From contig CM075988.1 in assembly GCA_038087875.1 (NCBI GenBank), positions 4,650,001 through 4,714,000 on the forward strand: a stretch of 64,000 nucleotides of DNA, read 5' to 3'. The notes beneath the pieces are model-generated. The model saw only the letters and a list, made by a program, of their open reading frames with translations, did no database searches and had not been told where the DNA came from. Source of the DNA: Malacoraja senta (Eukaryota). This document shows positions 1 through 64,000 of the stretch, piece after piece. The position numbers were made by a program, and so were the translations under genes. Positions within the stretch are counted from its first letter, which is position 1; each line of letters begins with the position of its first letter.

Positions 1-190
1 TGGATACTCCATCTCCGGAGAACATTGATAGGTGATGTTTTGGGTCGGGAGCCTTCTTCAGACATCAGAAAGGTCCCGACTCAAAACATTACCTGTCCAT
101 GTTCTACGGAGATGCTGCCGGACCCACTGAGTTACTCCAGCACTTTGTGTCTTTTCTTGGTAAATTAGCATCTGTAGTTCCTTGTGTGTT
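1..190. mobile_element. Penelope-derived short inverted (hairpin) repeat fragment
   Basis: Opposed copies of the unit found at the end of the Penelope element at 63340-63432 (GATGCTGCC..ACCC.CTGAGTTACTCCAGCA). Confidence 0.75.
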
Positions 191-619
191 CATGTTATTC
201 TGAACTTGTTGATGGGACCTGGCAATTGTCAACAGATCTGCAAATGAGTATTGGAATAAAGCAATACAATTATGTTTGACAATACAATGTGCAATATTAA
301 AGGTGCCCTGGGAGTAAAGGTAAAATATGAATTTATAACTCACAAGCACAAAAGCTAAAATATCCACTGAATTAATTTTTCTTTGAAGAAATAGTCCAGT
401 AGATAAATACAGCAATTACTCAAGGGAATCTTTAATGATGTCGTTGCCAACACACTTCTTTAATAAAACTTGTCTTCACTTTATTCTACAGGAGTAATAT
501 CTGATTATGTGACTTCCCTAATTCCCCTGATTATTTTCTGCTCATCTCTAACAATCAGTAGAAATTAGAAGCATATTAGTGTTTGTCCACAGGGAATGGG
601 ATGCTATCTAATGTCTCCA

Positions 620-1160
620 GTTCCAACACGTTCCATTGATAAGCCTTCACCATCCACTATTGACTTGGACAAACTATCATGCATTGTCTCCTTGTCTCCG
701 TCCTCTCTCTAACCATTCCTTTACGCCCCCTCCGCCCTGCTCCCTTCTCTTTAATTTAAGACTAACCTGTTTTCTAACCTTTGGATTATCGTTCATCAAT
801 CTGTCCCTTTGACCTTCTGTCCCATCTGCCTATCAAAACCATCCTCACCTGTATCCACCTCTGAAGAAGGGTCTCGACTCACCCATTCCTTCTCTCCAGA
901 GATGCTGCCTGTCCCGCTGAGTTACTCCAGCATTTTGTGTCTATGATCAATTCCATCTATCACTCACCAGGCTTAGTCCTGTCCTATCTTTCTCCCTTAC
1001 TCCCCCCCACCACCCGATAATCTTTCTAAAGAAGGACCCGACTCAAAACAACACCATTCCATATTCTTCAGAGATGCTGCCTGACCCGTTGAGTTGCTCC
1101 AGCACTTTTTTTCTGTTCACTTTGTTACTCTCTTCAAGAATGCTGCCTGACTTTCTGAGC
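620..1160 (+). mobile_element. Cluster of Penelope pseudo-LTR fragments
   Basis: CTGAAGAAGGGTCTCGAC at ~862 and repeated GATGCTGCCTG..GAGTT.CTCCAGCA units. Confidence 0.65.
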
Positions 1161-1200
1161 ATTGCTCATATTTTTCTTATTTGTTATCATTGTAATGAGT

Positions 1201-1620
1201 TACAGGTGCACCACCAATTTTCCATCAACTGGTGATTTGGTACCCCCAGATGAAATTACGAGAGTGCACTTGAAATCACCCCCCCCCCCCCCCCAAAACC
1301 CCCCAGAAGTCCCCCTGAAAATGTGGCATCTTGGTCGGATAAGGCGGCTGATGTCGGTCTCATCGGGACTTCCGCGCCCAATCAATGGGATGAATTTGCC
1401 CCCTGGTGCCGGAGCTCTGGAACCAGCAGATCTGATCCCAAAGCTGACTTCCACGGCCAAATTTGCGCGTCGGTGTCTCGGCCCCCGGGCGGCCTATGCG
1501 GACCATTCCGGTACCATTGGACTCCTCACGGAGGCCATGACTTCTGTTGGCCCAGCAAAACGGAAGATCCATAAAGGGTCTGGGACCAAGGGTGCTGGAA
1601 AAATCAGTGATTGACCTGTA
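1201..1620. mobile_element. Tc1/mariner-pogo-type MITE
   Basis: TA at both ends; imperfect ~28-bp TIRs (TACAGGTGCACCACCAATTTTCCA versus reverse complement of the right end TACAGGTCAATCACTGATTTTTCCA); no transposase. Confidence 0.65.
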
Positions 1621-1749
1621 TTGGGGCAGGATCACATTACCATTCAGGGCAACCTGAATGTTGTCTACTGTGGAAAAAATATTTATATAACCCCATTGGC
1701 CACACTTGAAATAAAATACATCTTGTTGAAAGCAAACTGTGGGAGAAAA

Positions 1750-1838
1750 ACAAACTTGCACCTTTAATGACCTCAGAAAGTGCCAAAGCACTTTATACCC
1801 AATGAAGTACTTCTTGAAATGTACTCACCATTGTAATT
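1750..1838 (-). mobile_element. Old Deu-domain SINE (SacSINE1/AmnSINE1-like) fragment
   Basis: CTTGCACCTTTAATGACCTCAG..CCAAAGCACTTTA..CCAATGAAGTACTT..GAAATGTA resembles the DeuSINE 3' region as recalled. Confidence 0.45.
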
Positions 1839-2173
1839 TATTTGAGTAAATTCCCATTCCAGTCAATGCTGTGATTTACATCCAGTGGATAATAGGCTGT
1901 CATTTCCTGCGCAGCCTTCACACATGGGAAGAGAGGCCAGGCTCATCATATTGGCGTGGAATCAATATGAAAATAATCCAACACTACGAGATGGGACGAG
2001 CCATCCATGCAATAATTTGACTTGTTATCCGAATCGCTGCCAAATCGTATTCAAAGCAGGAAGGAAAGGAGAGAACCTCCGGCAATCACTGTGTTTGTTG
2101 TACTGGTAGAGTGCGACAGGTTAATCCCAGCACAATCCATTGCCTATTGTGGTAATACCATCGCAGAGTTAGT

Positions 2174-3335
2174 GTGGCACAGTGGCACAACTGGTAGAGC
2201 TGCTCCCTCACTGCGCCAGAGACCCGGTTTGATCCTCGCGTTGTGTGTTGTCTATGTGGAGTTTGCACGTTCTCCCTGCGTCCGTGTGGGGGGGGGGGGG
2301 GGGTGGTTTCCTCCGGGTCTCGTTTAATTTAGCTTAGAGATACAACGTGGAAACAGGCCCTTAAGCTCACCGAGTCGGTGCCGACCAGCGATCACTCTAT
2401 ATATGTAGTTCTATCCTACATTCTAGGGACAATTTCCACAGGTTAATTAATGTGCAAACCTGCGCGTCTTTGGAATGTGGAAGGAAACCGTAGCACCCGG
2501 AGAAAACCCACGCAGTCACAGGATGGATGTACTAACTCTGTACAGACAGCACCCATGGTCAGGATTTGAACCCGGAACTCTGGAGCTGTGAGGCTGCAAC
2601 TCTACCGCTGCCTCATTATGCCGCCCTAGAGATATAGCATGGAAACAGGCCCATTGGCCCACCGAGTCTACGCTCACTATCGATCATCCGTTCACACTAG
2701 TTGTGAGTTAGTTGGAGCCCACAATACAGGAAATCAATAACCCCGCGCGTCTGTGGGAACTGAGAGGGAACCAGAGAAAATCCTTGTGCTCACAGGATTC
2801 TTTGGTTTCCTCCAACATCCCGAAGACGTGTGGAATTTTAGATTAATTAGCTTCTGTAAATTGCCCTTAGTGTGTAGGGAAGTGAATGAGGAAGCGGGAT
2901 AACAAGAGCAAGTGTGGGCGGGTGATCTATGGGGGTCAACATGGTCAGGTGGGCTGATGGGCTCGTTTCCATGCTGGACTGTAAATAAAGAGTCTCCTTA
3001 ATAAATCCTGCATCGATGTAGACACAAGCATGGCATGGTGGCGCAGTGGTAGAGTTCATGCCTTTACAGCGCCAGAAACCCGAGTTCGATCCTGACTACG
3101 GATGCTGCCTGTACGGAGTTGTACGTTCTCCCCGTGACCTGCGTGGGGTTTTCTCAGATGCTCTGCTTTCCTCCCACACTCCAAAGACGTACAGGTTTGT
3201 AAGGCCTCACTAAAATTGTAAATTGTCCCGAGTGTGTGTAGGATAGTGTTACTGCATTGGGATCGCTGGTCGGCACGGATTCAATGGGCAGAAGGGCCTA
3301 TTTCCACGCTGCATCTCTGACCTAGACTAAAAACA
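2174..3335. mobile_element. Cluster of HE1/V-SINE-type tRNA-derived SINEs in both orientations (~2174-2325 +, 2326-2626 -, 2627-2795 -, 2796-2985 +, 3032-3335 +)
   Basis: A box GGTGGCGCAGTGGTAGAG, B box GAGTTCGATCC, core GTACGGAGTT.GTACGTTCTCCCCGTGACC, CR1-like tail GAAGGGCCT..TTCC, CTAAA-type terminal repeats. Confidence 0.85.
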
Positions 3336-3339
3336 AAAC

Positions 3340-3795
3340 AGTTGCTAGTTTACTAAAAAAAAACACAGTGTCCAAAGAAGCATCTCGACACAAAACATCC
3401 CCTATCCACGTCCTCCAGAGATGCTGACTGACCCGTTGAGTTATTCTAACATTTTGTTAGTACGCCACACTGTCTATCACGATGAGTACACAAGCTGCAG
3501 TAAAATGACACAAAGTGCCAGTGCAACCCAGCAGGTCAGGCAGCATCCCTGGAGGGAGTAGAACTTCATCCAAGAAATAACACAAAGTGCTGCAGTAACT
3601 CAGTGCGTCAGGCAGCATCTATGGTGAACATAGGTAGGCAATGTTTCAGTTCGGGACTCTTCTTCAGTCTAAAGAATAGTGTTGACCCGAAACATTGCCT
3701 ATCTATGCTCTCTGGAGATGCTGCCTGACCTGCTGAGTTACTCCAGCACTTTGTGTCTTTTTCGGTAAACCAGTGCCTGCAGTTCAATGTGTCTC
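3340..3795. mobile_element. Penelope-derived hairpin units
   Basis: Inverted arms 3580-3668 and 3668-3790 around CTTCAG/TCTAAAGA. Confidence 0.7.
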
Positions 3796-4529
3796 CCCTT
3801 AAGGTGCATAATGCATTTGGATCTTAGTGGAAGCAAAGTTGGTTTGTTGGAGGGAATGCATGAGAAATAAACGTTGAGGACGATGAAATGAAAGTGAGTG
3901 GGAGGAAGCTCATATGGACTGGAAGCAACAGTGCAGTCTGATTGTACTGAATGACCTGTTTCGGTCCTGCAAATTCCATTAAACCTCAGTCACAGCAGAT
4001 CATCTGTCCTCCTGGGGAGATTATGCTGCAATATTTATTTTTTCCCTTTCTCGATTCACAGCACTCACCTCATTTACCTGTTACTTTATATATATATATA
4101 CATATATATATACATATTCCTGTAAATCATTCCTGTAAATACCAGGATCATTCCCCACTGTCCATTAGTGCTTCCATCATTAAGTGTAGGAGTGTGAATA
4201 CCTCTACTCACTATTTTTAACTCACACATTAACTGCAGTCTTCACCCATTAGAATCCCGCTGAACACATGTTAGTGCCACGTTACGCTTAATAGTTACAG
4301 TAAAAGCTTGACTAAAACACATCAGCATAAATCACAGAAAATGCTCGCAACCTATTCAAAAAGCATAACATTGTCACTGGCTTTGGATTGATGGTCAGAT
4401 GACACTATTTTCACCCAGCAAATTAAAGTTATCAGATAATGGGCCAACTGATACAGGAAGCTTATTATTAATTTCTCTCGTGACTTTTTCCCTCCATTCT
4501 TCTGCCAATTTTCTAGCCCTCTTCAGTGG

Positions 4530-5000
4530 GTCATGAGGTCGTAAGGAATAGGAGTAGAATTAGGCCATTCGGCCCATCAAGTCTATCCACCGTTCATTCA
4601 TGGCTGATCTATCTCTCCCTCCAAACTCCCATTCTCCTGCCTTCTCCCCATCATCTCTGACACCTGTACTAATCAAGAAATAATGGGTATTTACCATGGG
4701 TGTAGAGCAAATGCTAAGGGCAGTGTTTAAGGTTTTAGGATCATTCTGGGGCAGAGGTGCCAGATTTAAACTCTGTGTACATTTAAGTAATTGTAGGGGG
4801 GCTGAAGGGAAAATAGTTCTCAGTGATAGTGGTTGAGGCCTGGAACTCAGCGGTAGAGTTAAAAGCTGTCATCTCATTCCAAACACTTGAATATCTTCTT
4901 GAAAGACTAAAATCTACAGGACTAGAACATAGGGTTAGGATAAATACAATGGACTGAATGGCCTCCAGACATGTTATGAATATCCTGCAATTTTATGATT
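4530..5000. mobile_element. CR1/HER1 3' fragments (younger copy on minus 4530-4680, older copy on plus 4680-5000)
   Basis: GGCCATTCGGCCC..CATGGCTGATC..CCTGCCTTCTCCCCAT tail motif; degenerate TGGAACTC..GGACTGAATGGCCTCC. Confidence 0.6.
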
Positions 5001-5227
5001 GCACCCGAAATGGAGGGTGACTAATTTCCTGGGAGGGAGATGAGCTAGTACTACTCAGGTGGGTTTAGTGCAACTCAGATTGGTAGTGCAAGGTCCCAGA
5101 GTAAAAAGGAGACGGATGAGAAGTTGGGGGCAAATGTTCTAATCAAAGACTATAAGGTTAGCCGACAGGTCAGGCAATTGCACGGCAAAGGGAGAGGGAA
5201 CAGCGGTGGGTCAAACTATGCTCAGGT

Positions 5228-5828
5228 GGCACGGTGGGGCAGCGGTAGAGCTGCAGCCTTACAGCTCCAGAGACCCAGGTTCGATCCTCACTATGGGTGC
5301 TGTTTGTACAAAGTTTGTGCCTTCTCCCCATGACCACCTGGGTTTTCCCTGGGTGCTCTGGTGTCCTCCCACACTCCTACAACGTACAGGTTTGTAGGTT
5401 AATTGGCGTAGGTAAAAATTGTAAATTGCCACCAACGTGTAGAATAGTGCGAGTGTACGGGAGATCGCTGGTCGGCGCGGACTCAGTGGGCCGAAGGACC
5501 TGTTTCCGCGTATCTCTAAAGTAAAGTAAACTATATCTATTTACATGCTCAGCGATAGAGTTGCTGCCTTACAGCGCCAGAGACCTGGGTTCAATCCTGA
5601 CCAAGGGTGCTGTCTTTACGGAGTTTGTGTCCTGCGAGAGGTTTTCTCTGAGAACTTTAGTTTCCCCCCACATTCCAAGGACGTACAGGTTTGTAGGTTA
5701 ATTGGTTTGGTACAATGTAAAAATTGTCCCCAGTAAGTGTAGGATAGTGTTAATGTGCAGGGATTGCTGGTTGGTGTGGACTCGGTGGGCCGAAGGGCCT
5801 GTTTCCGCACTGTATCAGAACCTTAAAC
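5228..5828 (+). mobile_element. Two tandem HE1/V-SINE copies
   Basis: tRNA head, V-core and GGGCCGAAGG.CCTGTTTCC tail in each. Confidence 0.85.
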
Positions 5829-6095
5829 TGATGAATGGTTCACCCAAGGGCGAATGAAATTATTTTGGGGTGAATTAAACTAGAGGGGTGAATGAAGGAA
5901 AATAGTAAGATTAAACGAGAACTTATGAGGAGTTACGATGAGGGATTACGTGAAGATCCCGCCAGCCCGCATGCGCGTCAATCTTCAAAGCAGCGGTGTG
6001 GAATCACAGATAACAGTTGTTGAACTGAATATAGGAAGATACGAGAAACTAGAACTACCAGCTGACCTTCATGAGAGAAGGTTGGGAGCGGTGGG

Positions 6096-6208
6096 CACGT
6101 AATCCCTCATCGTAACTCCTCATAAAATAAAGATCAAACTTCAAACTGGTAAGTTCTCGTTCACTCATACTATTTTACTTCGGAGTCACGTGAGTGACTA
6201 TGTGAAGA
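6096..6208. other. Internal complementary region (ICR) of DIRS A
   Basis: Reverse complement of the left terminus joined through CTATTTTACTTC to the reverse complement of the right terminus. Confidence 0.88.
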
Positions 6209-6339
6209 TTTCAAAGCTCTGTGAATTCATGCCGTGGACACGAGTCCATGCATCACACACTGCATAAGTTGACCAAGGATGAGTGAAAATAATAATGCAT
6301 TCAGACATGATATAGATTTCAAACATGCTGATGCTTGTT

Positions 6340-7318
6340 CTTTTTTTGTTTTTTTTAATATTTTATTTATAAGAAGTAATGTACATTACAGTGATATAAG
6401 CCAAAAATAACATAATACATTTCCTGTACCACTTCTTGTTTTAAACTTTAAAAAGAAGAAAAATAGAGAGAGTTAGATAAGATAGTAAGTGCGTGAAAGA
6501 GTGATCAGGAGAAACCCGTAGTAAACCACGGGAAAGAGTTAAAAAGAAAACCAAAGAAAAAGAAAGAGAAAAATAGAGAACAGAAGATATAAGAAAGTAA
6601 ATTAAGATAAAAGGGATGTACCTACTTCGTATCTTTACACACCCCTCACCAGGTCCTGAAACCATTTATTTTCAAAGTTATGTTGCACCCTATACTTGTA
6701 ATAAGTCGATAAATGGAGACCAAATCCTTTGGAAATGGTCTGATTTGCCTGCTAGGAGGAATCTCATGTCTTCCAGGTGTAACATTTCGGACATATTTGA
6801 AATCCACATTTTTATTGTTGGTGTGGGAGCGTTTTTCCAGAATTTAAGTATGTTTTTTTGCCGTTATTAATCCGTAATTAAGGAAGCTCTTTTGGAACGA
6901 AGTCAGCTCAAAGCTGGCTTCCATTGTTCCAAAAATAATCAATTCTGCGTTCGGTTTCAGTTTTATTTTAAATAATTTTGTAAACATTTCAAAGATTTAA
7001 TTCCCAAATTTTTGGATTTTTATACAAAAAACAAAGGAATGTGCTATAGTTACTTCTTGGGATAGACGTTTATCACAGATGGGGGAGACATTTGGATAAA
7101 ATGTACTTATTTTAGTTTTTGAGTAATGTAGTCTATGTAAAGTTTTAAATTGGATTAGAGTATGTCTTACATTGATCGAGCATTTGTGCACATATAGCAA
7201 GTGTTTATCCCAACTCTCTTTCGAGATTTTTATAGCTAGTTCTTGTTCCCAATCTCTTCTAATTCTATCGGATGATGGTATTTCTATATTTAGGATGATA
7301 TTCCGCCTTTATATTCAT
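6340..7318 (-). mobile_element. 5'-truncated L1/Tx1-clade LINE inserted in DIRS A
   Basis: 14-bp TSD TGCTGATGCTTGTT (6326-6339 and 7319-7332); poly(T) and TTTATT on plus; ORF2 C-terminal peptide LIQFKTLHRLHYSK..YPNVSPICDK. Confidence 0.9.
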
Positions 7319-7384
7319 TGCTGATGCTTGTTAATGAGCAAATGAACTTAAATTGGAATTGGCAAATACCCCCGCCCGGTCTGG

Positions 7385-8280
7385 CAATGGGTTAGTTATA
7401 AAACGTTTTTAAAGTTCGTTCGTTTGACCATCCTGCAGTCGCTAGGATATGGTCGAGTGGAACCTCCATAACCCTTGCTGCTGAAGTTGTTGAAGTTAGT
7501 GAGATTTGAAAACATCAGTATCCACTCCTGCACAAGCCAGAACCCGTTTTAACCACCTGGAGATGGTCTGTACTATTACCTTCTTATGAAGTTTATTGTA
7601 ACTAACAAACCTTGCTAGTTCAGAGCCTCTAAGGCTCTTGGTGACCTTAACGTACTGTTGTAGATAAATGACCACACACAACCGAAGGTCCATGGGGTAT
7701 GCCATGGAAACTAGTCTGAGACCGAACGCCCCTAGTCTACTCTGCTTGACTAAGTCATAAACATAAAACGTTATAATATTTGCAGATGTAACCATCCTGT
7801 CCAGTCGCAGCTCATGCAACGACTGGACCCGTTGCGTTGAAACCTGCGCCATGAGCATAACCACTTGTAAGTGAGTTTGACCAAGGACACAGATGTACCT
7901 AGAGCCCACCGGCGAAGCAGCGTGAGCACCACGTTAACATCCCATATCACCGAGGGGAATATGAGTTGAAGATACCCTTCATAAACCTGGATATCAGAGG
8001 ATGACCCGACAGAGTGGTGTCTCGATCCCAGCAACAAGTATCACGACAAGGCACTTCTGGCACCATTCATGGCACTATAACTCAATCCGTCATCAAAATA
8101 TAGTTTTGAGAGGAATTCCAACCCATCTGTTATACATGCCGTCACATACGATATTTAGGACTGTAACAGACCACTTCCTATATCTTGATATAGGAGATGT
8201 ACTGTTTCTTGGTACTATCTCTCCAGGCCGCAGTGCTCATGTCCACCGTATGATCTGACAGTCCGAGCCCCAGAAAAGGT
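7385..8280 (-). pseudogene. Tyrosine recombinase of DIRS A (frameshifted)
   Basis: AQVSTQRVQSLHEL, TISRWLKRVLACAGVDTDVFKSH and a downstream GWS..F..FY motif. Confidence 0.85.
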
Positions 8281-8284
8281 CTTC

Positions 8285-9343
8285 TCAGAGTCTGCAAACC
8301 AACAAATTGATTTGATCATGCAGTGGATGGTCCTCCCCAGTCACGGGCTGAACAAACAGATTTCTGCGTTTGGGAATGGCCATACAAGGCTCTGATATTA
8401 TTCCTAGCATCAGTGGGAACCATGGCTGCATAGGCCAGTCAGGCATTACCAACATGCCTAACGCGGGGTCTTGCTGAATTTTTGCAAGTACCGACTGATG
8501 AGGCAAAATGGAGGGGAATGCCTAAAAGAAAATTCCTCCCCAGTGTAGCGAGAATGCATCCATCGCCACTGCCCCTGGGTCTGGCTCCCATGCTGTCCGG
8601 TGTTCCTTACCGAGCAACAATGTCGTTCACACGTTATGATCGAACATCCATTCTGTGTCGTCATTAAATTTCCGTGACCTGGTGTCCGCCACCATGTTAA
8701 ACCTACCTGGTAAGTAGGTAGCTGAAACCCAAATGTTTCTTGCAATGTACCAGTGCCAAATAAGGTTAGCCAGTTTATCCTAAGATACTGACTTGATCCC
8801 ACCCATGTGATTAATATATGCCACCGCTGTAGTGTGTCAATCTGTAGTTGAACATGCAGATGATGCATATTCCCACCATAAGCCTTCAACCCATAGAGTG
8901 CTCCCAGCACCTCTAAATAGTTGATACCATGTAATGGAAAGCTTGATGACTCATGCACATTCCATCTGCCACCCTATTTAAAGATGGTATTGGTAGCATC
9001 CCAACCTTGAGCACTAGCATCAGATTGTAATTTAATTGAAGATTTGCTGACCAAAATGTTACTGGAGCAATGCCGAATATTGGTCATCCAACACTGGAAC
9101 TCAGAAATGGCTTCATCTGTCAATTGCATAGGTCTGATTAAAGAAACCTGCATGGTATATTAGTGCTTGCTCCTTTGCTCATTCTGATAATGCAAAGGCC
9201 CAAACTGTGCAGCTGGAAAGCAGCCACTAATTTGCCAATTACACTGGCTAATTGTCGAATAAAAGGTTGCTCCATAACAACGAGATTGTTACAGGCTTCT
9301 ATTAATTCTAATCTCTTGCCCCAAGGCAGAGTCACAGACATGT
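8285..9343 (-). pseudogene. RT C-terminus, RNase H and Dam-like methyltransferase domain of DIRS A (disrupted)
   Basis: IRQLASVIGKLVAAF; SDAS..GW; INYLEVLGALYGLKAY; DAFSLHW..PPFCLI; MPDWPMQPWFPLM. Confidence 0.85.
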
Positions 9344-12300
9344 AAAATAGTAAGATTAAACGAGAACTTACCAGTTTGAAGTTTGATCTTTATTTTATGA
9401 TGAGTTACGATGAGCGATTGCGTGAAGAAGGCCGTCAGCACGCATGCACGTCAACTTTCAAAGCAGCGGTGTAAAATCACAGATAACAGTTGTTGAACTG
9501 AATATAGTAAGATTTGAGAGAACTAGAACTACCAAGTGATCTTTATGATACGAGGGTTGGAAGCGGAGGGCACGTAATCGCTCATCGTAACTCCTCAGAA
9601 AATAAAGATCAAACTTCAAACTGGTAAGCTCGTATAATCTTACTATTTTATTTCGGAGTCACGTGAGTGCTACGTGAAGATTTCAAAGCTCTGTGATTTC
9701 ATGCTGTGAAAACTAGTCCACACAAGCACAACTGCATCAGTTAACCACAGATAAGGGAAACATTCATAATGCATACAGACATGACATAGATTTGAAACAT
9801 GCTGATGCTTTTTAATGAACAAATAATAATAATAGTAATTCCTCTCATCCGGGAGGAAACTATAAAATAGAACCTAAAATAGAGTTGGCAAATACCCCCG
9901 GTCTGGCAATGGGTTATTATAAAATGTTTGGAAGCTCGTTCATTAGACCATCCTGCAGCCGCTAGGATGTGGTCCAGCGGAACGTACATAACCCTTGCTG
10001 CTGATGTTGTAGCAGCCCTGGTGAAGTGAGATTAGAAAATATTAGTATCTACTCCTGCATAAGCCAAAACCCCGTTTTAACCACCTGGAGATGGTCTGAA
10101 CTGATACCCTCTTATGAGGTTTGTTGTAACTAACAAAAATTGCTAGTATCAGAGCCTCTAACGCTCTAGGTGACCTTGACGTATTGTTGTAAATGTGTGA
10201 CCACCCATAACCGAAGGCCCATGGGGTATGCCATGAAACTAGTTTGAGACCTGATGCCACTGGGCTGCTCTGCTTAACTAAATCATAAACATAAAATATT
10301 ATAATATTTGCAGATGTAACCATCCTGTCCAGTCGCAATTTATGTAGTGACTGGACCCGTTGCGCTGATATCAGCGCCGTGAGGATAACTACCTTATGAG
10401 AGCCGGCCCAAAGATAAGGATGTAGCTGGAGCCCCCTGGTGAAGTAGTGTTAACACAATGTCAATATCCCATACTTCCATGTACTTGGGCCTCGGAGAAC
10501 TTGTGTTAAAGATATCCTTTATAAACTGGATATCAGAGGGTGAGACAAGACAGAGTGGATCCCGCTCGCTGCAGCAAATATGATGAGAAGGCACTTTTGG
10601 CACAGTTAATGGCACTATAACTTAATTAATTGTCAAAGACCCATTTAAAAATGAACGGCAAGACGTCAGTTGTCCGTGCCGAATTATATGCAACATTAGC
10701 ATTTAAACAAAATGCTTCCCATCTCCTGGAGAGGAAATGTACTGCTTTTTTGGTGCTATCCCTGCACTCTGCAGTGAGCACATACATGGATCGGTCTGAC
10801 AACCCAAGCCGCAGGAACAGTCGTCTCAGAGTCTGCAAGTCAATGAATTGATTTTACCATGCAGAGGCTGGTTTCCCGAGTCACAGGCTGAACCAGCAAA
10901 GTTTTATGTTTAGAATAACCATATAAGGTTCTATTATTATTCCCAGCATTAGCGGGAACAATGGCTGCATAGGCCAGTCAGACAATATGAAAACCCTGAA
11001 GCGGGATCTTGCTGAATTTATTGCAAGACCCGACTGATAGGCAAAATGGAGGAAAGACATAAAAGAACATTCCTCCCCCGTGTAGCGAGAATGTATCTCT
11101 CGCCACAGTTATGCCACATATTTTTGTAACCGGTGAATGAGCCTGGATGCAAACATATCGATATTCGGTGTTCCATCAAGCCATAATGTCATAAAATACT
11201 TTGTGATCCAACATCCATTCTGTGTTGTCATTAATTTTACGTGATGATACACCAGCGCCAAATGAGGTTAGGTAAATTATCACAGGATACTTTGTATTGA
11301 GTGCACCCATGTGACTAACATATGCCACCACCACAGTGTATCAACTTGGAATTGAGCATGCAGATTATGCATATTCGCACAATAACCCTTTAACCCATAG
11401 AATGTACCTTGAGTCTATAGGTAGTTGATACCAATAACTGAAGAACTGGCAACATGCAAATCCCATCCGCCTCCATGACTAGAGATGGCATTTGTAATTT
11501 TCCATCTTTGAGCACTCGCATCAGTTTGTAATATAACTGAACATTTACTGACCAAAACTACTGGAGCAATGCTGAATACTGTTCGTCCACCATTGTGACT
11601 TTGGTAGCTTCAGCTGGTAATAGCATAGGTCTGTTAACAATGACCTACATGGCACTTGAGAGGTTATTACTTTGGACGTTGTAAGTTCTGATAATGCAAA
11701 GGCCCAACTTGCACATTTGAAACACAGCTACTATATTGCCAATTACACTTGATGAATAGAAAACTGCTTCATAACAACAAGGTTGTTACAGGCTTCTATT
11801 AATTCCAATCTCTTGCCCCAGGGCGGAGACACAGACAAATTAATAGTTAAAGGTAAATCCCAATCATCAATAACTCTAGTTGATATCAACTTAAATTTAA
11901 CTGGATGGATGAGGAACCTCAATTTCTCAAATATAGTTTGCGGCTGAAACAGTTGATTTTTAGCAAAATACAGCATTTAGAATATCATCCAGTTAAGCCA
12001 TAACAAGTGTATTTGAGCTCTGAGCAGTCCAAGCAACGGTTTTAGTAATTTGGTAAATAACCTGGGAGCTGAAGTTAGCCCATTTTGCAACGCTTTAACT
12101 GTTATCATTCCCCCATCCAGATAAATTTCAAATGTCTCCAGTGATCCCTGTGAATGGGACCTGAATAGTATATATCTTTGAGATCAATGCATGCCATAAA
12201 ATCTTATGGAAATCAGTTGTTAGACAGTAACGAAGTTTCCTATTCTGAAAAGTCTATATTGCAGATGCGAGTTAAATCAAGGATGAACCGACATCCTCCA

Positions 12301-14113
12301 TCTTTCACAATGAACAGGCCACGCCTGCCATAATTCCGTGCCTGCCTCGAACGACAACTCTGGCGAGATTCCCGAGTCTGTCTTGAAAAGGCAATCCTGG
12401 CCATAATACTGAGCCTGCCTCGAAAGACAACTCTAGCCATAATTCTGAGCCTGCCTCGAAAGACAACTCTGGCATTATTTCCGAGCCTGTCTTGAAAGGC
12501 AATCCTGGCCATAATACTGGGCCTGCCTCGAAAGACAACTCAGGCCATAATTTTGAGCCTGCCTCGAAAGACAACTCTGGCCATATTTCCGAGCTTGTCT
12601 CGGAAGGCAATCCTGGCCATAATACTGAGCCTGCCTCGATAGACAACTCTGGCCCCAATTCCAAGCCATGCTTGGAACACTTGTATGCTGTGCAGTATAA
12701 ACTAATCACATGTTATCATTTTACTTTATAAACGGATCTGAATCTCATGTTATCATTGTCATTTGTACAAAAAACAAGTGTAAATATTACCAACTTGTAA
12801 ATGGTCCACATACCCCATGTTTCGGATGAACCAGACCCACCTACCTCCATGGTTATCGGTGGTCTTATGGTAAGCCCAAAGGCCCCTGATGCAGTTTCTA
12901 TTTCCGTACTTGATTGGAGAATAAGACTGGTAGGGTGCGTGGATTCCATATTTTTCCTGAGACCGGCTTGGGCCTTGGCCTGAAAGACCTCTGCCCAGCT
13001 TTCAAGCTGCCACCAGCTTCAGTGAACCGCTTACTGCTGATGAAGGCGAGGGGTGTGTCGTCGCCAAAACGATGAAGCGTTGCTCGTCGACGGTACCTTG
13101 ATTAGTCCGACAGCTTTTGCTTCCTCAAACAAGTATTACCTGTTGGATAAGTCTTACCTGAAGAGAAGATTCGGCGGCTGGTTTCATTTCCTGGATTTCA
13201 TGCCCCCTCCAATGTCACCCTTGATAGCGCTGTTCACTGCCGGCACTTGTAGCGTGAGGGGAACTCTGGCCCCTTCCGGGTTTTCTGCCAACGGCTACAA
13301 ACCAACTCTTCTGGCAGCAGCACCTTCATTTGCAAGTAATCCCTTGAAGTCATATGCATGTGCTCCAGTATGTTCCACAGACATACTTTCGAATTTGAAA
13401 TCAGTTACACACTGACCATTCGCACTCCCCTCCACAGAGAGGGAGATTCATAGGCAGCCCTGAAAACAGGTGCTGTCGCAGGCCCCTGAGGATACCTGCG
13501 CTGATATGGCCCCTCCTACAGACCTATATCAGGATGGAGCATCACATTTGTGGGATAAACGACCGAGGGCGCAATCCATGCTCCATCGGGGTTAAACGTC
13601 CAAGGACGCACCCAGGAATGTCAGAGGGGAACCCTCCTGACCTGACTCGTCCGAGTCCATAGGCGTACCCGACTTATTCTTGGATTTACCCCCTTTCTGG
13701 GGAACCAACGCACTGTCAGCGACTCGGGTGGCGAACCCGACTTACTTTTGGCTTTACTCCCTTTCTGGGGAACCACAGTGGTCTGGGAGCCACTGACCGC
13801 ATTGTCAGCGACTTGAGTAGCGAACCCGACGGCCGACGGCTACCCGCGCTTCCGCAGTCCAGACAGGGATCTCCCCATGATCCATAACCAGTTTCCCCGC
13901 GGCCCGTCAGGACTTCGCCCCGAAATTATCCAGCAGGAAAAACTCTGTAAGAGATTCCTGCAAGAAAAAACAGAACCTGGAAATAAGTTCAAAACTTACC
14001 TGCAGGTTTAAACATACCGCTGGAAGGAGCGACGCACCTGCGTTAGACGTAATGACGCGCATGCGTGCTGACGGCCTTCTTCACGTAGTCACTAACGTGA
14101 CTCCAAAGTAAAA
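9344..14113 (-). mobile_element. DIRS1-like retrotransposon B (full length, decayed)
   Basis: Matched termini (GAAGAAGGCCGTCAGCACGCATGC versus GCATGCGTGCTGACGGCCTTCTTC); ICR 9571-9680; YR ~9900-10830 (AAAGWSNERA, TISRWLK); RT/RH/MT ~10830-12800; gag ~12900-13940. Confidence 0.9.
12325..12668. repeat. 36-bp minisatellite with 108-bp higher-order period inside DIRS B
   Basis: Unit CTGGCCATAATACTGAGCCTGCCTCGAAAGACAACT; every third unit is the variant ..TTTCCGAGCCTGTCTTGAAAGGCAATC; about 9 units. Confidence 0.9.
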
Positions 14114-17100
14114 TAGTAAGATTAAACGAGAACATTCCTGTTTGAAATTTGATCTTTATTTTATGAGGAGTTACGTTGGTGATTACGTGAAGAAGCCCCA
14201 CCAGCCCGCATGCGCGTCAATCTTCAAAGCAGTGGTATGAAATCACAGGTAACAGTAATTGAAGTAACATAGTAAGATCAGAAACTTGTGAACTACCAGA
14301 TGACCTTTGTGAGAGAGGGTTGGGAGTGGAGGGCACGTAATCACCAATGTAACTCCTCATAAAATAAAGATCAAACTTGAAACTGGTAAGTTCTCATTTA
14401 ATCTTACAATTTTACTTCGGAGACACGTGAGTGATTCCGTGAAGAGTTCAAAGCTCTGTGATTTCATGCCATAGATTCAAATCCCGGCGTCTCACTGCAT
14501 CGATTGACTCAGGATTAATGAATAATCAATAATGCATTACACATGACATTGATTTAAACATATTAATGGTTTACGTTAATAAAAAAAATCAATAGCAACT
14601 CCTCTATCTCAGGGGAGGCTAAAGTGGATGCAAAACAGAATGGGCAAATAGCCCCTGGTCGGCAATCGGCCCATGGTAAAAAAAAAATTGAAAATCAATT
14701 CACTTGACCATCCTGTCGCCACGAGGATATGGTCGATGGGAACGTCCATTGCCCTGGCCGCTGACGTTGATGCCGCCCTGGTGGAATGAGATGTAAAATT
14801 GTCAATGTTAATACCTGCATAAACCAGAACCTGCTTCAGCCACCTTGAAATAGTCTGAACCGACTTTTTCTTGTGTGGTTGTTTGTGGCTAATAAACAAT
14901 GCTGATTCCACACCTCTTAGGATTCTGGTGGCCTTGATATAATATAGCAAGCGTGCCCTCACACATAGACGTGAGTCCGTGGGGTATGCCGAAATATGAT
15001 CTTAAACCCTGTCACCCCTGGTCTGCTCTGCCTGTGTAGACCAGAAATGTAAAACGTAATGGCATCTGCAGCCACTTCCATCCTATCTAGCCGCAGCTTT
15101 TGCAATGTCTGCACTCGTTGTGCTGATACTAGTGTCATGACTAAGGAAGTAGCTGGCCCCTGGTGAAGTATTGTAAACAAAATCTCAATATCCTATACTG
15201 CCTATACTTGTACTGGGAGAACTTGTGTTAAAGATATCGTTTACAAACTCGATATCCAGGGTTGAAACCAGACAGAGTGGGTCTTGTGTGCTGCAGCTAA
15301 TATGATGGGAAGGCATGTTTGGCACAGTTAATGGCCCTATACTCAATTATTGTCAGAAGACCATTTAAGAATGAACTGGAACACATCAGTAATCTGTACC
15401 ATATTAAATGTAACATTAACATTAAACAAAACCGCTTCCTACCTCCTGAATAGGAAATGTACAGCTGTTTTGTTGCTATCGCTGCACTCTGCAGTGAGCA
15501 CATACATGGATTGATGTGACAACCTGAGCCGTAGGGCAGTCTATTCAGAATCTGCAAGTTAACAAATTGATTTTATCATGCAGAGGCTGGTTTCCTGAGC
15601 CACAGTTTGAACCAGCAAAGTTTTTGTTTTATAGAATAACCGTATATGTTTGTATTATTATGCCTGACGGAAGCAGGAATCATGGCTGCATAGCCAGTCA
15701 GACAGTACAAAAACTAAAGCGAGTTCTTGCTGGCTTTATTTCAAGACCCGACTGATGAGGCAAAATGAAGGAAGACATAAAAGAACATTCCTCCTTCTTG
15801 TAGTGAGAATGTATCTCTCAACACTGTTATGCCACATATTTTTGCAATCAGTGAATAAGCATGCAACCAACATTTCGATATTTGGTGTTTCATTGAACCA
15901 TACTTTCATAAATACTTTGTGATCCAACACCTATTCTGTGTTGTCATCGATCTGAACTTGATGATACACCAGTGGCAAAGGAGATTAGGTAAATTATTAC
16001 AGGATACTTTTACTTGATTGCCATGTGACTAACATATGCCACCACCGTAGTGTATCAACTTGAAGTTGAGCATGTAGATTATGTATATTCGTTCAATAGC
16101 CCTTTACCTATGGGATGCAACTAGTGTCTATAGCTAGTTGATACCAATAACTGAAGAATTGGCAACTCATCCCCGATTTGCACAGTTGAATCACAGCTAC
16201 TATATTGCCAATTACTCTTGATGAATAGAATTCAGCTTAATAACAGGTTTCTATTAACTCCAATCTCGTGCCACAAGGCGGAGTCATAGGCTAATTAATA
16301 GTTAAAGGTAAATCCCAATGACCAACGAGTCTATTTGGTAACAACTTAAAGTTAACTGGATGGATGAGCCCAATTTCTCAAATATAGTTTGAGGCTGAAA
16401 CAGGCGATTTTAACAAAATACAGCATTAGAATATCATCCAGCCAAGACAAAACAAGTGTTTTCTAACCCTGAGTCCAAACACCGATTTTACTAATTAGTT
16501 AAATAACCTGGGGAAATAGTGTATCCCATTTTGCAATGTTTTACTGTTATTAGTACAGTTATTATTGCCTTTTGATAATTTCCAATGTCTCCGATGATCC
16601 CTGTAATGGGAACTGCATAGAATGGATCTTTGAGACCCTTATGAATCCGTTGTTAGTCAGTAAAGAAGTTTCCTATTTGGAAAGTTCATATGCGAGTTAA
16701 ACAACATTCTCCATTTTTCATAATGAACAGGCCACTCCTGCCATCATTCCATGGGTGCTCCGCACGATAACTCTGGCCCGATTTCCGAGCCTGTCTTGAA
16801 AACGACAATTCAGGCCTTAATTCCAAACTTGCTTGGCATGCTAGTATTGTGCAGTTTTACATGGTTAGATGCCTCTAAGCAGATGACAATGCCTTTATCC
16901 TTTGTGTGCTGTACAAACAAGTGTAAATATTACCAACTTGTGAGTGGTCCACTTACCCATGGTTCGGAAGTGCCAGACCCACCTTGTTGAGTTGGACTGG
17001 TAGGGTGCGTGGAACCTCTGCCCAGCTGTCATGCTGCCACCAGCTTCAGTGAACCGCTTACTGCCGATGAAGGCATGGGGTGCGTTCTGAAACGATGAAC

Positions 17101-18382
17101 CTTTGCCCGCCTTTGGTCTTGATTGGTCCGACAGCTTTTGCTTCGTCCGACCAGGTTTTTGCTGTTGAATAGACCTCACCTGAATAGAAGATTCGGCGGC
17201 TGTCTCTCATATCCCCCTGATAGCGCTGATCACTGCCGGCACACATGTGCTCCAGTATGTTCCACGGACATCTTTAGAATCTGCACTATACGGCCCCCAG
17301 TGGACCTATACCAGGATGGAACATTCTGTTGGGATGGCAAACTTTGTTGTCAGGAAATGATACCTCTGACATGTGCCCTTCATCCCTTGGGGTATGCTCC
17401 ATGGCTATACCCTCAGACTCGGCGTCAGAATTACACTGATCCGTGATGGTCTCCCCCTCCAAGAGGGAGACATGTAGCAGCTCTGTCCCAGGCGCTTTTG
17501 GCGCGTGCTCTCCCGTAGGCCGGCGCTGTGACAGATTCAGCATCAGCAGTATACTGACCCATGATGGTCTCCCCTTCCAACAGGGAGACATTAAGCAGCC
17601 CTGTCCCAGGTGCTGCTAGCACAGCCTCTCCTATAGACCGGCGCTGTCACACATTAAGCAGCCCTGTCCTAGGCGCTGCTGGCACGGCCTGTCCCATAGG
17701 CCCGCGCTATTACAGATCTGGTGTCTGAGGTGACCTGACCCGGCATGGTGTCCTCAGCTCGGGGAATGCATGTCCAAATTCAATTGTGGATTGTGGAGCT
17801 TCACCTGTGAAGGGTTAAAATGACAACAGAATCCATTCAAATACATACTTATTTCCGGAGGGGAATCCTTGCATCCCGACTCGTCCGAGTTCAATAGGGC
17901 TGATCGATGTATCGGTGATGTATCATGCCTGGGGACCACTGCGAACGATAATATGTCTGTGAGCCGCTGACCGCACTGTCAGCGACTCTGACGGTGATAC
18001 CGCCTTCCTGCTTGATTTGCCCTCCCCGGGAACCACTGCAGGCTGGAAACCACTGACCGCCTTGTCAGTGACTGGGATCACGAACCCGACATCTGCCAAC
18101 TATCCTCTTCCGTGGTCAGAACCGGGGTCTCCCCACAGCCCATAGCCGGTTCACTCGCCGGAATTTGCCACAATATCTAGCAGGATACCTCTGTGAAAAG
18201 AGGTTCCTGCAAGAAATTCAAAAACCTGGTAAGTAGCACAAAACTACCTGTGGTTTTAAACTTACCGTCGGCAGGAGCGATGCCCTGCCAGTCCGGTGCT
18301 TCACCATGCGAACGACGATATGACGCGCATGCGGACTGGCGGGGCTTATTCACGGAATCACTCACGTGACTCCGAAGTAAAA
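14110..18382 (-). mobile_element. DIRS1-like retrotransposon C (full length, decayed)
   Basis: ICR 14334-14444 carries GATTCCGTGAA, matching its own right end TTCACGGAATC; YR peptide TISRWLK..FTSHSTRAASTSAA..ATGWS (14609-14962). Confidence 0.9.
17413..17715. repeat. ~118-bp tandem duplication in the gag region of DIRS C
   Basis: Repeated CAGA.TC.GC.TCAG..TGATGGTCTCCCC..GGGAGACAT..AGCAGC.CTGTCCCAGG plus a partial third copy. Confidence 0.8.
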
Positions 18383-19110
18383 TAGAGTTAATGGTAAATT
18401 CCAAATACTCAATAATTCTGGATGGTATCAATTTTGATTTAACAGGATGGATGAGAACCCCAATCTCTCAAACATGAGTTTAGTGGCTGAAACAGCTAAT
18501 TTAGCCAACTCCAGGGTTTTCCTTATGATTAGGATATCATCCAAATATGCCATAACAATATGATTTTGAGCTCGAAGTAGCCCAAGTACTGGCTTCAAAA
18601 ATTTGGTAAATAATCTGGGCTGAAGTTAACCCATTAGGCAATGCTTTAAACGGCCACAGTTGCCTCATCCAGCTAAATTTCAAATATCTCCGGTGATCCC
18701 AGCGAAAGGGTACCGAGATAGTATGCATCTTTGAGATCGATGCATGCCATATAACATCCTATGGAAACCAGTCGTTTGGCAGTAACAAAGTTTCCCATTT
18801 TGAAATGTCTATACTGCACAAAATGAGTTAAGTCGAGTCAAAATATTAGAAACAAATTGGTTCAAGACTCGACTTCTCAATTACCCCTTTTGTATATAAC
18901 TTTTGATTTTCAGCTTGTACATCCAAACCTTCCAGTTGTGAATGGACAATGGTTTGGCGTATGCTGTGTGGGTAGCAATGAATTGAATTCAATTTGGAAA
19001 CATTGTATACTGTGCAGTATCAATGAATCTGATATTATCCAATGCCTTTCATTCAAAACAAGTGTAATCTCACCAACTTGTAACTGATCCACACAACCCA
19101 TGTGTCGGAA
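18383..19110 (-). pseudogene. RT catalytic core of DIRS A
   Basis: KALPNGLTSA and HIVMAYLDDILI (YLDD, ~18527-18557) on minus. Confidence 0.85.
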
Positions 19111-19199
19111 AGAACCAGACCCACGTACCTGCATGGTTACCGGTGGTCTTACGGTAACCCCAAAGGCCCCTGTTGTGGGTTCTATTACCGTCATTGATT

Positions 19200-20251
19200 T
19201 GGAGGGTAGGACTGCTGGGGTGCGTGGATTGCACATTTTCCATGAGGGCCGGCTTGGGCCTTGACCCGTAGACCTCCGCCCAGAGAATCAGCTTTCAAGC
19301 TGCCACCAGCTTCAGTGAACCGCTTACTGCTGATGGAGGCGTAGGGGTGTTTGTCGCCGAAATGGTGAAGCTTTGCTCGTCGCTGGTACCTTGATTAGTC
19401 CGACAGCTTTGCTTCCTCATCCAGTTTTTTTTACCTGTTTGGCTAGGTCTTCTCCAAGGAGAAGATTCGGCAGCTGGACATTGCTGGCCTCGCCATCCAT
19501 AGTCTCCCCAGATAGCGCTGTTCACTGCCGGCACCTTCAGGAATGCACAATTTACAGGTGTATGTTCCTGTAATGACATGACATGAGGTCACTGATGCTT
19601 ACCAAGCTTGTAATGTGAGGGGAAACTCTGCCCCCCCCACCCCCCCCCCCCCCGGGTTTTCTGCCATAGGCTGGAAGCCAACTCTTCCTGCAGCGGCTCC
19701 TCCGTTTGCGAGGATATCGCAACACTTGATGCCATGACAGACAATTCTTGAACCTCACGCATGTACTCCAGTATGTTTCACGGACATACTTCCCAGTTTG
19801 GAGTCAGTCACACACTGACCCCCTCGCACTCCCCTCCACAGAGAGGGAGATTTGTAAGCAGCCCTGAAACAGGTGCTGCTGCAGGTCCCCGACGAGGCCT
19901 GTGCTGAAATGGCCCCGTTCCACGGACCATATCAGGGTGGAGCATAACCTCAGTGGGATGAACGCCCTGTGGACGCATCCATGCTCCACCTGGGTAAACA
20001 TCCAAGGACGTACCCATGGAGGGGAACCCTCCTGGCCTGACTTGTCCCAGTCCAGGCCCCTCGGACTCCATTCGGCTGCACAGCCTCTCGGGGCTGCCGG
20101 AGTCTGGAGTCGCTAACCGCACTGCCAGCGACTTGGGTAGCGAACCCGACCGCCGCCGGCTGCCTGCACTCCCGCGGAGCCGGGATTCCCCTGCGGTCTC
20201 CGTAGCCGGGTTTCCCCGCAGCTCGTCAGGATTTCGACCCCGGAATGACAT
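19200..20251 (-). pseudogene. gag-like ORF1 of DIRS A (disrupted)
   Basis: First ORF after the 5' terminus (MSFRGRNP...); NCAFLKVPAVNSAIW segment; position typical of DIRS ORF1. Confidence 0.65.
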
Positions 20252-21008
20252 CTAGCAGGAACTCTGTAAAAGAGCTTCCTGCAAGGAAAAAGCACAATCT
20301 GAAATTAAGTTCGAAAACTTACCTGCAGGATTTTGAAAGTGACCGCTGGAGGAGCAACGCGCCTGCCAGCCAGTCGTTACGCCATACGTTAGACGTAATG
20401 ACGCACATGCGGGCTGGTGGGCTCTTCGCGTAGTCATTCACGTGACTCCGAAGTAAAATTACTTAATTTATTCAGATATTTATAGATTTTGTTCTATACT
20501 TAAAAAAGGCATTGCCATTAAAGTGGTTAGTAAGTTCTTATTGGTTTTAATGGCAGTGGAGCTGGAAATTTGATATGTTTTTTTTCTCTCTACCTATGGT
20601 TTTCTAATTTCAAAGTAGCAGGATATTTCCCAAATTTACTGTAACATAACGTTTTAGGGAAGACCAGACGAGCTAGTGGGATCATACATTTATAAATGGC
20701 AACACTGGAGGATTGCCGTGGGCAACTGTTAAATTGTAACTTTACTTTGTGTAGCAATTTAGCTACCAAAGTTGATATTTGGTGGTATTGTGAGCTTTCG
20801 TCGGGGAGAGTTATAGAAAGTTATATTAGTTGGATACTAATATATTAAATCACATACTCTATGGTTTTTAGAGCTAGTTTTCCAAGAAACAAACTGCAGT
20901 AATCAAAGCCCGAAAGGGTAGGATGGGGCTAAGGCCCAGCGTTCAGACATTGGAATGGTTTTTCTTTATCATTCTATGATTTTCCAACTCAAGTGGTAAT
21001 TAAACTTA

Positions 21009-21151
21009 ATAGAAACATAGGAACATAGAAAATAGGTGCAGGAGGAGGCCATTCGACCCTTCGAGCCAGCACCGCCATTCACCGTGATCATGGCTGATCG
21101 TCCCCAATCAATAACCGTTCCTGCCTTCTCCCCATATCCCTTGATTCCACT
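21009..21151 (-). mobile_element. Short CR1/HER1 3' end with (ATAGAAAC)n-type tail
   Basis: GGTGCAGGAGGAGGCCATTCG.CCCTTCGAGCCAGCACC terminal motif. Confidence 0.85.
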
Positions 21152-22880
21152 AATAGACAATAGACAATAGGTGCAGTAGGCCATTCGGCCCTTCGAGCCA
21201 GCACCGCCATTCAATGTGATCATGGCTGATCATCCCCAATTAGTTCCCTGTTCCTGCCTTCTCCCCATATCCCCTGACTCTGCTATTTTTAAGAGCCCTA
21301 CCTAGCTCTCTCTTAAAAGCATCCAGAGAACCTGCCTCGACCGCCCTCTGAGGCAGAGAATTCCACAGACTAACAACTCTTTGTGAGAAAATGTGTTTCC
21401 TCGTCTCCGTTCTAAATGGCTTACTCCTTATTCTTAAACTGTGGTCCCTGGTTCTGGACTCCCCCGCCATCGGGAACATGTTTCCTGCCTCTAGCATGTC
21501 CAAACCCTTAACAATCTTATATGTTTCAATGAGATTACCTCTCATCCTTCTAAACTCCAGAGTGCACAAACCCAGCTGCTCCAGTCTATCAGCAAATGAC
21601 AGTCCCACCATCCCGGAAATTGTCCCTAGAGCCATTCGCTTTCTTCACTGCCTGCTGTGCCTGCACGCTTACTTTCATAGACTGATGAATAAGGACCCCC
21701 CAGATCCCATTGTACTTCCCCTTTTCCCAACTTGACGCCATTTAGATAGTAATCTGCCTTCCTGTTTTTGCTACCAAAGTGGATAACCTCACAATTATCC
21801 GCATTAAACTTCATCTGCCATGCATCTGCCCACTCCCCCAACCTGTCCAAGTCACCCTGCATTCTCATAGCATCCTCCTCACAGTTCACACTGCCACCCA
21901 GCTTTGTGTCATCTGCAAATTTGCTAATGTTACTTTGAATCCCTTCATCCAAATCATTGATGTATATTGTAAATATCTGCAGTCCCAGCACCGGGCCTTG
22001 CGGTACCCCACTAGTCACTGCCTGCCATTCTGAAAGGAACCCGTTAATCCCTACTCTTTGTTTCCTGTCTGCCAACCAATTCTCTATCCATGTCAGCACT
22101 CTACCACCAATAACATGTGCCCTAATTTTGCCCACTACTCTCCGATGTGGGAACTTATCAAATGCTTTCTGAAAGTCCAGGTACACTACATCCACTGGCT
22201 CTCCGTTGTCCATTTTCATAGTTACATCTTCAAAAAATTCCAGAAGATTAGTCAAGCATGTTTCCTCCTTCGTAAATCCATGCTGACTCGGACCGATCCT
22301 GTTACTGCTATCCAAATGTGTGGCTATTTCCTCTTTTATAATTGACTCCAGCATCTTCCCTACCACCGATGTCAGGCTAACTGGTCTATAATTCCCTGTT
22401 TTCTCTCTCCCACCTTTTTTAAAAAGTGGGATAACATTAGCTACCCTCCAATCCACAGGAACTGACCCCGAGTCTATAGAACATTGGAAAATTATCACCA
22501 ATGCATCCACAATTTCTAGAGCCACTTCCTTAAGTACCCTGGGATGCAGACCATCAGGCCCTGGGGATTTATCAGCCTTCAGTCCCATCAGTCTATCCAA
22601 CACCATTTCCTGCCTAACGTGGATTTCATTCAGTTCCTCCATCACCTCAGATCCTCTGGCCACTACCATATCAGGAAGATTGTTTGTGTCCTCCTTAGTG
22701 AAGACAGATCCAAAATACCTGTTCAACTCATCTGCCATTTCTTTGTTCCCCTTAATAAATTCAACTTTTTCGGTCTTCAAGGGTCCAACTTTGGTCTTAA
22801 CTAATTTTTTCCTCTTCACATACCTAGAGAAGCTTTTACTATCCAGCTATATATTCTTGGCTAGCTTACCTTCGTACCTC
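21152..22880 (-). mobile_element. 5'-truncated CR1/HER1 LINE with RT domain and an internal deletion near 21625
   Basis: 397-aa ORF 21626-22819: KSPGPDGLHPRVLKE, NYRPVSLTS, YLDFQKAFDK, SGVPQG, KFADDTKLGG; (AATAGAC)n tail. Confidence 0.95.
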
Positions 22881-23338
22881 ATAGAAACATAGTGAAAACT
22901 TTTTTTCACTACTAGTTTTCTTTACATATTTTTTGGATGTTCAAAAAGTTTAATAAAATAAACATTTAAGAAATTAGTTAATTTATGTTTTTTGCACACT
23001 TGACAAAATAAATTATATATAAAATTATACACAAGGGAGAATAAGACGAAAATTATCAAAAAAAGATAAGAAAATTTAGTCGAGGGTGAATGAAATTCTG
23101 TGATAAAGACTCGAGGGTGAATGACACTGAAATAGTTTAAGAAGCCACTGCTCTAAACGATGCTCCAGCTGTGATAGAGATGCAGTTAAGAGAAGAGGGT
23201 AACACAAATTTAAATCTGTGTGAATATTAAGTGAACTAAACTCAAATTGCGGTTGTATAATGGATCCATCCACACCTAATTGTGCTTCTCATGTTTCCCA
23301 TGTACTTCTCCATAAATTCTGCCCAACGCTCCAATCAG

Positions 23339-23494
23339 ACCCACACAAGCCAACGCGCTGCGCTGGTGATGAGGAAAAATAATTATCAAAACATATTGTT
23401 GAAGGCACTGAATGACTTGAACAGTGAGAAGTTGAGTCCCAATAATGCCAATGTTGTGAAAACAAAGAGGAGAAGCCAAGGAGTGTTTGGAATC
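23339..23494 (+). CDS. Candidate internal exon, unidentified gene (THTSQRAALVMRKNNYQNILLKALNDLNSEKLSPNNANVVKTKRRSQGVFGI)
   Basis: Unique sequence; pyrimidine-rich acceptor ..CCAATCAG; donor ATC|GTAAGT; 156 nt open, phase 0-0. Confidence 0.3.
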
Positions 23495-23679
23495 GTAAGT
23501 GTGAATAGTGCCAGTGTAGTCTTAATGATGTCTACATTGAGCCTTGGGCTCTACAATAGAGACGAAGAATTGTCAGATGAATTATAGTTTTGCGGAAAAT
23601 TCATAACATGTCTGGAGGCCATTCAGTCCATTGTACCTATCCTGACCCTTGGTTCTAGTCCTGTAGATTGTAGTCTTTC

Positions 23680-24112
23680 AGTTAGTTTAGTTTATTGTCA
23701 CATGTAGTGAGGTACAGTGAAAAGCTTTTGTTGCGTGCTATCCAGTCAGCAGGATATACATGATTACAATCGAGCCATTTAAAGTGTGCAAATACATGAC
23801 AAGGGAATAACGTTTAGTGCAAGGTAAAGCCAGCAAAGTCCGATCAAGGATAGTCTGAGGGTCACCAATGAGGTAGGTAGTAGTTCAGGACTGCTCTCTG
23901 GTTGTTCTCCCCTTGTATTGTATGTTCTCTCTATGACCGAGTGGGTTTTCTCTGGGTGCTCTGGCTTCAGACAACACTCCAAAGATGGACAGGTTTGTAG
24001 GTTAATTGGCGTTGGTAAAAAATTGTAAATGTACAGGGAATGGCTGGACGGTGCAGACTCGGTGGGCCGAAGGAGCTGTTTCCACACTGTATCTTTAAGT
24101 TACATTAAACTA
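23680..24112. mobile_element. Rex1/L2-type LINE 3' tail (minus, 23680-23905) followed by a partial V-SINE (plus)
   Basis: GTTTAGTTTATTGTCAC..GGGAATAACGTTTAGTGCAAGGTAAAGCC; same family on plus at 53085-53285. Confidence 0.6.
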
Positions 24113-24287
24113 TATATATTTAAATGCCAGAGGTTTGACAGGTCACGTGGACAAACTGAAGATATCTTCAAGGAGATATTCCAGTGTTTGGAATGAGATG
24201 ACAGCTTTTTATTCTACCAGGGAGTTACAGATCTCAACCACTCTCACTGAGAATTCTTTTTCCTCCAATTCCCCAACTATTACTTAC

Positions 24288-24351
24288 ACTTTATACAGAG
24301 TTTAAATCTGCTGGTAATCCAAAACAAAAATAGAAGATCGTGCCGCATCGA
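24288..24351 (-). CDS. Candidate internal exon (SMRHDLLFLFWITSRFKLCIK)
   Basis: Minus-strand acceptor CTCTGCTTTTTCTCTCAG; donor |GTAAGT; only phase 0 is open; phase-compatible with 27627-27709. Confidence 0.3.
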
Positions 24352-24392
24352 CTGAGAGAAAAAGCAGAGCTGGTATTTCAGGTCATGAAAGA

Positions 24393-27300
24393 CTTTAGAC
24401 TTTTGAGATACAGCACAGAAACAGGCCCTTCGGCCCACTGAGTCTGCGCCGACCAGCGATCCTTGTGACATTAACACGATCTAACGCACTAGAGACAATT
24501 TACAATTTTTACCAAAGCCAATTAACCTATAAACCTGTATGTCTTTGGATTGTGGGAGGACACCAGAGCACCCAGAAAAAACCCAAGCATTCACAGGAGA
24601 ATGTACAGACAGTGCCCATCGTCAGGCTCGAACCCGGGTCTCTGGCGCTGTGAGGTAACAACTCTACTGCTGATCCACTGTGTCGCCCTTCAAGAGTTGT
24701 GTTTAATAATGTTACAATTTTTCTAATTTTCCTGAACAGAGATATTTAGTGTGCTATTTAAACAAATGAATAATTGTTAGTCTGAAGCAGGGTCCCGACC
24801 CGAAACGTCATCCATCTACAGTATGTTCTCCAGGGATGCTGCCTGACCCACTGAGTTACTGCAGAACTATGTCTTTCCTGAATAATTGCAATCTAAGTCA
24901 GTGAGTGTGCGATGTTTAACTTTTGAGCGTGCGTGAAAAATGTATCCAAGGTGGGCTATCAATGAGCATTCCAAGTGACTGGTGGCGAATCTGTGGAATT
25001 ATTTGCCACAGAAGGCTATGGAGGCCAATGGCTATTTTTAAGGCAGAGGTAGATAGATTCTTGATTACCATGGGCGTCAGAGGTTATGGGGAGAAGGCAG
25101 GAGAATGGGGTTAAGAGGGGAAGATAGATCAGCCACGATTGAATGACGGAGTAGACTTGATGGGCCAAATGGCCTAATTCTGCTCCAATGAATTATGAAC
25201 ATGACTGCCTGTTCACTCTTAGTTCCTTTCTTCCTGGTTGTCCTTAGTGACAACTGCTGTTCACCAACACAGTGGAAGCCTTTGGACTGAAGGTACCACA
25301 AATCCTGGAGTCCATCCTGGACAAGGTAGATAACATTTTAATTTAAGTATTTGGTGGTTGATGTTATAATTAAAATTATACAAAACAAGACGATTTCATA
25401 ACATAGCTTCATTGATGGAACTGGCTTCTAAAAACGTAAAAATAATTTTGCCCAGTGCATAGCATTAGTATTAATGCAGAATACAGCAGTTAACAGTTGC
25501 AATGATGGAGCCCATGACATTAAGTCTGTTTCTCATGAGCTACAAACAGTTCACAGGAGGAGCTACCTCAAGTGATGTGCAGCCACTGATTCATCTCTCT
25601 AATATTTCCATTGTTGTAATACAATAAATAGAATAGCCAATATGCAAGTGGAACAGGCCCTTTAATTCATGAACCGCGGGCAACACGGTGTTGCAGCGGT
25701 AGAGTTCCTGCCTTACAGCACCAGAGACCCGGGTTCGATCCTGACTATGGGTGCTGCTTGTATGTAGTTTATACGTTCTTCCCCGTGACCTGGGTGGGTT
25801 TTCTCCAGGAGCTCTTGTTTCCTCACACAATGCAAAGACGTAGCGGTTTGTAGGCTAATTGGCTTGGTAAAATTATAAATTGTCCCTAATGTGTATGATA
25901 GTGTCAGTGTGCGGGGATCGCTGGTCGATGTGGACTATATGGGCTAAAGGGCCTGTTTCCTCACTGTATCTCTAAACTAAACTAAACTCATAATGTCCTC
26001 AATGCATTCAGTGAAAGTCACAAGAGTCGTTCACTGTTCTGAACTCCCTACCTGCTTTAGCAGCGCGTCTCAAACTAAATGAAATGTCAGCTGCCCTATT
26101 TACCTCCTTAAGCACTTTGTGCCAAACCTTGTAGCTGATTGTGGTTTTGTGAGGCTCTTTGCGACACTTTAGTTTAGAGATACAGTGCTGAAACAGGTCC
26201 TTCGGCCCACCGAGCCCACACCGACCAGCGAATCCCGCACACTAACACTACGCTACATTCACGAGGGACAATGTTACATTAATACTTTTATACCAAGCCA
26301 ATTAATCTATAGACTGCACGTCTGTGGAGTGTGGGAGGAAACCGAAGATCTCAGAGAAAAGCCACGCAGGTCATGGCAAGAACGTACAAACTCCGTACAG
26401 GCAGCACCCGCAGTCATGATCGAACCCGGGTCTCTGGTGCTGTAAGGCAGTAGCTCTACCGCTACACCACCGTGCCACCCTCAGACCATGCGGACCAGCA
26501 TCTGCGGTTCCATCCTACACTGTATGTGCAAGTTGTTGTTGCTGCCTACAGCGCATCATGAATGATTAGCAGGCAAGATTCAAGGTCTTCACGCTTCTAT
26601 TTTAGCAGAGGCAATAACCACTTTATTATGGATTGATTCACTCCTCTGCTGAAACACCCAAGGGATACATTACTCTGAGCGTTCCTGAGATAACATCAGA
26701 AACATCGAACAGCTTTGAATGGATGAGTGGGAGAGATCGACAGACAGTCAACATTGCCTGATCGTATTATATTGCCAGTCAAATACGACCTCTTTGATCC
26801 TTTACATGATCCAAAAGGTCAAGTATCACAGAAGATAGACACACGAAATGCTGGAGTAACTCAGCGGGCCAGGTAGGATTACTCGAGAGAAGGTCTAGGT
26901 GATGTTTCGGGTCGAGACCTTTCTTGAACAAGTGGGCACACTTTGGGCGGCATGGTGGCGCAGCGGTAGAGTTGCTACCTTGCAGCGTTTGCAGCGCCGG
27001 AGACCCGGGTTCGATCCCGTCTATGGGTGCTATCTGTATGGAGTTTGTACATTCTCCCCGTGACCGCGTGGGTTTTCTCCGAGATCCTCGGTTTCCTCCC
27101 ACAATCCAAAGACGTACGGGTTTGTAGGTTAATTGGCCTGGTACAAGTGTAAATTGTCCCTAGTGCGTGTAGGATAGTGTTAATGTGCGGGGATCACTGG
27201 TCGGTGCGGACTTGGTGGGCCCAAGGGCCTGATTCCGCGCTGTATCTCTAAAAAAAACCTCGGCCTTGCACTGGGACCTGGAGCTTGCGATTAACATGGA

Positions 27301-28955
27301 CTACAAATGCAAGTAATAACTTTCTGTGAAAAGGCTAGGTCTTCACGCCTGCCAGTTTTAGCTTTGCTAATCCGATTCTTGTCAGTAGTAGTGTACATCA
27401 TCCAGTGTTTTGAGATAGTCTGAAATAAAGCCCCTTGCAAATCTGAGCTAAATCCATATTGTTAAATCTCTGAGGGATTAAGTCCTTGAGTACTTTGATC
27501 GAAATAGCTCAGTGGCCTTTGAATAACCAAACCCAGTTGCTTGTCCCGATGTTCACATGAGCTTTGTTTAATCAAGTAACATTGGCGTTCTGTCTGGGCA
27601 GAACAAAGGCTATTAATTTCACTTACTGTATACTGTAGCTTTTCACAATTGACCAACAATTCATGTTCCCATTGAGAGACAATTATTCTGTTCTCAAGGA
27701 CCACTTTTACTGAAAACAATGCTTATATTTTAACGCCAGTCCAGGATTTGCTGCGTCTTCAGTTGCTGCCTTACAGCTTCAGAGACGCGGGTTCGATCCT
27801 GAATACGGGTGCTGGCTCTACGGAGTTTGCACGTTCTCCCCGAGTCCGGTGTGGGTTTTCTCCGGTTGCTCCAAAGACGTAGAGGTTTGCAGGGTAATTG
27901 GCTTGGTAAAATTGTAAATTGTCTCAAGAGTGTGTAAGATGGTGTTCGTGTGCAGGGATCGCTGGTTGGCGTGGACTCAGTGGCCGATGGGCCTGATTCC
28001 ACACTATATCCCTAAACTAAATTAAACTAAATTGAAGGGACAGAATTGGCTGGACTCTTTAGAGAAATTGAGTTATTCAGCATAGAAACCAGCTCTTCAG
28101 CCCATTGAGTCCACCATCGATCACCCATTCACACTAGTTCTGTTATCCCCCTTTCTCATCCACTCCCTACACACAAGGGGCAATTCACAGAGGCCAATTA
28201 ACCTACAAACCTGCACGTCTTTGGGACATGGGAGGAAACCGGAGCACCCGGAGAATACCCACGCGGTCACAGGGAGAACGGGCAAACTCTGCACCGACAG
28301 CACCTGAGGTCAGGAATGAACGCGTGTCTCTGGCGCTCTGCACGAGGCAGCAGATCTACCAGCTACACCACCCCCTCACCTTTACAGGTGTGGGGTGGAA
28401 ATTTCATCCCCAATCCATCCATCGACTTTATTTTCTTTTTGTGCTCCCCACATTCCATTCAACTCACTGCTGATTCCACCACTCACCTTTACACTTGGAG
28501 AAATTTACAGAGGCCAATTAATCTATCAACATACATGTTTTGAGGATGTGGGAAGAAACCTGGAGACAACCCAGGCAATCATAGGAAGGTAGACACAAAA
28601 TGCTGGAGTAACTCAACGGGACTGGCAGAAAAATCTGGAGAGAAGGAATGGGTGACGTTTCAGGTCGAAACCCTTCTTCAGATTGTCATAGGGAGATCAT
28701 GCAAACTTCACACAGAGTGCATTGGATGTCAAGGTTAAACCCAGGGGAGATACAAAATGCTGGAGTAACTCAGCGGGTCAGGCAGCATCTCTGGAGGAAA
28801 AGGTTGGTGACATTTCGGTTCAGACTGACCTGCTGAGTTACTCCAACACTCTGTGTCTATCTTTGGTACAAACCAGCATCTGCAGTTCCTTCCTACACAT
28901 TAAACCCAGGGTATTGGAGGTGTGAGACAGCAGCACTACCAGCTGCACCACTGTG
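24393..28955. mobile_element. Series of HE1/V-SINEs (24393-24690 -, 25678-25990 +, 26168-26481 -, 26944-27255 +, 27760-28032 +, 28080-28372 -, 28500-28955 - interrupted) with Penelope units and a CR1 tail (24985-25205)
   Basis: Repeated tRNA A/B boxes, V-core and CR1-like tail. Confidence 0.85.
27627..27709 (-). CDS. Candidate internal exon (xKVVLENRIIVSQWEHELLVNCEKLQYT)
   Basis: Acceptor TTGTTTTCAG; donor ACA|GTAAGT; one open frame (phase 1 to 0); unique sequence. Confidence 0.33.
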
Positions 28956-29097
28956 ATGATGTGGTTCCTGGAAAGTGAAGAATGGCAGGTAACCCACAGA
29001 AATGATTGCATTTATAAAGGCTTTTGATAGCACAAGAGTTTGGATGAAAGACTCCAAATTTGTTGTATCCAAATTAGGTCACATTAATAAATCTCAT

Positions 29098-29278
29098 AGA
29101 TGGACACAAAATGCTGGAGTGACTCAGCGAGATAGGTAGCATCTCTGGATAGAAGGAATGGGTGACATTTTAGGTCAAGACCCTTCTTCAGAACCTTTTC
29201 TGGCATTTTGTGTCTCTCATTGACTCCAGCACATTGTGTCTATCTTCGACTTAAACCAGCATCTGCAGTTCCTTCCTG
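29098..29278. mobile_element. Penelope-derived hairpin insertion with 18-bp TSD
   Basis: CACATTAATAAATCTCAT at 29080-29097 and 29279-29296. Confidence 0.85.
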
Positions 29279-29615
29279 CACATTAATAAATCTCATCAAT
29301 GGAGTTGGGAATTGTGAAGAAACTTGTTCACGTGGAAAGTGATAAGAATGTGAATAATTACCAAATGTAGTAATTAAGCGGACTACCATTGTTGCTTATT
29401 CCCACGGTCCTATGAGATATTTCACATACATATGTAAGAGAGAGTGGATGGAGCTTTGGCACGTACAACCTTAATTGATGCAACAGCTTACTGAACTGTA
29501 GTGTTAATCTAGGTTTCATGAAGGTGGATGATTAAACGTAGGCGAAGGTTCAAGAGGCATAAGCTGAAGAGGATTGATGGACAAGCCTGCGTTCATCATA
29601 AACAGCGGACATGAT

Positions 29616-29647
29616 CTGAAGAAGGGCCTCGACCCGAAACGTCACCC
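29616..29647 (+). ncRNA. Minimal type I hammerhead ribozyme core (Penelope-associated)
   Basis: CTGAAGA-A-GGGCCTCGACCC-GAAA-CGTC|ACCC: CUGANGA box, stem II, GAAA, palindromic ACGT stem III, UC cleavage site; stem I is poor in this copy. Confidence 0.6.
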
Positions 29648-29769
29648 ATGCCTTCTCTCCAGAGATGTTGCCTGCCCCGCTGGGTTACTCCAGCATTTTG
29701 TGTCTGCCTCCAGTGTAAACCAGCGTCTGCAGTTCCTTCCTAGAGACGACCTGAATGACTAGCAATCAC

Positions 29770-30635
29770 GCTGCAGACACAAGGAACTGCAGTTGCTGTA
29801 ATCCTGAGCAAAAACACAATGTGCTGGATGGAGTAACACGGCAGGTCAGGCAGCAACTGTGAAGGGAATGGATGGGTGACTCTATGAGTTGGGATCCTTC
29901 TTCAGAATGATTGTTGGGTGTGGGGTGGGGGGTGGGTGAGGGGGTGGGGGGGGAGGGAGCTGGAAATGAGAGGTGCGAGTTGGGACAAAGCCTGGGAAGT
30001 GGACACAAGTAAATGGGTTGATTGGTAGCTGGGTGGAGTAAATTACAAGGGCGAGGGATGAAAAGGAAACAAAAAGTTATCAGGAAAGAGGAGTGAAAAG
30101 CAAAGTCAGAGGGAGAGATATGGGGTGAAGGGAACAGGGAGGCAGGAAAGATGGGGGGTTAAAAAGGGAATTGAGGGGCTTGGAGATGTGAGATAATGGT
30201 ACGATGGAGGGGGAAGGAGCAGGGTGAATGTGCCACGATGGTGAGAGATATGGGTGTGTACAGGTAACGGGAAAGGTTGGGGAGGGTATGACGTAAAATT
30301 GGAGAATTTAATGTCCAGACCGAAGATAGACCCAAAAAGCTGGAGTAACACAGCAGGTAAGACAGCATCCCTGGTGAAAAGGAATACTGTAGGTGATGTT
30401 TCGTGTTGGTCGGAAGACCCTTCTTCAGACCATGTTGTCGGGTTGTAAACCACCCAAGCAGAGTATGAGGTGCTGTTCCTTTAGTTTCCGTGTGACCTCA
30501 CTCTAGCAATGGAGGAGGCCAAGGGCAGAAAGGTTATAATGAGAGTGGGAAGGGGAGTTAAAATGGTTAGCGACCCGGAGATCTGGTAGGTCTTGACTCA
30601 TCTTTGGCAAAACGGTTGCCTCATCTGCGCTTGGG
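29770..30635 (-). mobile_element. Older Penelope 3' region with pseudo-LTR and a nested Penelope unit (~30321-30430)
   Basis: ATGAGGTGCTGTTCC and GGAAGGGGAGTTAAAATG match the reverse complement of the GIY-YIG end at 63060-63240. Confidence 0.7.
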
Positions 30636-30855
30636 TTGTTTTTGTAACTCTACAAAGAGTTTGAGGCTGTAACTTATCCTATTTTCTGCTAGCCGGTCGG
30701 GATTAGATCAGGTCCATTCCAAGCAGGGAGACTCTGCCACTGGTAATTAATAAGAATATGAAAATCATGTTGCAACTTACAATTGATGGTGAGATGCAGT
30801 GTTTAGAGTTTAGAGTCTCAACCTCCTTCTGCATCAACCCCCTACTTGTAGTCCA

Positions 30856-31190
30856 GTTTAGTTTACTTTAATTTAGTTTAATTTCATTTAAATTAGATAT
30901 ACAGTTCGGAAACAGGCCCTTCGGCCCACCGAGTCCGCACCGACCAGTGATCCCCGTACAGGAGCACACACTACGCACTAGGGACAACTTACAATTTTTA
31001 CACAAGCCAATTAACCTCCAAACCTGCACGTCTATGGAGTGTTGGAGGAATCTGGAGCGCCTGGAGAAAACCCACGCAGTTCACGGGGAGAACGTACAAA
31101 CTCCGTACAGACAGCACCCGTAGTCAGGATCGAACCCGGGTCTCTGGTGCTGTGAGGCAGCAACTCTACCCACTGCGCCACTGTGCCACC
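30856..31190 (-). mobile_element. Full HE1/V-SINE
   Basis: Complete head, core and (CTAAA)n tail on minus. Confidence 0.88.
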
Positions 31191-32022
31191 AAAGGCTTGG
31201 CAGAGCTTGCTAGGAACAACAACCAAGGAATGCATTCCTGAGCAGCCAGAAATTGTTTAATGTACTGTGATTTGCACACGTTCTGCTGCTGGTGCCTATG
31301 GCGGCGTGTTGGGTGGTCGCTGACCCAAGGAGATCAACAGACTTGATCTGCCACATTTATGCTTGCTTAGTAACAACAGGCGTTCAGCTCATACACAGCC
31401 AACCAACCGACCAATGCCTTTGGCCTAAAGCTGAACACAAAGTGTAAATTCAATAAAAAACATTGTCATGGATTAATACGGCAACGTAAGAATTGCTTTT
31501 TGCCTCGGATCAATGAATATGATTATGTAGGGCTGCTATTAATCTTCACACATTCACCACATTCCTGCCAGGGTTAAGGAAAAGGCGACGAGTGTATCAC
31601 AGTGAATTTGAAGCATTTTGCGATCAGATCCCAACTGAGGAGGGATTTTGACACAAAATGCTGCAGCAACTCAGCGGGACAGGCAGCATCTCTTGAGAGA
31701 AGGAATGGGTGACGTTTCGGGTCGAGACCCTTCTTTTCACACTTCTGTACCTCTTGCCTGATGGGAGAGGGGAAAAGTATTTATTAATGAGGGAGTGGTG
31801 GGTGCCAGGAACACACTGCAGGTGGTGGTGGTGGAGGCAGAAACAATAGCAGCATTTAAAAGGCTTTTGGATAGGTACATGTAGGGATCGAGGGATATGG
31901 ATCGCGTGAAGGCAGAGGAGATTACTTTAACTTGGCATCCCATTTTGTACAGACATTTTGAGGCTGTTCCTGTGCTGTACTGTTCTATGTTCCAGTTCCC
32001 CACCCATCCTAAGTTGGAAATA

Positions 32023-32236
32023 TGTAGGAACTGCAGATGCTGGTTTACAACGAAGATAGACACAAAATGCTGTGGTAACTCAGCAGGACAGGTTGCATCT
32101 CTGGATAGGAGGAATGGGTGACGTTTCAGGTCAAGAAGGGTCTGAAGAAGGGTCTCGACCCGAAACATCGCCCATTCCTTCTATCTAGAAATGCTGCCTG
32201 TTCCGCTGAGTTACTCCAGCAATTTGTGTCTATCTT
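32023..32236. mobile_element. Penelope-derived hairpin insertion with 14-bp TSD
   Basis: CTAAGTTGGAAATA at 32009-32022 and 32237-32250; inverted arms; hammerhead-like core at ~32142-32168. Confidence 0.85.
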
Positions 32237-32479
32237 CTAAGTTGGAAATAAATTGCCATCCTTCAATCTTGCTGGCTCTAAAACCTGGTGCAGGCAACTT
32301 GTATCTTACACTGGGGTTACGTGCTTGAAAAGCAATGTGCAAATCACGAAACGTGTAAATCAAACATATGCTGGGCACTGTACATGGCTAAGTTCTCAAA
32401 AGTGACAGGCATAAACTTGAGCACATTATTCCAAATATAGGTGTGCGTAAATTAAACTTCAACAGTAATTTTGAAATAC

Positions 32480-32665
32480 GTTTTTTTGCCTTCCATCACA
32501 GCGCTGTGATGGATGTATATGTAAATTCTGTTGTGTCTCGGGTCTTCTTCATTTTGTGATGTGTGGCTGCAGAAACGACATTTCGTTTGGACCTCAAGGG
32601 GTCCAAATGACAAATTTGTCCAAAAGACAAATAAACAAATTGTAATTGTAATTGTAATTGTAATT
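32480..32665 (+). mobile_element. 3' end of the non-autonomous retroposon family with (TTGTAA)n tail
   Basis: GCCTTCCATCACAG motif, terminal stem-loop TTTGGACC..GGTCCAAA, ACAAATAAA, microsatellite tail. Confidence 0.55.
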
Positions 32666-32757
32666 AGAACCAGTGTGTTATTCTAAAAGCTTGTAAGCCC
32701 AGTACATGTAAAATGCAAGTAATCTGTTTTGTGTAGGTAACTGCAGATGCTGTTTTA

Positions 32758-33360
32758 AGCCCCTGTCCCACTTACGTGTCCTTGGCACGCTAATTACACG
32801 ACCTCGTGGTTGCGTTGAGCCGCGACGGTCCCGCGAAGGTCGCGCGCGACTTCATTCGGCCGCACAGCCGTCTGGAGCACGTGACGTCATTTGAAAATGG
32901 ACGCAAAATACAGGAGTAACTCAGCGGGACCGGCAGCATCTCCGGAGAGAAGCAATGGGTGATGTTTCGGGTCGAGATGCTTCTTCAATCTTCAATTTTC
33001 TTGGCCCCGCTCTGGGAGTAGAAGTGGGGGCGGATCCAGACCGCAACGGCCATGAGCCCCAGGCCTGGTTCGGCGATCGTTTGCCTGCTTCTGCTGCTGT
33101 TGAAGGTGAGACGTTGCGTCGTGCCAGGGTCTTGTGCCTGTCCCACTTTGGCCGTCAGTTCTGCAACAGGCCGTTGGCGCGCAAAGATTTAGTTCGCTAC
33201 AAAAATTTCGGAGCCCCGCACGATGTCGTGCACAACTACATACCCCTCCGCGCTTCTAAGTGGGACTGGCCCCGCACGGCTATACGATGCCCATGCACCT
33301 CAACGCGATCACGAGGTCGCGTAATTTGCGTGCCAAGGACACGTAAGTGGGACAGGCCCT
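32758..33360. mobile_element. PIF/Harbinger-type MITE, family 1, copy 1
   Basis: Long TIR ..CCTGTCCCACTTACGTGTCCTTGGCACG; flanked by TTA and TAA; inserted in a Penelope unit. Confidence 0.8.
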
Positions 33361-33939
33361 TAACACTGAACATAGACACAGAATGCTGGAGTAACTCAGC
33401 GGGACAGGCAGCCTCTCTGGAGAGAAGGAACGGGTGACGTTTCGGGTTAAGACCCTTCTTCAGACTGAGAGTCAGGGGCGAGGGAGACACAGAGATATGG
33501 AAGGGTGAGAGATCAAATGGGACAAATTGAAGGCAAATGCAGAATAGATCATTGTTAGCTGGGGGAAGGTAATACCGAGACGTACTGATGTCTGCATTCA
33601 CTCCCCAGACCTAGACGTACTGATGTCTGCATTCACTCCGGCCAGAAGGGGGTTGTGTGAGTACCTCGCACCAGACAGACTGCAATGATCCAAGGAGGTG
33701 GCTACACCCCTCCTTCTAAACTGGTCTTGCTGAGAATCCTGAAAACTGAATTAAAACATGGTTAATGACTGGCTGTCACTGGCTGATCTTTGCTCTTGAC
33801 CATTGGTGTTTTCTTTCTTCAGTGAGTTAGATACAAGGTCCGTCTTAATGTTTGGACACACACCTAGCCTTGGGACCTGTGCCAAAGTTGACAGAATCAA
33901 AACCTTAGATAGACACAAAATTACTGGAGTAACTCCACT

Positions 33940-34233
33940 AGTGGCACAGTGGCGCAGCGGTAGAGTTGCTGCCTTACAGCACTTGCAGCGCGAGAGACCC
34001 AGGTTCGATCCCGACTACGGGTGCTGTCTGTACGGATTTGTACTTTCACCTCATGACTTGCGGTGGGTTTACTCCGAGATCTTCGGTTTCCTCCCACACT
34101 CTAAAGACGTACAGGTATGTAGGTTAATTGGCTTGGTGTATCTGTAGTGTGTGTAGGATAGTGTTAACGTGCTGGGGATCACTGGTCGGTGCGGACTCGG
34201 CCTGTTTCCGCGCTGTATCTCTAAAACTAAAAC
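33940..34233 (+). mobile_element. V-SINE inserted into a Penelope unit (33908-34303)
   Basis: Host GGAGTAACTC resumes as AACTCAGCGGGTCAGGC after the SINE tail. Confidence 0.8.
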
Positions 34234-34744
34234 TCAGCGGGTCAGGCAGTATCTGTGAGGAACATGGATAGGTGACGTTTCGAGTCGAGACCCTTCTTCA
34301 GACCTTCCTGCAACTACTCGGTACTGCTTCTAACCCATTCAGGCTACAACATTAAACACAATACAAACCAATTTATAATCATAAAGAGTGATTAGCTGAA
34401 CAATTCTTACATTTTTGAGGAACAAAATAGAATTCAAAGCAAGTGATATTTAAATGCGGGAGCAGTTCTGTCATATCAGTACTCTCACTTTAAGAGCAAC
34501 ATAAATGGAAAAGCTATTTCTGTTCAAAAAAACAGAAATCATCAGAGCTTCAATACTTTTTAATGTACCTGATGTACATTAATGTACACTATTTCTATAT
34601 CATCCCACTTTTTCATTTACTACTTACATATTAGGGGCACATTTACAGAGGCTAATTAGCCTTCAAACCCACACTTCTTTGGAATGTAGGAAACTGGAGC
34701 ATCTGGAGGAAACCCACACATAGAGACGTGTGAACTCACCATAG

Positions 34745-35160
34745 ACAATACGATACGATATGGTACGATAGAACTTTATTTATCGCAGGAGGGAAATTGG
34801 TCTCCCAACACTCATAAAACACAATAAGACACACGAAACATGAAATTAAAGCGGAAAGGATTGGGGATATGTAAAGATTGGGGGGGAGGGGGGGGGGGAG
34901 TTGGTCGACCCCATGACAGAAGGGGGAGGAGTTGTACAGTTTGATAGCCACAGGGAAGAAGGGTCTCCTGTGGCGATCTGTGCTGCATCTTGGTGGAACC
35001 AGTCTGTTGCTGAAGGTGCTCCTCCTCTGGTTGACCAGTGTATCATGGAGGGTGTGAGCTGTATTGTCCAAGATGCTCCGCAGTTTGAGGAGCGTCCTCC
35101 CCTCCAAGACCACCTCCAATGAATCCAACTCCCCCCTCAGGACGGAGCCAAGATCCGTTC
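34745..35160 (-). mobile_element. Rex1/Babar LINE 3' fragment
   Basis: LLKLRSILDNTAHTLH..STFSNRLV..RRPFFPVAIKLYNS. Confidence 0.8.
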
Positions 35161-35317
35161 CCCAGACAGCACCCAGGGTCACGATCAAATCCCGGTCTCG
35201 GAGCAATGTGAGGCAGTGGCTCTACCAGCTGCACCACTGTATTACCCTCTGCATTTCCAACAATTTCCAACTCTCTGCAGCCTGAGGTGTCAACGGATGA
35301 TCCACCTTCGTTCCCAC

Positions 35318-35437
35318 CTGAAGATCCAAACAATGGCTTTGGCTCGGTCCACACTTTTGAGAGTTCCAGCCTTGCAGGAAGGACGGTGTTAGCTCCACGC
35401 TGTAGTCCGAATGAAGCTGCTCCAATGAAGCCACAAC
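35318..35437 (-). CDS. Candidate internal exon (VVASLEQLHSDYSVELTPSFLQGWNSQKCGPSQSHCLDLQ)
   Basis: Acceptor ..GGTTCCAG; donor CAG|GTGGGA; 120 nt, phase 0-0; an alternative plus-strand acceptor lies at 35280. Confidence 0.25.
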
Positions 35438-36011
35438 CTGGAACCACCCAATACATAGAACGTATAAAACATTGAACAATGCAGTGCAGGAACAGGGCCA
35501 CAATTACCAAGATCATCTGCCATGGTCAGATATAATAGACTGACAAAGGAGGTGGTAAGAAACCAACTTCAGTGAAACAGATGTAAGAGAAATCAAGTAG
35601 AATTAAGATAGATGAGAAGTGAAAGTTGGCCTGAAATTTCAATTATCGAGTTGAAACACTGTTAATACATCTCACCTATTTTGCATAATATTAAACAAAA
35701 GTTTTAAGAATTTGCAAGATTATCAAAGATGCTACAGCTATTGTTTGAGTTAATTCTGTACATTTTTGACAGCCGTCCTTAGTTGCATTTGTTTTCACTG
35801 ACCTTCAGACGGAGAGCAGTCCAGCTAACCCTACAAGCTCCCTTGTATCAAACTCAGTCCGAGCCCATTGAGATGACGGGAGAACACAATAGCTTTTGCA
35901 TAAGGATCACTGGCCTTTTTTTAGTTCTGAATTTAAAAATGGGCACAGGTCAGTGGCGATATTTCAATGTTTATAAATAACACCAAATTGTGGAATATTT
36001 TATTGTGAGTA

Positions 36012-36640
36012 GGAACATAGAACGAGAACATAGAACATAGAAATGGTACATAGAACATAGAACTGGAACATAGACCATGGAGCATAAACTATACAACATA
36101 GAATATAGAACATGGAACATAGAACATAGAATGTAGAACATAGAACATAGAATGTAGAACATGGAACATAGAACATAGAATGTAGAACATAGAATGTGGA
36201 ACATAGAACATAGAACATGGAACATAGAACATAGAATGTAGAACATGGAACAGAATGTAGAACATGGAACATAGAACATAGAATGTAGAACATAGAACAT
36301 AGAATGTAGAACATAGAACATGGAACATGGAACATAGAACATAGAATGTAGAACATAGAACAAAATGTAGAACATGGAACATAGAACATAGACCATGGAA
36401 CATAGAACATAGAATGTAGAACATAGAACAGAATGTAGAACATGGAACATAGAACATAGTACATAGAACATAGAACTAGAACATAGAACTACAACATAGA
36501 ACATAGAACTGGAACATAGACCATGAACATAGAACTAGAACATAGACCATAGACCATAGAACAGAACATAGTACATAGTACATAGAACATAGAACTAGAA
36601 CTAGAACATAGAATATTGAATATAGAACATATATAGAACA
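36012..36640. repeat. Degenerate (TAGAACA)n heptamer array, ~630 bp
   Basis: Direct reading; variants TAGAATG, TGGAACA and TAGAACT. Confidence 0.95.
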
Positions 36641-37222
36641 ATTAACCTCCAAACCTATACATCTTTGGAGTGTGGGAGGAAACCGGAGTACCTGGAGAAA
36701 ACCCACGTGGTCATGGGCTGAACGTACAAACTCCGTACAGACAGCACCCATAGTCAGGATTGAACCTAGTCTCTAGTAAAGCAGCAACTCTACCGCTGTG
36801 CCACCGCGCAGCCCCTTCAATAAATGAAAAGTTAGTTTAAATAAATAAATAAATCCATTCAATAAATGAAAAAAACAGGACCAAGGAAAGTCAAAGTACA
36901 ACTTTGGGCGGCACGGTGGCGCAGCAATAGAGTTGTTGCCTTACAGCGCTTACAGCGCCAGAGACCCAGGTTTGATCCCGACTACAGGTGCTGTCTGTAT
37001 GGAGTTTGCACGTTCTCCCCCTGACCGCGTGGGTTTTCCGCAAGATCTTTGGTTTTCTCCTACACACCAAAATATGTAGGTAAATTGGCTAAGTAAATGT
37101 AAAAAATTGTCCCTAGTGTGTGTAGGATAGTGTTAATGTGCGGGGATCGCTGGTCGGAGCGGACCCTGTGGGCTGAAGGGCCTGTTTCCGCACTGTATCT
37201 TTAAACTAAACTAACCTAAATT
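36640..37222. mobile_element. Head-to-head V-SINEs (36640-36812 -, 36905-37222 +)
   Basis: SINE motifs as above. Confidence 0.85.
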
Positions 37223-37354
37223 GCCAAAGAGGGAGCATGAACAGAGACCTGGAAAGCAACTGGTAGAGCTGCTTCCTCGCATTGCGAGAGAACCCGGTTT
37301 GATTCTGACCTCGGGGTTACGTTCAGAGTTTGAACATTCTTCCTGTGACCGCAT

Positions 37355-37519
37355 TGTTAATCTTGGCTAAATTGGACCAGCTAGGACTTCAAAATGTGGT
37401 TAAGTTTCAGGGTTGCTGGGAGATTTGGACAAATAAGAATTACCCTCTGCAGAGCTGGGACAAGCAGCGAGAGGTGCCAGAGTGTCTGGAGCTTAGATAC
37501 AATTTGCAAGCAAAGAATG
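37355..37519 (+). repeat. Truncated 5' LTR
   Basis: Matches the first ~165 bp of the 3' LTR; the remainder and the PBS are missing. Confidence 0.88.
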
Positions 37520-38010
37520 AGGCCCACGGTGCGGTTTTTGCATTGAATTTCGGCACCGTGTCGGAGCGGATCGATCATTCGCGGGCTTGGGAAAGGGTCT
37601 AATCGAGATCATTAGAACAGTCCGGATTTTGCAAATATTCTCTGCATGTAAATACATTTAGAGTAATTAAAAGTTAAGATTAGATTGTGTTAAATCCGCG
37701 GACCGTCATTTGTGTTGCTGCTTGTGCGAGTGTTTACAGATTTAAAACTTGAAGCGAGAATGTGTTCAAGTTAGATATTCGTAGTGTTTAATTTAGATAT
37801 TAGTATTTGTTTAAGATTGTTTTGTAAGAATCTGAATCGGAGTGGTTTGATCAGGGGTTGTAGTCCTTCAATCGCTGCGTCGGGGAGGAGTCATCCCGCT
37901 TATTGATTGCACCACGAGGAGGATTAATTAGAGTGGGGTTTACTGGATGCTTATAGTTTATATTGGGGTGTGTTTTGGGTTATTGATTATCGGGGAAATT
38001 AAACGCACTT

Positions 38011-39571
38011 TTGAAAGATCAACTTTGGCCGTTGGGGGGAATAAAGTCTTTAATCGGGATAAACTATATAGAGAGAATCGTTAAAAATTATGGGAATAGT
38101 GAAGAAGCAAATGAGTTAATTCAGATGTGGAAGGCATTCTTCACTAAAAGAAAAATAAAGAAAGAAATTGTTTTACTGTCCACCCTAAGAATGGCAGCTT
38201 GTAAATTGGGAATAGGAGAAGACAACAGAACTGATCCTTCTCAAGACATTTCAGAGCGGGGACAAGGAGAATTAATAAGCCAACAGCAGGAGCAAGAGCA
38301 GGGGCAGGAGAGAGTGTCGTCTTTCAGAAAGGAGACTGCTGAACCGGCTCTTAAAGGGAAGGTGCCGACGGAAATTAAATCGGGTAAATTGGGTAAGAAT
38401 TCGGGGGAACAGTGCACAGCTTGCGAGCGGGGCACAGGGGAGGAGTCAACGTTAACTTCGGCTCCTCCCCCTAAATTTGAATCTAACATAGAAACATAGA
38501 AACATAGAAAATAGGTGCAGGAGTAGGCCATTCGGCCCTTCGAGCCTGCACCGCCATTCAATATGATCATGGCTGATCATCCAACTCAGTATCCTGTACC
38601 TGCCTTCTCTCCATACCCCCTGATCCCTTTAGCCACAAGGGCCACATCTAACTCCCTCTTAAATATAGCCAATGAACTGGCCTCAACTACCATCTGTGGC
38701 AGACAATTCCAGAGATTCACCACACTCTGTATGAAAAATGTTTTTCTCATCTCAGTCCTAAAAGATTTCCCCTTTATCCTTAAACTGTGACCCCTTGTCC
38801 TGGACTTCCCCAACATCGGGAACAATCTTCCTGCATCTAGCCTGTCCAACCCCTTAAGAATTTTGTAAGTTTCTATAAGATCCCCCTCAATCTTCTAAAT
38901 TCTAGCGAGTACAAGCCGAGTCTATCCAAACATCAGGAAGAAATCTTCTATCTCCTAGGATTGACCCACGGGTGGATGACAATAGCGGAAACCAAGGATC
39001 TAGAAAGACTTCATCGACATGGGTGCCGAAACTAATTAGGGATTCCAGTAGTGAAAGAATAAAGGAATCCTTCTTGAGGTACCGGGATAAAACAAATAGC
39101 CTTTCTGGGGGTGAGATAAGGAGAGAATATGGATGGATTGGTCCGGACATAAATAATATTATGGAGTCCGAACATGTCACAACGAAAGAGAATTTAGTAA
39201 GAACTCCCCATGGACAATGTGTTTGTAGGGAAATGCCCGCATCAGGTATAAATGTTCCCCAGACCACAGACAATAAGACATCAAGGCAGCCTGGTTCAAC
39301 GGCAGCACGGAGATTAGAGGTCCGAATAAAAGAGATAAGAACCAATGAGGATAAGGAGGAAGAAGACCTTAATGCCTGGATAGACCTTCCATTTACTGAA
39401 CCAACCTTTCCTAGGTTTGGCTGGCGAGGTTGTAGAGCAATCCAGCCCGATCAGTGTTTTAGTTGTGGGGGACTAGGGCACTGGAATTGGTCGTGTCCCA
39501 GGAGAGAATATCATCAGGAGGGAGGGGGGGGGGGGGGGCAGAGGAGGAGTCCACAGGGTCACGGAAAATGA
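38011..39571 (+). pseudogene. gag: gag-like ORF with CCHC zinc knuckle, interrupted by a CR1 fragment
   Basis: TSAPPP late-domain-like motif; CFSCGGLGHWNWSC (CX2CX4HX4C) near 39455-39497. Confidence 0.7.
38490..38928 (-). mobile_element. CR1/HER1 3' fragment inside gag
   Basis: RLDAGRLFPMLGKSRTRGHSLRIKG..NLWN; (ATAGAAAC)n tail; AACAT at both junctions. Confidence 0.9.
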
Positions 39572-40576
39572 TGGATTCCAAGAGGTCACCGAGGCTCCTG
39601 TGACCCTGAAGGTAGAGGATGGGGACACTGGCAGGGGGATCAGGGGGAAGGGACATTCCAACAGTCCAACCCATTTCAGTAGCCCTGACCTGCCAGTTAG
39701 CAGCAATACCATCTGATAAAATTAAAAGGGCGTCCTCACCTGGCCTGAGAAACAGCACTGTACATTAAACAGGAACATCACCCCTTCCAAATAGGAAAAG
39801 GTTACATCGAATCCGACGCTCAGAGAACCCTCACTAAAGGAGGAAGTACGACAGGAAACATAGTAGCTAGCATGAAAAGAGATAACAACTGAGGAATAGG
39901 AATGGCAATAGGGAGAGAAGAAACAAACTTACCATGCAGGAGGAATGGGAGTGGGGAAAAGAAGATATTGAATTACTGTATTGCTGAGTTTTGTGCCTAC
40001 AGGACAGTGTGTCAACAAGAGACTGTGTGGGGAGTGAGGTAGAAGAATGCACAGACCCCTAAGAACAGGAAGAAGACAGCGAAAGGTGATGTAGCTCCCC
40101 AGAAAAAGACCAGCAGGAAGAATTGATACTGTCCTGCCCCTTTAAGACATTTGGGAAGGCCAACAGGCAGAGCAACATGCTCCTCAGTATCTCCAATCCC
40201 TAGTAACCGACACCATCATCAGAAAAGAGGAAGAAAAAGACCTACCCTAATGCCCAACTTTAACATCACCTAGCTACTGGAGGAATAAAAGGAAGTGGAA
40301 CAAAAGGACACTTTGATCATCTTTGATAGAAACAACACCGATGACATAATGACTTCTGGGCCAAACCTCACTCTAAAGAGCTGATTTCAAATGAAATATT
40401 TCTCTGTGTTTTGGAGTAAAATACCTGAATTATGGGTTTATGAAATAAAATTGTAAATTGTGTATTCGGTCTTGAAATGGTATGGTGATGAATTGGAGGG
40501 ACTTTAAAATTTTCAAAATTTGGAATAGACTTGTGGAATCTGACAAGACTAATTGGATCTTGATTATTAACTGATT

Positions 40577-41410
40577 TCAAAGGTTCAAAGGTTCTTTATT
40601 TGTCACATACACCAATTGGTGTAATGAAATGCGGATTGCCATTGGAGCACATTAAAAAGAGAATAAAACATAACAATAATAAAGAAATCTAAACATAAAA
40701 ACATCACCCCACAATGGTTCCCATTATGAGGGAAGGCACAAAGTCCAGTCCCCGTCCCCATGTCCACCCATAGTCGGGCCTATTGAGGCCTCCTCAGTCG
40801 CCTTTATGGAGGCCCGATGTTCCAGGCCCTTCTAACCGGATGATGGTGCTCCGGCGTCGGGAGAATCCTCTCAGCAGCTTTGGATACTTGGAAAGGGCAC
40901 TTTCTTACCGGAGACCGCTGCTTCCGAAGCCGATAGGCCGCGCTAGATGGAGCTCCACCACTGGCGATCTCGGCGAGAGATCCCAGGCTCCCGATGTAAA
41001 GTTCAGCGCCGCCGCTCCACAGTCCCGCAGCGCCGCGAGGTATCATCGGCGGTCCCAGCATACCGGAGTTCCAGTGCGGCCACCTGGGCAAGGCATCGCC
41101 CGCTCCGCTCCGCGATAGCGCTCCAGCGCGTGGCCACCCCCAAAGCCAAGGTTCTGGCCTGTCCCCTCAGGAAAGGCCGCTCCAGGCCCCGCTGGTAGGC
41201 TGCGAGGACGGGTCGAAGGTGCTGTTCGGAGGAAAGCTGCCTCTCCGACCAGGTAGGGACCCTGCAAAGCAGTTTCCCCCTTCCCCCCCCACTTAAAAAA
41301 GACTAAACCTCCAAAAACAAAGCACTTTAACTCACACTTTAAAAAAAAAGAGGTGAAAAAACGGACAACTGCGGGCTGGGCAGCCATGGGCAGCTGGACG
41401 GCGACCCCGT
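40577..41410 (-). mobile_element. CpG-rich non-autonomous retroposon inserted in the LTR element
   Basis: (TTTGAACC)n tail and GTGACAAATAAA on minus; GC-rich body sharing motifs with 50912-51760 and 54025-54802. Confidence 0.6.
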
Positions 41411-42842
41411 GTGTTTTGTGACTTTGTTATTATCTCGTCCTCAGAAAGGCAGACAAAGATGGAAAGGATTGTTCAAAGGGGCATCAAGAAGGATGGAACT
41501 TGGGAAGATCTGGTAACATGGAATTACTTAGGGAATATGAGAGTTGGAATTAAAATCGGGATTAAAATTGGAATTAAATTTGAAACTTAAAATGGGAATT
41601 GAAATTGGAATTGGAATATAATTGGAAATGGTCAAAAGAGGAACTGTGAGCAACAGGACTTCCCTTTGAGAGACCGGATTAAGAAATTATTCAGTAGTTG
41701 AGAACTGTAAAAGCAAGATCCCCTAGACAACGAACGAAACCAATAGAATAAAAGCGAGAACCCCCTAGACAGAGAACGAAGCCTACATTGTAAAAAGCTA
41801 ACATAGTAAAGAGCTAATCGAGTAAAGAACCAACATAGTGGAGAATCAGTATAGTAATGATTACCATAGTGAGGAGTGTGTACATAAATAAGAGAAAATG
41901 GAGGACAGACTTGTTTAACTGTAGGGGGAAACTTGAATTGTATTGGGAATAGCAGAACCGATGTGTATTTGGCCGATGTATTTGAATTATTTAACCCTTG
42001 ATGGTAAAGAGGCTTATATTATTAAGGTGAAAGGAAATTGTCCCTGGATTTGACATTTTTGATTGGACTTGGGATGAAATTGATTGTGTAAAATTGAACA
42101 GCTGGGAATTCCACAGGAATTGGAAGGGAATTGTATTATCGGCTACAATGCTGTGGAATGAGAAGGGGAAATGGGCATTGAAATTTGAAATAGTAAATTG
42201 AAGGCTGAGACTGAATTTGGTTAAATTGGAACATTATCATGGTTTGCTTCAAATTAAAGTCACACCTGTAGAGGAATCTGGACCGAACCCAGCTGAAAAC
42301 TATATGATTACCCATCATCAGATATACATAGTATAATACCGTGTGAGTATGAAGAAGGCTAATTTGTGTCGATCCTAGAGTAATAAAGAATATATTGGGG
42401 AACAGAATAGGAATACGGATATAGAAATATAGTACAATATAATATGTTCAATAGATAATAGAATGGGTTAATAGGTTTGAGTGAAATATAAATAGCAAAT
42501 GTGTGGGAAAGCAGGAATGCATGATGGTAACTTGCTTTGTCCCAAGTTTCTTAGGATTTTCTAGGGTTTAGGTTCGACTGTGGAAGGTGATAGAAGAATG
42601 GGCAGGAACACGGATGGAGGGAATTCGCGCCCACGAAAACTCGGGAGGTGAAGACTCCCCAGACATAACTTGTGAAGTTATGCCCATGGGACGCTTGACA
42701 AGATTCTGAGAAGAAACATCATCATCTTGTGTTACTGATAGATTGGAAATGTAAAGCACACTTATGTATACCTGGTTAGCTGATTACTGAGCCACTTTGG
42801 TTATCATTAATGATGGGTTATCATTATGATAAAAGGAAGGAA

Positions 42843-43601
42843 TGTTAATCCTGGCTAAATTGGAGCAGCTTGGACTTCAATATGGGGTTAAGTTTCAGGG
42901 TTCCTGGGAGATTTGGTCAAATTGGAATTACTCTCTGCAGACCTGGGACAAGCTGCAGAGAGGTGCCAGAGTGTCTGGAGCTTAGATACAATTTGCAAGC
43001 AAAGAATGGGAAGATCTGCAAACCCTGTCAATCTGGTGCAAAATGCATAGAATGGATTGGATGGCTGCAAACCAGACATGCACTTTGTAAATAGTTGTAA
43101 ATAATGTTGCAGTCAGACTTTGCCAAGTGTTAATTGGATGAGGTGTTGAGCCTTGTCTAGGTTTTCTGTTAATCAGGGTAAATGTTTCCAAGTTGACCAT
43201 CTCAAAGTCCGTTGTGAATTGAACCGTTGTATCATTGGGCTAGGGGAATGCCTGTTATGAATGGGGTTAATCGATATCTGTAATTGGGTTATTGAGAGAC
43301 CACCCCAATGTGGTTCGGCCCCTCGAGGTCATGGGACATATAAAAGTCCGCGATCATGAGGTTCAGCGTCGATCTTCTGGAAGAGCGCTCGGGACTGCGT
43401 GAACTTCTGGAGTGTCTCTGTCTGAGCGAGGCCTAGAGGGCTTGAACAGGCAGACATGGGGATCGAACCCGTGGTGGGATAGGTACAATGTGTGATCTAT
43501 GACGTGCTTTTGGTAAAATAAAATTTAGTTTTTTCAAGTGCTTGATTCAGTGTTTTTACTGAAACCAGACTGGGGGGAAGCTTAGAAACGAGCGATTATC
43601 A
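42843..43601 (+). repeat. 3' LTR (759 bp)
   Basis: TGTTAAT...ATTATCA terminal inverted repeat; TATA-like CATATAAAA at ~43337; AATAAA at ~43517. Confidence 0.88.
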
Positions 43602-44699
43602 GCATGTTTCCTCTGGGTGGCCTCTGTAAATTGCCCTGAGTGCAGAGTGAGCAGATGAGAAAGTAGGTGAATGGGCGATCGATGATCTGAATGGAATGGG
43701 AGGGCCGAAGGGCCTGTGTCAATGCTGTAGCACTAAACCGAAACTAAACGAAATCTTTGAACATGACAGAAGACGTTGAGAAGTCTTTTAAAAGAATAAA
43801 TGGGATCCTTGGCTTTATAAACACATCCAGATAACAACAGTAATGTGGAGAGAGAAAACAAATACTCTGGGAATTGTTATGATCTGAAGGCACTGCAGGA
43901 GAGACTGGTGGAAGCAGATTCATGAATAACTTTCAACTGGTATTGAGCGAGTGCTGGAAGGAGATAATTTCCTGGCTGTGGGTGATAGCAGGATGCTCCG
44001 ACTAATTGGAAAGCTCTTTCAGAGATTTAGAACAGATTTTTTGCAGGGGCTGAATGGCCCTATTCTGCACAAGGGTGATCTATAACCTCCTGCCAGTGCT
44101 GGATATTTGCTCATTAAGGATAATAAAGGCAAAAGGTGGAATCCAATTCTGCTATTATATTAGGGAGCGAGAGATGGTGATAATGTCCGGCACTGTTTCT
44201 GCATCAGACCTGCTGAAGAACATAAGGCTTCAAAAAAGCAATTGTAAGAGTACTGTTCAAACTGTACTGCACATCGTTCATAACCCGAGCTGGAATTACC
44301 GCAGACTACCTAATACATGATGGGCTTCATTATTGTGCTACAAAGATATAGTTACCCGGTATCACTGATTATTATGACACAAGGAGCAACTCAGTGGGTC
44401 AGGCAGCATCTCTGGAGGACATGGATAAGTGGTGTGTCTGGTCGGGACCTGAATGTTAGAAGAAGGGTTCCGACCCACAACAGCATTATTGCCACAGAAG
44501 GCTGTGGAGGTCAAGTCAATGGATTTTTTTTACTGCGAAGATTGATAGCTTTTTGATTAGTACGGGTGTCAGGGGTTATGGGGAGAAGGCAGGAGAGTGT
44601 GGTTGAGAGGAATAGATAGATCAGACGTGATTGAATGGTGGAGTAGATATGATGGGCGGAATGGCCTAATTCTCCTCCTATAACTCACAGTATGAACTC

Positions 44700-47600
44700 A
44701 CCATAGCCCTGTACAACTGCAGTAGGACCTCCTTGCCCCTAAAGTCAAATCCTCTCGCAATGAAGGCCACTATGCCATGAGCTTTCTTCACTGTCTGCTA
44801 TACCTGCATGTAGTTAAGAAAGCTAATTAAATGTGACATCTCCAAGTTTGCGGATGACACAAAGCTGGGTGGCAGTGTGAGCTGCGAAGAGGATGCTATG
44901 AGGCTGCAGGGTGAAGCATAGGTTGGGTGAGTGGGCAGATGCATGGCAGATGCAGTATAATGTGGATAAATGTGAGATTTTACATTTTGGTGGCAAGAAC
45001 AGGAAGACAGATTATTATCTGAATGGTGTCAGATTAGGAAAAGGGGAGGTGCAATGAGACCGAGGTGTGCTTGTACATCTGTCACTGAAAGTAAACATGC
45101 AGGTACAGCAGGCAGTGAAGAAAGCTAATGGCATGTTGGCCTCCATTGCGCAAGGATTTGAGTTTAGGAGCAAGGAGGTCATACTGCAATTGTACAGGGC
45201 CCTAGTGAGACCACACATAGAGTATTGTGTGCAATTTTAGACAATAGACAATAGACAATCAACTAGGTGCAGGAGTAGGCCATTCGGCCCTTCGAGCCAG
45301 CACCGTCATTCACTGTGATCATGGCTGATCATCCACAATCAGTACCCCGTTCCTGCCTTCTCCTCATATCCCTTGACTCCACTATCTTTAAGAGCTCTAT
45401 CTAACTCTCTCTTGAAAGCATCCAGAGAATCGGACTCCACTGCCTTCTGAGGCAGAGAATTCCACAGATTCACAACTCTCTGGGTGAAAACGTTTTTCCT
45501 CATCTCCGTTCTAAATGGCCTACTTCTTATTCTTAAACTGTGGCCCCTGGTTCTGGACTCCCCCAGTATCGGCAACATGCTTCCTGCCTCTAGCTTGTCC
45601 AATCCCTTAATAATCTTATATGTTTCAATAAGAATCCCTCTCATCCTTCTAAATTCCAGTGTAAACAAGTCCAGTCGCTCCATTCTTTCAAAATATGACA
45701 GTCCCGTCATCCCGGGAATTAACCTCGTGAACCTATGCTGCACTCCCTCAATAGCAAGATTGTCCTTCCTCAAATTAGGGGACCAAAACTGCACACAATA
45801 CTCCAGATGTGGTCTCACCAGGGCCCTGTACAACTGCAGAAGGACCTCTTTGCTCCTACACTCAACTCCTCTTGTTATGAAGGCCAGCATGCCGTTAGCT
45901 TTCTTCACTGCCTGCTGTACCTGCATGCTTACTTCAGTGACTGATGAACAAGGACACCCAGATCTCGTTGCACTGCCCCTTTTCCTAACTTAACACCATT
46001 CAGATAATAATCTGCTTTCTGTTCTTGCCATCAAAGTGGATAAGCTCACATTTATCCACGTTAAACTGCATCTGCCATGCATCTGCCCACTCACCCAATC
46101 TGTCCAAGTCACCCTACATCCTCATTTGCAAATTTGCTAATATTCCTCTTAATCCCTTCATCTAAATCATGAATGGATATTGTAAATAGCTGCGGTCCCA
46201 GCACCGAGCCTTGCGGTACCCCACTAGTCACTGCCTGCCATTCTGGAAGGAACCCGTTAATCGCAACTCTTTGTTTCCTGTCTGCCAACTAATTTTCTAT
46301 CCATGTCAGCACTCTACCCCCAATACCATGTGCTCTAATTTTGCCCACTACTCTCCGATGTGGGACCTTATCAAATGCTTTCTGAAAGTCCAGGTACACT
46401 ACATCCACTGGCTCTCCCTTGTCCATTTTCCTAGTTACATCTTCAAAAAATTCCAGAAGATTAGTCAAGCATGATTTCCCCTTCGTAAATCCATGCTGAC
46501 TCGGACCGATCCTGTTACTGCTATCCAAATGTGATGCTATTTCATTTTTTATAATTGACTTCAGCATCTTTCCCACCATCGATGTCAGGCTAACGGGTCT
46601 ATAATTCCCTGTTTTCTCTCTCCCGCCTTTCTTAAAAAGTGGGATAACATTAGCTGCCCTCCAATCCACAGGAACTGATCCTGAATCTATAGAACATTGG
46701 AAAATTATCACCAATGCGTCCACGATTTCTTGAACCACGTCCTTAAGTACTCTGGGATGTAGACCATCAGGCCCTGGGGATTTATCAGTCTTCAGTCCCA
46801 TCCATCTACCCAACACCATTTCCTGCCTAATGTGAATTTCCTTCAGTTCCTCCGTCACCCTAGGTCCTCTAGCCACTAGTGCATCTGGGAGATTGTTTGT
46901 GTCTTCCTTAGTGAAGACAGATCCAAAGTACCTGTTCAACTCGTCTGCCATTTCCTTGTTCCCCATAATAAATTCACCTGTTTCTGTCTTCAAGGGACCC
47001 ACATTTGTCTGAACTATTTGTTTTCCTCTTCACATACCTAAAGAAGCTTTTACTATTCTCCTTTATATTCTCAGCTAGCTTACCTTTGTACCTCACCTTT
47101 TCTCCCCGTATTACCTTTTTAGTTATCATCTGTTGCTCTTTAAGCATTACCCAAACCTCTGGCTTCCCGCCCATCTTTGCTATGTTATATTTCTTCTCTT
47201 TTATTTCTATATTGTCCTTGACTTCCCTTGTCAGCTACAGTTGCCTCTTACTCCCCTTAGAATCTTTTTTCCTCTTTGGAATGAACTGATCCTGCACCTT
47301 CTGTATTATTCACAGAAATAAATACCTGCCATTGTTGTTCCACTGTCATCCCTGCTAGGGTCTCTTTCCAGTCAATGTTGGCCAGCTCCTCCCTCATGCC
47401 TCCATAGTCCCCTTGTTCAACTGTAATACTGACACTTCCGATTTACCCTTCTCCCTCTCAAATTGTAGATTAAAATTTATCATATTATGGTCACTACCTC
47501 CTAATGGCTCCTTTACCTTGAGTTCCCTTATCAAATCCAATTCATCATACAACAAATCCGGCTCATTACACAACAATCCAGTTCATTACACAGCAATCTG

Positions 47601-48100
47601 TTTTTGTCAATTTTGGTCTCCTAATCTGAGGAAGGACATTATTGCTATTGAGGGAGTGCAGCAGGTTCACCAGGTTAATTTCCGGATGGCAGGACAGACA
47701 TATGCTGAAAGAATGGGTCGACTGGGTTTGTCTTCTCTGGAATTTAGAAGGATGAGAGGGGATCTTATAGAATGATATAAGATTCTTAAAGGATTGGACA
47801 GGCAAGATGCAGGAAAAAAATTCCGAATGTTGGGGGAGTTCAGAACCAGGGGTCACAGTTTAAGAATAAGGGGTAGGCCATTTAGGACTGACATGAGGAA
47901 AACTTTTTTCACCCAAAGTTGTGAATCCGTCGGAATTCTCTGTGGATTTAGCTCTTAGGCCTAACAGAATGAAGGAATATGGGGAAAAAGCAGGAATGGA
48001 GTACAGATTTTAGATGATCAGCCATGATCATACCGAATGGCTCAAAGGGCCGAATGGCCTACTCCTGCACCTATTTTTCTATGTTTCTATGTTTTCTATG
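44700..48100 (+). mobile_element. CR1 LINE (44810-45238 and 47608-48100) split by an antisense CR1, with an inverted piece at 44700-44810
   Basis: ISKFADDTKLGG region; YCVQF|WSPNLRKD continuity across the insertion; CAATTTT duplicated at 45232-45238 and 47608-47614; (TTTCTATG)n tail. Confidence 0.85.
45239..47575 (-). mobile_element. CR1/HER1 LINE (endonuclease C-terminus to 3' end, frameshifted)
   Basis: EPLGGSDHNMINF, KSPGPDGLHPRVLK, YLDFQKAFDKVPH, LYRALVRPHLEYCVQFWSP; (AATAGAC)n tail. Confidence 0.95.
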
Positions 48101-48392
48101 TACTGCATTTTAAATTGCCGTGTATTTATTTTTATTATTGCATAAATGGACCTGCAAAGCTGCAACAAGAAAGAATTGCTTGTTTGCATTTCCGATATAT
48201 CTGACAATTAATTACTCTCTTGACTTGACTCTTGAGAATTCTGATGTAGTGTGAATCACTCTAGTCTTCAAAAACAGATTCAGCAATAGGAATTAAAAGT
48301 GTTATCAAAGGTTTGAAAACGGTAATCACTTCACTTTGATATGTTCACAATTGAGGATAAGTGTGTTATTCTTCGGGGTACATGAGTTGTTA

Positions 48393-48686
48393 TGTTTAGT
48401 TTAGTTTAGATCAGTGATACAGCATCAAAACTGACCCTTCAGCCCACTGAGCCCACGCTGTCCAGAGATCACCCATACACATGTTCAATCCTACCCACTG
48501 GGGACAATTCTCAGAAGCCTACAAACCTGCAGGTCTTTGGAGTGTGGGAGGAAATTTGAGAACCCAGAGAAAACCTAGGCAGTCACAGGGAGAACATAGA
48601 AACTCCATCCAAACAGCACCCGAACTCAGGATAGAACCAAGGTGTCTTGCATGGCAGCAGCTCTACCGCTACGCTGCTGTGCCACA
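48393..48686 (-). mobile_element. Diverged V-SINE
   Basis: SINE motifs on minus. Confidence 0.75.
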
Positions 48687-49149
48687 GTTGTTAACAGACA
48701 AGTAATCCAGAGATTGGACTAACTATCCAAAGACTTGTGTACAAATCTCACCACAACATAAATGTTGCTAATAATTGGTAACTTTGTGGTGTGAGTGAAG
48801 GCGAATGGCAACTAATCTTTGTAATGGCAACCACGAAAACAGATGGATTGTTGATGAAAACCACACAATGCCCTTGCGGGTACAAGAAACTGCAGATGCT
48901 GGAATCTCCAAAACAAAGTTGTGGAGGAACTCAGCAGGTCAGGCAGCATCTGCGGAGGGAATGGACAGGTGATGTTTCAGGTCAGGACCCTTCTCCAGAA
49001 GGGTTAAAAGAAGGGGCCCAACCCAAAACATCATCTGCCCATTCCCTCCATAGATGCTGCTGGATCCGCTGAAGCCCTCCAGTGTTTGTTTATTGACTCA
49101 TTCATATGCCTTGTGGGAGGATATCTACCATCTTTACCAAGCATGGTCT

Positions 49150-49450
49150 GGAGGGGAGGCAGGCTTGGGGGAGGGGGGGAGGGAGGGGAGGGAGGGGAGG
49201 TAGGGATGGGGGAGTGAGGGAGGAGTGGTAACAATGGGGAGGGGTGAGGTAGGGATGGGGAGGGGGTGACGGAGGGGAGATAGAGATGGGGAGGAGTTGA
49301 GGTGGGGAGTTCGGGATGGTGAGGGGGTGGGGGAGGGGAGAGTATGGGGAGGGTGTGAGGGGGGGATTTGCAGATGGAGAGGGGATGGGGGAGGTAGGGA
49401 TGGGGAGAGGGTGGGGGAGGAGAGGTAGGAATGTGGAGGAAGAGTGGGAG
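49150..49450 (+). repeat. G/A-rich low-complexity tract
   Basis: Many GGG-GGGGG runs separated by A/T. Confidence 0.9.
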
Positions 49451-49695
49451 AAGAAACACAATTGCAATGTGGCTAAGTGGCATGAGCTGCAACTCAGATT
49501 TAACCAAGATTATTAAATGTCTGGGGATCTGTTCCTAGAGTGAGCAGCCAGACAGTAATTGTCACTTAATTGGAGCTAATTGGGAGTTCATCTCCAGTGG
49601 CAGTGCAGATCTGAGATTAATTCCACTGAGATTAATGGAGTGACGCTTAGAAACTGAGATCAACACATCAATGTGGACACAAAATGCTGGAGTAA

Positions 49696-50391
49696 AGGGC
49701 CTGTCCCACTTACGTGTCCTTGGCACACAAATTACGTGACCTCGTGATCACGTTGAGGCGCACGGGCATCGTATGGCTGCACGGGGCTGGTCCCACTTAG
49801 AAGAGCGGAGGGGTATGTATTTGTGCGTGACATCGCGCGGGGCTCCAAAATTTTTGTAGTGAACGAAATCTTCGTGCGCCAACGGCCTGTCGCGGAACTG
49901 ACGGCCAATGTGGGACAGGCCCAAGACCCTGGCGCGACGCAACGTCTCACCTTCAACAGCAGCAGAAGCAGGCAAACGATCGCCGAACTCGGCCTGGGGC
50001 TCACGGCCGTTGCGGATCCGGATCCGCCCCCACTTCTACTCCCAGAGCGAGGCCAAGAAAATTGAAGATAGACACAAAATGCAGGAGTAACTCAGCGGGA
50101 CCGGCAGCATCTCTGGAGAGAAGGAATGGGTGATGTTTCGGGACAAGATCCTTCTTTTCAGACTGAAGAAGAGTCTCGACACGAAACATCACCCATTCCT
50201 TCTCTCCAGAGATGCTGCCCGTCCCGCTGAGTTACGCCAGCTTTGTGTCCATCTTCAAATGACGTCACGCACTCCAGACGGCTGTGCGTACGCATGTAAT
50301 CGCGCCCGACCTTCGCGGGACCGTCTCGGCTCAACACGACCACGAGGTCGCGTAATTTGCGTGCCAAGGATACGTAAGTGGGACAGGCCCT
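49696..50391. mobile_element. PIF/Harbinger-type MITE, family 1, copy 2 (opposite orientation to copy 1)
   Basis: TIR AGGGCCTGTCCCACTTACGT; exact TAA TSD that restores host GGAGTAACTCAGC. Confidence 0.85.
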
Positions 50392-50911
50392 TAACTCAGC
50401 GGGTTAGGCAGCATCACTGGATAGAAGGAATGGGTGACGTTTCGGGTCAATAAAACCTTCTGCAGACCGGAAATATCACCCATTCCTTCTAATAGGAGAC
50501 GCTGCCTGAGTTACTCCAGGATTTTGTGTCTATCTTTGGTATAAACCAGTATCTGTAGTTCCTTCCTACACAACACATGAATGTAACTATCCATCCCTTA
50601 CCTATATACCTTCTCGCCAGAGATGCTGCCTGACCCACTGAGTTGCTCCAGCATTTTGTGTTCATCTCTCCCGACATAGCTTGGAGGATGCACATTAGAC
50701 TTTGTTGAATTCAGAGTACCATCCGTACGTCAAGGCATGAGTTTGTGTCCCAGGTGCACGACTTGAAATGAAATTTTAATGTGAAGAACTAATTCCTTGT
50801 GAAGGTAGACAAAAATGCTGGAGAAACTCAGCGGGTGAGGCAGTATCTATGGAGCGAAGGAATGGGTGATGTTTCGGCTCGAGCCCCTTCTTCAGACATG
50901 TGATGTGCGTT

Positions 50912-51760
50912 CAACAACAACAACAACAACAACATTCAGTTTTATTCGTCACATTGCACATAAGGTGCAAGTGAAATTAATTTGCCAGCAGCGGTACAAT
51001 GAGAAAGAACACACAAAAACCCACTCAAAATGTAACACAAATATCCACCACAGCATTCATCACTGTGGTGGAAGGCACAAAATTTGGCCAGTCCTCCTCC
51101 ATTTTCCCCCGTGGTCGGGACCTCAACCCTCCGCAGCCGCCGCTGTGGGCGTCCAGATGTACAGACAGGTAAAAGTCCAGGTAAGTCCAGAATTGGCTCT
51201 TCCCCACCGGAGACCGCGGCTTCAGGTTGGTGTAGGCTGCAGGCCGGCGGTCGAAGATTTAAAGTCCCCGCCGCGCCAGCCAGAAGCACCGCAGGCCGCA
51301 GGGCCGGCATTCGAAGCTCCCCTCCAGGGAACCCTGGCGAGGGACCCCGCTCCTGATGGTAAGTCCACGCCGGGCCCGCGGTAGAAGTTGGCCGCGGGCT
51401 GGCAGTGGTGGCTTCTTCTTTTCCCGGGTCCCCCCACGAGGGATCCCAGGCTGCGGACGCCGCGCCAGCTGGAACTCTGCAGACCACGGCTTCAGGCTGC
51501 CGGCTGCCGCAGGCCAGCGAAACGGAGCGCTCCCCTCCGGCGAGCCCCAGCGAGGGCTCGCCCGCTCCGCGCCGAGACTCCGCGCTGCGCCCGCCGCAGA
51601 AGCCCAGGGCTCGTCTGCATGGAAAGGCCGCCCGATCCTCGTTGCTAGGCCACGGGGGAGGCGACATGGAAAAAGTCGCCTCTCCATGGAGGAGGCGACC
51701 AAAACGGTATCCCCCTCACCCCCCCACACACCCCCCACACAAGACACACATGGAAACATT
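50912..51760 (-). mobile_element. CpG-rich non-autonomous retroposon with (TTG)n tail
   Basis: (CAA)n then TTTATTCGTCAC; GGAAGGCACAAA..CCAGTCC motif shared with 40725-40752. Confidence 0.6.
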
Positions 51761-51774
51761 CTTCTTGTTCAAAG

Positions 51775-51920
51775 GCAGCTTTCTAATCCAGATCCAACGC
51801 AGCTATTACAATTCTACGATCAACTCCTACAACCTGGTATCCTTCAGAGACAAGGTAAACAAACTTGATTTTCCGAGACTGGAACTGCAACTGTTCCAAG
51901 ATTTCTTCCCTAAACAATAA
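51775..51920 (+). CDS. Candidate exon, possibly terminal (xSFLIQIQRSYYNSTINSYNLVSFRDKVNKLDFPRLELQLFQDFFPKQ*)
   Basis: Acceptor TTCTTCTTGTTCAAAG; open frame to TAA; AATAAA at ~52011; alternative donor AAG|GTAAAC after 51854. Confidence 0.3.
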
Positions 51921-52399
51921 CTTCCAGTTCTTATGAATCCTGCTACTCCCTCTCACCAAAGTCCAAACCCATAATAACATCACCGCATATGATGCATGGA
52001 ATGTGAATGCAATAAAGTTTCCCCTGAACAAACCTCATATAAAAGCTCTCTTGAAGGTTTAGCTGGTGATCGGTTTAATGTGATATCTCTTGCATGATAT
52101 TGTAGGCCACAAAACACATTTTTTTTTGTGGCCAGATGGTCAGTGTGATGACTGACTATATATTTGTGTTCACATTTATTCATAACTGAGCACGTCTCAG
52201 CACTTGAATGATTGTTTGAAATCTTAACACAAAGTTATACAAACTTTGGTGGGCCTCATGAGGCAATTTATCTAACGTAGAATAAAGAATAGTAGGGAAG
52301 ACAGATACACAATGCTGGAGTAACTCAGCAGCGACAGGCAGCATCTCTGGAGAGAAGGATTGGCTGACATTTTGGTTTGATACCGTTCTTCAGTCTGAG

Positions 52400-53070
52400 A
52401 ATAATACAGCTCAGTAACAGGCCCTTCGGCCCACAATGTCCATGCTGAACATGATGCCAAGTTAAACTAACCTCTTCTCCTGCATGAGACCCAGACCCCC
52501 CCCCCCCACTCCCTCCAGATCCATCTGCCTATCGAAAAGCTTCTTAAATACCACTATCATATCTGCCTCCACCACCAACCTTTGACATTTCCACCCTGGG
52601 AAAAAGGTTTTGACTGTCTACCCTATCTATGCCGCTCATAATTTTATAAACTTCTATCAAGTGTCTTCTCAGCCTTGATATTGCAGAGAACACAACCCAA
52701 GTGTGTCCAACCTCTCCTTATTGCTAATACTCTCTTGTCCAGGCAGCATTCTGCAGCCTCCCCAAAGACTCAACATTGTTCCAGTAATGGGGTGACAAGA
52801 ACTGCACACAATACTCCAAATGCAGCCTAAACAAAGCTCCATAAAGCTGCAGCATAACATTCTGACTCTTATACTCAGTGTCCCGACCAATGAAGGCAAG
52901 TATAGCATATGGACTTGGAATGCAAGATTCCTCTGCACATCAATGCTGTTGAGGGTTATGCCATGAATTGTATACTGTCCCCTTACATTCAACCTAGCAA
53001 AGTGCAACACCTTACACTTGCTTGGATTAAACTCCATTTCTACCTTTTCTCTGCCCATTCCTGTAGTCGA
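52400..53070 (-). mobile_element. Old CR1 3' fragment
   Basis: MEFNPSKCKVLHF..YTIHGITLNS..ERLDTLGL. Confidence 0.8.
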
Positions 53071-53659
53071 CCGATACCTCACTTGAATCGCACACCTCCA
53101 GATTCAGGGACAGTTTATTTCCAGCTGTTATCAGGCAATTGAATCATCCTACCACAACCAGAGGGCAGTGCTGAACTACTATGTGCCTCTTTGATGTCCC
53201 TCGGGGGTGGACTTTGCTGGCTTTACCTTGCACTAAACGTTATTCCCATATCACGTATCTATACACTGTAAATGGATTGATTGTTTGATTGCCTGTCCCG
53301 TTGAGTTACTCCAGCATTTGGTGCCTATCATGAGAAAATCTTATCATGTAGACTCCTCTTCTATAATCTTGGGAATGATCCTTGCACCCTTCTGCACCCT
53401 CTCCTCTCAAAGGTGCAAATGCACTTTTCTGGCGAGCAAGGGTTTAAGATCAAATTAATGCCAGAAGCGTGAATCTCACAATGAGACTGCAATGCATGAA
53501 AACATTCAATCACTGTAGCAAATATTTCAGAATTTCACCTCACTTAATCTCTTTAATACATCAAGCTTACATTCAATGATTGTAAAAAAAAAACTTTAGA
53601 TATTCCTGAGAATAAGAAAGGATAATGGAAAATAAATGGAAACCTTTCTTTATACATTA

Positions 53660-53945
53660 GTTTCGTTTATAGTTTAGAGATACAGCGTGTACACAGGCCC
53701 GTTGGCCCACCGAGTCCGCGCTGACCAACAATCACACTAGTGCTATCCTACCCTCTGGCGACAATTCACAGAAGCCATTTAACCTGCAAGTCTTTGGGAT
53801 GTGGGAGGAAACCGTAAGTACCCCGAGAAAACCTACAGGGTCACAGGGATAAGGTACAATCCCTGTACACACAGGACCCATAGTCAGGATTGAATGTGGG
53901 TCTCTGGCACTGTGAGGCAGTGACTCTACCGCTGCACCACTGTAC
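53660..53945 (-). mobile_element. V-SINE
   Basis: SINE motifs on minus. Confidence 0.8.
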
Positions 53946-54024
53946 CTCCCAATTAGTTCTCTTCTATTTCTCATCCCCAATTCCCTCATTTCACTTTTAT
54001 CCACACTCTCTTTTAATCTTTTTT

Positions 54025-54802
54025 ATGTGGGGGGGGGGGGGGGGGGGGGAGGAGGAAACAGTTTTCTTACATGCCTTTCCGGGAATCGCCGAGTTGTAGC
54101 TAGGACTGCCGACTTTGATCACCGTGGAGCTGTGGTCTGCGGAACTCCCAGCCGCTGACTTTCCAGCTGCTGGCGGCGCTGACTTTGACATCGCGGAGCC
54201 TGGGATCTCTCCCTGAGGTCGCCAGCATTGAATCTCCGCCCAGCTCAGCCTGTGGACATCAGAAGCCGCGGTCTCCAGTAGGAAGCTCAGGGCCGCTGAG
54301 AGTGTTCTTCCATTCAAGGGCCTAAAACATCGGGGCCCGTTGCGGCAACTGCGGAGGCCTCAATAGGCCCCGACCACGGGTGAACGGAGGAAGAGGACTG
54401 GTGCCTTCCCTCACAGTGGGAAATGTTGATTCCGCTGAGGGGAGGATGTTTTTTTTATGTTTTTTGACCTACGACTACCCACGACTACCATCACGACCTA
54501 CTACGATCTACCTACAACTTACCTATGAGTAAAAAGTATCAATTTTTTCCATGTCGACCTTTTTTTTACTCGTGAACATTTTTTATCAGGCTGGAAAAAA
54601 TGCCGCGACCTACTTGAGGCCACGAGTACGCGGAGACCACTAACGAGCATGAGGAAGAGTTACGAAGACCTCCTACGACCTCGTGGCGACCATGCTGCGA
54701 GTATGAGTCAAGGTCAAACTTGGCAGAGGTCGCCAATTAGGTCGTGAAAGTGGGACAGGGGCTTAACTCAAATTCCACTGTTGGGGGTATGTGACAATAA
54801 AT
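54025..54802 (+). mobile_element. CpG-rich retroposon interrupted by a partial Harbinger-type MITE of family 2 (54465-54763)
   Basis: GGACTGGTGCCTTCCCTCACAGTGGG motif; GTATGTGACAATAAA end; MITE right TIR AAGTGGGACAGGGGCT|TAA. Confidence 0.6.
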
Positions 54803-55059
54803 GTCCTTTTTCCTTTTGTCCTTTGTCTCACCTCCCTCCTGTACACTTCCACCTATAACCGTCTCCCATGTTATTCTTCATCTTGTCTCCTTTTGTCTCC
54901 TACACACCTCGAGCCATTTGTCACTAACTCCATCCATCTGCAAACATCCCCCCTCCTCACCTGTATCACCTGTCACTTGCCAGACGTTTGACCTACCCTT
55001 ACCACTCTTTTCCAGCTCCCCCCCCCCCCCCCCGCTTTACTCTCAAGTAAGCAGTAAGA

Positions 55060-55440
55060 TGCAGTAGGATGCTGCAGATGTTTTATCAATCGGTGGTGGC
55101 CAGTGCCATCTTCTTCGCTGCCATGTGCTGGGGAACCAGGGCGAAGGCCGTGGATGCCAACAGAATCAACAACCTCATTAGGGAGGCTGGCTCTGTTGTC
55201 CTGGGGCTGTTGGATTCATTGGAGATGGTCTCGGAAAGGAGGATGCTCCTCAAACTGTGGAGCATCTTGGACATTACAGCTCAGCCCCTCCATGACACAC
55301 TGGTCGACCCGAGGAGTACCTTCAGCAACAGACTGGTTCCACCAAGATGCAGCACAGAAAACCACAGGAGATCCTTCTTCCCTGTGGCTATCAAACTGTA
55401 CAACTCCATCCCCTTCTGTCGTGGGGTAGACTGAGTGATT
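55060..55440 (+). mobile_element. Rex1/Babar LINE 3' fragment
   Basis: MLQMFYQSVVASAIFFAAMCWG..RRSFFPVAIKLYNS. Confidence 0.85.
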
Positions 55441-55547
55441 CGCCATCTTTGAACATCCCTCATCCTGGACTTCTCCACTCGAAAATTTAATTTCACATCT
55501 GTGCAATATTACATATGTGCTGTGCAATAACTGGTCCCTTAAACTTC

Positions 55548-55808
55548 AATAGACAATAGGTGCAGGAGTAGGCCATTCAGCCCTTCGAGCCAACACCGTC
55601 ATTCAATATGATCATGGCTGATCATCCCCAATCAGTACCCCGTTCCTGCCTTCTCCCCATATCCCCTGACTCCGCTATCTTTAAGAGCCCTATCTAGCTC
55701 TCTCTTGAAAGCATCCAGAGAACCTGCCTCCACCGCCCTCTGAGGCAGAGAATTCCACAGACTCACCACTCTCTGTGAGAAAAAGTATTTCCTCGTATCC
55801 GTTCTAAT
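55548..55808 (-). mobile_element. CR1 3' fragment
   Basis: Near-identical to 21152-21415. Confidence 0.9.
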
Positions 55809-56834
55809 TTCATTATTATTATGATATACATAACACTTTCAATGCCTTGTAACTCGATCTTTTGACTGGAGGCAGACCGATTTCCCTCCGGGATAAATAA
55901 AGTTGAATCGTATCATATGGTATCGTACCGTAACAAGGGTCCTGACCTAAAGCGCCACCTTGCGCATTTCCTCCACAGATGCTGCCTGACCCACAGCTTC
56001 TTGAGTTCCTCCAGCATTTGTATTTTGCTTTCTTTTTTCTTGTCCTCAGCCCACGCACCTCCTGTGATAACATTAAAGTGTAGTGAGACTAGGCAGGTAG
56101 AGCAAAATATTCTTTGTTAACAAAAACAAATGCTCGAAACACCGCGTACCTAGTCTAGAACTAATGATTACAGCTCCTGTGAAGGCGAGGAGCGCTAACT
56201 ACTAATTACTCTCAAAAGCCCACGAACGAACCCACAGTCCCGACCAATGATGAGGGTTCTGAATACCCAGCCCCACCACTAGGTGCTGCTACAAAAGTAT
56301 ATTTTAAATCATTTCAATGACACTTCATTGTCACATGTGTCCGGGTGCAGAGACATTCTTTGTTTTTGTGTACAATACACATAGTACACAGTCACCACGC
56401 TCCTGGCTCTGACAAAGTTACAAAAGTACCAGAATAGAATAGAATATAAAACATTATTGCCACATGTGACAGGCCACAGTAAAATCCTTTGCTTGCGCAC
56501 CAAGGCAAAGAACTACAGATGCTGGTTTAAACCAAAGCGAGACACAAAAAGCTGGAGTAACTCAGCGGGTCAAACAGCATCTCTGGAGAGAAGGTATAGT
56601 TTTTGTTTCCTGTCGAGTCTGAAGAAGGGTCTCAATCCCAAACATCACCTATTCCTTTTCTCCACTGATGCTGTCTGACCCACTGAGTTACTCCAGCTTT
56701 ATGTGTCTACTTACACCATGTCTGTGCTTGCACTGCAACAGACTGCCCCTATTGTTTTTAGAGATTCAAATAGTACAGAAGCAGTCTCTTCAGCCTGCAC
56801 TACTTACCAGGCACCCTTCTACACTAACCCATCT

Positions 56835-58088
56835 CCATTTTAACAAACTCATCAGGAAGGCTGGCTCCGTCCTGGGGGTGGAGTTGGATTCATGGGAGGT
56901 GGTCTTGGAGGGAAGGATGCTACTCAAACTGCAGAGCATCCTGGACAACACAGCTCATCCCCTCCATGATACCCTGGTCCATCTAAGGATTACCTTCAGC
57001 AACATAGAAACATAGAAACATAGAAACATAGAAACATAGAAACATAGAAACATAGAAAATAGATGCAGGAGGAGGCCATTCGGCCCTTCGAGCCAGCACC
57101 GCCATTCATTGTGATCATGGCTGATCCTCCCCAATCAATAACCCGTGCCTGCCTTCTCCCCATATCTCTTGATTCCACTAGCCCCTAGAGCTCTATCTAA
57201 CTCTCTCTTAAATCCATCCAGTGATTTGGCCTCCACTGCCCTCTGTGGCAGGGAATTCCACAAATCCACAACTCTCTGGGTGAAAAAGTTTATTCTCACC
57301 TCAGTCTTAAATGGCCTCCCCTTTATTCTAAGACTGTGCCCCCTGGTTCTGGACTTGCCCAACACTGGGAACATTTTTCCTGCATCTAGCTTGTCCAGTC
57401 CTTTTATAATTGTATATGTTTCTATAAGATTCCCCCTCATCCTTCTAACTCCAGTGAATACAAGCCTAGTCTTTCCAAACTTTCCTCATATGACAGTCAC
57501 GCCATCCCAGGGATCAATCTCGTGAACCTACACAGCACTGCCTCAATCACACGGATGTCCTTCCTCAAATTAGGAGACCAAAACTGTACACAATACCCTA
57601 GGTGTGGTCTTACCAGAGCCCTATACAACTGCAGAAGAACCTCTTTACTCCTATACTGAAATCCTCTTGTTATGAAGGCCAACATTCCATTAGCTTTCTT
57701 CACTGCCTGCTGTACCTGCACGCCAACTTTCAGTGACTGGTGTACAAGGACACCCAGGTATCGCTGTACCCCCCCCCCTTACCTAACCTAGGGTTAGAAC
57801 AGGGGGAGACTGGTTCCACCAAGATGCAGAATGACATAGGAGATCCTTCTTCCCTGTGGTGATTAAACTGTACAACTCTTCCACCTTCTGTCGTGAGGTA
57901 GACTGAGACAGACTTCCCTCCCACCCCCCCACCTCCCACCCCACTCCCGCTCACTCCACAATCTTTGCACATCCCCGATTATTTCCACTCGTCACTTTAT
58001 TTTCATGTTTCATGTATTTTGTGTTTTTATGACTGTTGGCAGATCAATTTCCCTCCTGGGGTAAATAATATTGAATCATATTGTATCG
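56835..58088 (+). mobile_element. Rex1/Babar 3' fragment split by an antisense CR1 (57004-57790)
   Basis: CTTCAGCAAC..AGACTGGTTCCACC continuity; CR1 with about 7 copies of the ATAGAAAC tail and LYRALVRPHL. Confidence 0.85.
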
Positions 58089-58439
58089 TAACTCCTGCCC
58101 AGATTCTACCACATACTTGCAAGCATGGAGCAATTTACAGAGGCCAATTAACCTACCAACACACACATCTTTTGATGTGGGAAGGATAAAGATTAGCCGG
58201 GGGGAACCCATACCACCATGGGGAGAATGTGTAAACCTCACTTTCAAATTTAAACCTTGTCCCGTTCAAGAGTCAAGAGTCAAGAGTGTTTTATTGTCCC
58301 AGATAGAACAATAAAGTTTGTACTTGCTGCAGCACAACAGAATATTTAAACATAGTACACTGTAAACAATATAATAAATGCCAGAGAAAAAAAAAAGTTC
58401 AGTGTGCGAATGTACACATACTCACAAATACACAAACCG

Positions 58440-59670
58440 AATTCAAGTGCAGTTTCATACCACTTCAAGCAGGGTGCAAGGCCACCAAATTCAAGTGCAG
58501 TTTCATACCACTTTCAGCAGGGTGCAAGGCCACCAAATTCAGTGCAGTTTCATACCACTTCAAGCAGGGTGCAAGGCCGCCAAATACAAGTGCAGTTTCA
58601 TTCCACTTCAAGCAAGGTGCAAGGCCACCAAATTCAAGTGCAGTTTCATACCATTTCAAGCTGGGTGCAAGGCCACCAAATTCAAATGCAGCTTCATACC
58701 ATTTCATGCAGGGTGCAACGCCACCACATTCAAATGCAGTTACATGCCATTTCATGCAGGGTGCAAGGCCACCACATTCAAATGCAGTTTCATACCATTT
58801 CAAGCAGGGTGAAACCACCATAAAACCACCATAAAACCACCATAAAACCAAACAAAACACCAAACTCACAGTTCAGTAGACATTCAGTGTGTTCAGTTGA
58901 TTCATAGCTCAGACAGTCGTGACCTCTCCCTCCCCCATCATGCAGAGACTGAGCCACACCCACACTTCCGGGTTTAATAACCTCTCCCCCTCGAAAAGAT
59001 GTGGCCTTCATGGCGTGATTGACAGGGGAGAGATTCTCAAAATTTTTAAACACTTATAACACTTTTATTTTTCATTGATGGGACGAATCCTCTGCACCTA
59101 CTGAACGGAGGGGGACTGAGTAAGATGGCCAAAAATCACAGCCGTAAGTGGTAGCGTTTTATCTAAAATCAATATAGAGTGCAAACAGGAAGTTAGCCAA
59201 AGCACCCAAACCACCATTTGCAGTAGTGCCTTTTAACTTCAAGCCATAGCACCCAAACCACCATTTGCAGGCAGTGCCTTTTTACTTCAAACCAACCATA
59301 TTTTCATTTTCAAACCACATTAAGGGCACTCACAGTTGAGTAGACATGTGTTCAGTGTTATTCAGAGCTCAGAGAGACGTGTCCTTCTGGCTTACTCCAT
59401 CTTGCAGAGACTGAGTGAGGCACACCACTTCCTGGTTTTATAGTTTCTCCCCCTCCCTCCAGAAGGGGCAGCAGAGAGAATGGCAAATTATTTAAACACA
59501 TTAATATCTCTCTGATTTTTCATCGATGGGAAAAATCCTCTGGTCCAGGAAGGCGGAGGGGGGCTCTGAACGAGGTGGCCAAAAATGACGGCCGTAGGTG
59601 ACGCCGTTCTCTCGGAAATCACACCGCAGCGAGCCAAAAGCGGTCAAGATCAGACTTTTAGTAATATAGA
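58440..59670 (-). mobile_element. Non-autonomous Helitron-like element (3' end not seen)
   Basis: Minus-strand start A|TCTATATTACTAAAAG; internal 48-bp array and duplicated ~330-bp module; no CTRR or terminal hairpin found. Confidence 0.5.
58441..58811. repeat. 48-bp minisatellite, about 7.7 copies
   Basis: ATTCAAGTGCAGTTTCATACCACTTCAAGCAGGGTGCAAGGCCACCAA. Confidence 0.95.
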
Positions 59671-59693
59671 TATATATTATACACACATACTTA

Positions 59694-60149
59694 AGGGCCT
59701 TTCCCACTTGGGCAACCTAATCCGCGAGTTCTGCCGAGTTTGCCCTCGACTCATACTCGCAGCATGGTCGGCACGAGGTCGTAGGAGGTCTTCATAACTC
59801 TCCTTCATGCTCGAGAGTGGTCTCCGCCGACTCGAGGCCTCAGCTAGGTCGCGGTGTTTTTTTCAATATGTTAAAAAATGCCCGCGAGTAAGAAAAGGTC
59901 GCCTTGTAGGTTTAGTCGTAGTAGGTCTTAATAGGTCAGCATGTTAGTCGAGGGTAGTCGAAGGTAGTTGAAGGTAGTCGTAGATAGTCTTCATCATAGT
60001 CGAAGGGAGGTCGAAGGAGGTCATCTTCATCTCCTCTATTCTGTGTCCAATTTTCCCATAGCTAGTCGTAGCTAGTCAAAGCTAGTCTTCAACATTTTTT
60101 TCAACTCTTCTAAACTCGCCAATTAGGTCGCCCAAGTGGGACAGCCCCT
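59694..60149. mobile_element. PIF/Harbinger-type MITE, family 2
   Basis: TIR AGGG.CT.TCCCACTTGGGC.ACCTAAT; exact TTA TSD (59691-59693 and 60150-60152); internal GGTCGTAG/AGTCGAAG motifs. Confidence 0.85.
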
Positions 60150-60229
60150 TTACACACAAACAACAAACAATAGTAGTGCAATAATAACAATAATAGTCTG
60201 TGGTAGTTCAGAGTTTATTTAAGGTTGTA

Positions 60230-61735
60230 GGTGAAGAAGCGGTGGAATATGCTTCGAGACTAACGAGGCATGTGTTCAGGGAAGCAACCACAAGCCTCGA
60301 TGAATATACAAGACACCGTGACATCATATGTCATCTTTTGTGAGGACAGTTGCATTCTCACTAGGAGCTGGATCTGGTTCAACAACGACAAGCCCCGTTT
60401 ACAGCAGAACTCAGACAGCTCCGCCAGTATAAAGATGAGGCCTATAGGAGCGGGGATGCAGACGTCTACAGGCAGGCCAAGTACAAGCTGAGAAGAGGAA
60501 TCAGAGCTGCCAAGGGAAGTTGAGGAGCACGTTCTCAGCCAATGACTCCATTTCAGTGCGGAAGGGCTTGCAAGAAATCACCAGCTACAAGGAAAACCCA
60601 CCACTCCTTGGACATTCGTCAGCTGACCAACGACCTGAATGAGTACTGCTGCAGGTTCAATAGACAGAAACATAACCCCCTCCCCCCATTCCCCACCCAC
60701 TCGTCCCAAATGACCACTTCACACCCACTTACAGCCTGACTCCAGTCTGCAAAGACTGGGCCCTCGTCCACTACCCACCCCCTCTTTGCTGCCCAACATC
60801 AGTCTGGCCACATCTTCATCATTAACAATAGAAATTGAGAGGTGGAGAAGCAATTCAGGAGACAGAAAAGCAGGAAATCTCCAGGACAGGACAATGTTTC
60901 CCCTCTACCCTCAAGCTCTGTGCCGAACAACTGGCACCGGTCTACCCCACAGACAATTTCAACCAGTCCCTGCAAACCTGCACTGTCCCTGCCTGCTTTA
61001 AAGTCTCCACTATTGTTCCCTTACCCAAAAACCCAAGGATTACTGGTCTTAATGACTACAGGCCTGTCGTACTAACCTCTGTAGTCAAGAAGACCCTTGA
61101 AAGACTTGTGCTGGCCCACCTGAAAAATATCACAAACCCCCTGCTGTACCCCCTGAAGTTTGCATACCGGGCAAATAGATCTGTGGATGATGCAGTCAAC
61201 CTGGCCCTGCACTTCATCCTCCAGCACCTAGACCACCATTTTAGCTCTGCATTCAACACCATTGTGCCAGAGCTACTACACTCCAAACTCTCCCAGTTGA
61301 CTGTGCCTGAACCCCTCTGTCAGTGGATCACCAACTTCCTGACAGACAGGAAGCAGCATGTGAGGCTGGGAAAGCACATTTCGGACCCCCAGACCCTCAA
61401 TATAGGAGCACCGCAAGGCTGCATACTCTCCCCTCTCCTTTACTCTCTCTACACTAATGACTGCACCTCCACTGACTCCTCTGTCAAGCTTCTCCACACA
61501 ACCCTGCGGACAACACAACCCTGATTGGACTGATCCAGGACGGGGAGGAATCTGGCTACAGACAGGAAGTGACACAGCGGGCGCCCTGGTGCCATCCCAC
61601 CTGGAGCACAATGCTCTTAAGATAGTGGAATTGGATTGTAGACTTTAGGAGAGCTCCCCCCCCACTCACCATCAACACGGAACCATCATCTCCAGGGACC
61701 TTAAATGGGGGGCTACCATCGACTCCACAGCAGTG
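60230..61735 (+). mobile_element. Rex1/Babar LINE RT pseudogene
   Basis: [65 protein letters not shown]. Confidence 0.9.
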
Positions 61736-61866
61736 GCAGACCTACATTTATAGCGCCCTGAAGCTTGAACTGTTATGGGGCCCCTTCGCAACCACAACAA
61801 GGTCTGGGTAACCACTGTTATCTTCTTCAATGGGGTTGTTCCACGACAGATCACCACAAATTTTAA

Positions 61867-63432
61867 GAAAGAACTGCAGATGCTGGAAAAATTGAAGGTA
61901 GACAAAAATGCTGGAGAAACTCAGCGAGTGAGGCAGCATCTATGGAGCGAAAGAATAGGTGACCTTTCGGGTCGAGACCCTTCTTCAGACTGATGTCGGG
62001 GAGAGGGGGGCGGGAAAAAGAAAGGAAGAGGCGGTGACAAAAGGCTTGTGGGAGAGCTGGGAAGGGGAGGGGAAGGAGGGAGAAAGCAAGGACTACCTGA
62101 AATTGGAGAAGTCAATGGTCGTACCATAAACTACCCTCGCAAAATATGAGGTGCTGCTCCTCCAATTTGCGGTGGGACTCATCCCCAAACTCTACCTCTG
62201 CTACATTGACGATTACATTGATGTTACCTCCTGCACCCATGCAAAACTCATTGACTTCATCCATTTCACTGCTATCTTCTATTCAGCACTCAAATTCACC
62301 TGGACCATTTCCGACATCTCCCTACAGTTTCTAGATCTCACTATCTCCATCGCAGGTTACAGACTACCGACCGACATCTACTATAAACCCACTGACTCCC
62401 ATGGCTATCTGGACTACACTTCTTCCCACCCTGCTTCCTGTAAGGTCTCTATCCCCTGCTCCCAATTCCTCTCTCTACGCCGCATCTGCTCCCAGGAGGA
62501 GGTGTTCCAAACCAGGGCATCGGAGATGTCCTTATTCTTTAGGGAATGGGGGTTCCCCTCTTCGATTATAGATGAGGCTCTCACCAAGATTTCTTCTATA
62601 TCCCGTAGATCCGCACTCACTCCCCATCCCCTCACTCGTAACAAGGACAGAGTCCCCCTTGTCCTCACCTTCCACCCTACCAGCCGTCACATACAACAGA
62701 TAATCCTCCGACATTTTCGCCACCTCCAACGGGATCCCACCACTGGCCACATCTTCCCATCTCCTCCCCTTTCAGCTTTCTGCAGAGAAGACTCCGTAAC
62801 TCCCTGGTCAATTCGTCCCTTCCCACCCAAACCACCCCCTCCCCTGGTACTTTCCCTTGCTCCGCAGGAAATGCTACACTTGTCGTTTTACCTCCCCCCT
62901 TGACTCCATCCAAGGACCCAAGAAGTCTTTCCAGGTGAGGCAGAGGTTCACCTGCACCTCCTCCAACCACATCTGTTGCATCCGCTGCTCTACATCGGTG
63001 AGACCAAGCACAGGCTTGGCGATCGCTTGGCCGAACACCTCCGCACAGTTCGCATTAACCAACCTGATGTCCCGGTGGCTCAGCACTTCAACTCCCCCTC
63101 CCATTCCGAATCCGACCTTTCTGTCCTGAGCCTCTTCCATGACCAGAGTCTCACCGCAAATTGGAGGAGCAACACCTCATATTTCACTTGGGTAGTTTAC
63201 ACCCCAGCGGTATGAACATTGACTTCTCCAATTTCAGGTAGTCCTTGCTTTCTCCCTCCTTCCCCTCCACATCCCTGCTCACCCACAGCCCACTGTCTCT
63301 GCCTCTTCCTTTCTTCTTCCCACCCCCCCCCACCCCCACATCAGTCTGAAGAAGGGTCCCGACCCGAAACGTCATCTATTCCTTCGCCCCATGGATGCTG
63401 CCTCACCCGCTGAGTTTTCCAGCATTTTTGCT
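61867..63432 (+). mobile_element. 5'-truncated Penelope-like element with inverted 5' pseudo-LTR
   Basis: 14-bp TSD ACCACAAATTTTAA (61853-61866 and 63433-63446); inverted copy of the 3' end at 61867-62175; ORF remnant with YIDD, LKFT, FLDL, YYKPTD, YLDYTSSHP and GIY-YIG-type LYIGETKHRLGDRLAEH. Confidence 0.93.
63346..63376 (+). ncRNA. Minimal hammerhead ribozyme core in the Penelope pseudo-LTR
   Basis: CTGAAGA-A-GGGTC-CC-GACCC-GAAA-CGTC. Confidence 0.65.
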
Positions 63433-63947
63433 ACCACAAATTTTAATTTCTCTCATAAATGTTAATAGTGTTTTAAATTATTTATAATTATTTTATATTA
63501 AATATATTTAGAATGAAACATCCTTAATTTGAATTTTTTTTCTCGTTTTCGGCTCGCCTACATGATACTTTAATAACCTTTTAATTTTTATTTTAACTAT
63601 TATTTTGTATTGAATTACACTATATTATTATTATTATTATTATTTTTAAACCTTCTCATACAGTAGACCCAACATTTTTAAGCAATGTGGACTAAGCATG
63701 ATATTCACCTCCAGAAAAAAAGTAGGAAGTATTGGCCGGGGGTCCAGGAGGTTGGCTAGGCCCTGGTGGGGTCCAGGGCAGCGCCCCCGGTGGGGGTTCA
63801 GAGGGCAACGTCCCCTGAAGCCCCTGCGTTTTCAATAAATTGAAAGTGATTCTCAAGCTTTCTGCTGGTAATTTACATAACAGAAGCTTAGAATTTTTCT
63901 AACACATAAGCAGTAAAATAACCCCCAAACGATATATATTTCATGAA

Positions 63948-64000
63948 ATAGACAATAGACAATAGACAATAGGTGCAGGAGAATGCCATTCGGCCCTTCG
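63948..64000 (-). mobile_element. CR1 3' end running off the window
   Basis: (AATAGAC)n then GGTGCAGGAG..GCCATTCGGCCCTTCG. Confidence 0.8.

Follow-up and report, generated by a model that had tools for sequence, protein, structure and literature searches.

How three tyrosine-recombinase (YR) retrotransposons came to be stacked at one point of the Malacoraja senta genome, and whether their joints mark a site that each insertion recreates, is the question raised by the 64,000-nucleotide stretch analysed here (the window). A preliminary description had placed two elements, B and C, head-to-tail in a gap within the RT gene of a third, A, and this anatomy was confirmed, its interpretation being partly supported. 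All parts lie on the minus strand. The 5' part of A (18383–20458) begins with the terminus TTTTACTTCGG at 20458 and comprises a left ITR (about 20399–20440, pairing with the right ITR), a decayed gag-like region and the start of RT, and is broken within the RT frame at FTINS. The 3' part (5903–9347) holds the remaining RT and putative RNase H/methyltransferase-like region, a YR remnant, the ICR (6096–6208), the right ITR (5939–5980) and the 3' end CTTACTA at 5903, where about 50 nt are deleted relative to the element's own ICR. Aligned to B, the two halves meet end to end (12263–11845 and 11837–11251, respectively). Between them lie two decayed full-length DIRS1-like copies: C (14114–18382, 4269 bp), with its left ITR at 18321–18373, a YR fragment at 14609–15001, the ICR at 14334–14446 and the right ITR at 14167–14219, and B (9348–14113, about 4766 bp), with its left ITR at 14053–14093, a 36-bp tandem repeat at 12286–12710, the ICR at 9571–9680 and the right ITR at 9413–9453. 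A 5'-truncated LINE fragment inside A (6327–7332, minus strand), with a poly-A tail and a 13-bp target duplication, is a passenger outside the DIRS mechanism; a Pfam search of this fragment gave no match, and we take it to be of L1 type from its motifs.

Element limits were set by an A^TT cut rather than by the AAAA tracts. At the A/C junction (18377–18385, crossover 18383/18382) the target-left sequence AACTCTA meets the C 5' end TTTTAC, at the C/B junction (14108–14116, crossover 14114/14113) CTTACTA meets TTTTAC head-to-tail, and at the B/A junction (9342–9350, crossover 9348/9347) the B 3' end CTTACTA meets the target-right sequence TTTTACATG. As first described, all three carry GTAAAATAG, found on the plus strand at 9342, 14108 and 18377; its complement occurs at 6170 in the ICR of A, and the window holds no further copies. 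The same core had been claimed for the ICR of C, which has one mismatch (CAATTTTAC). The C/B junction has the sequence that the ICR records as the circle junction. The proposed co-variation of termini and ICR holds in C, where GATTCCGTG is common to the 5' end and the ICR, and fails in B, where GGCCGTCAGCAC co-varies between the two ITRs and the ICR core reads CTATTTTAT. Both outer ends of A sit on AAAA, more exactly AAAAT, and the junctions have no flanking duplication, in agreement with the rebuilt empty sites.

The elements belong to a DIRS1-like family with roughly 10,000 or more copies in the genome, each extending from TTTTACTTCGG to CTTACTA. ITRs were found in A, B and C, and the ICR near the 3' end complements the start of the left ITR as well as the right ITR's end and extension; in B and C, it matches the 5' ends at 33–37 of 35–40 positions and the 3' ends at 76 of 82–84. 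RVT_1 was detected in two family copies (L410, E=4e-21; L081, E=1e-19) and, under the Pfam cut-off, in A (E=2e-4 over 18431–18625). Phage_integrase was matched in L081 (E=1.2e-10) and, again under the cut-off, in C (E=2.3e-5); family YRs match both this profile and Phage_int_SAM_4 above the cut-off and retain what we take to be the R, HxxR, W and Y motif set. A YR profile search against solved structures gave no match at E 0.1. Pfam found no RNase H/methyltransferase-like domain after RT; the L410 frame there contains TDAS, DNTT, DLFAS and YAFPPF, presumably the motifs of that region. Published DIRS1-like elements are likewise reported to have ITRs, an ICR that complements both termini, a right extension, RT and YR, no target-site duplications, and an NTT trinucleotide at both ends, most commonly ATT (PMC3266345).

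The stack might not be a product of insertion at all, and instead be a segmental duplicate, an ectopic recombination product or an assembly artefact. Reads supporting the exact locus were not obtained: the best run contained 0.43 of the locus words, four assembled runs yielded family-level contigs only, and the unsplit join 9343–18381 was present at high depth, from other copies. The elements are nevertheless separate subfamilies, as had been proposed (A–B 76.7%, A–C 69.5% and B–C 75.5% identity), B and C each have their own matched ITRs, the junctions fit the family cut to the base, and 16 other heterologous pairs share the same joint. Collapsed-repeat misassembly would be unlikely to yield three precise junctions between such divergent partners, and we regard this whole group of explanations as extremely improbable.

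If the joints are genuine, they could reflect a recombinase that recognises the 9-bp GTAAAATAG as an att site, regenerated each time so that arrays grow like gene cassettes. The three junctions here do carry that core. Across the family, insertions go into A^TT, with weak preferences in the flanking bases, and not into GTAAAATAG. A occupies position -1 in 46 of 47 unselected 5' junctions and TT begins 98 of 105 3' junctions, with ATT complete at 46/47 and 73/77, respectively. Among those 98, G never occurs at +3, and 90 have T or A at +4; further away, A is found at -8 in 52 of 105 targets. For 21 of 45 rebuilt empty sites there were spanning homologues; the closest (L059, L088, L035 and L054) pass through the join without gain or loss, and four others (L044, L056, L058 and L060) have 1-bp shifts in T runs there. 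The cut falls between A and TT with neither duplication nor loss, and A^TT is present at both ends afterwards. An insertion does recreate a target in this sense; the 9-bp core, for which an insertion preference had been predicted, was present at only one of 74 empty sites. Nor is the RT position used repeatedly: the only genome-wide match is the window itself, and a hotspot there was rejected, as 26 close relatives are unsplit there, two of which have the full core. The extra T at the split was considered as an insertion product and rejected, since the A subfamily already carries it and two of the 26 unsplit relatives read CTATTTTAC.

Head-to-tail joints are nonetheless in excess, as the preliminary description had anticipated. 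Of 62 raw matches, 35 ICR sequence variants, two non-self cases and one unclear case were removed, and L179 and L180 were counted as one duplicated locus; 16 distinct junctions were obtained among about 5,290 5' ends (0.3%), 12–25 times a flat-ATT null and 2–4 times a base-preference null. Insertions into ICRs, one of them (L120) confirmed at both ends, occur at 4–12 times the base-preference expectation, and four additional tandems have C-type 5' ends. Termini and ICRs are hence chosen above chance as had been suggested, several-fold over ordinary sites, yet account for about 0.4% of insertions. The ICR reproduces the junction perfectly, with both arms, and is taken no more often than half-sites. 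None of the 24 far ends of tandems carried a third copy, so that arrays are not extended at a single point. As a general rule the att-core model is largely refuted, and we consider it very unlikely for this locus. The stack is the rare extreme to be expected of a family with so short a target. Neither self-insertion of DIRS elements nor a trinucleotide restored on insertion is new to the literature: Dictyostelium DIRS-1 and zebrafish DIRS1 enter pre-existing copies, DIRS-1 reportedly preferring its own copies without apparent sequence preference (PMC5633606, PMC7192593, PMC5941688). The present family differs in that only termini and ICRs are enriched, and weakly, and not element bodies (two nested cases among about 136 sampled elements).

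That all tandems are pairs might also indicate that B and C were joined before integration, co-active intermediates recombining at their junctions into a heterodimer that entered the RT gene of A in one event; tandems would then derive from dimers made beforehand and not from insertion at termini in the chromosome. One sub-lineage, often paired with itself, supplies 12 of 109 ordinary copies against 10 of the 20 partners upstream and 5 of the 13 downstream in tandems, a post hoc comparison of small numbers; such assortative pairing could be a sign of dimerisation ahead of integration. However, A, B and C lie outside this sub-lineage. Tandem partners are 66–89% identical with no homodimer among them, although within one cell an intermediate should most often meet identical ones. 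Under the base-preference model, an existing 5' junction already scores about 10 times the average ATT. In the other pairs, insertion order judged by drift between ICR and terminus gave 6:5:1 in a sign test. We hold a joined precursor to be improbable here. Three separate insertions of a high-copy family at the fixed A^TT cut, likely by exchange of one strand, is the reading we favour, if by a modest degree of confidence.

The nature of the exchange is best seen where the target deviates from ATT. G or C at -1 gave 538 matches to the 5' pattern, of which about 448 are true termini, and 101 to the 3' pattern (about 54 termini and about 47 mutated ICRs), and non-T at +1 gave 722 matches to the 3' pattern (about 626 termini) and 150 to the 5' pattern (about 75 termini and about 75 ICRs); the splits and the background subtraction were estimated from 30 loci each, mostly on contig C1. 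Above this background, target mismatches at -1 occur only at the 5' junction and those at +1 only at the 3' junction, each being tolerated in about 5–6% of insertions. The reciprocal classes are absent: TTTTAC is kept in 46 of 47 5' junctions, despite a difference at +3/+4 in 80% of targets, and CTTACTA is kept (at most one mismatch) in all 74 scorable 3' ends, where every sampled target differs from it. This fixed crossover with strictly one-sided mismatch segregation is new. The published DIRS model has a 3-bp homology block and a double-stranded circle (PMC3266345), whereas here the cut is fixed within the block and mismatches on either side of it are tolerated at one junction each.

On that published model (PMC3266345, PMC7192593), a double-stranded circle would undergo two exchanges around ATT, the heteroduplex would always be repaired one way, and the stack would be ordinary secondary insertion. 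Its one-sidedness could stem from mismatch repair, or from a mark on one strand such as the putative methyltransferase-like domain of the element might set. The junction data are compatible with two exchanges followed by strongly one-sided repair, and do not distinguish the exchanged strand or a single- from a double-stranded substrate; the preference for A at -8 also resembles the weak second arm of a two-armed site. However, the repair would have to be nearly completely directional at both -1 and +1, and targets have no homology to the element over -7 to -2, which, judging from the work on phage integration at dif, normally bars a second exchange (PMC4246890). We see two exchanges as rather unlikely.

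Homogeneous junctions at a three-base consensus, the mark of a single cleavage, are what the genomic signature of this family displays. Since the mismatch segregation matches the signature from which a single exchange was argued for integron G^WT insertions (bioRxiv 2022.09.11.507474), we infer one strand exchange resolved by replication, a step to which we give about an even chance. The likeness to IntI1 at secondary G^WT sites includes a consensus over -1 to +2, a cut at -1/+1, a very wide target range and the use of homogeneous junctions as the sign of one cleavage (bioRxiv 2022.09.11.507474). CTXphi and VGJphi at dif likewise use one XerCD strand-exchange pair with short homology beside the cut, and replication resolves the exchange and regenerates the target, so that tandems are possible; they differ in using host recombinases at one 28-bp chromosomal site (PMC4246890, PMC3442271), whereas the DIRS family has its own YR and millions of usable sites. 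Unlike the integron, it has an animal host, an RT-derived substrate, no dedicated attI platform building multi-unit arrays (about 0.3% tandems, no trimers among 24 far ends, the RT site used once) and no demonstrated excision, and its stacks are the exception. The family YR shares the N-terminal Phage_int_SAM_4 domain that we associate with integron integrases.

For the stack, one-strand exchange would imply the following course. A was probably resident first; the family tyrosine recombinase would have exchanged a single strand of one copy at the A^TTTTAC site in the RT gene of A, replication or repair completing the insertion, and a second copy would then have entered one of the two new junctions. 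A locus with both events would be expected about once in the genome. The strand exchanged may be that of the antisense cDNA, with cleavage at AA^T. The closed junction can fold on the ICR as a long duplex, which follows from complementarity alone and is not independent support. By analogy with integron attC and CTXphi attP, this pairing might form a folded site. DIRS-1 cDNA is described as single-stranded, antisense and ICR-dependent, and as able to feed new integrations (PMC7192593); the CTXphi substrate is a folded single strand and that of VGJphi double-stranded (PMC4246890, PMC3442271). Only tentatively, then, do we suggest that DIRS1-like integration proceeds as in integron cassettes and CTXphi, with ICR-folded single-stranded antisense cDNA, exchange at AA^T and completion by replication; a double-stranded circle with one exchange, as for VGJphi, would fit equally. 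Our search, which covered neither the Goodwin and Poulter reviews nor supplements, listed only apparently unrelated papers and no prior integron-like or one-strand proposal for DIRS, which does not establish its absence from print.

The stack itself is of little importance, being a rare by-product of a family for which nearly any A^TT serves as a target. One-strand exchange, if true, would explain both the single-stranded DIRS cDNA and the failed circle-junction PCR, and would place a eukaryotic retrotransposon alongside integrons and CTXphi in its chemistry. On the tentative folded-cDNA reading, the ICR would make up one half of the recombination site instead of serving only as a template for repair, and some 10,000 traces of integron-type chemistry would lie in an animal genome, one sub-lineage favouring its own junctions. 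The specificity of DIRS recombinases has, according to the DIRS papers cited here, never been examined by experiment; this large family fixes the cut to the base, together with the tolerated mismatches and side preferences, and so provides substrates for a direct assay.

Self-BLAST of the window recovered three minus-strand elements, A, B and C, with GTAAAATAG found at 9342, 14108 and 18377; the complement of this sequence lies at 6170. In end-to-end alignment on B, element A falls into a 5' part (18383-20458, minus strand) and a 3' part (5903-9347, minus strand), the break lying within its RT frame at FTINS and the order in element sense being A5'-C-B-A3'. The three-element head-to-tail stack splitting the RT gene of A, as proposed in the preliminary description, is thus real. 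Each element has its own inverted terminal repeat (ITR) pair and an internal complementary region (ICR) approximately 300 bp from its 3' end, and pairwise identities are 76.7% (A-B), 69.5% (A-C) and 75.5% (B-C), values that exclude a local duplication of B and C, in line with the preliminary description. The elements are DIRS1-like; all three are decayed (nearest sampled relatives 92–95% identical), and RVT_1, Phage_integrase and Phage_int_SAM_4 domains were found in more intact family copies. The 3' terminus of A (5903-5952) lacks approximately 50 nt found in its own ICR, a deletion that joins two short similar words, and B contains a 36-bp tandem repeat of around 10 units (12286-12710) with open frames kept. 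A 5'-truncated LINE of approximately 1 kb, presumably L1-type, is inserted in A (6327-7332, minus strand); it has a poly-A tail and is flanked by a 13-bp target duplication. Just beyond the 5' end of A lies a LINE RT remnant with a 406-aa frame, which we take to be CR1/L2-type (21240-22846, minus strand).

Across the 1.94-Gb genome, a 34-base junction/ICR pattern matched exactly at 8,995 positions, with no head-to-tail case in the first 30, and a 20-base 3'-terminal word matched 19,526 times. Each copy carries this word in its ICR and again at its terminus, so the exact-match count corresponds to approximately 9,800 copies, with a higher total. For target analysis, 60 ICR-anchored and 40 5'-anchored elements were fetched; in sense orientation, family elements start with TTTTACTTCGG and end with CTTACTA. 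With ^ as the crossover, -1 to its left and +1 to its right, A precedes 46 of 47 unselected 5' junctions and TT continues 98 of 105 3' junctions, where G is absent at +3 (0/98), T or A occupies +4 (90/98) and A is favoured at -8 (52/105). The closest of the rebuilt empty sites (21/45 testable) restore known repeats without gain or loss, and at a few the join is shifted by 1 bp within a T run. Only one of 74 paired sites contained the full core CTA^TTTTAC, the 9-bp sequence previously put forward as the regenerated target. Nor is the RT position of A used repeatedly: it is unsplit in 26 close relatives, most reading CTA^TTTCAC and two CTA^TTTTAC, and the only element 5' end there genome-wide is the window's own. 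The 9-base match is therefore a coincidence of the RT sequence of A, a somewhat favoured site and not a required core. A one-base RT frameshift at the split site is common to most close relatives of A (L305-L333), so this subfamily probably did not produce the RT it spread with.

The frequency of self-targeting was estimated from one 5'-end variant with 5,329 genome matches, 62 of them preceded by CTTACT; on inspection these comprised 35 ICR variants, 17 head-to-tail cases (16 distinct), seven ICR-insertion-like loci (both ends confirmed at one, another not clean), two non-self ends and one unclear case. The resulting rates are around 0.3% head-to-tail and 0.1% into ICRs, and the unselected sample (one tandem in 105 3' flanks, none in 105 5' flanks) is consistent with the former. 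Assuming approximately 8.2e7 ATT sites and 10,000–20,000 copies, the 16 tandems compare with 0.6–1.3 expected under a flat null and 3.9–7.7 under a base-preference null, whose matrix, derived from this very family, is overfitted to some degree; ICR insertions stand at 4–12 times expectation. Element bodies were not enriched as targets (two nested among some 136 elements vs 1.2–1.8% expected). The picture of arrays growing by att-like cassette stacking was much overstated. No third copy was seen at 24 visible far ends of tandems, which excludes runaway stacking and leaves room for a mild excess. Of the 17 pairs, 15 could be aligned, and in these the partners shared no more than 89% identity. 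By hand arithmetic (10,000–15,000 x 0.3% x 1.5%), approximately 0.5–0.7 loci like the window stack are expected per genome, so it needs no special mechanism and is ordinary for this family. A sub-lineage carrying the 3'-end marker AAATACAGATC, to which A, B and C do not belong, made up 10/20 upstream and 5/13 downstream tandem partners vs 12/109 ordinary copies and, in a post hoc comparison, often paired with itself (tandem loci L091-L181, L444-L447); this leaves room for pre-integration dimers or for greater junction specificity of that lineage's recombinase.

Mismatched target bases were followed with four symmetric genome-wide patterns, 30 matches being sampled from each. For G or C at -1, the 5' side had 538 matches (25/30 true 5' ends) against 101 for the 3' side (16/30 termini, 14/30 mutated ICRs as background); for non-T at +1, the 3' side had 722 (26/30 termini) against 150 for the 5' side (15/30 termini, equalling the ICR background). 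The estimated termini are 448 vs 54 for -1 (5' vs 3' side) and 626 vs 75 for +1 (3' vs 5' side). Two single mismatch cases were confirmed by empty homologues: A^AT at L054 and G^TT at L077, the latter with weaker homologues. From established tyrosine-recombinase chemistry, two exchanges with staggered overlap and replicative segregation would produce two junction classes in similar numbers, an argument likewise used for integron insertions (in passages of bioRxiv 2022.09.11.507474). The second class was absent on both sides among 47 5' junctions and 74 scorable 3' ends: TTTTAC was kept at 46 of the former though +3/+4 differs in 80% of targets, and CTTACTA, allowing one mismatch, at all 74 of the latter though all sampled targets differ. 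Twelve further 3' ends were unscorable by script, three still showing CTTACT. Two exchanges with biased repair are a possible account of these junctions; read most simply, the junctions point to a single strand exchange that replication or repair then completes.

One element (L191/L237, contig C1, ~66,079,200-66,079,500) has A at +1 in both ICR and 3' junction, which looks as though a variant junction had selected a target that matched it, or as though conversion had occurred between the two. Near C1 112,129,500 there is a second candidate. Only two non-self 5' ends, L107 and L110 (also L441, L442), are preceded by CTTACTA, and both have an inverted AATAGTAA just upstream (0/105 ordinary 5' ends); at L107 the target word is duplicated, resembling a templated repair insertion.

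In the one-strand reading, the recombinase would exchange a single strand at A^TT, and replication or repair would complete the insertion. By complementarity, pairing between the ICR and a closed antisense junction can extend across the cut, which may provide a folded site; a double-stranded substrate is a possible alternative to the folded single strand. DIRS-1 cDNA is described in parts of PMC7192593 as single-stranded, antisense and ICR-dependent, giving no junction PCR product and usable for new integrations. A similar geometry is found in integron insertions at G^WT, where the cut falls between -1 and +1 (bioRxiv 2022.09.11.507474), and in CTXphi and VGJphi, which integrate through one exchange and subsequent replication (PMC4246890). 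Passages in earlier work already cover the DIRS trinucleotide rule, missing target site duplication and regenerated ends (PMC3266345, PMC7192593), self-insertion in Dictyostelium and zebrafish (PMC5633606, PMC5941688) and TTT ends in Xenopus (PMC9210276). No relevant paper on a one-strand or integron-like DIRS model was found in a literature search that lay outside the main subscription reviews. The base-exact, one-sided crossover is the part that merits specialist attention, as it offers a defined assay for a step in the DIRS cycle so far untested.
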